Positions 1 to 50,845 of a stretch of DNA of 50,845 nucleotides are shown here, in pieces. A program made the position numbers and the translations under genes. How positions within the stretch are numbered: position 1 is the stretch's first letter; each line of letters opens with the position of its first letter. Under the pieces are notes generated by a model. The model saw nothing but the letters and a program-made list of their open reading frames with translations. It made no database searches and was not told the DNA's origin. Source of the DNA: a virus (Duplodnaviria; Caudoviricetes); IMG/VR virus record IMGVR_UViG_3300036854_000028, positions 1 to 50,845 of that record. One strand, written 5' to 3'.

Positions 1-1
1 C

Positions 2-415
2 GTCCGCTCGGTGGTCAGCGGCATCGGGGCCAGCTCGATCGGGTCGGCGCTGGCCGGATTGAAGTTCGAGCACGGCGGCATCCGCAAGGCTGCCTCCGGG
101 CTGATCGTCAGGCCGTCGGACCCGGGCACCCTGATCGGTGAGCCGCAGACCGGCGGTGAGGCGCTGATCCCGCTGCGGGGCATCACGCAGACCCGCGCGG
201 CGGCGCTGGGTCAGGTCGCGGTGGGCGGCTACGGCCTGGACGTGGTGGCCCGGGATCGCCATGGCGGCACGTCCGGCTGGTCCGGACCGTCCACGCTCCA
301 GCTCGCGGCGACGTTCGTCCTGCCCTCCGGCGAGGTTTCGCACCGGCAGCTCATCACCTACGCGCTGAACACCGGCCGCACCCCGGCGCAGCTGTTCCCG
401 GACAGCGCGCGGTGA
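2..415 (+). CDS. Tape measure protein, C-terminal fragment (5'-truncated by window)
   Basis: Frame is open from base 2. KFEHGG...GEPQTGGEALIPL motif is typical of actinophage TMP C-termini. Lies directly upstream of minor tail genes. Confidence 0.85.
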   Translation, partial: VRSVVSGIGASSIGSALAGLKFEHGGIRKAASGLIVRPSDPGTLIGEPQTGGEALIPLRGITQTRAAALGQVAVGGYGLDVVARDRHGGTSGWSGPSTLQLAATFVLPSGEVSHRQLITYALNTGRTPAQLFPDSAR

Positions 416-1845
416 CCTGGTTCGTCGAGGCGGCCCCGTTCAACGGCCCCGACGACGCGGATGCGGCCATGAACTGGGTCGACATCACCGCGTACGCCAA
501 CGACAACCTGGCGCCGGTCGGCGCCGGCTACGGCCGGTCCACCGAGTTGGAGGCGGTGCAGCCGGGCACCCTGTCGTTCATCGTCAACAACGGCGACCAC
601 CGGTTCACGCCCGGGAACCCGACCAGCCCGTACTACCCGGGGTGGCGGACCGGGATGCGGGTGCGGGTGCGGGAGACCGTCGGTCCCCGCGAGTTCGTGA
701 TCTTCGACGGGAACATGCTGCAACCCGACATGACCATCTCCACGCCGGGGTTCGACCAGACGGTCACCGTCAACGTCGTCGACCGAATCGGGCGGCTCGC
801 GACGGGCGGCAAGTTCGTGTCCACTCTCGCCGCGCATATCCTGTACCAGAGCGCATCGACATTGATCGGGTACTACCCGCTCGGCGACCCCGGCCCGACG
901 CACCGGCCAGTCGTCAACACGGCCGGCTTCCCGGCCCTCAACGAGCTGCTCGTCACGAACGCCGCCACCGCAGCCGTGCAGGGCGCCGGCAGCTATGCCG
1001 CCCAGGCTGGCACGCCGCCGCCGGGCGACGATCTGCGGCCGCCACGGTTCGCGCCGCTGATGACCGGCTCCCCGGCGACAGTGGTGTCCGAGACCAACCT
1101 TCAGGCCTACATCTTCGGTAGCGGCGTCGCGGTCGCCACGAACTCGACGCTCACCATCGCACTGTGGGCCACGCCCGACCTCGCATCCGTGGACGCATCC
1201 TGGGCGGTTCTCCGCGTCTACTTCGGCTGGAACAACGGCCTCGGCACCGGAATCATCACGATCCGTCGCACCACCTCCGCCGAGTCGCCGCCCGCGGTAT
1301 GGAAGTGTTCCTTCAATGACGATCTCGCGAGTTGGACGAGTAACGCGTATGGCACCGGGCCCGACCTCGGCCGCGCTGCGCTGATCGCGGCGCGCATCGA
1401 GTTGGCCGCGTCGAAGCTGACCCTGATGGTCAACGGCTATACCTACAGCGGCACGGTGTCCGGCTCGTTCCCATCGACGATCAACTTCCTGCAGATCGCG
1501 GTCGGGGATGCGTTCACCGGGTCACTCTCACATCTACAGTTCCACCAGTCCACCGCCTCGGCCGATTACACCGCGACGACCCAGGCCGCTCAGTACGTGA
1601 TGGGCACCAACGGCCTGTACGGCCAATTCGCCGGCGAGCGGATCAAGACCGTCGCGCTGTATGCGGGCGTATCTGCCGCAGACCTCGCGATCGATCAGGG
1701 CACCGCGGTAATGCAGAGGGCATCGCTCGCTGGCAAGACGCCGCTGGCGGCGGCGCAGGAAGCCGCCGACACCGACCAGGGCCTGCTGCACGCGGTAGGC
1801 CGCAGACTCGTCTTCCGTTCCCGTAAACGCCGGTACGACCTGTGA
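412..1845 (+). CDS. Minor tail/baseplate protein, N-terminal half, with a lectin-like beta-rich middle
   Basis: First gene after TMP (GTGA overlap). WVDIT...GRSTE...PGTLSFIVNNGDHRFTPGNPTSPYYP motif of actinophage tail proteins. Confidence 0.8.
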   Translation: MTWFVEAAPFNGPDDADAAMNWVDITAYANDNLAPVGAGYGRSTELEAVQPGTLSFIVNNGDHRFTPGNPTSPYYPGWRTGMRVRVRETVGPREFVIFDGNMLQPDMTISTPGFDQTVTVNVVDRIGRLATGGKFVSTLAAHILYQSASTLIGYYPLGDPGPTHRPVVNTAGFPALNELLVTNAATAAVQGAGSYAAQAGTPPPGDDLRPPRFAPLMTGSPATVVSETNLQAYIFGSGVAVATNSTLTIALWATPDLASVDASWAVLRVYFGWNNGLGTGIITIRRTTSAESPPAVWKCSFNDDLASWTSNAYGTGPDLGRAALIAARIELAASKLTLMVNGYTYSGTVSGSFPSTINFLQIAVGDAFTGSLSHLQFHQSTASADYTATTQAAQYVMGTNGLYGQFAGERIKTVALYAGVSAADLAIDQGTAVMQRASLAGKTPLAAAQEAADTDQGLLHAVGRRLVFRSRKRRYDL

Positions 1846-1855
1846 CGGAGGCTTC

Positions 1856-2683
1856 GTGGCGACACTGATCACTTCGCTCGATACCCTCATCGCCGCGTTC
1901 GTGCCGGGACTGGCCGACCTGGCGAAGAATTCCGGCTCCAACCTCGCCGCCGGGACCTGGCACTCGACGTGGTACCTCGCCGGCACGCCCGCGGCCGGTT
2001 CGGCGCCGACGGGTGGGCTGAACGGCGTCACATTCTCCGGCACCGTGACGGGGCAGGTCCCCATCCCCGCAGCGGCGAGCGGAAAGCAGATCTTCTTGTC
2101 CCGCGTCGAGGTCACGCCGATCGGCGTCGGGAACATCGCGGCCATTGAGATCATCGATCGGCTATGGGGAGATGTGCCGGTCGTGACCACCACCACCGGC
2201 CAGGCCGTCACCTCTCCAACCTGGCCATCCCGCGATGCCAACGGAGCGACCACGGGAGCGAAAGTCAAGCTGGCGTTCGAGGTGTCATCGGCGCTGGGTA
2301 ACGGTGCGCCGATCACCAACACCACGGTGGCGTACACCAACTCGTCGGGTACCGGCTCCCGAACGGGTACGGTCGCAAGCTTCCCGGCCTCGGCCTCGGC
2401 CGGGACATGGATTCCGGTTACCCTGGCGGCAGGTGATGACGGCGTTCAGTCGGTGCAAACGATCACCCTTGGTACTAGCTACGTCTCTGGCGCCATGCAC
2501 CTGATCGCGTACCGCACCATCGCCCGAATTCCATTGGCCGGCGCGCTGGTTGCTGTTGACCGATCCGCGTACCAGCTCGACCTACCACCGATCTACGACT
2601 CCTCGGTGCTTCAGATGCTGTACCTGCCGACCTCGACGACCTTCGGCGCCATGTACGGTTCGCTCGCGTACGCGCAGGGCTGA
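1856..2683 (+). CDS. Virion structural protein (T/S/G-rich, 275 aa)
   Basis: GGAGG RBS. Composition and DRLW / YTNSSGT / LAAGDDGVQSVQ motifs resemble a common phage tail-region family. Confidence 0.7.
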   Translation: MATLITSLDTLIAAFVPGLADLAKNSGSNLAAGTWHSTWYLAGTPAAGSAPTGGLNGVTFSGTVTGQVPIPAAASGKQIFLSRVEVTPIGVGNIAAIEIIDRLWGDVPVVTTTTGQAVTSPTWPSRDANGATTGAKVKLAFEVSSALGNGAPITNTTVAYTNSSGTGSRTGTVASFPASASAGTWIPVTLAAGDDGVQSVQTITLGTSYVSGAMHLIAYRTIARIPLAGALVAVDRSAYQLDLPPIYDSSVLQMLYLPTSTTFGAMYGSLAYAQG

Positions 2684-2686
2684 CCG

Positions 2687-3355
2687 GTGCCGGCGCTCGG
2701 CCGCGGGCGACTGACCCGCACCCACGACGTGGGCTTCGATCGGCTCCTGCCCCGCACCGACGGGCTCGGCTCCGGCGTCGCGTCCGCCGCGGCCCGGGAC
2801 TTCTGGTGGGGGTTCTCCCCGACCCCGCCGACGCAGATCCCCTACGACTGGCTGGCCCCGCCGTTTAGGGCCCGCGCCGACCAGCCCATCAATGACGCCC
2901 AGGTGACCCGGGCCGGCGGCGGAACCGCCTACGCTACCAACGCGGTCAGTATCGCCCGCTACGGCGACGTCGGCGGGGGCGCCACCCTGGAAACCGCGCA
3001 GGACACCGACCCGCAGTCCTACGCGAACTGGCTGGTCACCTACTACACCGACCCGAGGATGCGCTGCCCCGCCCTGACCCTGAACCTGCGCGAGCCGCGT
3101 ACCGACGCCGACCGGTGGCGCATCCTCGGCGTGACGATCGGCACCCGCATCCAGATCGCCAACGCACCCGCCACCTGGCCCGAGGGTGCCGCCGCGCTGA
3201 TCGTCGAGGGCATCGCCCACCAGATCGGCCAGTCCGTGCGCACCGTCACCTGGCACACGTCACCTGTGATCGGCGCGACGCCCGGCGTGCCCGGCCCGTG
3301 GTTCCGGCTCAATGGCGGCTCCAACATCAACGGAATCGACGTTGTGCCCTTCTGA
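2687..3355 (+). CDS. Minor tail protein, C-terminal half
   Basis: DQPINDAQVTRAGGG...SIARYG...P.LTLNL...VEGIAHQI motifs usually form the C-terminus of actinophage baseplate proteins. Confidence 0.75.
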   Translation: MPALGRGRLTRTHDVGFDRLLPRTDGLGSGVASAAARDFWWGFSPTPPTQIPYDWLAPPFRARADQPINDAQVTRAGGGTAYATNAVSIARYGDVGGGATLETAQDTDPQSYANWLVTYYTDPRMRCPALTLNLREPRTDADRWRILGVTIGTRIQIANAPATWPEGAAALIVEGIAHQIGQSVRTVTWHTSPVIGATPGVPGPWFRLNGGSNINGIDVVPF

Positions 3356-3367
3356 GAGGCGGCGACC

Positions 3368-3880
3368 GTGAGCAATGCCCCTACGCTGCCGCAGTTCAGC
3401 GGAGGCAGCCTCACCGACGTTCAGCTCAACGGCCTGGTCACCGGCATCACGTTCGCGACGGCGCTCGGCCAGAAGCTGGCCAACATCGGCGTGATGTGGG
3501 CCAGCGGCACTGCCAGCCTCGCCGCCTCGACGTCGACGAGCTATGTGGACGTGAGCGGGACCTCGACGAGCTGGACCAAGACGGGCGACTCGTCCAGCTC
3601 GAACGTGCTGGTGGTCCTGCTGATGTCCGCGTGGACTTCGGTGGCGGCCACCATCCCGGCGTTCGGGGTCCGGCTCGGCGGTGTCGACTACGACCTCGTC
3701 GCCAAAACGATCAACGAGGCCAGCTCGCACAACACGCTGACCGCGGTGCGTACCCTCACCGGTATCGCCGCTGGCAGCTACAGCCCGAACCTGCGCTTCA
3801 AGCGGAATTCCGGGACCGGCGCGGTGACCATCGACACCGGGGACACCGTCTCATACCTGCTACTGGAGGTGCCGCTATGA
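3368..3880 (+). CDS. Minor tail/fibre protein
   Basis: GAGG RBS. F..G..LT..QLN anchor motif followed by an S/T-rich beta domain. Last gene before the lysin. Confidence 0.65.
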   Translation: MSNAPTLPQFSGGSLTDVQLNGLVTGITFATALGQKLANIGVMWASGTASLAASTSTSYVDVSGTSTSWTKTGDSSSSNVLVVLLMSAWTSVAATIPAFGVRLGGVDYDLVAKTINEASSHNTLTAVRTLTGIAAGSYSPNLRFKRNSGTGAVTIDTGDTVSYLLLEVPL

Positions 3881-4761
3881 GTCGTTGGACCGGCGCGACG
3901 TGGGTCGGCCCGACCCCGAACTGCACGGCCGGCGGGATGGGTCATCCCGTGTATGGGGTGGTCGTGCACATCGCCGAGGGCACCTACGACGGGACGATCT
4001 CCTGGCAGAAGATCCCCACCGCGGACGTGTCGAGCTACTTCGTCAACGCCAAGGACGGCCGTCGAGCGCAGGTCGTCGACACCGTCGACAAGGCGTGGAC
4101 CCAGGTGTCGGGGAACTCGCATTGGCGCGGCATCGAGCATGAGGGTTACTCCGGCGCACCGCTGACCGCCGCGCAGTGTGAGTCTCTCGCGCGGGAGATC
4201 GCGTGGCTGCATCAGCTCGATGGCTTCCCGCTGCGGATGTGCACGCAGGATCCGCGGACAGTGGCATCGCAGGCTGATGGCGGTGTCACGTGGCACGCGG
4301 CGGGCGGCGACGAGTGGGGCGGCCACTACGACTGCCCCGGGGCACCCATCATCGCCCAGCTCCCGGGGGTCGTAGCGCGGGCGCAGCAGATCGTTCGACC
4401 CGTCAAGATCGGAGACACCATGTACGCGCTGATCCAGCAGGCCGGCGATAGCCAGGTATGGCTCGCTGACGGCACCACCCGTCGGCCGGTCGCCGGCAAG
4501 CAGCTCGCCGACGTCAAGTACCTCGCGTCGATCGGGTTCTACCAGCTCGTTGCCCCGCCCGCTGGGACCACTGTCGTCGGCGGGGTGTGGCAGGTCGAGG
4601 ATCTCGACGCTTTCGGTGTGGCGGCCGGCGCGGTGTCTCTCACCGACGCGCAGGTGGCCGCCGTCGCGGCTCAGCTCGGGCAGCCGCTGACTGACTGCCT
4701 GCGCTGGGCGCAGGATCTGCATGAGCGGATCATCGCGGTCGGGCGCGCTCTCGGCGACTGA
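3877..4761 (+). CDS. Endolysin, N-acetylmuramoyl-L-alanine amidase (Amidase_2 type)
   Basis: GGAGG RBS and ATGA overlap at 3877. Zn-amidase motifs VVVHIAEG, AWTQ..GN, GIEHEG, VTWH and DCPG. Confidence 0.9.
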   Translation: MSRWTGATWVGPTPNCTAGGMGHPVYGVVVHIAEGTYDGTISWQKIPTADVSSYFVNAKDGRRAQVVDTVDKAWTQVSGNSHWRGIEHEGYSGAPLTAAQCESLAREIAWLHQLDGFPLRMCTQDPRTVASQADGGVTWHAAGGDEWGGHYDCPGAPIIAQLPGVVARAQQIVRPVKIGDTMYALIQQAGDSQVWLADGTTRRPVAGKQLADVKYLASIGFYQLVAPPAGTTVVGGVWQVEDLDAFGVAAGAVSLTDAQVAAVAAQLGQPLTDCLRWAQDLHERIIAVGRALGD

Positions 4762-4782
4762 GCTCCCCGTGCCGGAGTCGCC

Positions 4783-5133
4783 ATGAACGCCGCCGAGACC
4801 CCAAAGGAGGCGTACGACCGGGGAATTGAGGCCGGTCGGATCGAAGCGCGCCTTGACGAGTACGCCAAGCACTTCGCCGCCATTAACGGTTCCGTCGCCG
4901 ACACCGCACGGGAACTACACCTGCTCGTCCTGGCGGTGCAGCGTCTGGAGCAGCAGGCGGTGGCCCGCGACGCGACTGTGGTCACCACCGCGAAAGCACT
5001 GAAGGAGGCGGAGGAAGCCCGCCGCGACAAGTCCACCCAGTCGTGGTCGCCGTTCGCCCGGCTGATGGCCGGCCTGGGTGGTCTGGCCGCGCTCGCCACC
5101 GTGCTCGCGGTGTACCTCGCACTCAGGAAGTAA
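4783..5133 (+). CDS. Lysis-region membrane protein (coiled coil plus C-terminal TM)
   Basis: GGAG RBS. Hydrophobic C-terminus LMAGLGGLAALATVLAVYLAL. Follows the lysin. Confidence 0.7.
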   Translation: MNAAETPKEAYDRGIEAGRIEARLDEYAKHFAAINGSVADTARELHLLVLAVQRLEQQAVARDATVVTTAKALKEAEEARRDKSTQSWSPFARLMAGLGGLAALATVLAVYLALRK

Positions 5134-5196
5134 CCGCACCAACCCCACGGCCGAGACCCCGCCGTGGGTAGCGCAACGCCCGAAACGGATGGCACC

Positions 5197-5502
5197 GTGA
5201 GTCTCGACCAATGGCAGGCCCTCGGCATCGTCTGCGGCTCGCTGCTGACGCTGCTGACGCTGGTCGGCCTGCTCTACCGATGGGTGGTACGCCCCGTGTG
5301 GCGAACACTACGGCGCTTGAATGAGGTTGCGGACCAGCTGCTCGGCGACAAGGCCAAGCGCATCCCGTCGATGACCGACCGGATGGCTGCGCTGGAGCGG
5401 GAGCTGGCCGAGCATGTCCGGTGGCATTCGGCGACGGGCCGGGGTAACGGGCCGCGGCCGGCGGAGCGGCAGCAGAGCCAACGACGCGACGCGAGGCCGT
5501 GA
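5197..5502 (+). CDS. Lysis-region membrane protein (N-terminal TM)
   Basis: ALGIVCGSLLTLLTLVGLLY then a helical region. Start codon is uncertain (5164 or 5197). Confidence 0.65.
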   Translation: MSLDQWQALGIVCGSLLTLLTLVGLLYRWVVRPVWRTLRRLNEVADQLLGDKAKRIPSMTDRMAALERELAEHVRWHSATGRGNGPRPAERQQSQRRDARP

Positions 5503-5591
5503 CCCTACTTCGGTGGAGTCGCGACCCTACCCGCTAGTACTGGCTGGCGTTGGCCGCACTTCGGGCTGCACTGATGAGAGGTAGGAAAGAA

Positions 5592-5816
5592 ATGACACAG
5601 GATCGGCACCCGGCGACGACCGGGCTCCTGCGCTACTTCGAGTACGCGCATCTGCCCGAGCGCCTCCAGGCCGTCAGCCGGCCGTGCGGCGAGCTCGCGC
5701 AGGCGATGGTCGACGAGTTGCCCGACGGTCCCGAGCTCACCACCGGGCTGCGGAAGCTGCTGGAGGCGAAGGACTGCTTTGTGCGCGCCGCGCTGGACAA
5801 GCCGGCCACCGAGTGA
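5592..5816 (+). CDS. Small helical-hairpin phage protein, Acb2/Tad1-hairpin-like candidate
   Basis: AGGAAAG RBS. YFEYAHLP...ELA...LPDGPELTTGLRKLLEAKDCFVRAAL is a widespread phage family. The fold assignment is an inference. Confidence 0.7.
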   Translation: MTQDRHPATTGLLRYFEYAHLPERLQAVSRPCGELAQAMVDELPDGPELTTGLRKLLEAKDCFVRAALDKPATE

Positions 5817-6352
5817 CCCTCCCGCTGCTGCTGCCCGGTGACGTCCTCGTCTGCCGCACGAACGACACCGGCGGCGAGCTGATCCGCCTCGGCGCGGCGC
5901 TGAAAGACAAGCCGAACCTCGACAACCACGTCGCTCTCGTCCACCACCGCGACCCCGCCGGCAATCTGTGGGTGCTCGAAGCCCGGCCCGGCGGGGTCGG
6001 CTGGGAGGTCGCGTCGAAGTACGACAACCCGTACCTGCTGACCAACGTGGAGCAGCCGAAGACCGACACCCAGCGGCGGCAGGTGTGCGCCCTCGCCGTG
6101 GGCATGCTGCGGGTCGGCTACGACTGGGCGGCGATCGGCATGGACGCCGCCCAGGCCTTGCACCTGGATGGGCTGTGGCGGGTCAAGGACTTCGGCGACG
6201 AGCCGCCAGCGCATGTGGTGTGCTCGTCGCTGGTGTGGTGGCTGTACCGGCAGGCCGGGTTGGCGGTCCCGCCTGTGCCGGGGCGTACGGTCACCCCGGC
6301 GGACTTCGCGGACTGGATCCTGCGGCGAGGATGGCTAACGGCCGGACCGTGA
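5813..6352 (+). CDS. Permuted papain-like NlpC/P60 (YaeF/YiiX-type) amidase
   Basis: LLPGDVLV, N-terminal NHVAL, VLEA, GYDW, C-terminal VCSSLVWWLY..AG and VTPADF. His precedes Cys, which is the permuted order. Confidence 0.85.
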   Translation: MTLPLLLPGDVLVCRTNDTGGELIRLGAALKDKPNLDNHVALVHHRDPAGNLWVLEARPGGVGWEVASKYDNPYLLTNVEQPKTDTQRRQVCALAVGMLRVGYDWAAIGMDAAQALHLDGLWRVKDFGDEPPAHVVCSSLVWWLYRQAGLAVPPVPGRTVTPADFADWILRRGWLTAGP

Positions 6353-6502
6353 CGCCCGCGCCTTGATCGCCTCGTCGAGCAGTCGCCGGATCATCTCGGA
6401 GCGGCTGACACCCTCGGCCTCAGCGATTCGGTCGACGACCTCGAGGTCGCCCTCGCTGAGACGTAGGGCGACCAGGGGTCGGCGGGGGCCGGGACGGGGC
6501 AT
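6335..6502 (-). CDS. Ribbon-helix-helix (CopG-like) regulator, 55 aa
   Basis: VALRLS...VDRIAEAEGVSRSEMIRRLL. TGATG-coupled to the upstream minus-strand gene. Confidence 0.85.
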   Translation of the reverse strand: MPRPGPRRPLVALRLSEGDLEVVDRIAEAEGVSRSEMIRRLLDEAIKARASRSGR

Positions 6503-6942
6503 CAGAGCACGCGCCACGCGGTGACGACGCTCGCGCGGACCGTCAGGGGGAGCGCGGTGAACCGCAGAGCAGGCGTGCCGTCCTTGCTGCTCAGCACGAT
6601 CGAGTCGACCTTCCCGCTGACGGTCCGCGGCTCGCCGTCTGGGGCGGTGTAGGTGATCTCGACGTCTCTGCCCAGCAGGGCCAGGATGCCTTCGGCTGCG
6701 AGGGTGCCGATGATGACTGGCGTCGTCTCCTGCTTCTCGGCCTGCTTCTCGGCGTTCTCGATCTGCTTCCGCAGGTCGTCGATACAGGCGCTCGCCTCGG
6801 GCATCGTCAGTCCACGCCGGAGTGCGGACTTGGACACCGGCAGCACGCTCGCCGCCTTGTCGAGGTAGCTGATGCTCTCGCCAAGCAGTTGGCCGGCAAG
6901 CATCAGGATGAGGTCGCGCTGCTTGCTCGTCATGGCGGCCAT
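6502..6942 (-). CDS. Hypothetical protein (146 aa), first gene of the RHH operon
   Basis: GGAG RBS. MTSKQ..LI..L...LT..EAS..ID.L helical motif followed by a small beta domain. Confidence 0.75.
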   Translation of the reverse strand: MAAMTSKQRDLILMLAGQLLGESISYLDKAASVLPVSKSALRRGLTMPEASACIDDLRKQIENAEKQAEKQETTPVIIGTLAAEGILALLGRDVEITYTAPDGEPRTVSGKVDSIVLSSKDGTPALRFTALPLTVRASVVTAWRVL

Positions 6943-6976
6943 CGTGGGCTCCGTTCTGGTGTGTCGTCCTGCTGAT

Positions 6977-7019
6977 GTGTATAACACTACCCCACAGGAG
7001 CCGTAGTGTCAAACACTAC
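6977..7019 (-). promoter_or_regulatory. Sigma-70-type promoter overlapped by two operator palindromes
   Basis: Minus strand TTGACA (7012-7007), N17, TAGTGT (6989-6984). Palindromes GTAGTGT-N3-ACACTAC (7003-7019) and GTGT-N3-ACAC (6977-6987). Confidence 0.85.
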
Positions 7020-7455
7020 CCCGGCCCATGACCAGAAGCTCACCCTGCACCTGATCACCCACGTGCCCGAGCATGAGATACGCGGCTCCGACCCCCGCTA
7101 CCACCTGTTCGAGCAGGTCCGGGCCCGCATGAAACGACAGGGCCTCCTGCGGTGCGTCATCGGCGACGAGTACTGCGGCGGCATCGTCGAGCTGCACCAC
7201 TCGCACCTGGAGTACTCCCAGGCCAGCGGCGCGGACCTCGCCAAGGTCAACCGGCAGCTCGGCCTGCACCTCGCCGACGACGACGCGTTCCAGGCCTGGA
7301 TCGAGTCCCCCGGCAACCTGGAGCCGCTGTGCGTCGTACACCACCGCACCCACTTCGGCGTCCATGCCATCCCCGGGCCGCTGTGGGAGCCGCTGCGCTA
7401 CCGCAAGGCCGGGGCCAAGCCGGCGGCCGAGTTCATACCGAAGGAGGCGACATGA
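7006..7455 (+). CDS. HNH-like (His-Me finger) protein
   Basis: CAGGAG RBS. C...C..VELHH...NLEPLCVVHHR...GVH pattern. Confidence 0.7.
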   Translation: MSNTTPAHDQKLTLHLITHVPEHEIRGSDPRYHLFEQVRARMKRQGLLRCVIGDEYCGGIVELHHSHLEYSQASGADLAKVNRQLGLHLADDDAFQAWIESPGNLEPLCVVHHRTHFGVHAIPGPLWEPLRYRKAGAKPAAEFIPKEAT

Positions 7456-7590
7456 GCGACGAACACGCAGATCGGCCCGATTCCCCTCGGCGCCGGCCAG
7501 TGCTGGTCGATGGGGCTGGACGATCCCGACCTGCTCGGCATCCCGCCGATGAAGGAATGGAAGATCAGCTACTACCCGGTCGTCGGCTGA
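7452..7590 (+). pseudogene. Probable frameshifted small gene remnant
   Basis: AAGGAGG plus ATG at 7452, but GC3-rich codons (TQIGPIPLG...ISYYPVVG*) run in another frame and end TGATG on the next gene's ATG. Confidence 0.45.
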
Positions 7591-7880
7591 TGGCCAACTA
7601 CGTCGCGCCCATCATGGCGAAGCTCACCGACCTCCTGCCCGACTGCGAACCCGAGCTGGTCCGCTTCTACGCGCTGCTCATCCTGATCCGCGGTGTCAAC
7701 GCCGACGAGCGGGACGTACACGACGCGTGGGCGGTGTGGCGCGACATGACCAACCCGGGTCACCGGTCGCTGGTCCCGTTCGACGAGCTGACCGCGCAAG
7801 TCCAGGCGCTGGACGTACCGTACGCGCAGGCGATCCGCAAGGTAGCCGAGGAGGTGTGGGGTGCTGGCCCGAATCCGTAA
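7590..7880 (+). CDS. Small protein with RyR-repeat-like motif
   Basis: VHDAWAVW...HRSLVPFDEL...QALD resembles the H..W...H..LVP(F/Y).EL signature of RyR repeats. Confidence 0.7.
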   Translation: MANYVAPIMAKLTDLLPDCEPELVRFYALLILIRGVNADERDVHDAWAVWRDMTNPGHRSLVPFDELTAQVQALDVPYAQAIRKVAEEVWGAGPNP

Positions 7881-7919
7881 GGCGTTCGCCGGCGGAGGAG
7901 CAGTACCGGTAGGGGCACC

Positions 7920-8177
7920 ATGACCCAACCCATGCCGGATCCGAACACTGCGTCGGAGGAACCTCTCCTGACGATCGGCACGGTCGTCGCGTTCGCGTCG
8001 GCGGTCCTCGGTGTGCTGGTGGCGTTCGGGCTGCCGCTGACCGGCGATCAGCGCACCGCGATCCTCAGCGTCGTCGGGGTGGCCGCGCCGGTCGTGGTCG
8101 CGATTTGGGGCCGGCAGCGCGTGTACGCGCCAGCCAGCGTCGCGGCGCTCCTGGGCGGTAGCCGTGGCCAGCACTAG
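7920..8177 (+). CDS. Holin-like protein (two TM segments)
   Basis: EP...VLVAFGLPLTGDQRTAI...RQRV pattern typical of actinophage holins. Confidence 0.75.
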   Translation: MTQPMPDPNTASEEPLLTIGTVVAFASAVLGVLVAFGLPLTGDQRTAILSVVGVAAPVVVAIWGRQRVYAPASVAALLGGSRGQH

Positions 8178-8514
8178 CATCTACCTGTTGCGTCACCTGT
8201 TGCGTCGCCTTGACCGTATTGAGCGGCTGCTCATCCAGATCGGACGGGCAGTGATCACTGAAGGAGAGATCGTGACTGACTTCCACGCCGAGCTGGACGC
8301 CGACCTGGCCGCGCTCGCCCAGCAGATCGCCGACGACGACGCGGACCTGGCGCGTGAGCTGGCTGACTTCTCGGCGGCGGTGGCGCCGAGGCTGAGCGAC
8401 GATGAGCGGGCGCAGCTGGCCGGGCTGGCGCAGCGTCTGGCGGACTTCCGGACGCAGATCGACCAGGTCGACCCGGCGCCGGCCGCGGAGACCGCGCCGG
8501 CACAGACCGCGTAG
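8164..8514 (+). CDS. Coiled-coil lysis-region protein
   Basis: Heptad-rich. Possible second start at 8272 after GAAGGAG. Confidence 0.6.
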   Translation: MASTSIYLLRHLLRRLDRIERLLIQIGRAVITEGEIVTDFHAELDADLAALAQQIADDDADLARELADFSAAVAPRLSDDERAQLAGLAQRLADFRTQIDQVDPAPAAETAPAQTA

Positions 8515-8533
8515 GTCGCGCCTGCATGCGATG

Positions 8534-8564
8534 CCGCCCCCGTGGCCTTCGGGCCCGGGGGCGG
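8534..8564. terminator. Stem-loop between convergent genes
   Basis: CCGCCCCCG-T-GGCC-TTCG-GGCC-CGGGGGCGG with a UUCG loop, at the end of the rightward late/lysis unit. Confidence 0.7.
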
Positions 8565-8574
8565 TTCGTCGTCG

Positions 8575-8817
8575 TCAGGGCAGGGCATGCTCCGCCCGGC
8601 ACGCCTTCACGTAGTCGTCAAGCCACGCCGGCAGGCAGTGGCAGTCGGCCTCGTCGTAGTGGTGGTAGCCGATGCACCGGTCATCGACGCAGCCGCACTT
8701 GTCGCCCCGCCACTTCCCGTCCGGGAAGTAGTGACGGGTGTAGCCGGCGATCGTGGTCGGGATGTCGTAGCCCCAGTACTTGATGGTCTCGCGGGCCTGC
8801 TTGGTCAGGGTTGCCAT
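8575..8817 (-). CDS. Small Cys/His-rich hypothetical protein
   Basis: GAGGAG RBS. CGC.D.RCIGYHH...C.CL motif. Confidence 0.75.
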   Translation of the reverse strand: MATLTKQARETIKYWGYDIPTTIAGYTRHYFPDGKWRGDKCGCVDDRCIGYHHYDEADCHCLPAWLDDYVKACRAEHALP

Positions 8818-8951
8818 CGATCTCCTCATTTGCTACGCTTGGCGGCACCGATCCGGTCCGATGAAGCCGATGCGCACGGTGGACTCGGCGGGGCGGCGCC
8901 ATAGCTCTGAGGCGGTGAGCGGTGCCGTTGTCCGGCTGGTGAGCCGCCACA

Positions 8952-9167
8952 TCAGGTAGTTCGGACAACGGCGTACTTCAGGCCCCGCTTGGGCTTACCC
9001 TCAGCGTCGTTGCCGACCTCAGCCTCCAAGATCCGGCACGCTTCGCAGGTGACCCGCTCCACCCGCCAGGTCCCCTGCGTCTTGCGGTCCATCGACACGT
9101 CCAGCGGATGGCCGCACCCGGAGCACCCGGAGCACTCGTCGCGCTCCTCAGCCAGCAGCGCCAGCAC
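8952..9167 (-). pseudogene. Fragment of a second tail-assembly-chaperone C-terminal domain
   Basis: LAL...CSGCG..L....G.W...TC.AC parallels the resident domain at 49049-49309. No RBS. Internal 9-bp duplication. Confidence 0.6.
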
Positions 9168-9275
9168 TGTGTTGGGTCAGGAGGTTGTATGCACGGCGTC
9201 CTGACGCCACGCGGCCCCGCGCAGAGTGAGTGTCGAGTGAGCAGAACCGTTGACAGCGGCCGGACACTTGAAGAT

Positions 9276-9455
9276 ATGACCAGCGAAAATCTTTCCGCCG
9301 TGTGCACCGCTGGCGACGACTTCCCCGCCTGCGACTTGTACGTCATGTGCCGTGACCCCAAGTGCCAGCACGAATGCCACGACGGCCAGGTCTTTTGCGA
9401 CGAGGCCGGGCGGCGCGGATGGTTCCCGAAGGACGAAACCCGGCTGCCCGGGTAG
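9276..9455 (+). CDS. Small Cys-rich hypothetical protein (59 aa)
   Basis: ATG just downstream of a TTGACA box. Six Cys. Confidence 0.5.
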   Translation: MTSENLSAVCTAGDDFPACDLYVMCRDPKCQHECHDGQVFCDEAGRRGWFPKDETRLPG

Positions 9456-9563
9456 CTCCGTGTCAACAACGTCATGAACTACGACAACCTAGCGGTCCGC
9501 CCGGGCCGGACAGTCCGGGGCCGACCGGCTCAGCGTGACGTCCTGTCGTCGGGGCAGCCGCGC

Positions 9564-9944
9564 TCACAGCGCACCGCCCGGCCCGGAGTTGCCCTCGCCG
9601 AGCGGCCCGCGGGTCGGGTACTCCCGCTGCGGGAACTGCGCCAAGATCGCCTGACGCTGCTGCTCGCTCAGCTCCGCGTCGCGGTACCACGATGCCAACA
9701 GCTTCGCCGCCGTCTCCCGATGGATGTCCCCGAAGGAGCGCAGCGTCTGCACGGCGACGTGGACGATCGGGTCGCCCGGGGTGGCCGGGTGCGGAAGGCT
9801 CACCCCTGGCTGGTCGTCGTCCAGCGAGACCCCGGCGAGGCGTAGCACGTCATACGCGGCCTCGATCTCACCCAGCGCCGCCGCCAGGTGGTCACGCATC
9901 CGCTGCACAGCGCGGTCGAACTCGGGCAGATCAACGGTAGCCAC
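9564..9944 (-). CDS. Hypothetical protein
   Basis: GAGGAG RBS and helical composition. Confidence 0.7.
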   Translation of the reverse strand: MATVDLPEFDRAVQRMRDHLAAALGEIEAAYDVLRLAGVSLDDDQPGVSLPHPATPGDPIVHVAVQTLRSFGDIHRETAAKLLASWYRDAELSEQQRQAILAQFPQREYPTRGPLGEGNSGPGGAL

Positions 9945-10008
9945 GCGCTCTCCTCAGGTCTTGCGGTCAGGGCCGGCTCGTTCAGGACGGCGGGGGCGCC
10001 AGCGGGCG

Positions 10009-10152
10009 TCAGTGATACACCGCTGCTTGGCGTACCGCGTCGATGGTGGCGGAGATGATCCCCCCGACGAGCCACGCGACGAGGAGCGCGATGCCCACGA
10101 TGTACAGGTAGTCCCATTCGCGGCACCACCAGCGCCAGATCCGGGTCAGCAT
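10009..10152 (-). CDS. Small single-TM peptide (47 aa)
   Basis: AGGAGGAG RBS. LYIVGIALLVAWLVGGIISA. Confidence 0.7.
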   Translation of the reverse strand: MLTRIWRWWCREWDYLYIVGIALLVAWLVGGIISATIDAVRQAAVYH

Positions 10153-10166
10153 GTCGCTCCTCCTGG

Positions 10167-10286
10167 TCAGTGGGTGATGAGCCAGCCGACGCCGATGATC
10201 GCGGCGAGCAGGAGCACCGCGAGTAACGCGAGGCCGACGCGCCAGGCGAAGACCATCACCGGGTCGTCTTCGATGTGCTTTGTCAT
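10167..10286 (-). CDS. Small single-TM peptide (39 aa)
   Basis: GGAG RBS. VGLALLAVLLLAAIIGVGWLI. Confidence 0.65.
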   Translation of the reverse strand: MTKHIEDDPVMVFAWRVGLALLAVLLLAAIIGVGWLITH

Positions 10287-10545
10287 CACGTCTCCGCGTC
10301 TCCGATTGTGGGGGGGGCACCGACGGGCCGGGGCTGCGATGTCCACCGACCCGCCGGGCGTCTGCGGGGCCGCGCGGTGGGCGAACGAGCCCTTGTGGTC
10401 AAGTAGCGCCCACCGCGCGGCTGCGGGGTGCGTGGCGGCCCGGACCTCAGGGAGGCCCCGGCGGACAGCTCGTCGGACCGGGCCGCCGCGCGGTGGGACA
10501 TGCCTCCCAAGTGCCAACCCGGGAGGAGACCCTTGTGGGATGATG

Positions 10546-10581
10546 CCATGGTAACCATGGTTAGTCTACCTACCCTTGCAA
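10546..10581. promoter_or_regulatory. Candidate GntR operator and divergent promoter
   Basis: Palindrome CCATGGT-A-ACCATGG (10546-10560) with a TGGT-N-ACCA core. AT-richer patch and TTGCAA at 10576-10581. Confidence 0.6.
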
Positions 10582-10634
10582 GCCTTCGGACGGTGGTGAT
10601 CTACTTGACGGGCCAACCCGGGAGCGCCATCACC

Positions 10635-10859
10635 GTGCCCACCAGCAAGCCCTTATATCAGACGGTCGTCGACGACATCCGCGGTCAGATCCGCGACGGT
10701 GTCCTCCGACCGGGTGACAAGCTGCCCACCAAGCGGGAGATGTGCGTGCAGTACGGCGTGTCCGGGCAGGTCATCGACGCTGCGATGATGGTGCTTCGGC
10801 TCGACGGTACGGTCGAGGGTATCCAGGGCAAGGGAATCTACGTCGCGGGCCGACCCTGA
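10635..10859 (+). CDS. Stand-alone GntR-family winged-HTH regulator
   Basis: PLYQTVVDDIRGQIRDGVLRPGDKLPT..E....YGVS...A...L...G.V....GKGIYV. Confidence 0.9.
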   Translation: MPTSKPLYQTVVDDIRGQIRDGVLRPGDKLPTKREMCVQYGVSGQVIDAAMMVLRLDGTVEGIQGKGIYVAGRP

Positions 10860-10906
10860 CCGATCATCCGAGTAGCCCCGTGGACACGACCCGTCACACT
10901 GCTCGC

Positions 10907-11254
10907 GTGAGCACCCCACACGAACCCGACGAGTGGACGCGCGCCGAACCCCTCGGCCCCATGCCACCACCCCAGCCGCCGATCTCCGGCGTCCCGATGC
11001 CGTACTACCCGCCGCCACCCCCGGAGTACCAGCAGCCCCCGGCGGCGCAGTACGTGCCCATGCCCCCGCCGCCGCCCCAGCAGATCACCTACGTCCAGCC
11101 GGTCGCCCGCAGGGGACTGACCGGGCCACACGCTGCCATCTACATCACGCTGATCGTCGTCGGTGTGCTGGTCGTCCTGCCGGTGCTGTGCTGCCTCGGC
11201 CTCGGCCTGATCGGCGCGATCGGAGGTGCGGCGCATCCGTATCCGACCCCGTAA
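10907..11254 (+). CDS. Pro-rich membrane protein, possibly leaderless
   Basis: Poly-Pro/Gln N-terminus and a C-terminal TM with CC. CACACT -10-like box 6 nt before the GTG. Confidence 0.7.
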   Translation: MSTPHEPDEWTRAEPLGPMPPPQPPISGVPMPYYPPPPPEYQQPPAAQYVPMPPPPPQQITYVQPVARRGLTGPHAAIYITLIVVGVLVVLPVLCCLGLGLIGAIGGAAHPYPTP

Positions 11255-11394
11255 CCCGATCAGGTGACACCTGTAGCGCTGCGTGCGCGGCCGGCGATAT
11301 CCACGGTGGGGCCCCGGAGACCTGATAGACGCGCGACCGGGGAGTCTGCTCAGACCCCGCACCTGCCCGGCTCGCCTCGATCCCGAGGAGAGCC

Positions 11395-11691
11395 ATGTCC
11401 GACGAGTTGGCGGGCGACGAGCTGGCGGCCGTGATCCTGGTACCAGACGTCGAGCAGGACCGGTGGCTGGCCCGCTGCATGGACCACATCGAACGCTGCG
11501 GCTACCGGCTGGCGGCGATCGTGCGGCGCTGGGAGGACGCCCATCGGCTGATCGGCGCCGGGCAGGTCCAGGTCGTCGTCGTGGCCCGCCCGGAGCACAT
11601 CCCGCCGCAGCGGGTACCGCGGTTCGAGGTGGCCGGGGAAGAGGGGCCGGCGCTGACCCGCCGCCAGCGCCGGCCCCGGCCGATCAGCTGA
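11395..11691 (+). CDS. Hypothetical protein, possibly a degenerate resolvase-like fold
   Basis: GAGGAG RBS. C..HIERCGY.L...I.AG.V.VVVVAR echoes a serine-recombinase N-domain but lacks the YxRxS motif. Confidence 0.65.
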   Translation: MSDELAGDELAAVILVPDVEQDRWLARCMDHIERCGYRLAAIVRRWEDAHRLIGAGQVQVVVVARPEHIPPQRVPRFEVAGEEGPALTRRQRRPRPIS

Positions 11692-12508
11692 ACCTCGGCA
11701 GCGTTTCCCGGGCGGCGCGCTGCTGCGCGAGGGTCGCCTGCGTATAGATCTGCGTCGACTGAAGGGAGGCGTGGCCAAGGATCTCCTGGGTGACCCGGGC
11801 GTCGCGGTACGCGGCCTGCACGGTGACGCCGAGCCAGTGCCGCATCCGATGCAGGGCGACCCCGGGCATGCCGAGGCGGCGGCGGAAGTACACCGCCGAG
11901 CGGATGGAGATGTACTTGCGGTCGGCGCGCTCGCCCGTGCGTGGGTCTATGGCGATCGGCCCGGGCGGCAGGTCCCGCACGGCCTCCCACACGGCCGGAT
12001 CGGTGTCGTGCCAGCGCGGCTTGCCGCCTTTGCCTCGCACGACCAGCAGCCGTTCCTGCGTGATGTGCTCGCGGTCCAGGCCGGCGATCTCGCAGCACCG
12101 CAGGCCCTGGTAGGCGGCGATCAGGGACCAGAGCCGGTACGGCTCGATCGCCTCGGTGAGGATCCGGCGCAGCTGCTCGTGCTCGATGGGTCGGGCGATC
12201 CCCCGCGGCGCCCGTGGCTTGGGTGGCATGTACCGCATCGGGTTGTCCCCGCCCAGCCACGGGTCGTCGACGTCGAAGGAGCGCGCGTAGAACGAGGCGA
12301 GGGCTCCATAGTACGTCTCCTGGCTGGACAGCTGGCAGTCGTCGCGGTAGACGAGCGGGATCAGCTCGTCGGCGTTGGCCCGTTCGAGGCCGAACGGGAG
12401 CTGCTGATCCATGCGGGTGAGGATGTCGCGGCGACCATCGACGGTCGCCGCTGAACATCTGGCTTCTGGGCTAGCCAGCCACCTGAGGTATCGCTCCAGC
12501 ACTGTCAT
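11684..12508 (-). CDS. int: Tyrosine integrase/recombinase without an arm-binding domain
   Basis: Catalytic motifs GLRCCEI, RGKGGK, LHRMRH, LGHAS and TQIYT. About 274 aa (alternative start 12553). Confidence 0.95.
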   Translation of the reverse strand: MTVLERYLRWLASPEARCSAATVDGRRDILTRMDQQLPFGLERANADELIPLVYRDDCQLSSQETYYGALASFYARSFDVDDPWLGGDNPMRYMPPKPRAPRGIARPIEHEQLRRILTEAIEPYRLWSLIAAYQGLRCCEIAGLDREHITQERLLVVRGKGGKPRWHDTDPAVWEAVRDLPPGPIAIDPRTGERADRKYISIRSAVYFRRRLGMPGVALHRMRHWLGVTVQAAYRDARVTQEILGHASLQSTQIYTQATLAQQRAARETLPRFS

Positions 12509-12552
12509 TTCCTGATCGTCCGACTGCGGCTCGTGAGAATGTGATCGGGTCA

Positions 12553-13044
12553 TCAGGCGGCATCCCGGTTGCGGCCCGGCCGGATTGGCGCCGGTCGGCG
12601 GTGGCGGGGGGACTGGACGGGGATGCCGGGGTGGCTGGGCGGCCGGTTGTCAGCGGGCCGGACACGATCGGGGGAGCCCGAAGGGCCTGACCTTGCGGCC
12701 GGCCGCACCCTCGCAAGCGTAGGTTGCGAGGCTTTCCCCGTGCCGGATGCCGAAGGTCCGGTCGGCCGATAGACACCGGCCATGCAGGGGCCGGCGAGTA
12801 GCCATCCGTAGTCGACGCCGGTCCGCTCGGCGATCCGGGCGGCGATCTCGACTAGGCGTCGAGGCTGGGCGTTCTCCAGTTCCCAGAGGCGCCATGACGC
12901 TGCCGGCACGCCGCATGCGAGTGCGGCCTCTTTGATGTTCCACCCCATCCGCCAGCGCACCAGTGCGAGGCGCGCGGCGAAGCTCTCATCCGTCGGGATC
13001 CACGGCGGGGTCTCGACCGGGTTCCCCAGGACTTCGGCTGTCAT
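12553..13044 (-). CDS. Immunity repressor (XRE HTH) with a long disordered C-terminal tail
   Basis: FAARLALVR..MGWNIKEAALACG....W..WE...TGVDYGWLL. Divergent from the cro-like gene. Probably leaderless (TATCCT 6 nt upstream). Confidence 0.9.
   Translation of the reverse strand: MTAEVLGNPVETPPWIPTDESFAARLALVRWRMGWNIKEAALACGVPAASWRLWELENAQPRRLVEIAARIAERTGVDYGWLLAGPCMAGVYRPTGPSASGTGKASQPTLARVRPAARSGPSGSPDRVRPADNRPPSHPGIPVQSPRHRRPAPIRPGRNRDAA
12709..12731. other. Candidate attP core inside the repressor gene
   Basis: CCTCGCAA-GCGTAGG-TTGCGAGG: perfect 8-bp inverted repeats flanking a 7-bp asymmetric spacer. Confidence 0.5.
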
Positions 13045-13155
13045 GCCAACAGGATACCGGGTATGACACATCAGGCAACATATCTGGCATGAACCTGTCC
13101 TTGACACAGCTTTCTGAGTCAGAGTACCTTCATGTCCATGACACAGCTTCCCGAG
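13045..13155. promoter_or_regulatory. Divergent lysis/lysogeny promoters with repeated operators
   Basis: Rightward TTGACA (13101), N18, TACCTT (13125). Leftward TTGCCT, N16, TATCCT. TGACACAGCTTYCYGAG occurs at 13102 and 13139, and TGACACA at 13064. Confidence 0.85.
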
Positions 13156-13326
13156 CTTATGACGCCAGCGGAGGTAGCGGAAGCCCTCCGGCTCAGCGAC
13201 GAGACGATCCATCGCTGGGCGCGCATCGGGAAACTTCCGCACGTCGATGTCCTGGGCGTCAAGCGCTTCCGCCGTGAGGACGTCGAGGCGATCCTGCGCG
13301 GCGAGACCCCGGCGAGCGCCGCATGA
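13138..13326 (+). CDS. Cro/excisionase-like HTH (MerR-type) protein
   Basis: LMTPAEVAEALRLSDETIHRWARIGKLP...RFRREDVEAIL. First rightward early gene. Confidence 0.9.
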   Translation: MTQLPELMTPAEVAEALRLSDETIHRWARIGKLPHVDVLGVKRFRREDVEAILRGETPASAA

Positions 13327-13814
13327 GCGCCGCGTCGTATGTCCGCCAGCAGGCCCGCCGCGTCGAGGTAGCCGCCCGCGCTCGACGTACGCGGCCCAGC
13401 GACCGCCGCGACCTACCTGCGGGCCATCAGCTTTACGTCTACTGGGGCGGCATGCCCGGCGAATGCGGCGCTGAGTGCTCGTGTGGACTGGCGTTCGATG
13501 GCTTCGACCGCCTCGGTGAAGCGGTGAACCTGGTCGATCGGCACATCGCCATTTGTCGCGGCGCACGCCCGGATCACGCCGCCCGGGCGGTTGACATCCG
13601 CAACTGCTTCCCTGACGCACCACGAGGCGGCCGTCCGGTCCACACCGGCAGCGAGCGCAAGACGCCGTCAATGAGCATGGCGGTGCGCATCTGCGGCTAC
13701 TACGAGACGGGCCGCAAGGACATGACGCCGCGGCAGCGCCGCCGCGCATACAAGAAGTACCGGCGCGCCGAGCGCCGCCGGGCTGAACTGGCGGAGCTCG
13801 GCGGTGCGGCATGA
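13323..13814 (+). CDS. Hypothetical protein with C.C.G...H metal-binding motif
   Basis: ATGA overlap with the cro-like gene. Confidence 0.6.
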   Translation: MSAASYVRQQARRVEVAARARRTRPSDRRDLPAGHQLYVYWGGMPGECGAECSCGLAFDGFDRLGEAVNLVDRHIAICRGARPDHAARAVDIRNCFPDAPRGGRPVHTGSERKTPSMSMAVRICGYYETGRKDMTPRQRRRAYKKYRRAERRRAELAELGGAA

Positions 13815-13960
13815 ACCTGAAGCCCCCGCCGCGTCCGCGTCCCGGTCCCGATCCGGATCGCAACCCCTTCGGCCGGACCTGCGGCCTGACGCTGCTCGCC
13901 CTCCCGGTACTGCTGCCGCTCGTCGCGTGGCACTGGCTGCGGGCCTGGTGGTCCGCGTGA
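13811..13960 (+). CDS. Small Pro-rich membrane peptide (49 aa, not in the ORF track)
   Basis: MNLKPPPRPRPGPDPDRNPFGRTCGLTLLALPVLLPLVAWHWLRAWWSA. 4-bp overlaps at both ends. Confidence 0.65.
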   Translation: MNLKPPPRPRPGPDPDRNPFGRTCGLTLLALPVLLPLVAWHWLRAWWSA

Positions 13961-14175
13961 CCCGCCCGCCACGCCCGCCGCGCAATCCGACCGGAGGCCG
14001 CCGGACCGGAGGAGGCAACGCTGGCCGCGGCCCCGGACGCGCGGGCCGGTCGGGCACCAGTCCGCCGCCCGGGATGCGGCCTCCAGGGAAAGACAGCGCC
14101 GGCTGCGCGTTGCTCGCGCTCGCCGCCGCCGCCACGCCGGTGGCCGTGCTGATGCTGATGCTGGCGGTCCGGTGA
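13957..14175 (+). CDS. Small Pro/Gly-rich membrane peptide
   Basis: GTGA overlap. Ends GCALLALAAAATPVAVLMLMLAVR. Confidence 0.6.
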   Translation: MTRPPRPPRNPTGGRRTGGGNAGRGPGRAGRSGTSPPPGMRPPGKDSAGCALLALAAAATPVAVLMLMLAVR

Positions 14176-14414
14176 CCAAGAAACCCAACCAGCCGGCCGG
14201 CCCGAACTCCCCCGGGCCCGGGCCGAAGCCGCCGCCCCCGTCGCGGCCAGCGCCGACCCGGCCGACGCCCCCGGGGCCGACCCCGCCAGGCCCGGCGCCG
14301 GTGAAGACACTGCTGCCCGGCCCGTACGTAGGCCGCCACCGCGCACACCACGCCGAACCGACCCCGCTCTACTTCGCCACCCTCGTCGACCTCGCCGCCG
14401 CTGATCCCCGATGA
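14172..14414 (+). CDS. Pro-rich small protein
   Basis: GTGA overlap. Poly-Pro then YVGRHR. Confidence 0.6.
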   Translation: MTKKPNQPAGPNSPGPGPKPPPPSRPAPTRPTPPGPTPPGPAPVKTLLPGPYVGRHRAHHAEPTPLYFATLVDLAAADPR

Positions 14415-14424
14415 CCTCACCCAC

Positions 14425-14604
14425 GTCCCGCGCGGTGCGCCCCGGCAGGGGCGGCGGCGAGCGCACGCCGGGACACGGCCGCCCCGGGCGCTTCCCCCCG
14501 GCCCGGGGCGGCCACCAGACGGCTGCCGGCTCATGGAGTCGCCGGCAGATGGACACCGCTGGTGTCCAGCCCGGCCGGCCCGATCGGGAAGCGGGCCGGC
14601 CGGG
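14425..14604 (+). ncRNA. Candidate structured RNA with five tandem hairpins and complementary loops
   Basis: Stems at 14425-14474, 14477-14513 (13 bp), 14523-14548, 14550-14568 and 14570-14604 (13 bp). Loop CTTCCC is complementary to loop GGGAAG. Confidence 0.6.
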
Positions 14605-14637
14605 TAACCCCCCAACCCCCAACCCCCAGGAGATGTC

Positions 14638-15378
14638 GTGCCGAACCTGATCGACCTGGATGCCCTCCAGCTCGCCAAGGGCGCCCACCCCGATGGGCCG
14701 CCCCCCGGCGACCCGAACTGCGAGATGTGCCTCTTCGAGGCGTACAACGCCCTCCTCGCGTTCTGCGGCCAGCGCGAGATCGACGAGCTGACCGACGAAT
14801 GTCCCGACGACGTGTCGCCCATCCTGCACCGCATGGGCGTCTACTTGAACGACCTGCTGCCCGACGATGTGCGCCAGCACATGAAGCAGTACCTGCCCGA
14901 CCCCATCACCGGCCGTTCCCTCCTGTCCGGCACCCGCGACGACGGCCTCGACGAGCAGCGGCAGTGGATGGCCGCCGACTGGACCGTCCAGTACGCCCTG
15001 CCGCGCTGGCTCGACGCCACCGGCCACGCCGAGCACGCGGCGCGGCTGCGCGTACTCGCCCCGATCACCGACCCGGCGTCTCTCGACGCGGCGTGGCCAG
15101 TGGTGCTCGCGGTCCGCGAGCAGATGTGGAGGCTGCGCCAGTCGCGGCTGGCCGAACTGCGCGCGACGTACCGGGCTGCCGGTGCCGTTGCCGGTGCCGT
15201 TGCCGCTGCCGGTGCCGGTGCCGGTGCCGGTGCCGGTGCCGGTGCCGCGTACAACGCGACCTACTACAAGGTCTACCACGCGGTGCGGCTGCAGATCGAG
15301 GCCAGGTACGCGCCGGTGAGCGCCGAGCTCCAAGGCTCGGCGCTCGGCTTGTACCACCGCATGATCCGCCCCGCCTGA
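14638..15378 (+). CDS. Hypothetical phage protein with an Ala/Gly repeat
   Basis: CAGGAG RBS. L.KG.H...CLFEA...TD.CP..VSP......LND motif of a common phage family. Confidence 0.8.
   Translation: MPNLIDLDALQLAKGAHPDGPPPGDPNCEMCLFEAYNALLAFCGQREIDELTDECPDDVSPILHRMGVYLNDLLPDDVRQHMKQYLPDPITGRSLLSGTRDDGLDEQRQWMAADWTVQYALPRWLDATGHAEHAARLRVLAPITDPASLDAAWPVVLAVREQMWRLRQSRLAELRATYRAAGAVAGAVAAAGAGAGAGAGAGAAYNATYYKVYHAVRLQIEARYAPVSAELQGSALGLYHRMIRPA
15175..15246 (+). repeat. In-frame hexamer microsatellite (GNTGCC)12
   Basis: Twelve units. The last six are perfect GGTGCC. Confidence 0.95.
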
Positions 15379-15391
15379 CCCCGCACAGCAA

Positions 15392-15423
15392 CGTGGGGCT
15401 GGGCCCACACGCCCAGCCCCACG
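15392..15423 (+). terminator. Intergenic 13-bp hairpin (terminator or processing site)
   Basis: CGTGGGGCTGGGC-CCACAC-GCCCAGCCCCACG. No U-tract. Confidence 0.5.
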
Positions 15424-15437
15424 AGAAGGAGACTGCC

Positions 15438-15818
15438 ATGACGATCGTACCGAACACCACCGACGTGACCGAGCCGGACCCGAAGTCGCCCCGCCAAGTC
15501 CTCGCGGCGATCGCGCTCGCTGAGTTGCCGATGCCGCACCAGATCATCTTGTGGGCTCCCGGCGAGGTGTCCAAGGAGCCGTGCATGAAGCTGGACTTCC
15601 GGACCATGGCGGAAGGCGAACAGTGGCTCACCGCGCACGGCGGGACGCCGAGCCGTCGATGGAGCGACGGCTCGAAGCGGTACCACCTCGACCACGACGG
15701 CGGCTCTATCCTGTGGCTGGGCTGGCGGCTGCACTGCCACGCGAGCGAGGCCCTGTCGCCCGAGCCGGCCCCGCTGGATGACGAGACCCGCGAGCAACTG
15801 CGGGCGGTGGCGTCATGA
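15438..15818 (+). CDS. Hypothetical protein
   Basis: GAAGGAG RBS. Confidence 0.75.
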   Translation: MTIVPNTTDVTEPDPKSPRQVLAAIALAELPMPHQIILWAPGEVSKEPCMKLDFRTMAEGEQWLTAHGGTPSRRWSDGSKRYHLDHDGGSILWLGWRLHCHASEALSPEPAPLDDETREQLRAVAS

Positions 15819-16006
15819 GCGACCTGTACCGGCTGTGGTGGCACACCGACCGCGGGCTCGGGCACACGGATCCCCTGTCGTGGGAGCAGGCCCACCGGCG
15901 CTACGACGAGCTGATGCACGGGCCGTGCGTGTACCACCGGCCGGTGCATCTGGTCACCGACGAGCAGTTCCTGCGCGCGTACGCCGAGGCGGTGCTGGCC
16001 GGATGA
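15815..16006 (+). CDS. Hypothetical protein
   Basis: ATGA overlap chain with GC3-rich codons. Confidence 0.65.
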   Translation: MSDLYRLWWHTDRGLGHTDPLSWEQAHRRYDELMHGPCVYHRPVHLVTDEQFLRAYAEAVLAG

Positions 16007-16317
16007 TGTCGACGACTGACCCGTGGTGCCTGGCCCTCGCGGTGGAGCGGATGGCGGCCCGGTACGGCGCGGCCTGCCTCGACTTCGGGCTGGCCGAGCG
16101 CGGCAGCCGCGAGGAAGACGCGGCTCGGCGCGCCATGTACCGCCGCTTCCGGGCGTTGTGCCGCCTCACCGCCGGAGCGCTGGAGGAGCACCAGCAAGCG
16201 ACCCGACCGCTGCGGGTGGCCGCACTGTTCGAGGAGCCCCGGGCCGAGGCCGCGGTGGCCGGAGTGGAGCTGACCCCCGTGTCGTGGGGCCGCACCCCGG
16301 TCGGAGGGGCCACGTGA
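16003..16317 (+). CDS. Hypothetical protein
   Basis: ATGA overlap chain. Confidence 0.6.
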   Translation: MMSTTDPWCLALAVERMAARYGAACLDFGLAERGSREEDAARRAMYRRFRALCRLTAGALEEHQQATRPLRVAALFEEPRAEAAVAGVELTPVSWGRTPVGGAT

Positions 16318-16532
16318 GCCGCGCCGACCACGTAGCGTGGCGCTACCGGCATGGCGGCCGGGTACGCCATGCACTGATCGACGCCCATGACCACGAGGCC
16401 CTCTGCGGCACCTTCGTCCTCGACCCGGCCTGGTGGTACGGCACCGGCAGCCAGGACGAGCACGCGCGCTGCGCGGTGCTACCGGCGTGCCGGATCTGCG
16501 TCCGCAGGCTCGGGATCGAGGCGACGTCGTGA
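16314..16532 (+). CDS. Small zinc-binding protein
   Basis: GGAGG RBS. H...ALCG...C..C motif. Confidence 0.65.
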   Translation: MSRADHVAWRYRHGGRVRHALIDAHDHEALCGTFVLDPAWWYGTGSQDEHARCAVLPACRICVRRLGIEATS

Positions 16533-16738
16533 CCGTCGCGCAGCTCGCCGTCATCGCCATCGTCTACGCCTCGGTCCGGGTCGCCGGGTGGGGCATCGCC
16601 GTCCTGCGGCGGCGTGCGCGGCGCCCAGATCCGGTCGACGCGCACGCCGCTACCGCCCCCGTCGACCCGCTCACCCAACAAGACGTCCACCGATACCTCG
16701 CCGACATCCAGCGCTATCTACAGGAGCACGCCGAATGA
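16529..16738 (+). CDS. Small membrane protein
   Basis: GTGA overlap and N-terminal TM. Confidence 0.6.
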   Translation: MTVAQLAVIAIVYASVRVAGWGIAVLRRRARRPDPVDAHAATAPVDPLTQQDVHRYLADIQRYLQEHAE

Positions 16739-17283
16739 TCCTCGTCCCGCTCGCCCTCGCCCTACTGGCCGCCGTTCTGGCCGCGGCAACGGTGTCGCTG
16801 CTGGCCCGCCGCCGCCAGCGTGAGGCCGAGCAGCAGGAGCCCGTCCATCCGGTACCGCCGATTGCCGAGCGCCGGCGTGTGCTGCTGCGGCTGGTGCGCC
16901 GGTTGGTCCAGCGTCGCCGCGACACATCGCGCGACACATCGTGGGCAGGCGCCACCGAGCACTGGTCACCGGCTGCGGAGATCGGCGACCAGGACCTCAC
17001 CGCGGAGCTGGTCACGCCGGCCGAGCAGCGGGCGGCCGACCACGCCGCCCTCGATCCGCTCGGCGACGCCACCCGCGAGTTCGGCGACGCCGTCTGGCAG
17101 GCCATCGACCACTTCCTCCGCGACGACCCGGCGGCGGCGCTGAGGGTGCGCTCGGGAGCGGACCAGACGGCCGAATGGACCGCGGCCGAAGTCGCTGATC
17201 TGCGGGCCGCGCTCGACGACGACGAGCTGGCGGCATGGATGGACCAGCTGGAGACGGTACGACCGGTCGGAGGTGCGCGGTGA
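16735..17283 (+). CDS. Membrane-anchored hypothetical protein
   Basis: AGGAG RBS. N-terminal TM MILVPLALALLAAVLAAA. Confidence 0.65.
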   Translation: MILVPLALALLAAVLAAATVSLLARRRQREAEQQEPVHPVPPIAERRRVLLRLVRRLVQRRRDTSRDTSWAGATEHWSPAAEIGDQDLTAELVTPAEQRAADHAALDPLGDATREFGDAVWQAIDHFLRDDPAAALRVRSGADQTAEWTAAEVADLRAALDDDELAAWMDQLETVRPVGGAR

Positions 17284-17453
17284 GCCAGGACATGCAGCCG
17301 AAGGTGTACCACGAGGTGACCGTGGCCGGTCGCACCCGCCGCTGGACTGGCTGGCGGGCCCTGGCCGTCGCATACGGGCCGGTCGCTATGTTCGCGTTCA
17401 TGCTCGGCGTCCTCGTCGGCACGCTGCTCGCGCTGATCGGCGGTGCGTGGTGA
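17280..17453 (+). CDS. Small membrane protein
   Basis: GGAGG RBS and C-terminal TM. Confidence 0.6.
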   Translation: MSQDMQPKVYHEVTVAGRTRRWTGWRALAVAYGPVAMFAFMLGVLVGTLLALIGGAW

Positions 17454-17755
17454 CCACGACGATCGCCGAGCGGGTCGCCGCCGGAGCCGCGTGGCTCGAC
17501 GAGCACCGGCCCGGCTGGGATCAGCGGATCGACCTGGAGACGCTGGACCTCGGCGACCCCTGTCACTGCGTGCTCGGGCAGGAGTACGGCAACTACGGCG
17601 ACTCGCCGGAAGAGATTCGCTGGGAACGCAGGCCGGCCGGTGAGGACGTGTGGGTCGCGCCGCTGTTCGGCTTCCACGAATGGAACGAGCGCAACTACGA
17701 CGTCCTGACCGCCGAGTGGCGCCGGCTCATCGAGGAGCGGAGGGCCGCACGGTGA
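17450..17755 (+). CDS. Conserved phage hypothetical protein
   Basis: ERVAAGAAWLD...PGW...IDL..LDL...CVLGQ motif. Confidence 0.75.
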   Translation: MTTTIAERVAAGAAWLDEHRPGWDQRIDLETLDLGDPCHCVLGQEYGNYGDSPEEIRWERRPAGEDVWVAPLFGFHEWNERNYDVLTAEWRRLIEERRAAR

Positions 17756-17943
17756 TCGTGCCCGCCACGCAGATCGCCGCCACCATCGACGAGCGCCAGC
17801 CCCCCGGGACCCGCTATCCGCGGTTCGGCAGCTACCTGGGTGACCGGGCCGCGTACCTGCGCGCCGAGTCGCAGGCGATCGAGGCCGACATGCAGCGCCT
17901 CGTCGGCACCCTCCGCGCGGCCCGGATCGGAGTCGGGCAGTGA
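17752..17943 (+). CDS. Hypothetical protein
   Basis: GTGA overlap chain. Confidence 0.55.
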   Translation: MIVPATQIAATIDERQPPGTRYPRFGSYLGDRAAYLRAESQAIEADMQRLVGTLRAARIGVGQ

Positions 17944-18374
17944 CCGGCGTCGTCCCGGCCGAGCAGATTCTCGCCGACATCGACACGCGTGGGGGGGAAA
18001 CACCCCGCGCCGTCCATCCCGTCGTCCGCGATCTGACACTGATCCGTAGGCGGCAAGGCCGTTCGCAGAGCGGAGTCAGCCGTGACGCCGACCTGTCTCA
18101 GCAGTCGATCTGCCGTTGGGAGATGGGAGACGTCGTACCGCGACTGGACAACCTCGCCGCGTGGGCCGGCGCACTTGGGTACGACCTTGTGCTCCGGCAG
18201 CGTGTCGTGGTCCCCGATCCGGATGTCGTAACCCCCGCGCAAGGTAACCGCGTCACGGACGACATGGGCCGCTACGGCGTTGACGCGGTACTCGCGGGCC
18301 GCGTCGGGCGTACCGCCGACGCGTTCGAGACGCCAGCCGAGATCGCCGCACACGACCGGAGGTTGGACGCATGA
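17940..18374 (+). CDS. XRE-family HTH protein
   Basis: IRRRQGRSQSGVSRDADLSQQSICRWEMG..VP.LDNL..WAGALG. Confidence 0.8.
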   Translation: MTGVVPAEQILADIDTRGGETPRAVHPVVRDLTLIRRRQGRSQSGVSRDADLSQQSICRWEMGDVVPRLDNLAAWAGALGYDLVLRQRVVVPDPDVVTPAQGNRVTDDMGRYGVDAVLAGRVGRTADAFETPAEIAAHDRRLDA

Positions 18375-19366
18375 CCGCGCCCGCCGTCACCCGCCGCGTC
18401 ACCCCGACCGCATACCGGGTCCTCCCCGCCGATGCTGACCGCGACCTGTGGCTCGCCCGCCGCCGCGCCGGGATCGGCTCCTCCGACGTCGCCGCGATCC
18501 TCGGGCTATCGGGGCAGCGCACGCCCGTGCACGTGTGGCGAGACAAGCGGGGCGAGATGGTCGACGAGCAGACCGAGCCCATGCTGTGGGGCACGCTGCT
18601 CGAAGATACCGTCGCCCGCGAGTGGGCCCGACGCAACCGCTCCGTCATCCAACGCGTCGGGCTGGTCGCGAACATCGAGCACCCATGGCGACTGGCTACC
18701 CTCGACCGGCGCGTCGCCGAGTGCCCACTGAACCGAGCCGCCCGCGAAGCGTGCGCGCTGGAGATCAAGTGCCGCAATGCGTTCACCACGCACCGCTGGC
18801 GCTCCGACGTTCCCGACGACGTCCTCGCCCAGGTCGCCTGGCAACTGGCCGTCACTGGCTACGAGCACATCCACGTCGGGGTACTCATCGGTGGCAACGA
18901 CTACCGGCAGACCGTCGTGCGGCGCGACGTCGATGTCGAGCGGTACATCCTCGCCGAGGTCGACCGGTTCCGCACCGACCATGTGCTCGCCGACGTCGAA
19001 CCGCCCTGGGATCTGACGAAGGCCGCCGCGCTGGTCGAGCTGGACAACCTGATGCACCCGGACCGGGTCGGTGAGATCGACGTCGTCGAGATCGGCGAAG
19101 TGCTGGAGTACGCGGCGGCGTCCGCCGCGAAGGGCGCCGCCGAGCGGCGCCTGAAGGCCGCCCGCGCCGAGCTGGCCCGGCTGGCCGCTGGTCGTCGCGT
19201 CGTCACGTTCGGCGGCGAGCTGGCGTACGAATTCGCTCCGGTCGCGAAGGCCACGCCGGACCTCGACGCGCTCGCCGAGCGGTGGCCCGACGCGTACGCC
19301 GACTGCGTGATCGACAAGCACCACCACCAGATCCGTCTCAACCCGGCACTACGGCAGGGAGCCTGA
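18371..19366 (+). CDS. YqaJ/RecE-like exonuclease
   Basis: WL..RRAGIGSSDVAAILG, WG..LE, LATLDR, LEIK and AQV.WQL.VTG motifs. Confidence 0.92.
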   Translation: MTAPAVTRRVTPTAYRVLPADADRDLWLARRRAGIGSSDVAAILGLSGQRTPVHVWRDKRGEMVDEQTEPMLWGTLLEDTVAREWARRNRSVIQRVGLVANIEHPWRLATLDRRVAECPLNRAAREACALEIKCRNAFTTHRWRSDVPDDVLAQVAWQLAVTGYEHIHVGVLIGGNDYRQTVVRRDVDVERYILAEVDRFRTDHVLADVEPPWDLTKAAALVELDNLMHPDRVGEIDVVEIGEVLEYAAASAAKGAAERRLKAARAELARLAAGRRVVTFGGELAYEFAPVAKATPDLDALAERWPDAYADCVIDKHHHQIRLNPALRQGA

Positions 19367-19368
19367 AG

Positions 19369-19575
19369 ATGACCGAACCGACACCGCGTCGCCGCCAGAT
19401 CTCCTGGGCGGACGTGCCTGCCCTGCTCCCACCCGACCCGGGACAGGTCGAACTGCTCGGCCTGGGTGTGCTCGTCGCCGTACTGGAGCGCATGTCGAGC
19501 GCCGAACGGCGCCGCGCGCTGGTGTACCTGGCTGACCGCTATGGCGAGAAGGCGGCGGCCAGCGATGACCAGTAG
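19369..19575 (+). CDS. Hypothetical protein
   Basis: GGGAG RBS. Fills the gap between the exonuclease and ERF genes. Confidence 0.6.
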   Translation: MTEPTPRRRQISWADVPALLPPDPGQVELLGLGVLVAVLERMSSAERRRALVYLADRYGEKAAASDDQ

Positions 19576-20332
19576 CCTTCGCCAGCGCGCTACGGCCGCC
19601 GCCAACGGCCAGCCTGCCATCGTCGCACCGAGCACCGACGGTTCGCCCGAACCCGAGCTTGCTCCATACCCCGACGTACCTGAGGCGACCGGCGACCCGG
19701 ACATGGTGTCGGTGTTCGTCGCCTGGAACCGGGTCATGCGCGACGTCGCCGGCATCGCTAAGTCCGAGAAGACGGAAACCGGCACCCGGTACAACTTTCG
19801 GGGCGTTGACCGTGTGGTCAACGCGTTCGGGCCGTCGGTGCGACGCCACGGCATCATCGTGGTACCCGTCAGGGTCACCCCCGCGCACCGGGACGCGAAG
19901 TCGACCAACGACAAGAACATGCGCGAAACGACCACGGTCGTCGACTGGCGCGTGTACGGGCCGTGCGGCGACTACTTCGACGGGCAGACGGAGGGCGAGT
20001 CCCTGGACGTGTCCGACAAGGGCACCGCGAAGGCCCAGTCGATCGCCGAGCGGGTGTTCCTGCTCATCACCGGCATGGTGCCCACCGATGAGCCCGAGCC
20101 GGACAAGACGGTGCATGAGCGCGGTGAGCAGCCCGCGCCGAACCCGGCCGCGTACCGCGACGAGATGACCGACCCGCGTACGTCGCTGGGTCGGCTGCGG
20201 CAGATCCGCACGGAGATCGTTCAGCATCGAATGGCCGGGGTGGTGCAGACCAACGAGGTCGGCGACGAGGAGGGGCTGCTGGCCATGTGCGACCGGATCG
20301 GCCGGGAGCGTCGGGCGGGTGGCGAGCCGTGA
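19565..20332 (+). CDS. ERF-family single-strand annealing protein
   Basis: VM.DV..IAK...YNFRGVD.VVNA..P....HGI and GES.D..DKGTAKAQS. Adjacent to YqaJ. Confidence 0.88.
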   Translation: MTSSLRQRATAAANGQPAIVAPSTDGSPEPELAPYPDVPEATGDPDMVSVFVAWNRVMRDVAGIAKSEKTETGTRYNFRGVDRVVNAFGPSVRRHGIIVVPVRVTPAHRDAKSTNDKNMRETTTVVDWRVYGPCGDYFDGQTEGESLDVSDKGTAKAQSIAERVFLLITGMVPTDEPEPDKTVHERGEQPAPNPAAYRDEMTDPRTSLGRLRQIRTEIVQHRMAGVVQTNEVGDEEGLLAMCDRIGRERRAGGEP

Positions 20333-20538
20333 TGGCCACCTGGATCTGCATGGACTGTGGCATGTACGACCCGTACGACGGCGACGGGGACGGCATCGGG
20401 TCGTGTGACTGTCCTCGCTGCGAGTGGTGCGGCGGCCCGCCGGGTATGGGCTGCTGCCCCGAGGACGAGCTGCCGGACTGGCCCGACGACGTGATCGTGC
20501 CCGTGGTCACCGAGACGGCCGACGTGCGGTGGCTGTGA
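20329..20538 (+). CDS. Small Cys-rich protein
   Basis: Multiple CxxC and CxC motifs. Overlap chain. Confidence 0.6.
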   Translation: MMATWICMDCGMYDPYDGDGDGIGSCDCPRCEWCGGPPGMGCCPEDELPDWPDDVIVPVVTETADVRWL

Positions 20539-20672
20539 TGCCCCGCTGCCGCTGCACGCACCTGGAGACAGTCCACACGATCGGTACCCGCGCCGGCGTG
20601 AAGGTCCGCACCGCTTGCACGGCCGCTGACCCGCGGCCGTGCCGCTGCCCACGCTACGAGGAGGCGCCGTGA
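20538..20672 (+). CDS. Small Cys/His-rich protein
   Basis: C.C.H....H...C...C.C motif. TGATG overlap. Confidence 0.55.
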   Translation: MPRCRCTHLETVHTIGTRAGVKVRTACTAADPRPCRCPRYEEAP

Positions 20673-21037
20673 GGACCAGTTGGTCGAGGAGAACAGGGTC
20701 CGTTCTGGCCTGCTCCGCGTACGGCCTGGACTCCGGACGCGAGATCGACTGGCGGCAAGAAGCCGAGTGCGGATCGGGCTGGTGGGACCCGGACTGGTGG
20801 TCCTCCACGTCTGGGCTCCGGCAGGCGCAGGCCCGCTGGATCTGCCAGCACCTGTGCCCGGTCCTCGCCGAGTGCCTGCCCTGGGCGCAGGAAGACCCGC
20901 TGCGCGTCGGGGGAACGGTCGCCGGGGGTGTGCTGTGGACACTGCGCAACGGCCGCTCCCGCTTGGCCATGACCCAGCCGCGTTCGGTCCGCCCGGACGG
21001 GGTGGATGCGCGGGTCGCGGCGAGGAGCGCGCGGTGA
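20669..21037 (+). CDS. whiB: WhiB-family transcription factor
   Basis: DW...AEC...DPDWW...AR.IC...CPV..EC..WA...VAGG. Confidence 0.85.
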   Translation: MRTSWSRRTGSVLACSAYGLDSGREIDWRQEAECGSGWWDPDWWSSTSGLRQAQARWICQHLCPVLAECLPWAQEDPLRVGGTVAGGVLWTLRNGRSRLAMTQPRSVRPDGVDARVAARSAR

Positions 21038-21273
21038 GCCGGCCACCCGCGCACCGCCGCCGGCGCGACCCGTTCGCCCGGACGCAGCTGGCCCCACGCG
21101 TCGCGCCGCGCACCCACCCGTTCGCGGCCGGCGGCGAGCGGGACTGGCGTGACCAGCCGAGCTGCGCCGAGTGCGGCCTGCCGAAGGACAACCGAGTGCA
21201 CACCATGCCCGACAACCCGGCCGCCGAGGAAGAAGCACGGCGGTACGGGGACCGAGAAGAAGGAGAGCAGTGA
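21034..21273 (+). CDS. Hypothetical protein (H...C..C...H)
   Basis: GAGGAG RBS and overlap chain. Confidence 0.6.
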   Translation: MSRPPAHRRRRDPFARTQLAPRVAPRTHPFAAGGERDWRDQPSCAECGLPKDNRVHTMPDNPAAEEEARRYGDREEGEQ

Positions 21274-21581
21274 CCGAGACACCCGAACAAGCCACCGCCC
21301 GATACCGGGCCGCGGCGCACGCCATGCAGTCCGGCGTCGCCATGAAGATGAACCACGACGGCGGCCCGCAGCGAGGCGAGACCAGCCCGAAGCACCTACG
21401 CGTCGGCGTCAACTCGGCGATGGTCGAACACAGCGCACTCGTCCGTCTCCTCATGGCAAAGGGCGTGATCACCGAGGACGAGTACCTGACGGCGCTGGCC
21501 GACGCCATGGAGGCCGAGAAGCGTCTCTACGAGACCGAGCTGCGCGACCACATCGGAAACGAAGGGATCGCCCTCGCATGA
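21270..21581 (+). CDS. Conserved hypothetical protein
   Basis: AAGGAG RBS. HAMQSGVA...PKHLRVGVN...KGVITEDEY. Confidence 0.75.
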   Translation: MTETPEQATARYRAAAHAMQSGVAMKMNHDGGPQRGETSPKHLRVGVNSAMVEHSALVRLLMAKGVITEDEYLTALADAMEAEKRLYETELRDHIGNEGIALA

Positions 21582-22084
21582 CAAAGGTCAAACTGGACAG
21601 CGCCATCGCGAACGCGGCCAACGACGCGCTCATGCCGCACGTCGGAAGGCTGTACAGCGCGCTCGGCACCCGCATCGTCGTCATCGCCGAGCTGGCGGCG
21701 GTCGAACGCACCCAGCCCGCGGCCGACGAGGACAAGGAAGCTGTGGTGCGCCTGCAGGTCAAGCACCTGGAAGTCGCCACCGACGAGCGCGAGGAACCCG
21801 TCCGCGAGGCCCTACGCGCGCTGCACACCCAGCGCACCGCGTACGGCACCCTCCTCGAGGACGGCGAGGTCGAGCTCGCCGAGCGCACCCTTGCCGCCTG
21901 CGCCGGCGAGCTCAACGCCATCGAGGCCGCGCGGCTGCACGTCGCCATCGAACGCTGGACCGACTACGCGCGGCAGGCCACCGGCAACGGCAAGCTCACC
22001 GCCAGCGAGCTGCGCCACGAGCTCGCAGCCGTCGCCGACGGCCTGCGCGCGGCGATCTACCCCGACGTGCTGGCCAAGGCCTGA
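21578..22084 (+). CDS. Hypothetical protein
   Basis: ATGA overlap and strong codon bias. Confidence 0.75.
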   Translation: MTKVKLDSAIANAANDALMPHVGRLYSALGTRIVVIAELAAVERTQPAADEDKEAVVRLQVKHLEVATDEREEPVREALRALHTQRTAYGTLLEDGEVELAERTLAACAGELNAIEAARLHVAIERWTDYARQATGNGKLTASELRHELAAVADGLRAAIYPDVLAKA

Positions 22085-22087
22085 CGC

Positions 22088-22750
22088 GTGCCGTGGTTCC
22101 GCGTGGACGACTCGTTCCACTCCCATCCCAAGGTGCTAGCGACCGATCCGGCCGCGCTGGGCCTGTGGGTACTCGCTGGCTCGTGGTCGAGCGCACACCT
22201 GACCGAGGGTGTGGTGCAAGACGACGTGCTCCCGCGACTACTCCCGGACGCAGCAACGCTGGCCCGGAAGCTCGTGGCCGCGGGACTGTGGAAGCGGATA
22301 CGAGGCGGCTACCAGTTCCACGATTGGGCCGATCGAAACCCGACCAAGGAATCCGTGACGGCATCGCGGAAATCCAACGCCGAACGACAGAAGCGCTGGC
22401 GAGAGGCTCAGCGTAACGGGAGCACTAACGCCGTTACTAACGCCGTTACTAACAGTGCCCCGACCCGACCCGACCCTATTAAGGGGGGGAACTCTTTGAC
22501 CGCTGGTAACGCTCGCGCAAGCCCAAGCCCAGAGCCTCCCCGAACCTGCCCCAAGCACACCAACGACCCAGACCCGCCATCGTGCGGAGCCTGCGCCGCC
22601 ACCCGCAGCGCCCACGACCGCTGGGCAATCGCCGAAGCCGACCGCAAACGGCTCGCGCCCAAGTGCCCCCAGCACCGCGGCCAGCCACGCCACAACTGCG
22701 CCGGCTGCCGCGCCGACCAGCTCGCTGCCGACACCGAAGGAGACCCATGA
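22088..22750 (+). CDS. Phage replication initiator-like protein
   Basis: MPWFRVDDSFHSHPKV...ALGLW...LTEG.V...LV.AGLW...GY.FHDW. Internal repeats and C-terminal Zn motifs. Confidence 0.8.
   Translation: MPWFRVDDSFHSHPKVLATDPAALGLWVLAGSWSSAHLTEGVVQDDVLPRLLPDAATLARKLVAAGLWKRIRGGYQFHDWADRNPTKESVTASRKSNAERQKRWREAQRNGSTNAVTNAVTNSAPTRPDPIKGGNSLTAGNARASPSPEPPRTCPKHTNDPDPPSCGACAATRSAHDRWAIAEADRKRLAPKCPQHRGQPRHNCAGCRADQLAADTEGDP
22424..22453 (+). repeat. 12-bp tandem repeat, candidate ori iterons
   Basis: ACTAACGCCGTT x2.5, each containing the palindrome TAACG-C-CGTTA. Confidence 0.75.
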
Positions 22751-23124
22751 CCCCCGAAGAGATCCGCGACCACGCCACCGACATCATCCTCGACCACGCC
22801 CAGGACGTGGAGTTCCTGTCGATCTCGGAGCACCTCGAAGACCTCGGCCTGTCCGAGGCCGAGCACGCCGACGCGTGCAACGCCATCGACGAGGCGATCC
22901 GCGAGGCCACCGTCACCGTCGAATGGCCCAGCGGCCGAGACCCCGTCACGGCCCTGCGCGACCTCGCCGCAGAGACACGCGCGGAAGGCGTATCCACCCC
23001 CGCCGAACTGGCAATGGTCGCCGCCCTCGATGCCGCAGCCGACGCGTACCCGACTGACGACTCGCCCGTGGTTCAGGCCCTGGCCCGGTTCGCGGTCGCG
23101 CTGGCCGACGCGGAGGACCGGTGA
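22747..23124 (+). CDS. Hypothetical protein
   Basis: AAGGAG RBS. Confidence 0.7.
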   Translation: MTPEEIRDHATDIILDHAQDVEFLSISEHLEDLGLSEAEHADACNAIDEAIREATVTVEWPSGRDPVTALRDLAAETRAEGVSTPAELAMVAALDAAADAYPTDDSPVVQALARFAVALADAEDR

Positions 23125-23366
23125 GCACGCAACCCGAGCCCCACACGCTGTGGCTCGACCGCCGGCGGACCGCCGCCGTCCCGATGCCGGACTGGCGCCG
23201 CGTCCTCCGTGTGACAGCCGCCAACCCGGACGGGTACGTGGAGGGGACCGGCTGGTGGCAGCGGTTCTACGACGGCCGCTGGCAGGACGCGACCGAGAGC
23301 CGCCGGACCCGCATGCGGTACGAGTCGTTCACGACGCGCTACACGCCCGTTGAGGAGGGCCAGTGA
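23121..23366 (+). CDS. Hypothetical protein
   Basis: GGAGG RBS and GTGA overlap. Confidence 0.65.
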   Translation: MSTQPEPHTLWLDRRRTAAVPMPDWRRVLRVTAANPDGYVEGTGWWQRFYDGRWQDATESRRTRMRYESFTTRYTPVEEGQ

Positions 23367-23599
23367 CCGCCGACGTACGCCAGGAACACCGCGGTGAGGT
23401 CATCGTCCGTGATGCCACCGCGCTGACCGCCGAGCAGCTCATCCGCATCAACGCGGCCACGCTCGCGGTCCAACGCCTCGGCCCGATCACCATCGGCGAG
23501 TTCAGCTCGCCGATGGTGGCCATCGACGTGTTGCTCGACGCCAGCAGCGCCGTCGCCCGGTGGCTGCGCGACGGCGACGCAGAGGAGGCCGACCGGTGA
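23363..23599 (+). CDS. Hypothetical protein
   Basis: GGAGG RBS and GTGA overlap. Confidence 0.65.
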   Translation: MTADVRQEHRGEVIVRDATALTAEQLIRINAATLAVQRLGPITIGEFSSPMVAIDVLLDASSAVARWLRDGDAEEADR

Positions 23600-23886
23600 C
23601 CGCCCCCAACCCGCCGGAGACGACACCGGAGCCGTCGAACCTCTACCCGACGCAGACGCGCCTTGCGCTACTGCGCGACGTCGACCAGGGCATCGTGTGG
23701 CGCGACGACCGCGACGGCCAGGCGTACCTCGGGTCAGGAACCGGGGGGCGCAAGGCATCGAAGGTCACCGCCGCCGTGGACGAACTGCTCGCCGCAGGGT
23801 GGATCGAGAAGCGACTCTCGACCAGCGCCGTGTACCGGCTCACCACAGCCGGCCGCGCGGTGCTCGCGAAGGGCGGTGCCCAGTGA
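23596..23886 (+). CDS. Winged-helix-like protein
   Basis: V.ELL.AGWI...YRLT.AGRAVL. Confidence 0.65.
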   Translation: MTAPNPPETTPEPSNLYPTQTRLALLRDVDQGIVWRDDRDGQAYLGSGTGGRKASKVTAAVDELLAAGWIEKRLSTSAVYRLTTAGRAVLAKGGAQ

Positions 23887-24401
23887 TCGACCTCGACGTC
23901 GTACGGCAGACCGTCTCCCGCGCCATGGGCTTCATCCGAAGCGGTGCTCCCGCAACCGAGGTGGCTCGGATGCCGTCAGTGCTCCTTGCCGTCGGGGCCG
24001 CCGAACAGCTCATCGCTGAGGTCGAACGGCTACAGGCCGAGGTGGTCGACATGCGTGCGCTGTTCGACCTGCAATGGCGGCGCATGGCCGAGGCGACCGC
24101 CCGGTGGCGGGCCGAAGACCCCGGCGCCCGCGCGCTGGTGATGCCGGACCTGGGCGACCTGCTCCAGTGGCTGATGGGCGAACTGGACCGCGCCGTTGCA
24201 CGCGCCAATCTCAACGCCCGCCTCGCCGCCGACTGCGCCGACGAACGGGACACCGCCACCGAGCGGGAGCGCGAACGCATCGCCGACTGGTTCACCGCCG
24301 AGGGTGACCAGTGGCGGATCAACAACAACACCGTGGCGGAGTGCGAGTACGACCGGGCGGCGCAGATGGTCCGCGACGGCGCCGGGGATGGTGAGCTGTG
24401 A
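23883..24401 (+). CDS. Hypothetical coiled-coil protein
   Basis: LIAEVERL motif and overlap chain. Confidence 0.65.
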   Translation: MIDLDVVRQTVSRAMGFIRSGAPATEVARMPSVLLAVGAAEQLIAEVERLQAEVVDMRALFDLQWRRMAEATARWRAEDPGARALVMPDLGDLLQWLMGELDRAVARANLNARLAADCADERDTATERERERIADWFTAEGDQWRINNNTVAECEYDRAAQMVRDGAGDGEL

Positions 24402-24841
24402 CCGGCACCCGCAACGGCAAGCCACCGACTCCCTTCGACCACCCACTGGTGATCGCGCTACAGGTTGCCGTCCCGATGTGGATCGCTGAGGCCAACCTGC
24501 GTCACGGCGACACCCGAGCCGAACTACTCGCCGACTGGCGCGACGATGCCGGCCCGACCATCGCCTACCAGGGCGACGTCCTCCTCTACGGCAAGAACGG
24601 CGGACCCGCCAAGGTATTCAACTCGCTAGCCCGGGGCGTTGCCGCGCTGGCCTGCCACCGGGGTGGGGTGAACGTGTTTGGCCGGATCTGGTGCGCTGAG
24701 CACGCGCCGGCCGGCAGCCCACCTACGACCGATCCGGCGTGCGGCCGGTGCGCCGAGCAGTACGAGAGCCCGCGGGGCTGCGCCTGCTGCACCATTCCCG
24801 CGCGCCGGCCACCTGACCTGATCGCCAGCAGGCGCGGATGA
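24398..24841 (+). CDS. Hypothetical protein
   Basis: L..AVPMWI...GD.LLY...FN.LA.G.A.LA...GGV..FG..W family pattern. Confidence 0.7.
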   Translation: MTGTRNGKPPTPFDHPLVIALQVAVPMWIAEANLRHGDTRAELLADWRDDAGPTIAYQGDVLLYGKNGGPAKVFNSLARGVAALACHRGGVNVFGRIWCAEHAPAGSPPTTDPACGRCAEQYESPRGCACCTIPARRPPDLIASRRG

Positions 24842-25680
24842 CGCGCGCCCGCAACGCCAATCGTCTTGCGTCGTACTGGGCCGCAGGAATACCCGCCCGG
24901 CTCGTCGAGGCACCCGAATCCGTGGTCGCCGACGAACCGCCGGTACCGCCCGCACTCCGAGCCGACGAGCTACGTCACGGGTACACCCTCGCCGAGGTTC
25001 GGCGCCTCGCACATGCCGCCGCCGCGAACAACCACACGATGGCCGCCGACCACCGCGACCTCGTCCACGCCGCTTGGTCAGCCATCATCGACCTGCTCTA
25101 CACGGCCACCGAGCCGCCCACCCGCCACGACCTGGCCACCGAAGGACGCAAGGGCATCTGGCAGCTCGTCCGGGACCACCGCCAAACCTACGGCTACCGC
25201 GACCGCGACCCGTACAACGGCATCGGCTCCGCCCCACACTTCGCCGCCTACTGGCAGATGCCCGCCGAGGCACCCCATGAGGAGCGCTTCGTCGAGCAGG
25301 TCGCCGTGTGGCAGGTCTTCAACGTCCTCACCGACCGGCAACGCGAGGTGCTGCTGGCCGCCGCCGCCCACGACGGGGACTACCACGCCGCCGCCGAATC
25401 GCTGGGCATGTCCCGTGGCTCGTACACGGCGTGGCTCAGCCAAGCCCGCCGGGCCGCCTCCGCCTGGTGGCACACGCCAGAGACGCCATATCGCGCCCCT
25501 GGTCGCAGGGGCACATTCAACCGACGCGTACATCGCGGTGAGGTCGCACCCTGCGGCACCCTGCCCGCCGTTCACCGGCATAAAGCCCGGGGTGAGCGGA
25601 TGTGCGAACTGTGCGCGCCGATCCGGACGGTGTACGACCGGGAGCGACGCAACCGGCGCAAAGAAAGGAACGCTGCATGA
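24838..25680 (+). CDS. Sigma-70 region-4-like DNA-binding protein with C-terminal Zn motif
   Basis: LTDRQREVL....DY.AAAESLGMS...L..AR and PCGT....RH...GE..C..C. Confidence 0.75.
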   Translation: MTRARNANRLASYWAAGIPARLVEAPESVVADEPPVPPALRADELRHGYTLAEVRRLAHAAAANNHTMAADHRDLVHAAWSAIIDLLYTATEPPTRHDLATEGRKGIWQLVRDHRQTYGYRDRDPYNGIGSAPHFAAYWQMPAEAPHEERFVEQVAVWQVFNVLTDRQREVLLAAAAHDGDYHAAAESLGMSRGSYTAWLSQARRAASAWWHTPETPYRAPGRRGTFNRRVHRGEVAPCGTLPAVHRHKARGERMCELCAPIRTVYDRERRNRRKERNAA

Positions 25681-25958
25681 CCGACCAGCCACCCACCGTC
25701 GTTAACCCGCAGGCCGTCGGCGACCCCAACCAGACACCGATCGTGCGACTGTGGCCCGGCAAGCCCAGCCCCGCCGAACTGTGGCGCCAGGCCGGCGGCG
25801 GCACCCCCGACTTCTCCCGCGACCGGTACCGGGAACTGCTCATCGCCCACGGCCACCTGACCCCGCTGGAGCCCGGCGAGAAGCCGGAGCCGCTGCCGTG
25901 CGGCTGGCCCGGGCCGACGCGTGACGACTACGACCCCGAGGAGGCCGAGCGTGCCTGA
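25677..25958 (+). CDS. Hypothetical protein
   Basis: AAGGA RBS and ATGA overlap. Confidence 0.65.
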   Translation: MTDQPPTVVNPQAVGDPNQTPIVRLWPGKPSPAELWRQAGGGTPDFSRDRYRELLIAHGHLTPLEPGEKPEPLPCGWPGPTRDDYDPEEAERA

Positions 25959-26286
25959 CGACCTGCGCCCCTCCGTCCGCGCGACCTACGACTCCCGCAT
26001 CACCGGACCCCGCTACTGGGTCACCACCGAAATCGACGGCGAGACCATCGCGTTCCGGGAACCCATCGACGACCCGTTCGTGCGCTGCGCTGTCCGCGTC
26101 AACCTGCGGGCGCTGCTGCGCGGCCTGCTCCGTCGGCAGGTGTTCGTCACCGTCGTGGTCGGCGCCGACCCGGAGTTGATGAACGACGTGCTGGAGCTCG
26201 ACGAGAACACCCTCATCCCGGGACGTACCCGTAAGGCCGCGTTCGGGCAGTCCATCCACCAGAAGCTGCGAGGAATCGATGGCTGA
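25951..26286 (+). CDS. Hypothetical protein
   Basis: GAGGAGG RBS. Confidence 0.65.
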   Translation: MPDDLRPSVRATYDSRITGPRYWVTTEIDGETIAFREPIDDPFVRCAVRVNLRALLRGLLRRQVFVTVVVGADPELMNDVLELDENTLIPGRTRKAAFGQSIHQKLRGIDG

Positions 26287-26470
26287 CGACCTGCGCACCC
26301 TGGCCGCCGAAGCGCTGCGAGCGGCGTGTCCCGACGACGCCGAGTGTCAAGCGCCGTCGACATCGTGCAGCGTCTCGCCGCAACCGGCCCCAACGGCCAC
26401 CCCAGCGTGCCAGGAGTCCGAGGGCGGGCCGGCAGTACCCGAGGCCACCGAGGAGACTCCCGATGCCTGA
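26279..26470 (+). CDS. Hypothetical protein
   Basis: GAGGA RBS and overlap chain. Confidence 0.5.
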   Translation: MADDLRTLAAEALRAACPDDAECQAPSTSCSVSPQPAPTATPACQESEGGPAVPEATEETPDA

Positions 26471-26738
26471 ACGTCCCACGAAGGTCCTAGTCCTGCACAT
26501 CGAGGTGCCGGGCGTCTGGGCCGACGACCTACCTGCCTCCGCCGCCGAGATCGCTCACAGCGACGAACCGACATCCGAGGACTACCTGTTCGTCGTTACC
26601 GAGGAGTGGATGCGCGAAGAGGTCGGCCTGACGATCGTGACGTTGCCCGGCGAGAAGAACACGAACGACGACTTCGAGATCCACGCGTACACAGGCCGCA
26701 TCGTGGGCGCGTCAGTTCGGGAGGCCAACCGTGGGTAG
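26463..26738 (+). CDS. Hypothetical acidic protein
   Basis: GAGGAG RBS. Confidence 0.65.
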   Translation: MPERPTKVLVLHIEVPGVWADDLPASAAEIAHSDEPTSEDYLFVVTEEWMREEVGLTIVTLPGEKNTNDDFEIHAYTGRIVGASVREANRG

Positions 26739-27579
26739 CGCGCTCAAACCGCCGATCCCGTACTTCGGCGGGAAGACCATCCTCGCCCCGCAGATCGCCG
26801 CGCTGCTGCCCCCGCACCGGCATTACGTCGAGCCCTACTGCGGCAGCCTCGCCGTGCTCTTGGCCAAAGACCCGTCGCCGATGGAGACCGTCTCCGACAT
26901 CGACGAAAAGCTCGTCACGTTCTGGCGGGTCCTCCGCGAACACCCCGACGAGCTGATCCGCGCGGCCGCGCTCACCCCGCACTCCCGGCGCGAGTACGAC
27001 CTCGCCATCGACCTTGACGCGGACGACGAACTCGAACTCGCTCGGCAGGTGTGGATCAAACTAACCCAAGGACGCAGCGGACGACTCAAGCGCACCGGGT
27101 GGCGGCACTACGTCGACCCGGCCGGCACGAACGTCGGAATGCCCGCCTACCTCGACGGCTACATCGATCGGATGGCGCCGGCGGTCGAGCGCCTGCACCG
27201 GGTGTCGCTGGAGTGCCGTCCGGCGCTGGAACTGATCGCGAAGTACGGCGAGTGCCCCGAGGTATTGCTGTATGTCGATCCTCCATATGTGGGATCGACG
27301 AGGGCGAACGACAACGCGTACCGGCACGAGATGCGCACCGACGATGAGCACCGCGAGCTGGCTGAGGCACTCCATGCCGCCCGGGCGGCCGTCGTCATCT
27401 CCGGGTACGCCAGCGACCTCTACGACCGAGAGCTGTACCCCGGCTGGGACCGGCACACGATGATCTCCGGGACCGGCCAGGGCGACGGGTGGGGCAACCG
27501 CACCGAGGTGTTGTGGTCGAACCGTCCTCTCGGTACCGCCCCGACCCTGTTCGACCTGGGAGACGACCATGCAGCCTGA
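26731..27579 (+). CDS. DNA adenine methyltransferase (Dam/D12 class)
   Basis: PYFGGK, YVEPYCGS, YVDPPY, ISGY and RTEVLW motifs. Confidence 0.95.
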   Translation: MGSALKPPIPYFGGKTILAPQIAALLPPHRHYVEPYCGSLAVLLAKDPSPMETVSDIDEKLVTFWRVLREHPDELIRAAALTPHSRREYDLAIDLDADDELELARQVWIKLTQGRSGRLKRTGWRHYVDPAGTNVGMPAYLDGYIDRMAPAVERLHRVSLECRPALELIAKYGECPEVLLYVDPPYVGSTRANDNAYRHEMRTDDEHRELAEALHAARAAVVISGYASDLYDRELYPGWDRHTMISGTGQGDGWGNRTEVLWSNRPLGTAPTLFDLGDDHAA

Positions 27580-28798
27580 ACCGGCGGTACCCGACACCAC
27601 CGAACCCGACGCCACCGGCCTCGCCGGGCACTGCCCACACGGCGTCGGCATGCTCGACGCCTGCGACCCGTGCGAGAGCAGCACCACCGAACCCGACGAG
27701 CCGCAGGACACCGCGGGCGGCTGGTCGGCCACCGCATGGCTGTGCAGCTGCTGCGCCGTCAACTGGCAACGCTGGCGCTGGACACCCCCAGGCCGACCAG
27801 CCGCACCCGACACACCGTGGGGCGTACGCGGCGGCCTGTTCTCCCACAACACCCTCGACGAGTTCTTCGCCCAGCACCGCGACATCACACCCGTCGAGGT
27901 CGACAACCAAGCCGCGCTGCTCGCCGACCTGACCCGCGTAACCCGGCAACGAGACGAAGCCTGGGCCCAGATCCGCCGCTACGAAGGCACCGGCAACGAC
28001 TCGAAGCTGACCTACGCCGAGCTGGAGCAGGAACGCGACCGCCTCGCCCTGGAGCTGTACCGCGCGCAGGACTGCGGCCACGACCTGGAGGCGTTCCAGC
28101 GGCAGGGGATCCATCTGGACCAGATGACCGAGAATGCAGCGGCCTGGATGCGCGAGGCCCAGCGCCAAGCCGAAGAGCGGGACGAGGCGCGACGTCAGGC
28201 CGAGTACTGGAAGAAGCGCACCGAGACGGCATGGGAACGCGGCGACGAGGACGGAATGTCGATCGTGAGCCTGAGCTTCCGACTACGGGACGCCGAGGCC
28301 GAGCGGGACCGGCTGGCCGACACCGTACGGCGGTACCAGCCCGTCATCGACGCGGCGAAGGCGTGGCGGCAGATGCGCTCCGGGACACCGACCCGACCGA
28401 AGCCGACCGCGCTGGCGCTCATCGAGGCCGTGGACGCACTCGACACCGCCGACGATCAGCCCGGGTTCCGGCCCATGGTCGGGACCGTCACCGGCGAGGA
28501 CGCCCGGTTCGTCGCGCGGGCAACCGGGGGCGGCATCACCTCAGCCGACCTGCCCGTCGAGTTCGAGGCTGAGACCGGGCAACGAGACGAAGACCTCGCC
28601 GAGATCGACACGACCGAGAAGGAGATCGTCGGCCCACAGACGTACGCCATCTCGGAGCCGATCTTCGGGACGTGGCCCGGTCTCAGCCTCGGACTGCACC
28701 TCGTCGACCACGCCGACTTAAACCGCTGCGTACGCTGCGGCGGCCCGTCGCTCATGGCGGACTGCCCCGGCGAGACGAGAGGCGAGGGTGCGCCGTGA
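27569..28798 (+). CDS. Mosaic hypothetical protein (Cys motifs plus coiled coil)
   Basis: GGGAG RBS. Repeated ERD.. heptads. Confidence 0.7.
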   Translation: MQPEPAVPDTTEPDATGLAGHCPHGVGMLDACDPCESSTTEPDEPQDTAGGWSATAWLCSCCAVNWQRWRWTPPGRPAAPDTPWGVRGGLFSHNTLDEFFAQHRDITPVEVDNQAALLADLTRVTRQRDEAWAQIRRYEGTGNDSKLTYAELEQERDRLALELYRAQDCGHDLEAFQRQGIHLDQMTENAAAWMREAQRQAEERDEARRQAEYWKKRTETAWERGDEDGMSIVSLSFRLRDAEAERDRLADTVRRYQPVIDAAKAWRQMRSGTPTRPKPTALALIEAVDALDTADDQPGFRPMVGTVTGEDARFVARATGGGITSADLPVEFEAETGQRDEDLAEIDTTEKEIVGPQTYAISEPIFGTWPGLSLGLHLVDHADLNRCVRCGGPSLMADCPGETRGEGAP

Positions 28799-28935
28799 TC
28801 CGTGCGTGGCTGAAACGGCGTCGCTGCTTCCACCACGACCACCACACCGGAGAGTCATGGATCGGTCGCGGTCAGATCATCGACTACCGCAAGCTGTACC
28901 GCTGCTCGCGCTGCGGAAGGACATGGATCCTGTGA
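28795..28935 (+). CDS. Small zinc-ribbon protein
   Basis: C.H...C.RCG motif and overlap chain. Confidence 0.55.
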   Translation: MIRAWLKRRRCFHHDHHTGESWIGRGQIIDYRKLYRCSRCGRTWIL

Positions 28936-29510
28936 AGATCTTTTACGATACCGAGTTCCTCGAAGACGGCCGCACCATCGACCTGATCTCGATCGGCATG
29001 GTTGCCGACGACGGCCGTGAGCTGTACCTCGTGAACCAAGGTATCGAGGACGACCCGCTGCACGAGCGCATCTGCCGGGACCGGTGGCTCATGGGGAACG
29101 TCGTCCCGCATCTGCCGCTACGCGAGAAGGACCCCATCACCCAGCCGCAGGCGCAGTACGCCGGTCGCTTCTGGATCGACCACGGCGACAACCGCATCGT
29201 GTCGATCCGTTTCATCCGCAACGCAGTCCGCGACTTCGTCCTGTCCACGCCACAGCCGGAATTGTGGGCATGGTACGGCGCGTACGATCATGTGGTCCTC
29301 GCCCAATTGTTCGGCCGAATGATCCATCTGCCGCAGGGCTTCCCGATGTGGACGCACGAGATGCAGCAGGAACTCGACCGGGCCGGCATCGACGCACCAG
29401 AGCAGTCCGGCGACCTCCACAACGCGCTCGCCGACGCGAAGCACCTCGCCACCCTCGACCGGCTCGTCAAGGCGGCCGGCAGCGAGACGGGAGACGGCGA
29501 TGGCTGCTGA
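28932..29510 (+). CDS. DEDDh 3'-5' exo(ribo)nuclease, RNase AS-like
   Basis: FYDTEFLEDG.TIDLISIG, AYDHV.L.QLFG.M and HNALADA motifs. Confidence 0.9.
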   Translation: MKIFYDTEFLEDGRTIDLISIGMVADDGRELYLVNQGIEDDPLHERICRDRWLMGNVVPHLPLREKDPITQPQAQYAGRFWIDHGDNRIVSIRFIRNAVRDFVLSTPQPELWAWYGAYDHVVLAQLFGRMIHLPQGFPMWTHEMQQELDRAGIDAPEQSGDLHNALADAKHLATLDRLVKAAGSETGDGDGC

Positions 29511-29854
29511 AACCTGCCCCGGCTGCGGCGAGCTGCTCACCGACCCGAAAGACTGCGACCACTGCGAATACTTCAACCTCGCCAGCGGCCGGAACCACTA
29601 CTGCGGGCGGGACGAGTGCTACTGCCGGGAGCTTCGCCGAACCATGAAGCGCGAGGTTCTTGGCCAGTTCGCGGCTCGCCATGCCGCCACCTTCGCTGGC
29701 TGGCAAGCGCTCCGTGTCGCGTTCGCCGACCGGCCGGACCTGCTTCACCCCGGCGTCGGAGATTTCATCGCGCGGACCGTCGTAGACGCGGCGTGGCCGA
29801 TCCTCGGCGTCCGACCGGCCGCGAGCGAGACGGGAGACGGCGATGGCCGCTGAA
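29481..29854 (+). repeat. 31-bp direct repeats at gene junctions
   Basis: AGCGAGACGGGAGACGGCGATGGCYGCTGAA at 29481-29511 and 29824-29854, one mismatch. Confidence 0.9.
29500..29853 (+). CDS. Cys-rich hypothetical protein
   Basis: RBS and ATG lie within the repeat. CxxC motifs. Confidence 0.65.
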   Translation: MAAETCPGCGELLTDPKDCDHCEYFNLASGRNHYCGRDECYCRELRRTMKREVLGQFAARHAATFAGWQALRVAFADRPDLLHPGVGDFIARTVVDAAWPILGVRPAASETGDGDGR

Positions 29855-30244
29855 CCTGTCTCCGACCTCATGCGCACCGTCGGCGCCCGCATCCGCGCGC
29901 TCCGCGAAATCTACGACGTGACCCAGGAAGAGATCGCCAAGGAAGCCGGCCTCAACCGCACCTCGATCACCAACATCGAGTCCGGCCGGCAGAACGCCCA
30001 ACTCGACGCGCTCGCCGCCGTCGCGAAGCACTTCGGGGTGTCGCTGGGCGCGCTGCTCGGCGAGTCCGACCTGCCCGCCCTCAGCCGCGTCCTCGTCGTG
30101 TCGGTATGCGAGGTGCGCTGCGAAACCTGCGGCGTGGTCGCTCAGGACTTGCCCCACGCGCAGGCGTACGAGGTGCGCAAGCAGCACATCCGGGGACACC
30201 TCGGCGCCGCCGTAGCCAAGATGATGGGAGGCGCCGATGGCTGA
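29843..30244 (+). CDS. XRE HTH protein with C-terminal C2H-like motif
   Basis: VGARIRALR...TQEEIAKEAGLNRTSITNIESGRQ. Confidence 0.88.
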   Translation: MAAEPVSDLMRTVGARIRALREIYDVTQEEIAKEAGLNRTSITNIESGRQNAQLDALAAVAKHFGVSLGALLGESDLPALSRVLVVSVCEVRCETCGVVAQDLPHAQAYEVRKQHIRGHLGAAVAKMMGGADG

Positions 30245-30683
30245 CGACGAGCTGGTCGAGGAACTGGCCGAGCACCTCGCCCGATCCATCTTCACCGCGA
30301 ACCGCCTGACGCGACCCGACGGCAAGCCGATCGCATGGGACGACCTCACCGATGATCAGCGGCAGCACTGGATGAACAACTTCCGCGAACTGCACGCCGC
30401 ACCGGCCCTGGAGTGGCTGGCCGAGCGGGGACGGCTCATACCCGACGGAGCCGAGACGATCGAGCAGTGGGAGACGTGGTGCCACGCCAGGGACAGCGAT
30501 GCGATTAGGCACGCCAGCCCCCACGCCTTCCCGAGCCGACAACAAGCCGAAGAGTGGGGCCAGGAGCAGATCGGCCAGTACGGCATCACGAGGTACACCG
30601 TTCTTCGCCGTGTGGCTCGCCGCTGGCCGGACGGCAGCGCGATGACCGGGCCATGGGAGCCCGTACCCGAGGAGGCGACGTGA
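30237..30683 (+). CDS. Hypothetical protein
   Basis: GGGAGG RBS. Confidence 0.7.
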   Translation: MADDELVEELAEHLARSIFTANRLTRPDGKPIAWDDLTDDQRQHWMNNFRELHAAPALEWLAERGRLIPDGAETIEQWETWCHARDSDAIRHASPHAFPSRQQAEEWGQEQIGQYGITRYTVLRRVARRWPDGSAMTGPWEPVPEEAT

Positions 30684-30868
30684 CCGACGACGCGGACACG
30701 ACCCAGGACATCTGTCCCGCCTCCGAGCGGGTCGACGGCCCCTGGCACTCCTGGCGGTTTGATGGCGACGACCCCCGCGTCATCTGCGTGTACTGCGGCG
30801 AGATGCGGGATGCGCTGACGGCGGTGTCGGTCATGAACCCGCGGACCGAATCATGGGAGACCCTGTGA
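30680..30868 (+). CDS. Small hypothetical protein (C..C)
   Basis: GGAGG RBS and GTGA overlap. Confidence 0.6.
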   Translation: MTDDADTTQDICPASERVDGPWHSWRFDGDDPRVICVYCGEMRDALTAVSVMNPRTESWETL

Positions 30869-31596
30869 CCCGACTCCTGTGCGCCGTGGCCCGCTGCGGC
30901 ATCCCGCGCCGCCACCATGACGGATGCGACGACCAGCAATGCCGAGGCTGCCTACCCGGCTGGGCGGCGGACGGACTACGCCTGTGCGCCCACCACGCCG
31001 CACGCATCGGCGGCGACGCCATCAAGGCCGCAGTGCTCCACGGCGAGCTGGAGCTGGTCCTGCGGCCCTCGGGTGGCGGCGGGCGCACCGGCAAGCCAGG
31101 ATCGGCCAGCCCACCCCGCGACGACGTGGTGGCCATGCGTACCGAGATCAGGCATGTGCTCGTGTCGTGGTGCCTGCTGATCTCCGAGGAGCGCGGCATC
31201 AGCCTGCCGACGCGGCTGGAAGTCGAGCAGCTCCCCGACGGCTTCATCGGGCCACCCCGGCGCCGACGCGTACACGACGAGACCGCCCTGAGCGTCGGCG
31301 GCTACGTCGCCAAGCACGCCGAGTGGCTCGCCGCGCAGCCCTACGCCGGCGAGGTGTCCGACGAGCTGGCGTCCCTCGCCTCACGGGCGCGGGGGATCGC
31401 CTTCCCGTCCGGGACACGCAGGGTGGAGGCCGGGCCGTGCCCGCTGTGCCCCGGGACGCTCACCGCGCTCGTGCGCACCACCGACGCGCTGCTGCCGAGC
31501 GAGGTGGCCTGCGATGGGGACGAGGCGCACCGGTGGGCGAGTGAGCGGTGGCGGGAGCTGGACAGGCTCGTGGCGGCGAAGAGGAGAGCGGCGTGA
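30865..31596 (+). CDS. Zn-binding putative late-gene regulator, N-terminal part
   Basis: LC..H, L.SW..LI.EERG, ..HAEWL and GPCP.C...L...C...H.W pattern of the regulator that ends actinophage early operons. Confidence 0.7.
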   Translation: MTRLLCAVARCGIPRRHHDGCDDQQCRGCLPGWAADGLRLCAHHAARIGGDAIKAAVLHGELELVLRPSGGGGRTGKPGSASPPRDDVVAMRTEIRHVLVSWCLLISEERGISLPTRLEVEQLPDGFIGPPRRRRVHDETALSVGGYVAKHAEWLAAQPYAGEVSDELASLASRARGIAFPSGTRRVEAGPCPLCPGTLTALVRTTDALLPSEVACDGDEAHRWASERWRELDRLVAAKRRAA

Positions 31597-31820
31597 AGGT
31601 CAATATCCACGGCCACAGCCATCAGGTTGAGGTCGAGGCCGAAGGTGAACTCCATGACGTCGTCGAGGTGGCACGCAAGCTCTGGGAAGCCACCTTCCAG
31701 CCCGAGCGTGGACCGGCCGGCCCGGCGTACGGCTTCAGCATGGAACGCGACTGTGGCCTCCAGATCGGCGACAACAAGCGCTGGGGCGGCGAGATCGAGC
31801 CAGTCCGGGCAGTCGAATGA
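31593..31820 (+). CDS. Hypothetical protein
   Basis: GAGGAG RBS and GTGA overlap. Confidence 0.65.
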   Translation: MKVNIHGHSHQVEVEAEGELHDVVEVARKLWEATFQPERGPAGPAYGFSMERDCGLQIGDNKRWGGEIEPVRAVE

Positions 31821-32014
31821 TCCGCTACTACACCGCCGCCGAGGTGCGCGACATCTGGCGCCGGCCCATCGGCACCGTCTACCGGCTCGCGTCCGAACAC
31901 CGCTGGCGGCGAGTCGGCGACCGGGCGCGGCCAGTGCTGTACAACGCCGAGGACGTGGACGCGACGATGAACGGAGGCGACAGTGAACCTCGGCTGGACC
32001 ATGACCATGCCTGA
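31817..32014 (+). CDS. MerR-like HTH protein
   Basis: TAAEV.....PIGTVYRLASEHRW...LY...DV. Confidence 0.7.
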   Translation: MIRYYTAAEVRDIWRRPIGTVYRLASEHRWRRVGDRARPVLYNAEDVDATMNGGDSEPRLDHDHA

Positions 32015-32288
32015 GCACCAGTGGAACGAGGTCCTGCGAGCTGGCCACACCGCACCCGTCGCCTACGTCTGCGCCAACTGCGGCGAACGACGCCCACGAG
32101 GACAAGCCATCGTGCGCCACGGCGAACTCAGCGCCGAGCGTCGCGACGAGCTGGAGCAAGCCGGCTACGAGGTTATCGAGTCCGACGTGTCGCCGTCTGG
32201 CCAGATCGTCGTGTTCGACGGACGACTCACGCCCTCGCACGCCGACGAGCGGCTATGGTGCACCAACGCGCCGCGCGCCGCTGCTTGA
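31983..32288 (+). CDS. Hypothetical protein
   Basis: GGAGG RBS. C..CG motif. Confidence 0.6.
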   Translation: MNLGWTMTMPEHQWNEVLRAGHTAPVAYVCANCGERRPRGQAIVRHGELSAERRDELEQAGYEVIESDVSPSGQIVVFDGRLTPSHADERLWCTNAPRAAA

Positions 32289-32313
32289 CACCTGACCTGC
32301 GGCGAAGCAAGAT
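32285..32313 (+). promoter_or_regulatory. Candidate late promoter
   Basis: TTGACA (32285), N17, CAAGAT (32308), upstream of HNH and terminase. Confidence 0.6.
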
Positions 32314-32391
32314 GACCTTACTGTGGCGCAACTCTGCCACGGACATCCGCGCCGGTGAGCATCGCTGCCGGCGCGTTGGCGTTGCGGAGGT

Positions 32392-32664
32392 GTGATGCCT
32401 TCCGCCGGTAGTACCGCCGCCCGCGGCTACGGCCGGGCACACCAGGCCGAACGCCGACGGTGGGAACCAAAGGTCAACGCGGGCCTCGTCGACTGCCGGC
32501 GCTGCGACCAGCCCATCGAACCCGGCAGGCCGTGGGACCTGGGGCACACAGACGACCGGACTGGCTGGACGGGGCCCGAGCACACGGTGTGTAACAGGCG
32601 GGCAGGGGCGCGGACTACTCACGCGATGCGACGCAAGGGTGTGCGCACATCCCGGGACTGGTGA
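32392..32664 (+). CDS. Packaging-associated HNH endonuclease
   Basis: RGYG..H...C.RC..PI....WDLGH...GPEH..CN. Lies just before the terminase. Confidence 0.85.
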   Translation: MMPSAGSTAARGYGRAHQAERRRWEPKVNAGLVDCRRCDQPIEPGRPWDLGHTDDRTGWTGPEHTVCNRRAGARTTHAMRRKGVRTSRDW

Positions 32665-32669
32665 TCCCG

Positions 32670-32940
32670 TGCATGAGTATGCAGCCCACCGCAATGCAAT
32701 AGCCCGACCCTTGTGCTCGCGCACAAGGACGAGAGCCGTAGAGAAGACCCTGACGCTTAGCGTCGGGTAAGCCCTCAATCCAGGCGCCACGTTTCCGCAG
32801 GTCAGAGCCTTGGAAAAAATCCAAAGATGATCTTGCGGACCCCGGGTGCAGTCCCCCAAATCTCCCTCCGGCAACCCCCGTACCCGGTCTTTGTGCTCGG
32901 GCACAGCCCCCCCGGCCTGGGGTATGCATGACTATGCATA
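32670..32940. other. Candidate cos/packaging-initiation region
   Basis: Non-coding gap between HNH and TerS with symmetrically placed repeat pairs and a central palindrome. Confidence 0.55.
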
Positions 32941-32996
32941 GATGTCGCTCTACCTATTCAAGCGCCCTCGGTTAGCAGTTGTGGAGCAGGTGACCG

Positions 32997-33422
32997 ATGC
33001 CCCCTCGTGCCCGCCGCCTCGCCGCAGTCCCGGCTACCCAGCGTGAGCGTGCGCCGGACCTCCGCGATTCGGTACGCGCCGCGGTCGACGCGATGGACTG
33101 GCTGACGCCGACCGATGAGGCGATGAAGACCCTCGCCTTGCGCCAGGCCGAGGAGATCGAGAAGGCCATCGACCGGGCCGAGGAGCTGGCCGGCATTCTG
33201 CGTGATGCGGTCGGTCAGCCGGACATCTACAAGCGGGTCGAGAAGCTGGCCGCGATGTGCGAGGTCACCAAGACGGTCGGCTGGCTGGGTCCGCAGCTTC
33301 AGGGCGTGCTGCGTGACCTGGGTGGTACGCCCGCGGCTCGGGCCGCGATGAAGAAGGATAAGCCGGTAGGGAGTCGTCTTGCACAGCTCCGCGACGCTGC
33401 CGGCCAGCACGACGCCTCCTGA
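32997..33422 (+). CDS. terS: Terminase small subunit
   Basis: WL.PTD.A...LA...A..I...LGPQL..VL.DLGGTPAAR. Precedes TerL. Confidence 0.85.
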   Translation: MPPRARRLAAVPATQRERAPDLRDSVRAAVDAMDWLTPTDEAMKTLALRQAEEIEKAIDRAEELAGILRDAVGQPDIYKRVEKLAAMCEVTKTVGWLGPQLQGVLRDLGGTPAARAAMKKDKPVGSRLAQLRDAAGQHDAS

Positions 33423-33440
33423 GTTAGCGTCACAAGAACG

Positions 33441-33563
33441 TACGAGGCAGGGCTTGAACCTTCGCGGTTGGCCCGGGATGTCGTGCCCTGCGCCAGCGGG
33501 GGGAATCGGTGAGGTGGCAGCTCACCAGCGGCGTCCCAGCCTCGTGCTCTCCGTCGAGCGGAG
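33441..33563. ncRNA. Candidate multibranch structured RNA between terS and terL
   Basis: Closing stem ACGAGGC/GCCTCGT, nested stems, and a CTCCG/CGGAG hairpin over the terL RBS. Confidence 0.5.
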
Positions 33564-33572
33564 GCGGGGCGC

Positions 33573-35135
33573 ATGCTGACCGTTGCGCCGCCACTCCTCG
33601 GCTCGACGACGCCGCGGATCTTCACGCCGCCGCTGATCGCCGGGCCACCGGGGAGGTGTGGCTGTGGCTGCGCCTTGACCCCGGCGACGTCGCTGGGCTT
33701 CTCCGCGGCGGACTTCGCCGAAGAGGTGTTGGGCTTCGAGCTCATCCCCTGGCAGCGCTGGCTGTTGATCCACGCTCTGGAGTTGCGCCTCGATGGCCGG
33801 TTCCGGTTCCGCACGGTGTTGGTGCTGGTGGCCCGGCAGAACGGCAAGACGACCCTGGTCGAGGTCAAGAACCTGTGGAAGCTGTTCGTGCTGCGGGTGC
33901 CGTTGGTCATCGGGACGGCGCAGAACCTGGACGTCTCCGAGGAGTCGTGGGACAAGGCCGTCGAGATCGTCGAGTCGATCCCGGAACTGTTCGCCGAGGT
34001 CCCCAAAGACGGCGGCGTGGTCCGCGTCAACGGCAAGAAGAGCCTGAAACTGGTCCACGGCAGCCGCTGGAAGGTCGCCGCGGCCTCCCGCAAGGGTGGT
34101 CGAGGGCTCTCCGGCGACGATGTGAACCTCGACGAGTTGCGCGAACACCACACCTGGGACTCCTGGGCCGCGGTCACGAAGACCACCATGGCGCGGCGCA
34201 AGGCGCAGATTTGGGCGTTCTCCAACGCGGGCGATGACCGGTCCGTGGTGCTCAACGACCTGCAGGACAAGGGTCGGGAGACCGTTTCGGACCCCGATGC
34301 GGACTCTTCGCTGGGCATTTTCGAGTGGTCGGCCCCCGACGACTGCCCGATTGACGATCCGCAGATGTGGCGACTGGCGAATCCGTCGCTCGGCTACCCG
34401 CAGGGCATCTCGGTCGAGGCGCTGCGCGCGGCGCTGGAGACGGACCCGGAGCCGATCTTCCGCACCGAGTGTCTGTGCCAGCGGGTGCCCGATCTGGTGC
34501 CGTCGAAGATCCCTTTGACGGCCTGGGTGAAGTGCGCGGACCCGAAATCGGCCATCACGGGCGGCGTGGTGCTGTCCTGGCAGGTGTCCTGGGACCGTTC
34601 CTGGGGCGCCATCGGGGTTGCCGGGTACCGGGCGGACGGGTTGCCGCATGTGGAGCTCATCGACTACCGGCAGGGCACCGACTGGATTGCTGGCCGGTTC
34701 GGCGAGCTGGTGAAGCGGCACAACGTGCCTGCGGTCGTCTACAACCCGGCCGGCCCGGGGGCGTCGCTGGTCAATGAGGTGTCGGAGCGGCTTCCGGTGA
34801 AGCTGGAACCGCAGCCGATGACCGCCCGGGACCAGGCGAACGCCTGCGGACGGCTCTACGACGCCGCGATCACCGGCCAGCTCCGGCAGTTGGGCGACGA
34901 CCGGCTGTTGGAGATGTTGCGCAAGTCCGCCACTCGGACGCTGGTCGACGCGTGGGCGTGGGATCTGCGCCGGTCCGGAGGCGACATCAGCGGGCTCTGC
35001 GCGATCACTGACGCCCTGCACGGCCTGATCTTGTACGGCAAGCCGCCGACCCCCGCCCCCGCGCCGGTGGTGGCTGTCCTCGACGCCAAGGACCGGTTCG
35101 TCGGCACCGCTGACCTGATGACGGCTGGGTTCTAG
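33573..35135 (+). CDS. terL: Terminase large subunit
   Basis: PWQ, Walker A VARQNGKT, Walker B NLDELRE, SNAG and ANPSLG motifs. Confidence 0.95.
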   Translation: MLTVAPPLLGSTTPRIFTPPLIAGPPGRCGCGCALTPATSLGFSAADFAEEVLGFELIPWQRWLLIHALELRLDGRFRFRTVLVLVARQNGKTTLVEVKNLWKLFVLRVPLVIGTAQNLDVSEESWDKAVEIVESIPELFAEVPKDGGVVRVNGKKSLKLVHGSRWKVAAASRKGGRGLSGDDVNLDELREHHTWDSWAAVTKTTMARRKAQIWAFSNAGDDRSVVLNDLQDKGRETVSDPDADSSLGIFEWSAPDDCPIDDPQMWRLANPSLGYPQGISVEALRAALETDPEPIFRTECLCQRVPDLVPSKIPLTAWVKCADPKSAITGGVVLSWQVSWDRSWGAIGVAGYRADGLPHVELIDYRQGTDWIAGRFGELVKRHNVPAVVYNPAGPGASLVNEVSERLPVKLEPQPMTARDQANACGRLYDAAITGQLRQLGDDRLLEMLRKSATRTLVDAWAWDLRRSGGDISGLCAITDALHGLILYGKPPTPAPAPVVAVLDAKDRFVGTADLMTAGF

Positions 35136-35410
35136 TGGTGCGTTGAGTTCGCTGATTTGCCGGACTCTTGCTCGCACATGCCTTTGGCGGCCCAAGGGCA
35201 TCCGTTGCGCCACATTAGGGCGTGTAGCCGCCGAACCTCGTCGGGGAGCACTCCGTGGAACACGTGATCCCCCCATGGAACCTCGACGGCGCGGAGTTGA
35301 CCGGACCGGATATGCCGACTCACGACGTCGCCGGTGCAGTGGAGAAGTTTGGCCACACGACCAGCCCTGATCAGGCCCCGCGCGGCGAATTCATCTCCTA
35401 AAGAGCCCAC
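35132..35410 (-). CDS. Antisense MerR-like HTH protein between terL and portal
   Basis: RVAKLLHCTGDVVSRHIRSGQLRA. Lower GC. Start is uncertain. Confidence 0.55.
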   Translation of the reverse strand: MGSLGDEFAARGLIRAGRVAKLLHCTGDVVSRHIRSGQLRAVEVPWGDHVFHGVLPDEVRRLHALMWRNGCPWAAKGMCEQESGKSANSTHH

Positions 35411-35430
35411 ACCGGGGAGGGTACGCCGCC

Positions 35431-37914
35431 ATGCCCGCTACCGTCCCGTCCACCCGGGAGATCGGCTACGTTACACCGTCCTACGGCACCACGAACGCGT
35501 GGTGGCAGTTCGACCCCGACGAGGACACGCCGGAACTGCAATGGCCGATGTCCGTCAAGGTCTACAACTCCATGCGGACCACCGACTCCCAGGTCGGTTC
35601 GGTGCTGGAGGCCGTCACCCGGCCGGTGTTGCGCACGCCGTGGCGACTTGATCCGGCAGGCGCGCGTGACGAGGTCGTCGAGTTCATCGCCGACGACCTC
35701 GGGCTGCCGATCGTGGGCAAGAACCCGAAGCCTCCGCCGCGGATGAAGGACCGTTTCAGTTGGTTGGACCACCTGGAGCTGGCGCTGCTGATGCTGCCGT
35801 TCGGGCATATGTTCTTCGAGCAGGTGTACCGGGTCAACGAGGCGGGCACGGAAGCGCACCTGGGCAAGCTGAGCCCGCGTATGCCACGCACGATCGAGCG
35901 AGTCGACGTGGCCCGCGACGGTGGGCTGATCTCGATCACCCAGCTGGGCACGCTGGACCAGCATGGGCCGCAGGAGCCGATCCCGGTCGCTCACCTGGTC
36001 GCCTACGTCTACAAGAAGGAGGGCGGCAACTGGCTCGGCCGCAGCGTTTTGCGGCAGGCGTACAAGAACTGGCTGATTAAGGACCGCCTGCTGCGCGTGC
36101 AGGCGCAGACGATCGAGCGCAACGGGATGGGTATCCCCGACTACGAGGCGTCCGAGTCGGAGACCGACCTGGGCAAGGGGCTCGCGCTGGCGACGTCGCT
36201 GAGGGCCGGGGAGGCTGCGGGTGTCGCCCGCCCGAACGGGTCGAAGCTGCGCCTGATGGGTGTCGAGGGTGACTTGCCCGACGCATTGCCGGTGGTGAAG
36301 TACCACGACGAGCAGATAGCACGCGCTGTGCTGGCCCACTTCCTGAACCTGGACAGTCAGAGCCACGGCAGTTACGCCCTCGGCGCGTCGTTCATGGACT
36401 TCTTCACGCTGAGCCTGCAGACGCTCGCCCAGTCGATCGCCGACACCGCCACCATGCACATCGTCGAGGACCTGGTCGACGCGAACTGGGGCGAGTCTGA
36501 GCCCGCGCCGCGACTGGTGTTCGACGAGATCGGCTCCCGCCAGGTCGCGACCGCTGAGACGATGAAGGCGCTCGTCGACGCCGGGGTGATCCGGCCCGAT
36601 GAGGTGTTGGAGGAGTCGTCGCGGCAGCAGTACGGGCTACCACCGGCGGACACGTCTTCGGTCCGCACCCCGCCCGCGCCCACCGGTCCGACACCGCAGC
36701 CGCCGACGCAGATGGGTGACATGAGCGTTGCGGCGGCGGCTACACGTAGGCCGGTTGCCGCCCGCTTCAATCCTGACGAGCCGCGTGTGCCCGGCGGCCC
36801 GCACGGCGGCGAGTGGGGCCACGGTGGCGGGGTGCTGTCCGATGCGCTGAAACTGGCCGGGAAGATCCAGCTCGATGACGGGGAGACCCTGATCGGCTCC
36901 TCGAAGGTTGACGGCGACGCCGGCGGGATCCGGATGGCGTTCACCGAACAGCACGGCAAGCGGATGCTGCGTCTGGGCCTCGGCGGGGAAGCCTATGGGA
37001 AACGCAACCGCGACGAGGGCATCCCGGCCTGGGACGGGTCCCCGTCCCGCGAGCCTCTCCCCAAGGCGGAGCACGATCGGCTCGACGCGGAGTACGACGC
37101 CCTCAACGATGAGTACGACTCGGCGGCGCCGGCACGCAAGGAAGCGATCTCTGCCCGCCAGGATGACATCCGCGAGCAGCTCGGCGCCGCCGATCAGGGC
37201 TTCAACGGGACGGCCAAACTGGATCAGTACAGCGCTGGCCGGCTCGCCGACAAGATCCGGCCGGCCCTCGCCGAGGCGGTCGAGCAGGAGAAGATCGAGC
37301 ACAAGGCTTGGGACGAGATCGAAGCCTTGCAGGCCAAGGGCAACCCCGACCCCGCGCGGCTCGCCGAACTACAGCAAATCGCCCGCGCGGTGCCCGGGAG
37401 TCCCGGCTACGAGGGCATCACCTTCGCGTCGGGCATCATCCCCGGCTCGGCGTGGGGCGACGTGCACTGGTCGGTCGAGCTGAACGATCCCAGCCAAGGT
37501 GTCACCGTGATCCTCGGCGTGGCGCCGAAGGGCGCTCCGGACGATTGGGGCGACGACAAGGACTGGACCGGGCACTTCGGCGTAGCCGAAACCCAGAAGT
37601 TCCTACGGCTGCTCAGCCGCTATACCGGCGCGGTCCAGGCCGCCGCTGGCCACGACACCACCCCGGGCCACGACGAGCTGCACCATTACTGGGTCGCCGG
37701 CCCGGGCCTGGCCGAATGGCGCGGCTCGCCGAAGCCGTTCACGACGCTGGTTGCGCTACTCACCGAGCACGTGAAGCCACCCAGGCCAACATCCACGTAC
37801 AAGAAGTGGGCAGCGACCTGGTTCCACGAGGTGTTCGGATTCTGGCCCGGCTCTGACCTTAACCGCGTCACCCACGGCCACCCACCGCGCGGCCACGTCG
37901 TAGGCCCCGGCTGA
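35431..37914 (+). CDS. Portal protein (DUF935/Mu gp29-like) with a long C-terminal extension
   Basis: GGGGAGG RBS. M...DSQVGS, LPFGH.FFEQVY, G.SVLR.AY..W..K, YHDEQIA.AVL and GSYALG motifs in the first ~410 aa. Confidence 0.92.
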   Translation: MPATVPSTREIGYVTPSYGTTNAWWQFDPDEDTPELQWPMSVKVYNSMRTTDSQVGSVLEAVTRPVLRTPWRLDPAGARDEVVEFIADDLGLPIVGKNPKPPPRMKDRFSWLDHLELALLMLPFGHMFFEQVYRVNEAGTEAHLGKLSPRMPRTIERVDVARDGGLISITQLGTLDQHGPQEPIPVAHLVAYVYKKEGGNWLGRSVLRQAYKNWLIKDRLLRVQAQTIERNGMGIPDYEASESETDLGKGLALATSLRAGEAAGVARPNGSKLRLMGVEGDLPDALPVVKYHDEQIARAVLAHFLNLDSQSHGSYALGASFMDFFTLSLQTLAQSIADTATMHIVEDLVDANWGESEPAPRLVFDEIGSRQVATAETMKALVDAGVIRPDEVLEESSRQQYGLPPADTSSVRTPPAPTGPTPQPPTQMGDMSVAAAATRRPVAARFNPDEPRVPGGPHGGEWGHGGGVLSDALKLAGKIQLDDGETLIGSSKVDGDAGGIRMAFTEQHGKRMLRLGLGGEAYGKRNRDEGIPAWDGSPSREPLPKAEHDRLDAEYDALNDEYDSAAPARKEAISARQDDIREQLGAADQGFNGTAKLDQYSAGRLADKIRPALAEAVEQEKIEHKAWDEIEALQAKGNPDPARLAELQQIARAVPGSPGYEGITFASGIIPGSAWGDVHWSVELNDPSQGVTVILGVAPKGAPDDWGDDKDWTGHFGVAETQKFLRLLSRYTGAVQAAAGHDTTPGHDELHHYWVAGPGLAEWRGSPKPFTTLVALLTEHVKPPRPTSTYKKWAATWFHEVFGFWPGSDLNRVTHGHPPRGHVVGPG

Positions 37915-37963
37915 CCTGACCACGGGCATATCGCCCGCGTACCCGAAAGGTGGTGCGTGGGCG

Positions 37964-39088
37964 ATGACGCGCGCGCTGAAGGCAGCCGGTCAGGACCTGC
38001 TCGGTGTGGAACTGGCCCGGCCGGGCCCGTGGAAGGTTGCCAGCGGCGACGGCAACTTCACCCCGCAGATGCTGCGCGACGCTGCCGACTTCTTCGCCGC
38101 GTCGGGTGGCCAGGCGGTACCGGTGAAGCTCGGCCACAACGATGACCGGTTCGGCGGGGACGGGGACCCGGCGTTCGGCAACGTCACGAATGTCCGCTAC
38201 CGCGAGGACGACCGCGGCCCTGTCCTGCTCGGCGACATCATCGACATGCCCAGTTGGCTGTCCGCGTCGGCGCCGAGGTCGTGGCCGAACCGGTCGATCG
38301 AGGGCTGGCAGGACTTCGAGTATGACGGCCGCGAATACTCGCTGGTCTTGACCGGGCTGGCGTTTCTGGGTGTCACCCCGCCCGCGGTGCGCAACATCCG
38401 TTCCCTCGCCGATTTGCAGACCGCGCTGGCCGCGTCGTCGGCGCAGCGGGTGTTCGCGTCCGCGCCCGCCGACGACGCGGCGACACCACCACATGCTCCC
38501 GCCTCCGCGGCGGAAGAACCGATCGAGAGTGAGGAGGCCGGAATGTCTCTGGCCAAGTATCGAGAGGCACTGGCCGGCCTTCCGGACGATGCTTCCGAGG
38601 ATGACGTGAAGGCGGCGCTTTCCGCGGCCGGTTTCACGTCGGAGAGTTCTCCGCCCCCGCCCGAGCCGGTGCAGGCGTCGCTGTTCGACGACAAGGCGCC
38701 GACCAAGCCCGCACCGAAGAAGGATCCCGCCCCGGCTGAGGGGTCGTGGATGCGCGTCGAGGCGTCGGCGTGGGAGGCCGCGCAGGACCGCATCAGGCGC
38801 CTGGAGGCGCAGGCGCAGCGCCAGCGTGAGGGCGAGCGGGACCAGGTCATCGCCAAGGCGGTGCAGGCCGGCAAGTTCGCCCCGTCCCGCCGGGAGCACT
38901 GGGTGCGGTTGTGGAATGCCGACCCGGAGGGCACCCGCGAGGTCATCGAGGGGCTGGCGCGCAACGTCATGCCGGTGATGGCGTCGGGCTACGCGCGTGA
39001 AGGCGACGACCGCGACGACGACGAGCTGGATCGCGAGATCGATCGCTTGTCGTCGCCGTCGTCGCGGAAGGAGCCCAGCCGTGGCTGA
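37964..39088 (+). CDS. Capsid maturation protease/scaffold (Mu gpI-like)
   Basis: VKLGH, PAFG.V, WPNRSIE and LTGLAFLGVTPPAV motifs. Helical C-terminal scaffold region. Confidence 0.85.
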   Translation: MTRALKAAGQDLLGVELARPGPWKVASGDGNFTPQMLRDAADFFAASGGQAVPVKLGHNDDRFGGDGDPAFGNVTNVRYREDDRGPVLLGDIIDMPSWLSASAPRSWPNRSIEGWQDFEYDGREYSLVLTGLAFLGVTPPAVRNIRSLADLQTALAASSAQRVFASAPADDAATPPHAPASAAEEPIESEEAGMSLAKYREALAGLPDDASEDDVKAALSAAGFTSESSPPPPEPVQASLFDDKAPTKPAPKKDPAPAEGSWMRVEASAWEAAQDRIRRLEAQAQRQREGERDQVIAKAVQAGKFAPSRREHWVRLWNADPEGTREVIEGLARNVMPVMASGYAREGDDRDDDELDREIDRLSSPSSRKEPSRG

Positions 39089-39467
39089 CTACACCCCCGT
39101 CTACACCGGCGGCGCCGTGCCGTTCACGGCCACCACCGCTGGTGCCGTGGTTGGCGGCAACGTTCTGATCTGGTCCGCTTCCGGCGTCGTCACCGTCTCC
39201 GGCGCCGACTCGACCGCCGTGTGCGGCGTTGCGGCTCACGACGCGGCGTCCGGCGCGAAGGTCACTGTGTGGCCGATAGACGGTGCGATTCACGAGCTCG
39301 TCGCGTCCGGCGCCATCACCGCCCTGGCCGGCGTCGTCTCCGACGCGTCCGGCCAGGTCAAGACGGCCACTATCGCCACCGCAGCCGCGGCGGCGACCCT
39401 CATCGGCGTGGCCGCGACGACAGCGGCGGGTTCCCCGCTGAAGCTGCGCGTCCAGGGCCGCCGGTAA
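39081..39467 (+). CDS. Capsid cement/decoration protein (DUF2190-like)
   Basis: AAGGAG RBS. GVAAHDAASGAKVTV...ASGAITA. Confidence 0.8.
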   Translation: MADYTPVYTGGAVPFTATTAGAVVGGNVLIWSASGVVTVSGADSTAVCGVAAHDAASGAKVTVWPIDGAIHELVASGAITALAGVVSDASGQVKTATIATAAAAATLIGVAATTAAGSPLKLRVQGRR

Positions 39468-39488
39468 CCACCCGAAAGGAGATAGGCC

Positions 39489-40442
39489 ATGCCTTACGCA
39501 TTCCCGGCAGCGGCGCCCACCCTTTCGGGCGACCTGCTCACCATCTCGCGGTTCCTGCAGGACCCGACCCGCATCTCCCGGCGACTGCGGGACTACACGG
39601 ACCTGCGGTTCGTGTCGGACCAGCTACTCAAGGACCGCCAGCGGGCCAGTGGCGGCGCGGTCCTGTACGACATGACCGAGCCGTTCATCTCCGACCGGAC
39701 GGTGGAGGCCGTATCGGCTGGGTCGGACTACCCGTACGCCAACCTGGGTACCGGCACCGCCGGCATCGCGGCGGTTTCCAAGTGGGGCCAGAAGGCATTC
39801 CTGAGCGATGAGGAGGTCACCCGCAAGTCCTATCCGATGTCGGCCGTGGACCGAGCGATGACCAAAATCATCACCACGGTCATCAAGCAGGTGGACACGA
39901 TCTCCATGGCCGCCATCGGCACGGCGATCACCGCCGAGGTGGCAACGGTCGGGTCGTGGGACAACGCGACCGCATCCAGCCGCAAGCCGCTGGATGACAT
40001 CCTGCTCGGTATCCAGGCGATCGAGGACCTCAACCTGGGCTACCACGCCGATACCCTGGTCGTGTCGCCGAAGGCGTACACGTACCTGATGCTCAACGAC
40101 GCCATCGCCCAATTGCGCAAGCGGGAGACGTCCGACAACCCGGTCTACACGGGGATGATCGAGACGGTGGCGAACCTCACCGTCATCAAGACGCCGAACC
40201 TGCCGATCGTCACCAGGGCGTGGATTCTGGACTCCACCCAACTCGGCGGCATGGCCGACGAGATGGCGAGCGCGCCCGGATATGCAGCGGCAGCACGTGA
40301 TGTGGGCGGCTTCGCGGGCGTCGAGGTCAAGGCGATCCGCAAGGAAGGCCAGGACGGCTGGGACCTGCAGGCCCGTCGCCTGACCGTGCCGTTCGTGCAG
40401 GAAACCGGCGCCGGGTATGAGATCACCGGCGTGGTGAGCTGA
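39489..40442 (+). CDS. Major capsid protein
   Basis: AAAGGAG RBS. 317 aa. Position and E.V..G..YP, KWG.K...SDE, DTLVVSP motifs. Confidence 0.9.
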   Translation: MPYAFPAAAPTLSGDLLTISRFLQDPTRISRRLRDYTDLRFVSDQLLKDRQRASGGAVLYDMTEPFISDRTVEAVSAGSDYPYANLGTGTAGIAAVSKWGQKAFLSDEEVTRKSYPMSAVDRAMTKIITTVIKQVDTISMAAIGTAITAEVATVGSWDNATASSRKPLDDILLGIQAIEDLNLGYHADTLVVSPKAYTYLMLNDAIAQLRKRETSDNPVYTGMIETVANLTVIKTPNLPIVTRAWILDSTQLGGMADEMASAPGYAAAARDVGGFAGVEVKAIRKEGQDGWDLQARRLTVPFVQETGAGYEITGVVS

Positions 40443-40443
40443 C

Positions 40444-40839
40444 ATGCCCGTCATCTCAGGCGCGATCCTGCGCAACTCCAACCATTTGCACGAGGGGTTC
40501 GAGCACGTCTACTCCGGCTCGACCGCCTCGGCCACCGTCACCGCCGACCAGCTGCTGGAGGTCAGCGGTGACGGGACCCTCGGGCCGGCCGGCGCCGCGT
40601 CCACCTCGGTCGTCGGTCTCGCCCTCGCGGGCGCGGCTAGCGGCGCCCCGGTCAAGGCGCTGATGTTCGGCCCGGTGCTGTCCATCACGTCCAGTGGCGC
40701 CATCACCGCCGGCGCGAAGTGCGTCGCGGGCGCGGCGGGTGTGGTGACGACGATCGGCGCGAACACCTTCGAGAAGATCGTCGGCACGGCGCTGACCACC
40801 GCATCCGGCAACGTCGTGAAGATGGTGATGAACACATGA
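40444..40839 (+). CDS. Second DUF2190-like decoration protein
   Basis: VVGLAL..AASGAPV...SSGAITAG is paralogous to 39081-39467. Confidence 0.7.
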   Translation: MPVISGAILRNSNHLHEGFEHVYSGSTASATVTADQLLEVSGDGTLGPAGAASTSVVGLALAGAASGAPVKALMFGPVLSITSSGAITAGAKCVAGAAGVVTTIGANTFEKIVGTALTTASGNVVKMVMNT

Positions 40840-41237
40840 GCACACGCCGGGCACGGGTCGTCGTAGCGTATGCGACCGTGAAGCTCTTCGATCCGATCAG
40901 CGGCAAGCTGACCGTTGCCGGGTTCTACCAGGGCGCCATTTTCCCCGACTCGGCTGACCCGGACAACGTGGCCAGTCTGGTGCGCCGGGAGTACGCCGAA
41001 TGGGTCGACGAGCCCGAGCCGGAACTGGAGACGGAGTCGGAGCCGGAGACGGAGTCGGAGCCGGAGACGCCCCCGCCGGGCGACGTTGCGACGGACCGGC
41101 CGGCGCAGGCCGCGCCGAAGGCCGACTGGGTCACCTACGCGGTGTCGCAGCGGCCGGAGGACATGCCCGAGGACGATGCCCGGGCGGCGGCCGAGGCCAA
41201 GACGAAGGCCGACCTGATCGCCGAGTTCGGCGGCTGA
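40836..41237 (+). CDS. Small head-associated protein with acidic EPETES repeats
   Basis: ATGA overlap. C-terminal RP...A.KADWV.YA...TKADLI motif. Confidence 0.75.
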   Translation: MSTRRARVVVAYATVKLFDPISGKLTVAGFYQGAIFPDSADPDNVASLVRREYAEWVDEPEPELETESEPETESEPETPPPGDVATDRPAQAAPKADWVTYAVSQRPEDMPEDDARAAAEAKTKADLIAEFGG

Positions 41238-41245
41238 GGTAGACC

Positions 41246-41623
41246 GTGGGCGACCTCTTTGCGCTCGACGAGTTCGCCTCCTACGTCCAGCAGGACGTCG
41301 ACACGTCCACCGCCACGGTGGTGAGGCGTGTCGCGTCCGGCTGGCTCAAGGACGTCACGGGCCTGGCCGACTTCCCGACCCCGATCCCCGATGACCTGTT
41401 CGCGTGGGGCCTGGAGCTGGCCGCGATCGCGTTCCGCAACCCGGACGGCGCGGCCAGCGAGTCGGTCGACGACCACAACGTGTCGTGGGACATGAACCGG
41501 CGCAAGGACATCCTGAAGGCCGCGCTGATCGGCTACTCGACGACCGGCCAGCCACAGTACGCGTTCCCGGACCCGGACTGGCACTGGAGTTCCGTGACCC
41601 CGACCAGCGCCATCACCGCTTGA
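41246..41623 (+). CDS. Head-to-tail adaptor
   Basis: LELA....RNP.G..SESVDD motif and position. Confidence 0.8.
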   Translation: MGDLFALDEFASYVQQDVDTSTATVVRRVASGWLKDVTGLADFPTPIPDDLFAWGLELAAIAFRNPDGAASESVDDHNVSWDMNRRKDILKAALIGYSTTGQPQYAFPDPDWHWSSVTPTSAITA

Positions 41624-41690
41624 CCTTCCCCTCTACCTTCTCCCGGGCTGGTGTCCGGGCGACCCGCCACGCCCAACTGAAGGAGTATTG

Positions 41691-42209
41691 ATGGCGCGCT
41701 ATGGCACGTCCGGGCTGTCGCAGGCGGCCCAGCTCGCCGGGGTCAACTCGGGCACGACGGTGAACGGCTACTTGGGCTACTGGGGCGGCTCGGCGACGTC
41801 GGGGTTCCGGATGCGCCGGATCAATCTCGGGGTCATCGCCGGTGCCAGTGTGCCGACGTCGCAGCAGATCTCGGTGGGCGTGTACCGGCAGACGGTGGCG
41901 CCGTCCGGGACGGGGCTGGCGGCGGCAGTCCTCGGGCAGCCCCTCGAAACGTGGACGCCGCAGACCGACCCGACCGTCGGGCTGATCATGACGACGGCGA
42001 CGACGATCGGCACGACCGGCCCGACGCTGGCCGCGAACCCGATCACGGTGCTGCCGCTCAACACCCAGTCGAACCTGGAAGAGCAGTGGGAGTTCGTCGA
42101 CGAGCTGGTGTGCGCGATCGGCACAGCCAACGGCATCGCGTTCGTGAACATCGGCAACGCGTTGCCGGCGTCGCACTCGATCCGGTTGAACGTCGAGATC
42201 GAGGTCTAA
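41691..42209 (+). CDS. Putative virion protein (inserted neck cassette, gene 1)
   Basis: GAAGGAG RBS. T/G/A-rich beta composition. Confidence 0.75.
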   Translation: MARYGTSGLSQAAQLAGVNSGTTVNGYLGYWGGSATSGFRMRRINLGVIAGASVPTSQQISVGVYRQTVAPSGTGLAAAVLGQPLETWTPQTDPTVGLIMTTATTIGTTGPTLAANPITVLPLNTQSNLEEQWEFVDELVCAIGTANGIAFVNIGNALPASHSIRLNVEIEV

Positions 42210-42212
42210 GCG

Positions 42213-42746
42213 GTGCGCCAGTACTGGGTCGCGCCGATCCCGCCGTTCCATACCGCGGACGGCGCCGCCTACAACACGTCGGTCACCCTGACCGACGTCA
42301 GCCCCGCCCCGGCCATCACCTTGCCGGCGAACTTCCTGGAACAGGGCTCGGAGATCGAACTGGAGGCGTGCGGGCAGTTCTCCAACACCGGCACGCCGAC
42401 GCTGCTGCTCGGGTTCTACCACGGCGGTGTGGCGGGGGTGGCCCTGGCCGCGTCGTCGGCGATCACCACGACGACAGGTGCCGCGGCCTGGCCGTGGATC
42501 ATCCGTTATCGGGGTGTGGTCCGGGCTGTGGGCTCTACGGGTTCGATCGTCGGGCAGGGCTGGCTGAAACTCGGCACCTCGCTGACCGCGTTCGCGATGT
42601 CGGCTATCCCGGTCACCGCGGCAGCCCGGACGGTGACGATCGACACCACCACCGCCAAGTCGATCACCTGCGGGGCGCAGTGGGGCACCTCCAACGCGTC
42701 GAACACGCTCACCTGCAACGACATCTCGGTCAAGGTCGTCACCTGA
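42213..42746 (+). CDS. Putative virion protein (neck cassette, gene 2)
   Basis: TLPANFL..G..IEL.A.G..SNTGTPTL...TIDTT...QWGTS motif. Confidence 0.75.
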   Translation: MRQYWVAPIPPFHTADGAAYNTSVTLTDVSPAPAITLPANFLEQGSEIELEACGQFSNTGTPTLLLGFYHGGVAGVALAASSAITTTTGAAAWPWIIRYRGVVRAVGSTGSIVGQGWLKLGTSLTAFAMSAIPVTAAARTVTIDTTTAKSITCGAQWGTSNASNTLTCNDISVKVVT

Positions 42747-42778
42747 CCGCCGTTCTGGTCACCTAAGGGGAGGGTTTC

Positions 42779-43102
42779 ATGTCGGTCGGCTATCCGGTCA
42801 CCGCGGCGGACGTCAACAACAAGGCCGGTGCGCTGGTCGTCGCGCTGTGGACGAACCTGGAGGCGATCAAGCAGTTCAAGGCGTGGCTCGACGACTCCGC
42901 CCACGGCGACGTCTACCTCAACAACCTGGGTATCACCGGCACCTCGTCGTCGGGGGACGTGAAGACGCTGCGGGACTCCTTCGCCGACCTCGCCGGGGCG
43001 GCCGGGCTGTACGGGGTGTCACACGGCACCGTCACCCCGAGCGGGGCGTCGAACTACTTCTTCAACGCCAAGAACCTTTCCGGCGTCAACTTCGCCGGCT
43101 AG
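42779..43102 (+). CDS. Putative virion protein (neck cassette, gene 3, helical)
   Basis: GGGGAGG RBS. Confidence 0.75.
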   Translation: MSVGYPVTAADVNNKAGALVVALWTNLEAIKQFKAWLDDSAHGDVYLNNLGITGTSSSGDVKTLRDSFADLAGAAGLYGVSHGTVTPSGASNYFFNAKNLSGVNFAG

Positions 43103-43125
43103 TCCCGCCGCGGGAAGGTTGAGCC

Positions 43126-45564
43126 GTGGCGCTGGTGATCGACGGCTCAACCCCTGCGGTAGCGACCGGCACCGGCGCGGTCACCACCACCTCGTTCACC
43201 CCACCCGACGGTTCGATCCTGGTCGTCGCGTTCTCCGGCAACTCGACCGGCGGCTCCAACCCATCCCAGCCGTCGATCACTGACAACCTCGGCTCGCATC
43301 TGACCTACACGCCGGTCCCGACCGGCGGGCCACGCCCCGGATGGTGGAGCCGCGCCGACGGCTCGCCGACCATCGACGGCCAGTGCGCCATGTGGACCGC
43401 CCCGGTCGCCACGGGCGCGGCGATGACGGTCACGGTCACCAACAACGCTGGCTCCAACGAGGCCGCCGTCCGTGTTTGGGTCATCACCGGCCAGGACCCG
43501 ACCACCCCGATCGGTGACGTCGGGAAGGCCGGCTCCTCGTCCGCGTCGTCGGTGGCCCAGTCCTACACCGGGCAGGCCACCTCTGGGCAGGGTTTCGGGG
43601 TCATCTGCGACTGGGACGCCAAGGGCGCCGAAACCGCCGGCACTGGCTGCACCCTCGACGACACCGGCTCGGTCGGCGGCCAGTTCTCCTACGCGTTCGT
43701 GCGCCGGACGGTCGACGACGACACGCTCGGCTCGACCAACAGCCTCAACTCGACCCTGCCCGGCACCTCCACGAACCTATCGTGGGTCTGGGTCGAACTC
43801 CTGCCCGTCCAGGTCAACCAGACTTTGGTCGACCCGCCGCCGTTCGTGGCCAGCTTCCCGCCCGGCTTGTTCGCCCCCAACGGCCGGCTCCAGCCGTGGC
43901 TGGGCGCGCCCGACGCCCCATCCCAGCCGATCAGCCTGGCGGTGACAGCCACCGAAGGCGGCTCGACGAACAACGGCATCGGCCTGACCGTGAAGGTCAT
44001 CACCGGGGCTGACCTGAACCAGAACGGCCAGTTCAACTCGACCGGCACCATCACCACCCCGAACCTGTCCATCACCCCGAAGCGCTCTGGCTCCTGGGTG
44101 TACGGGGCGCTGCTGGACGACGCGTCGTCCACGGTGTGGGCGGCGCACGCCGGCACCACGTTCGGGCTGAACTTCTCCGACGCCACGAACACCGCCTGCT
44201 ACGGCACCTACCGGTCAACCTCCACCACTACCGCCCTGACCGCGGTCGTGCTGGGCGCGGACACCCCGTCCGCCACGGGTGGTCTGGCGCAGGCCGAGAT
44301 CGTCCCGATCGGCGTCCTCGCCGAGGACGTCACGTCGCCGCCCAGCGTCACCGCGACCGGGGCGCACACCGTCTCCACCATCACGTTCACGCCGCCCGCG
44401 GGGTCCCTGCTGGTGGCGATGGTGGCCGCCGATGGTGGCGCGGCCGTCGCCACCATGGTCGTGTCCGGTGGGCCGTTGGTGTGGGCCGAAGTCGTCAAGC
44501 AGAACGCGTCCGGTGCCGGTTACGTAGGGGTGTGGGTCGCCCGGGTCCCCGGCGGAACCCCGATCCCGCCGATGGTGGTTCAGCCGAGCCGCCGCCGACC
44601 CATTCCGATCCTGCGTCGGCCGTCCCGAAGCACGGACCTGGTACCGGCGCAGGTGACGGTCGCCCCGCCGGCATACCCGCCGGTGGGGGTCCGGTCGCAC
44701 GTAAAGTTCTGGCAGGCCTGGCGCAGTCACGGCGCGACCGTGGTGCCGCCGCAGGTGACCCCGGCCCCGCTGTCGTTCGTCCCGCAAGCCCCACACCCGA
44801 AGCTGTGGGCTGTGCTGCTGCGCCGGCCGCGCACCGCCGCACCACCGGTCGGCCAGCTCGTCCCGCCGCAGACCACCCGTGGGCGGCTGCGCGCGGCGAC
44901 CGTACGCAAGGCCCGCACCACCGCACCCGTGCCGCCGCAGGTTGTTCTCGCGGCCCCGGCGTACCCGCCGCAGTCGTGGCGCTCACGGATCAAAGGCGCG
45001 CGGTTGTGGCGCGGCCGGGGCGCCACACCGGTGCCGCCGCAGGTCGTCCTCACCCCGCCCGGCTATGTGCCGCAGGTGGCCCGGCTGCGGCTGCGAGCCG
45101 CGAGGCTCGGCCGTCCGCGCACCACCACCACGGTTCCGGCGCAGGCGGCCGTACCGGCACGGTCGCGGCCCGCGCCGATCCTGCGGGCGGCACCACTGGC
45201 ACGTCGCCGTACGCCGCCCGTTGTCCACGCGCAGGCGACCCCGCCGCTGCTGACCCGGATCCGGGTGCGTGTCGGGCAGTTGCTGCGCGGCAGGCGCCGG
45301 GCGGTTGTTCCGGCCCAGGTCATCCTCATCGCGCCGCCTCGGGTGTCGCAGTCGCGGGCCGCGCGGACCCGGATGCTCGCGGTCAAGCGCCGCCGGGTCA
45401 CCGATGGGTGGATCAGCCGGCTGTGTGAGACGCCCCGACCCGCGACGGGTACCACCGCCCGGCCGGGCTCGGGAACCACCGCGTACGCGCTCGCGGCGAC
45501 CACGCGGCCGAACTCGGGCATCACGAGCCGCCCGAACACCGGCACCACCAGCGATCCATGCTGA
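43126..45564 (+). CDS. 812-aa protein: duplicated beta modules plus Arg/Pro repeats (neck cassette, gene 4)
   Basis: FTPP.GS.LV occurs twice, VP(P/A)Q-initiated repeats about eight times, and C-terminal RP..G.T repeats. Confidence 0.8.
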   Translation: MALVIDGSTPAVATGTGAVTTTSFTPPDGSILVVAFSGNSTGGSNPSQPSITDNLGSHLTYTPVPTGGPRPGWWSRADGSPTIDGQCAMWTAPVATGAAMTVTVTNNAGSNEAAVRVWVITGQDPTTPIGDVGKAGSSSASSVAQSYTGQATSGQGFGVICDWDAKGAETAGTGCTLDDTGSVGGQFSYAFVRRTVDDDTLGSTNSLNSTLPGTSTNLSWVWVELLPVQVNQTLVDPPPFVASFPPGLFAPNGRLQPWLGAPDAPSQPISLAVTATEGGSTNNGIGLTVKVITGADLNQNGQFNSTGTITTPNLSITPKRSGSWVYGALLDDASSTVWAAHAGTTFGLNFSDATNTACYGTYRSTSTTTALTAVVLGADTPSATGGLAQAEIVPIGVLAEDVTSPPSVTATGAHTVSTITFTPPAGSLLVAMVAADGGAAVATMVVSGGPLVWAEVVKQNASGAGYVGVWVARVPGGTPIPPMVVQPSRRRPIPILRRPSRSTDLVPAQVTVAPPAYPPVGVRSHVKFWQAWRSHGATVVPPQVTPAPLSFVPQAPHPKLWAVLLRRPRTAAPPVGQLVPPQTTRGRLRAATVRKARTTAPVPPQVVLAAPAYPPQSWRSRIKGARLWRGRGATPVPPQVVLTPPGYVPQVARLRLRAARLGRPRTTTTVPAQAAVPARSRPAPILRAAPLARRRTPPVVHAQATPPLLTRIRVRVGQLLRGRRRAVVPAQVILIAPPRVSQSRAARTRMLAVKRRRVTDGWISRLCETPRPATGTTARPGSGTTAYALAATTRPNSGITSRPNTGTTSDPC

Positions 45565-45573
45565 GGAGGCGAC

Positions 45574-45969
45574 ATGTCCGCTCTGACGATCACCCTGCGT
45601 GGGCAGGCCGCCGCCGAGCGGCTGATGGTTGACGCGTGCGTGGTCACCCGCGTATCCGGATCCACGGTCGACCCGGAGACCGGCGCTATCGTCCCCACCT
45701 TCGCGACGGTCTACAGCGGCAAGTGCAAGATTCAGATGCAGACTGCGGTCACCAACCCATCGGTTGTCGGTGAGGCGGCCGTGTTTGTCAGCGAGCCCCA
45801 CCTGCACGTGCCGATGTCGGCGACCGGACTTCAGCCCGATGATCGGGTGACCGTCACTGTATCGGTGCTCGACCCGGATCTGGTCGGCAAGGTTGGCCAC
45901 CTTCGGGGGCCGTGGGCCGAGACGTTCACGACGGCGAGGCGTCTACCGATGGCGTGGGTGTCGGGCTGA
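45574..45969 (+). CDS. Head-to-tail stopper (DUF6093-like)
   Basis: G..AAE.LM.D.C.V.R...DPETG...VYSGKCKIQ...TARRL. Confidence 0.85.
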   Translation: MSALTITLRGQAAAERLMVDACVVTRVSGSTVDPETGAIVPTFATVYSGKCKIQMQTAVTNPSVVGEAAVFVSEPHLHVPMSATGLQPDDRVTVTVSVLDPDLVGKVGHLRGPWAETFTTARRLPMAWVSG

Positions 45970-46397
45970 TGGGCGCCACGTCGACGGGCCTGACCGAACT
46001 GGTCCACGACCTGGACTACGCGCGGGACCACGCCGTCGAAGGCGCGAAGAAAGTCGTCGGCAAGGGCATGTCCGTGGCGAAGAAGCAGGCGCAGGCGACG
46101 ATCCGGGCGGCCAGTCACAGAGGCTACCTGCCGCACTACCCGCGCGCGATCGGCTATGAGGTCACCGCCGCCGGCACCATCATCACCGCGCGGATCGGCG
46201 CGGACCCGGCGAAGCTACAAGGCGGCCTCGGGAACATAATTGAATACGGATCCAGAAACTCGACGCCGATCCCGCACATTGGCCCTGCGGTTGAGGCCGA
46301 GCTACCGGTCATCACAAGGTACCTGGAAGATCTCGGCGAGAAGCTGATCGCCGGCCAGCCCGGACCGGACGGTCCCGTCGTGGACCCGGGCGGCTGA
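45969..46397 (+). CDS. HK97 gp10-like tail completion protein
   Basis: QGGLGNIIEYGS...P.PH..PA. Confidence 0.8.
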   Translation: MGATSTGLTELVHDLDYARDHAVEGAKKVVGKGMSVAKKQAQATIRAASHRGYLPHYPRAIGYEVTAAGTIITARIGADPAKLQGGLGNIIEYGSRNSTPIPHIGPAVEAELPVITRYLEDLGEKLIAGQPGPDGPVVDPGG

Positions 46398-46399
46398 GA

Positions 46400-46495
46400 T
46401 GGGAAGTGCCGGAGTTGAACCGGCTTGCTTCGTCTGGTTTGGGCCGCCGCCCAACTGGCCAGATGCTTACCCATGCGCTCCGCGTGAGCCTTCCC
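46400..46495 (-). ncRNA. tRNA-like structured element, non-canonical, strand uncertain
   Basis: Minus strand: GGGAAG/CTTCCC acceptor-like stem, GCTC/GAGC D-like stem and a perfect T-arm GCCGG-TTCAACT-CCGGC. No recognisable anticodon arm. Confidence 0.5.
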
Positions 46496-46514
46496 GAAGT
46501 TCACGGTACCAGCC

Positions 46515-46955
46515 GTGACCGACGGCCTGGACCAGGCGCTCGCGAACGCCGCCGTGACGCTGCTGCAAGCCGACGCCGGCCTGACCGTGTTCCGCGGCGG
46601 TGTACCGAACCCGACACCGAGCCCGCCGTACGTGGTGGTCCGCACCGCACCGCCGGACCGGCCCTCCGATGATCCTGACAACTCGATGGACGGCAAGTCC
46701 GGGGTGTGGGTGACGCACATCTACTGCTACTGCGTCGGCGGCGGCGGTGGCACCCCGGCGGATGCGGAGGTCGCCGCGATCGCGGTGGCGCAACGCGTCC
46801 GGACCCAGTTGCTCGACGCAAGGGTCACCATCGCGGGCCTGTCGTGTGGGCCGATCCGCTGGGACCAGTCGTTGCCGCCGCGGCGCTCCGACGAGATCAC
46901 CGGCGTCCCGATCGTCGAGGCCGTCGAGATATACCGCCTGCGGGCGACCAGCTAA
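46515..46955 (+). CDS. Tail terminator
   Basis: V..G.VP...PPYVVV...AQRVR..LL motif and position. Confidence 0.8.
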   Translation: MTDGLDQALANAAVTLLQADAGLTVFRGGVPNPTPSPPYVVVRTAPPDRPSDDPDNSMDGKSGVWVTHIYCYCVGGGGGTPADAEVAAIAVAQRVRTQLLDARVTIAGLSCGPIRWDQSLPPRRSDEITGVPIVEAVEIYRLRATS

Positions 46956-47004
46956 TACCCCCCGCCCCATCCGGCGGGATCTCTCACAACAGGAGGTGCG
47001 CCGG

Positions 47005-47343
47005 ATGGCGCTCAATGCTGCCCAGTCGGTGGTGGCGACCGGCACCACGCCGGCCCCGTTCACCCCGACCGCGTCGGACACGATCTCGGCGGCCGACATC
47101 ATCCCCAGTGGCGGGTGCGTCCTGCGGGTGGTGACCACCGGCACGGCCACGAACGTCCAGATCGTCGACCCGGGCGTGACGCCGCTGGGGAACGCCTACA
47201 ACCCGGTGCCGGTCGCCTGTCCGGCGACTGGGGTGCGCTACATCCTCGTGGCGCCCGCCGCCGTCAATCCCGCTACCGGTGTGGCCACCGTGACGTTCAG
47301 CGGCGCGTTGACCGGCGTCACTTATGACCTTCTGAAGTTCTAG
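47005..47343 (+). CDS. Tail-associated structural protein
   Basis: AGGAGG RBS. T/V/P-rich. Precedes the major tail gene. Confidence 0.75.
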   Translation: MALNAAQSVVATGTTPAPFTPTASDTISAADIIPSGGCVLRVVTTGTATNVQIVDPGVTPLGNAYNPVPVACPATGVRYILVAPAAVNPATGVATVTFSGALTGVTYDLLKF

Positions 47344-47353
47344 GGAGCTGGCC

Positions 47354-47593
47354 ATGAGTGACGAGCGGACGTGGCTTCAGCATGCCCACGGCGGCTACTT
47401 CCACTGCCCCGCCGAGGCGGTCGACGAGTGGGTGGCCATGGGCTGGCAGGTGGCCGACGAGCCGCCGCCGGAGGACAACCCGGTGGTGGTCGAGCTGCTC
47501 GCCGCGCAGCGCGCCGCTGCCGCTGCGCGCGAGCAGGCGCAGCAGGAAGACGCCGAAGAGCCGGCCACGCCGGACCAAGAAACTGAGGAGTGA
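47354..47593 (+). CDS. Small hypothetical protein
   Basis: GGGAG RBS. P.EAV..W..MGW motif. Confidence 0.7.
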   Translation: MSDERTWLQHAHGGYFHCPAEAVDEWVAMGWQVADEPPPEDNPVVVELLAAQRAAAAAREQAQQEDAEEPATPDQETEE

Positions 47594-48075
47594 CCGTGGC
47601 CGACATCGTCGTCGATGGTTTTACCCGGGTCGCGTACGTGCCCACCATCGCCAGCCAGATAGCGCCGACCACGACGGAGCTGAACGCCGGGATCCTGCTC
47701 CAGTCGGTGATGACCCCGGACGGTCTGACCGGCTTCGAGCCGACCACTGCCGATGTGGACAACAGCGCGCTGAACTCGACGTTCGACACGAAGACCATCG
47801 GCCGGGACAGCTTCAGCGGCACGAAGCTGATCTTTAAGAAGCAGTCGGGCACGGACACCGTCTACAACACGCTGACCCGTGGGACGGCCGGCTACATCGT
47901 GGTCCGCCGCTACATCGACAACGCCACGGCGTGGGCGTCGTCCCAGGTCGTCGAGGTCTACCCGGTAATCTTCGGGCAGACCCGCAACCTGGCGCCGACC
48001 GCGAACACGGTGACGAAGTGGGAAGTCGACACGAAGATCACCTCGTCGCCGTCGATCCGGGCAGCGGTCGCCTAA
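47590..48075 (+). CDS. Major tail (tube) protein
   Basis: DG.TRV..VPTIA...APT..ELNAG...GYIVVRR...VEVYPV. Confidence 0.9.
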   Translation: MTVADIVVDGFTRVAYVPTIASQIAPTTTELNAGILLQSVMTPDGLTGFEPTTADVDNSALNSTFDTKTIGRDSFSGTKLIFKKQSGTDTVYNTLTRGTAGYIVVRRYIDNATAWASSQVVEVYPVIFGQTRNLAPTANTVTKWEVDTKITSSPSIRAAVA

Positions 48076-48084
48076 CCCAAGAGC

Positions 48085-48137
48085 GGAGCGGCGGTTCCGT
48101 GCCCCGGGCCGCCGCTCCTCCGCATCTTCGGGGCACG
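48085..48137 (+). promoter_or_regulatory. Hairpin with pseudoknot potential after the major tail gene
   Basis: Stem GGAGCGGCGG/CCGCCGCTCC. Loop CGTGCCCCG is complementary to CGGGGCACG at 48129-48137. Confidence 0.6.
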
Positions 48138-48153
48138 AAGGGGCACACCACAA

Positions 48154-48378
48154 ATGAGCATCAGCAACGATCCACTGATTATCGGGTTCGACAAGCTCGT
48201 CGAGTTGATACGCGGGCTCGGCCTGGATCCCGTTGACCCACGTGACATTCGGCGCATCACTATCGATCCGCACGGCGTCGAAGTGGTGCGGGTCCGACGC
48301 GACGAGAACAACCTTCTGCGTCTCGGCTTCGGCGAGAAGCCGCTGACTGAGACCGTCACGATCGGGATTAAGTGGTGA
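48154..48378 (+). CDS. Small inserted hypothetical protein
   Basis: 74-aa ORF with lower GC, between the tail tube and chaperone genes. Confidence 0.65.
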   Translation: MSISNDPLIIGFDKLVELIRGLGLDPVDPRDIRRITIDPHGVEVVRVRRDENNLLRLGFGEKPLTETVTIGIKW

Positions 48379-48935
48379 CCCCCGCCAAGCCGAAGCTCGC
48401 CGACGTCGGCGCGCTGATCCGTGGCGCGCACACCCACCGTCGCGAAGGCACCATCTCGATCTGCTTCGCCGGGGACCTGGTCGCCCAGTGGGAGGCCCTC
48501 GACGCGCAGCGGCGCCGCGTCGAGCTGGCCGGCGGGGACAGCCTCGCCGGGTCCGGGGCGGCCAGCTTCCAGGCGCAGATGGACGAGCTGCTCCCGCGGA
48601 TGCAGGAGTCCACTGTGGACTTCCGGCTGCGTGCGGTGTCCCGGCGCCGCTGGACGGAGCTCGTCGCCGCGCACCCGCCGCGCAAGGACGCTGAAGGCAA
48701 CGTGATTCGCCGGGACATGCTCGTGCAGGTCAACTACGAGGCGTTCTTCGACGCACTGATCCCCGAGTCGCTGATCGAACCGGAGCTCGACGCCGAGACG
48801 CTGCGACTGCTGCTCGACGAGCAGTTGACGTTCGCGCAGTACGAGGCGTTGACGACGCTGGGCTGGAACCTGAACCTGTCCGACGTGTCCGTCCCTTTCT
48901 CGCCCGCCGCCTCGCCGAGTCCCCCGAACTCCTAG
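48372..48935 (+). CDS. Tail assembly chaperone (gpG-like)
   Basis: F.LRA..R.RW.EL...HPPR motif. Ends VPFS at the slippery site. Confidence 0.88.
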   Translation: MVTPAKPKLADVGALIRGAHTHRREGTISICFAGDLVAQWEALDAQRRRVELAGGDSLAGSGAASFQAQMDELLPRMQESTVDFRLRAVSRRRWTELVAAHPPRKDAEGNVIRRDMLVQVNYEAFFDALIPESLIEPELDAETLRLLLDEQLTFAQYEALTTLGWNLNLSDVSVPFSPAASPSPPNS

Positions 48936-49309
48936 ACCTCGCTGAGGCGGCGGAACGGCTGGGGATCTCGGTCAAGCGGCTGTGCGGCTGGGAGCCGACC
49001 ACCTACTACACCTACGAGCGTGGCCGGCTGGTCTCCTCGACGCCTGAGGTGGAGTGGGATGAGCAGCAGCAGGGCTGGGCGCTGGCGCTGGCCCTGCACC
49101 GGCGGACCCGGTGTAGCGGCTGCGGCGGGGACCTGCTGGAGACCACCGAGGTCGGCAACGAGGGCCGGTACCGGGCGTTGCTGCCGCTGACCTGTCACCG
49201 CTGCGTGGAGCTGGACCGCTCCCACCAGCGCTACCGCGACCATCCGGCACCCCTGTCGCTGCTGCACCGGGTCGAGCTGAAGCGGGGTGATCATGGTTCG
49301 CACGGCTGA
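48893..49309 (+). CDS. Tail assembly chaperone -1 frameshift extension (gpT-like)
   Basis: CCCTTTC at 48893-48899. The -1 frame is open: FLARRL...GWEPTT...EW...CSGCG...TCHRC. Confidence 0.82.
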   Translation, partial: PFLARRLAESPELLDLAEAAERLGISVKRLCGWEPTTYYTYERGRLVSSTPEVEWDEQQQGWALALALHRRTRCSGCGGDLLETTEVGNEGRYRALLPLTCHRCVELDRSHQRYRDHPAPLSLLHRVELKRGDHGSHG

Positions 49310-50845
49310 AGTCAAGCTGAAGGCCGACGTCGCCGACTACGTCGTGGGCATGGAGTCCTCGGCGAAGGTCACCGAGAAGGTCGACGAGAAGGTCAAAGAC
49401 GTTGACCAGAGCTTGAAGAAGCTGCCCCCCGATGCCGCGAAGGCAGCGGCGGCGATGAAGCTGCTCAGCGCCGACACGGACCGGGCGAAGCTGAGCCTGG
49501 GCGAGTTGGACCGCTCGTCGTCGTCGATGCAGATGCTGGAGCAGCGGCTGACTGCGGCGCGGATGGAGGTCCGCCGGCTGGCGGAGGAGTTCAACCGCAC
49601 CGGCAACGCCGGCACCCTGACGCAGCTGTTCTCCGCGCGGGCCGACGTGCGCAGTCTGGAGCGGTTCAAGAAGGACTTCACCCGGGCGTTGGGTGACGCC
49701 GGTACGACCGGCGGCCAGGAGATGGCCAAGAACGTCTCGGCGGGGTTCCAGGGTGCCGCGTCCACCCCGATCATCGGTCCGGCTATCGCCGCGGCGATCG
49801 TCAGCGGTGTCGCTCTCGCCCTGCCGATGGTCAATGCGCTGCTGCTATCCGCGGCCGGCCTGGGCGGCATCGGCCTGGGCATTGCCGGGCAGATGCACAA
49901 CCCGGATGTGCTGAACGCATTCACGATTCTCGGCCACGATCTCATGGACGAGCTCGGCAAGGACACGACCTCCTTCATTGAGCCGCTGCTCGGCGCCGCG
50001 CGGATCCTACGCTCCGACTTGCACGCGGCCCTCTCGTCGATTGACTTCTCCGGCCTGGCGAAGCTGCTGGACCCGCTCGTGGCTGGACTCGGTGGGCTGA
50101 TCACCCAGATGATGCCCGGCTTCAACGCAGCACTACGCGCCGCCGAACCGATCCTGCAGGAGCTGGGCCACCTCATGCCCGAGATCGGCGATGCCATTTC
50201 AGACATGTTCGCCGACTTCGCCGCGGGCGAGCCCGGAGCTATCGAAGGGCTCCGATTGCTTGTGGGCATGCTCGAAGGCACCATCATGGCCGTCGGGAAG
50301 CTGGTACGCACGTTCTCATGGCTCTTCGATCATGTCGCTCGATCCGCTGATGGGTTGGCCCACATCATCAAGCTGTTCAACGACCTCATCCCGGTCATCC
50401 CGACCGAACTGGTCGATGATCTAGTCGGTGGGCTGGATCGCCTCACCGGCAAGGCACCCGACGTGATGCAGGTCGGCAAGTCGTTACGCGACGTAGGCGA
50501 CGAGGCCAAGGCCGCGGCCACGAAGGTCGGCGCGTTCTCGATCGGAATGGTCGACCTCGCCACACTGAGCCAGCGCGCCGCGCAGGAAGCCGGTGACCTG
50601 TTCTCAAAGCTAATGGCGGTCGATCAGGGGACGCTGGGCTGGAACCGGTCGCTGACCCAGCTCCATGACACGCTGGCGCAGAACGGCCACACCCTCAACG
50701 AGCACACCAAGGCCGGGCAGGACAACGTCGGCGCGATCCTGTCAGCGGTCAGCGCGAACATGCAGCTCTACCAGGCCCAGGTCCAGTCCGGCATATCCAG
50801 TGCGGACGCGGCTCGCCAGTACGACGCGAACGAGCAGGCCCTGGA
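49293..50845 (+). CDS. Tape measure protein, N-terminal part (3'-truncated by window)
   Basis: MVRTAEVKLKADVADYV start. Frame is open to the window end. Ala/Leu/Gly-rich helical sequence following the chaperones. Confidence 0.92.
   Translation, partial: MVRTAEVKLKADVADYVVGMESSAKVTEKVDEKVKDVDQSLKKLPPDAAKAAAAMKLLSADTDRAKLSLGELDRSSSSMQMLEQRLTAARMEVRRLAEEFNRTGNAGTLTQLFSARADVRSLERFKKDFTRALGDAGTTGGQEMAKNVSAGFQGAASTPIIGPAIAAAIVSGVALALPMVNALLLSAAGLGGIGLGIAGQMHNPDVLNAFTILGHDLMDELGKDTTSFIEPLLGAARILRSDLHAALSSIDFSGLAKLLDPLVAGLGGLITQMMPGFNAALRAAEPILQELGHLMPEIGDAISDMFADFAAGEPGAIEGLRLLVGMLEGTIMAVGKLVRTFSWLFDHVARSADGLAHIIKLFNDLIPVIPTELVDDLVGGLDRLTGKAPDVMQVGKSLRDVGDEAKAAATKVGAFSIGMVDLATLSQRAAQEAGDLFSKLMAVDQGTLGWNRSLTQLHDTLAQNGHTLNEHTKAGQDNVGAILSAVSANMQLYQAQVQSGISSADAARQYDANEQAL

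Follow-up and report, generated by a model that had tools for sequence, protein, structure and literature searches.

A non-coding array of five hairpins in the early operon of an uncultured soil actinophage: a possible site of transcription termination or attenuation

The window analysed here is the whole 50,845-bp stretch of a complete IMG/VR virus record (IMGVR_UViG_3300036854_000028; GC content ~70%), which represents a temperate, high-GC soil actinophage with a rightward early operon. Its terminase shares at most ~45% identity with those of Arthrobacter, Mycobacterium and Gordonia phages, and the searches made among GenBank phages and IMG/VR returned no close relatives. DNA matches between the 7.9-kb early region and GenBank phages were confined to the repressor/Cro gene of 25 distant actinophages, and positions 14100-14700 had no match there. 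Three soil metagenome runs, each from a different study and two of them possibly the source of the record, yielded contigs with the same phage sequence; none of the runs listed as carrying it is an RNA run. The 50.8-kb window contains no tRNA genes that a search could find.

All genes from position 13132 to ~33 kb lie on the + strand, methyltransferase and RNase H genes among them (Table 1). This gene content, with divergent repressor and HTH genes followed by recombination and replication genes, justifies the label of early operon under which the hairpins had originally been described. The hairpin array lies ~1.3 kb into this operon, counted from the presumed divergent promoter region, between a putative Pro-rich ORF and a gene for a 246-aa protein. 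A scan restricted to sigma-70-like promoters found none on either strand of 12400-16400; the array thus appears to lie inside an operon, and the genes downstream of it would need read-through. Further along, 15 consecutive + strand genes (15438-20538) either overlap by 4-11 nt (ATGA/GTGA type) or are separated by a 2-nt gap, a packing that points to translational coupling as far as the RecE-like and Erf-like recombination genes. Two more HTH regulators in the same operon (17940-18371 and 29843-30241), one with a CII-like or repressor-like PHROG match and the other of XRE type, may serve the phage as regulators of its own at a later stage. Between the early HTH gene and the array sit two small ORFs (13811-13960, 49 aa; 14074-14175, 33 aa) with coding-like GC3 and hydrophobic, membrane-span-like tails, for which no homologues were found, including in the 82 related loci described below.

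Table 1 Features of the early region around the hairpin array (positions in the window).
Feature	Position	Strand	Details
Tyrosine integrase	11684-12553	-	
XRE-type repressor	12556-13044	-	PHROG 2328; DNA similarity to actinophage immunity repressor/Cro genes
HTH_17, excisionase-like gene	13132-13326	+	Divergent from the repressor
Putative Pro-rich ORF, 80 aa	14172-14414	+	Stop (14412-14414) 10 nt before H1
C-rich, G-poor tract of rut-like composition	14344-14421	+	C 41, G 13; C/G 3.15
Hairpin H1	14425-14474	+	Imperfect, branched tip; -31.7 kcal/mol
Hairpin H2	14477-14513	+	Perfect 13 bp; 11-nt loop with CTTCCC (14491-14496); -33.9 kcal/mol
Hairpin H3	14523-14548	+	8 bp; 10-nt loop; -14.9 kcal/mol
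Hairpin H4	14550-14568	+	8 bp; 3-nt loop; -11.7 kcal/mol
Hairpin H5	14569-14605	+	Perfect 13 bp (14 with flanking G-U); 9-nt loop; -34.0 kcal/mol
G-free, C/A-rich leader	14605-14628	+	24 nt; directly after H5
Shine-Dalgarno AGGAG and GTG start	14628-14632 and 14638	+	Start matches N-termini of homologues P0001 and P0002
246-aa gene	14638-15378	+	Phage family with internal Ala/Gly repeat
Perfect 13-bp hairpin	15392-15423	+	14 nt past the stop of the 246-aa gene
Next gene after the 246-aa gene	starts 15438	+	Gene caller
RecE-like gene	18371	+	Recombination gene
Erf-like gene	19565	+	Recombination gene
Replication-initiator gene	22088	+	

Folding with RNAfold reproduced the arrangement first noticed by eye in the sequence: positions 14425-14604 are filled by five back-to-back stems, two of them perfect over 13 bp. 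In total, 64 base pairs engage 128 of the 180 nt, successive hairpins are spaced by 2 (H1-H2), 9 (H2-H3), 1 (H3-H4) and 0 nt (H4-H5), and a repeat search found both 13-bp arms (H2 and H5) to be 100% complementary. The minimum free energy of the stretch (-130.0 kcal/mol) was well below that of 200 dinucleotide shuffles (-108.4 ± 4.7 kcal/mol; z -4.6), none of which was as stable. Stem density, which the original prediction had proposed as a test, likewise exceeded what shuffling produced: two stems of at least 13 bp arose in 0 of 5000 shuffles of the 180 nt and a single such stem in 6 of 5000, while four stems of at least 8 bp arose once in 5000. Across the whole window, five stems of 13 bp or longer were found (two of them in the array) compared with 0.03 expected from 40 block shuffles. 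When minimum free energy was regressed on GC content over ~1,690 sliding 180-nt windows, the array window ranked first on the + strand, though with a z of only -3.1, and fifth on the - strand (z -3.3). The array is real and structured well beyond chance. Its fold is nearly as stable on one strand as on the other (-130.0 kcal/mol on +, with one G-U pair, versus -129.3 kcal/mol on -), and this symmetry means that structure alone cannot tell which strand, or whether RNA or DNA, matters. Elsewhere in the phage, perfect 13-bp hairpins also occur at 11643-11677, where ORF 11395-11691 and the integrase gene converge, and at 23488-23518, inside ORF 23363-23599. Other strong hairpins of the phage lie just behind genes (at 15392, 20617, 48085, 8534 and 6445).

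The array stretch is non-coding. Real genes in this region combine high GC3 with low GC2 (GC1/2/3 of 0.75/0.49/0.91 in the 246-aa gene), and codon-position GC revealed no coding signal in any frame of 14415-14637. ORF 14411-14650 (79 aa), which overlays the hairpins, has GC1/2/3 of 0.73/0.76/0.85. Conservation of its product had been named as a finding that would undermine an RNA-level interpretation, and a search of 1.84 billion representatives returned only the ORF itself and one 25-residue low-complexity match; it had no Pfam match and no match in the 82 related loci. The Pro-rich ORF that precedes the array is itself putative: its GC1/2/3 (0.78/0.69/0.88 overall, 0.81/0.51/0.81 in the C-terminal half) makes a coding signal plausible, but it had no Pfam or PHROG match, had no relative in the 82 loci and was not called by a codon-score gene caller. 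On the - strand, a 951-aa open frame (12553-15408) spans the whole region, hairpins included, and looks real only in its last ~163 codons, which are those of the repressor; as the frame is mostly spurious, raw ORFs are unreliable at 70% GC.

In the collections searched, the array appears to be without conserved relatives. A scan of the whole window against Rfam 15 at gathering thresholds gave no matches, in agreement with the initial impression that no recognised family is represented, and at E ≤ 10 positions 14100-14900 gave only two sub-threshold matches, both on the - strand (isrB, 20.9 bits versus 35 needed; mir-9193, 15.7 versus 55). Within the phage genome the array matched only itself, with no second copy, and the H2 and H5 stem patterns had no exact matches in viral contigs. 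When the array and its flanks were compared by blastn with 82 loci (272 kb) carrying homologues of the 246-aa gene, matches were limited to low-complexity or short GC-rich sequence, the best of them (E 0.004) at a non-syntenic place, and neither the array nor the small upstream ORFs had a counterpart there. The 300-nt upstream regions of these loci were also compared all-against-all by blastn, and only those of L027 and L068 were alike. Among 401 Actinomycetota genomes, a set whose tally includes one unpublished genome (G089) that none of our claims depends on, 64 had short GC-rich matches only, and the best one examined fell inside a coding frame. For the three soil metagenome runs, no differences were listed inside the array where contigs cover it.

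The base composition of both flanks is extreme. Upstream, the C-rich tract exceeds every other 78-nt window of the 50.8-kb genome in C/G ratio (the median being 1.04). It stops 3 nt short of H1 and lies mostly inside the putative Pro-rich ORF. Downstream, where a C-rich spacer and then a ribosome-binding site had been described, H5 is followed by the G-free leader, AGGAG and GTG. The leader is the longest G-free run of the genome and includes a CCCCCAA repeat (14609-14628, period 7, 2.9 copies by TRF), and the C/G ratio of 14600-14677 (2.06) stands at the 99th percentile of the genome. Since a milder G depletion at -40 to -21 is general in 57 homologous loci (G 0.25-0.28 versus 0.34 overall), the 24-nt leader represents an extreme form of a common unstructured leader. 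A C>G tract upstream was not found as a trait common to the positional analogues of the array discussed below, whose percentiles ranged from 0.33 to 0.90. On the complementary strand, the repeat in the leader reads as TTGGGGG units, which resemble those of ciliate telomeres.

The 246-aa protein had no Pfam or PHROG match and no match among GenBank phage proteins, and in viral contigs no relatives were found for the 246-aa, 126-aa or 163-aa proteins. Homologues were recovered by a word-indexed search (2), in genome contigs (2) and in soil and other metagenome contigs (138, of which 80 were kept), and 82 loci make up the set used here. In the ESM Atlas the protein matched only phage clusters without a name, apart from a weak Imm5_like lead (0.81). 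Members of the family share a conserved N-terminal part of ~160 aa with invariant Cys residues and a conserved C-terminal part of ~45 aa. A hexanucleotide (Ala/Gly) repeat in the gene (15177-15247, 11.8 copies) is the point at which Logan contigs break; in the homologues P0001 and P0002, the repeats are made of Ala/Asp/Gly/Val and are much longer, and repeat length thus varies among phages. With the array on one side and the hairpin at 15392-15423 on the other, the 246-aa gene is bracketed by hairpins, as is its homologue in L008 and L063. Such bracketing suggests a cassette or moron-like unit, though no promoter was found between the array and the gene.

Structured sequence in the same position occurs before some homologues of this gene. 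We examined 60 of the 82 loci (the other 22 had a match that started only from residue 29 onwards or was located at the end of a contig, or were otherwise not tabulated) and dropped three near-duplicates, leaving 57. In L008, six hairpins of 10-20 pairs extend from -277 to -30 relative to the start of the homologous gene (z -4.0), and four hairpins occupy -167 to -25 in L010 (z -4.4); the upstream region of L063 also has excess structure (z -4.05), and those of L006 and L049 are weaker. These clusters share only position with the array, their sequences being unrelated to it. In the window and in L006, L008, L010, L049 and L063, 25-50 nt separate the end of the last hairpin from the start codon. 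Perfect hairpins of at least 10 bp were more frequent within 150 nt upstream of the gene than elsewhere in the loci (0.70/kb versus 0.146/kb), a comparison that mixes intergenic with genic sequence and rests on six hairpins in 5 of the 57 loci, most loci having no such hairpin in that interval. The closest relatives tested (L002, L003, L004 and L007; 52-55% identity) showed no excess structure (z -1.5 to +1.5). Of the loci, 24 contain the complete gene followed by 80 nt or more of sequence, and in 5 of these, L008, L063 and L083 among them, a hairpin of at least 8 bp stands just behind the gene. A remote possibility is that multi-hairpin clusters of unrelated sequence recur before members of this family, as in the window, L008, L010 and L063; such a pattern would hint at insulated cassettes as an arrangement peculiar to the family.

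The reading we favour, and to which we give an even chance, is that the array is a termination or attenuation site, possibly Rho-assisted, which also stabilises RNA ends. Structure, non-coding nature, position, missing U-tracts and flanking composition are observations; transcription of the array together with the early genes, an arrest or slowing of RNA polymerase there and any part played by Rho are what we infer from them. It would punctuate the rightward early transcript by a partial stop, functionally like lambda tR1, and would set the first small genes, which run from the HTH/excisionase-like gene up to the Pro-rich ORF, apart from the gene for the 246-aa protein and from the tightly coupled recombination and replication genes behind it. 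The G-free leader would keep the next ribosome-binding site unpaired. Among the functions originally offered for the array, a processing element overlaps with this combination of terminator, attenuator and RNA-end stabiliser, whereas a put-like RNA has gained no support (see below).

The mode of such termination would be unusual by the standard of canonical intrinsic terminators. GC-rich hairpins are present, but the 7-9-nt U-rich tract is absent: a terminator scan found no + strand hairpin-plus-T-run sites within the array, and the tails behind H2, H4 and H5 are C/A/G-rich. With no U-tract on any hairpin, the array hairpins are not canonical intrinsic terminators, and termination would need either the U-less "hairpin cluster" mode (described for high-GC bacteria, and for phiC31) or assistance by Rho through the C-rich, G-poor flanks. 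Because no promoter was found downstream and the genes from 15438 to 20538 are tightly packed, any stop would have to be partial or regulated. The array hairpins are separated by 0-9 nt and begin 10 nt past a putative stop codon. Their spacing fits the published definition of terminator hairpin clusters that lack poly-U, which are hairpins less than 15 nt apart and at most 80 nt past a stop codon, and their placement would fit it too if the Pro-rich ORF is real (PMC8355165). The concept rests on RNA-seq correlation (PMC8355165), and it is contradicted for the mycobacterial polymerase by an in vitro result: hairpins without a U-tract did not make purified mycobacterial RNA polymerase terminate, even when NusA and NusG were present (PMC3993855). 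With regard to Rho, mycobacterial Rut sites are described as C>G-biased and structured (PMC13650167), a preference that the flanks of the array fit. A C>G-biased, Rut-like tract is present at 14344-14421 on the presumed transcript. Stem-loops further mark the 3' ends of Rho-independent and Rho-dependent transcripts alike (PMC13613805). Also in favour of punctuation are the strong hairpins behind other genes of the phage, those of phiC31 described below and the unrelated clusters before homologues of the 246-aa gene in L008, L010 and L063. Weighing against termination are the equally stable - strand fold, the modest GC-regressed z value, the small share of loci with an upstream hairpin (5 of 57), the lack of excess structure in the four closest relatives tested, the merely putative status of the ORF whose stop precedes the array, and a C>G tract that the analogues do not have in common.

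Clearly less probable, in our judgement, is that the array acts on RNA stability or processing and does not terminate transcription, its hairpins serving as barriers to 3' exonucleases or to RNases that depend on the 5' end, or as RNase cleavage sites, that set separate half-lives for the upstream and downstream parts of the transcript. The same structural facts would serve this explanation, as would the missing U-tracts, and the distance of 25-50 nt from last hairpin to start codon, seen in the window and five other loci, would leave a protecting structure close to a processed 5' end. RNase III usually needs about two helical turns, however, and the 13-bp stems are shorter than that; the extreme C-rich flanks are also left unexplained. 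The in vitro behaviour of the actinobacterial polymerase towards U-less hairpins (PMC3993855) counts in favour of stability or processing as it counts against termination.

We think it decidedly unlikely that the palindromes act only at the DNA level, either as sites for protein binding or recombination where two modules meet, or as quasi-palindromes perfected by template switching. In favour of this, the fold is symmetric between strands, the two long stems are perfect and contain no wobble pairs, and the hairpins that bracket the 246-aa gene here, in L008 and in L063 resemble cassette boundaries. On the other hand, the five palindromes differ in sequence and so do not form a repeated operator, the array matches only itself in the phage and has no real match in the 401 Actinomycetota genomes, and its place on the transcribed strand, with a putative stop ahead of it and a ribosome-binding site behind, agrees with RNA punctuation.

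Little credence attaches to a dedicated cis-acting riboregulator, that is, a put-like antitermination or Rho-antagonising RNA compacted by a kissing loop between H2 and H5. The original prediction was right in placing CTTCCC in the loop of H2 and GGGAAG in that of H5 (14586-14591), and loops of 11 and 9 nt could host 6 bp; the contact itself is unsupported, a complement of this kind being a 2-4% chance event. More exactly, some pair among the five loops was perfectly complementary over 6 nt in 2.3-3.7% of randomisations, a low frequency that speaks for the contact, but the H2/H5 pair was picked post hoc from ~74 possible 6-mer pairings. The loops of the L008 and L010 clusters, read by eye, contained no such complement, and an extended pairing of the 5' arm of H2 with the 3' arm of H5 is 24 kcal/mol worse than the minimum free energy structure. 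The position of the array upstream of ~18 kb of early-operon genes that need read-through would suit an antiterminator; against one stand the lack of an Rfam match, the lack of any homologue in the collections searched, or of a second copy, and hence of covariation, and the lack of listed differences inside the array in the three soil runs. Nothing was found in favour of the put-like antitermination RNA first proposed, the array having a single copy in the genome, ~1.3 kb from the presumed promoter region. A more elaborate version, in which the array and its C-rich flanks form a switch from early to delayed-early transcription (the flanks loading Rho and the H2-H5-compacted array gating polymerase, whose release or passage might be set by a phage early protein), seems to us just as doubtful. 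If true, it would amount to an RNA-based checkpoint of lambda-N/put type in actinophages, of which we know none.

A free-standing small RNA gene is highly improbable: 180 nt of dense structure outside known families would agree with one, but no promoter-like site was found on either strand of 12400-16400, there is no U-tract terminator, and the element is wedged between a putative stop and a ribosome-binding site and is not conserved anywhere searched. Scarcely credible is the notion that ORF 14411-14650 is a gene and its hairpins incidental, since, although the frame is open and overlaps the ORF before it by ATGA, its codon-position GC is unlike that of real genes here, its Arg/Gly/Pro-rich product is junk-like and it had no relatives in the collections searched, and we reject it.

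The array is of a known kind, intergenic hairpin punctuation of high-GC phages, and does not define a new class of RNA. Only its size, at five hairpins, and the extreme C-rich flanks set it apart; taken alone, it is unremarkable for a phage genome of high GC. If the termination or attenuation reading is correct, the array is where immediate-early gives way to later early transcription in this uncultured actinophage, and an unusually elaborate case of U-less hairpin punctuation. Whether U-less signals stop actinobacterial RNA polymerase alone, via Rho or not at all is disputed between the two studies concerned (PMC8355165 versus PMC3993855). An array of five U-less hairpins between extreme C-rich flanks would offer a clean test substrate for this dispute.

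Known systems resemble the array to differing degrees. It shares with REP/BIME elements a set of tandem GC-rich palindromes in an intergenic gap. REP/BIME palindromes are thought to be RNA-end stabilisers or weak terminators and form repeated families, whereas the five hairpins of the array all differ and each is unique in the phage. A REP/BIME- or MITE-type repeat was rejected on the single copy in the phage and the lack of a real match in the 401 Actinomycetota genomes. HK022 put is a ~70-nt two-stem RNA behind both early promoters. Like it, the array is a cis-located structured RNA, as we read it, in a phage early operon and upstream of genes that need read-through; unlike it, the array has five hairpins over 180 nt in one copy, ~1.3 kb downstream of the divergent promoter region, with no shared-sequence copies behind each early promoter and no family match.

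The Rho-dependent terminators of high-GC Actinobacteria (PMC13650167, PMC13613805) also set C>G tracts beside structure and have a stem-loop for the 3' end. The array differs in that its G-free leader is only 24 nt long, its C-rich tract lies mostly in a putative ORF and its positional analogues lack the bias. Compared with the hairpin clusters of Gupta and Pal 2021 (PMC8355165), the array likewise has gaps of less than 15 nt, a location near a (putative) stop and no poly-U; that class is inter-operon and built mostly of 2-10-bp stems, whereas the array probably lies inside an operon and has two 13-bp stems.

In our scan of phiC31, 8 of 9 perfect hairpins of at least 9 bp were intergenic and lay 8-107 nt past stop codons, only 2 of the 9 had a T-rich tail behind them, and tandem pairs occurred at 1192/1221 and 29543/29590. 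Rho-independent terminators that lack a U-tail were reportedly obtained from the phiC31 early region by Ingham, Hunter and Smith in 1995 (NAR 23:370). Although phiC31 has single hairpins or pairs where the array has five in a row, no sequence similarity links the two and termination at the array is putative, both are made of intergenic GC-rich hairpins in the early region of a high-GC temperate actinophage, placed soon after stop codons and mostly without a T-rich tail.
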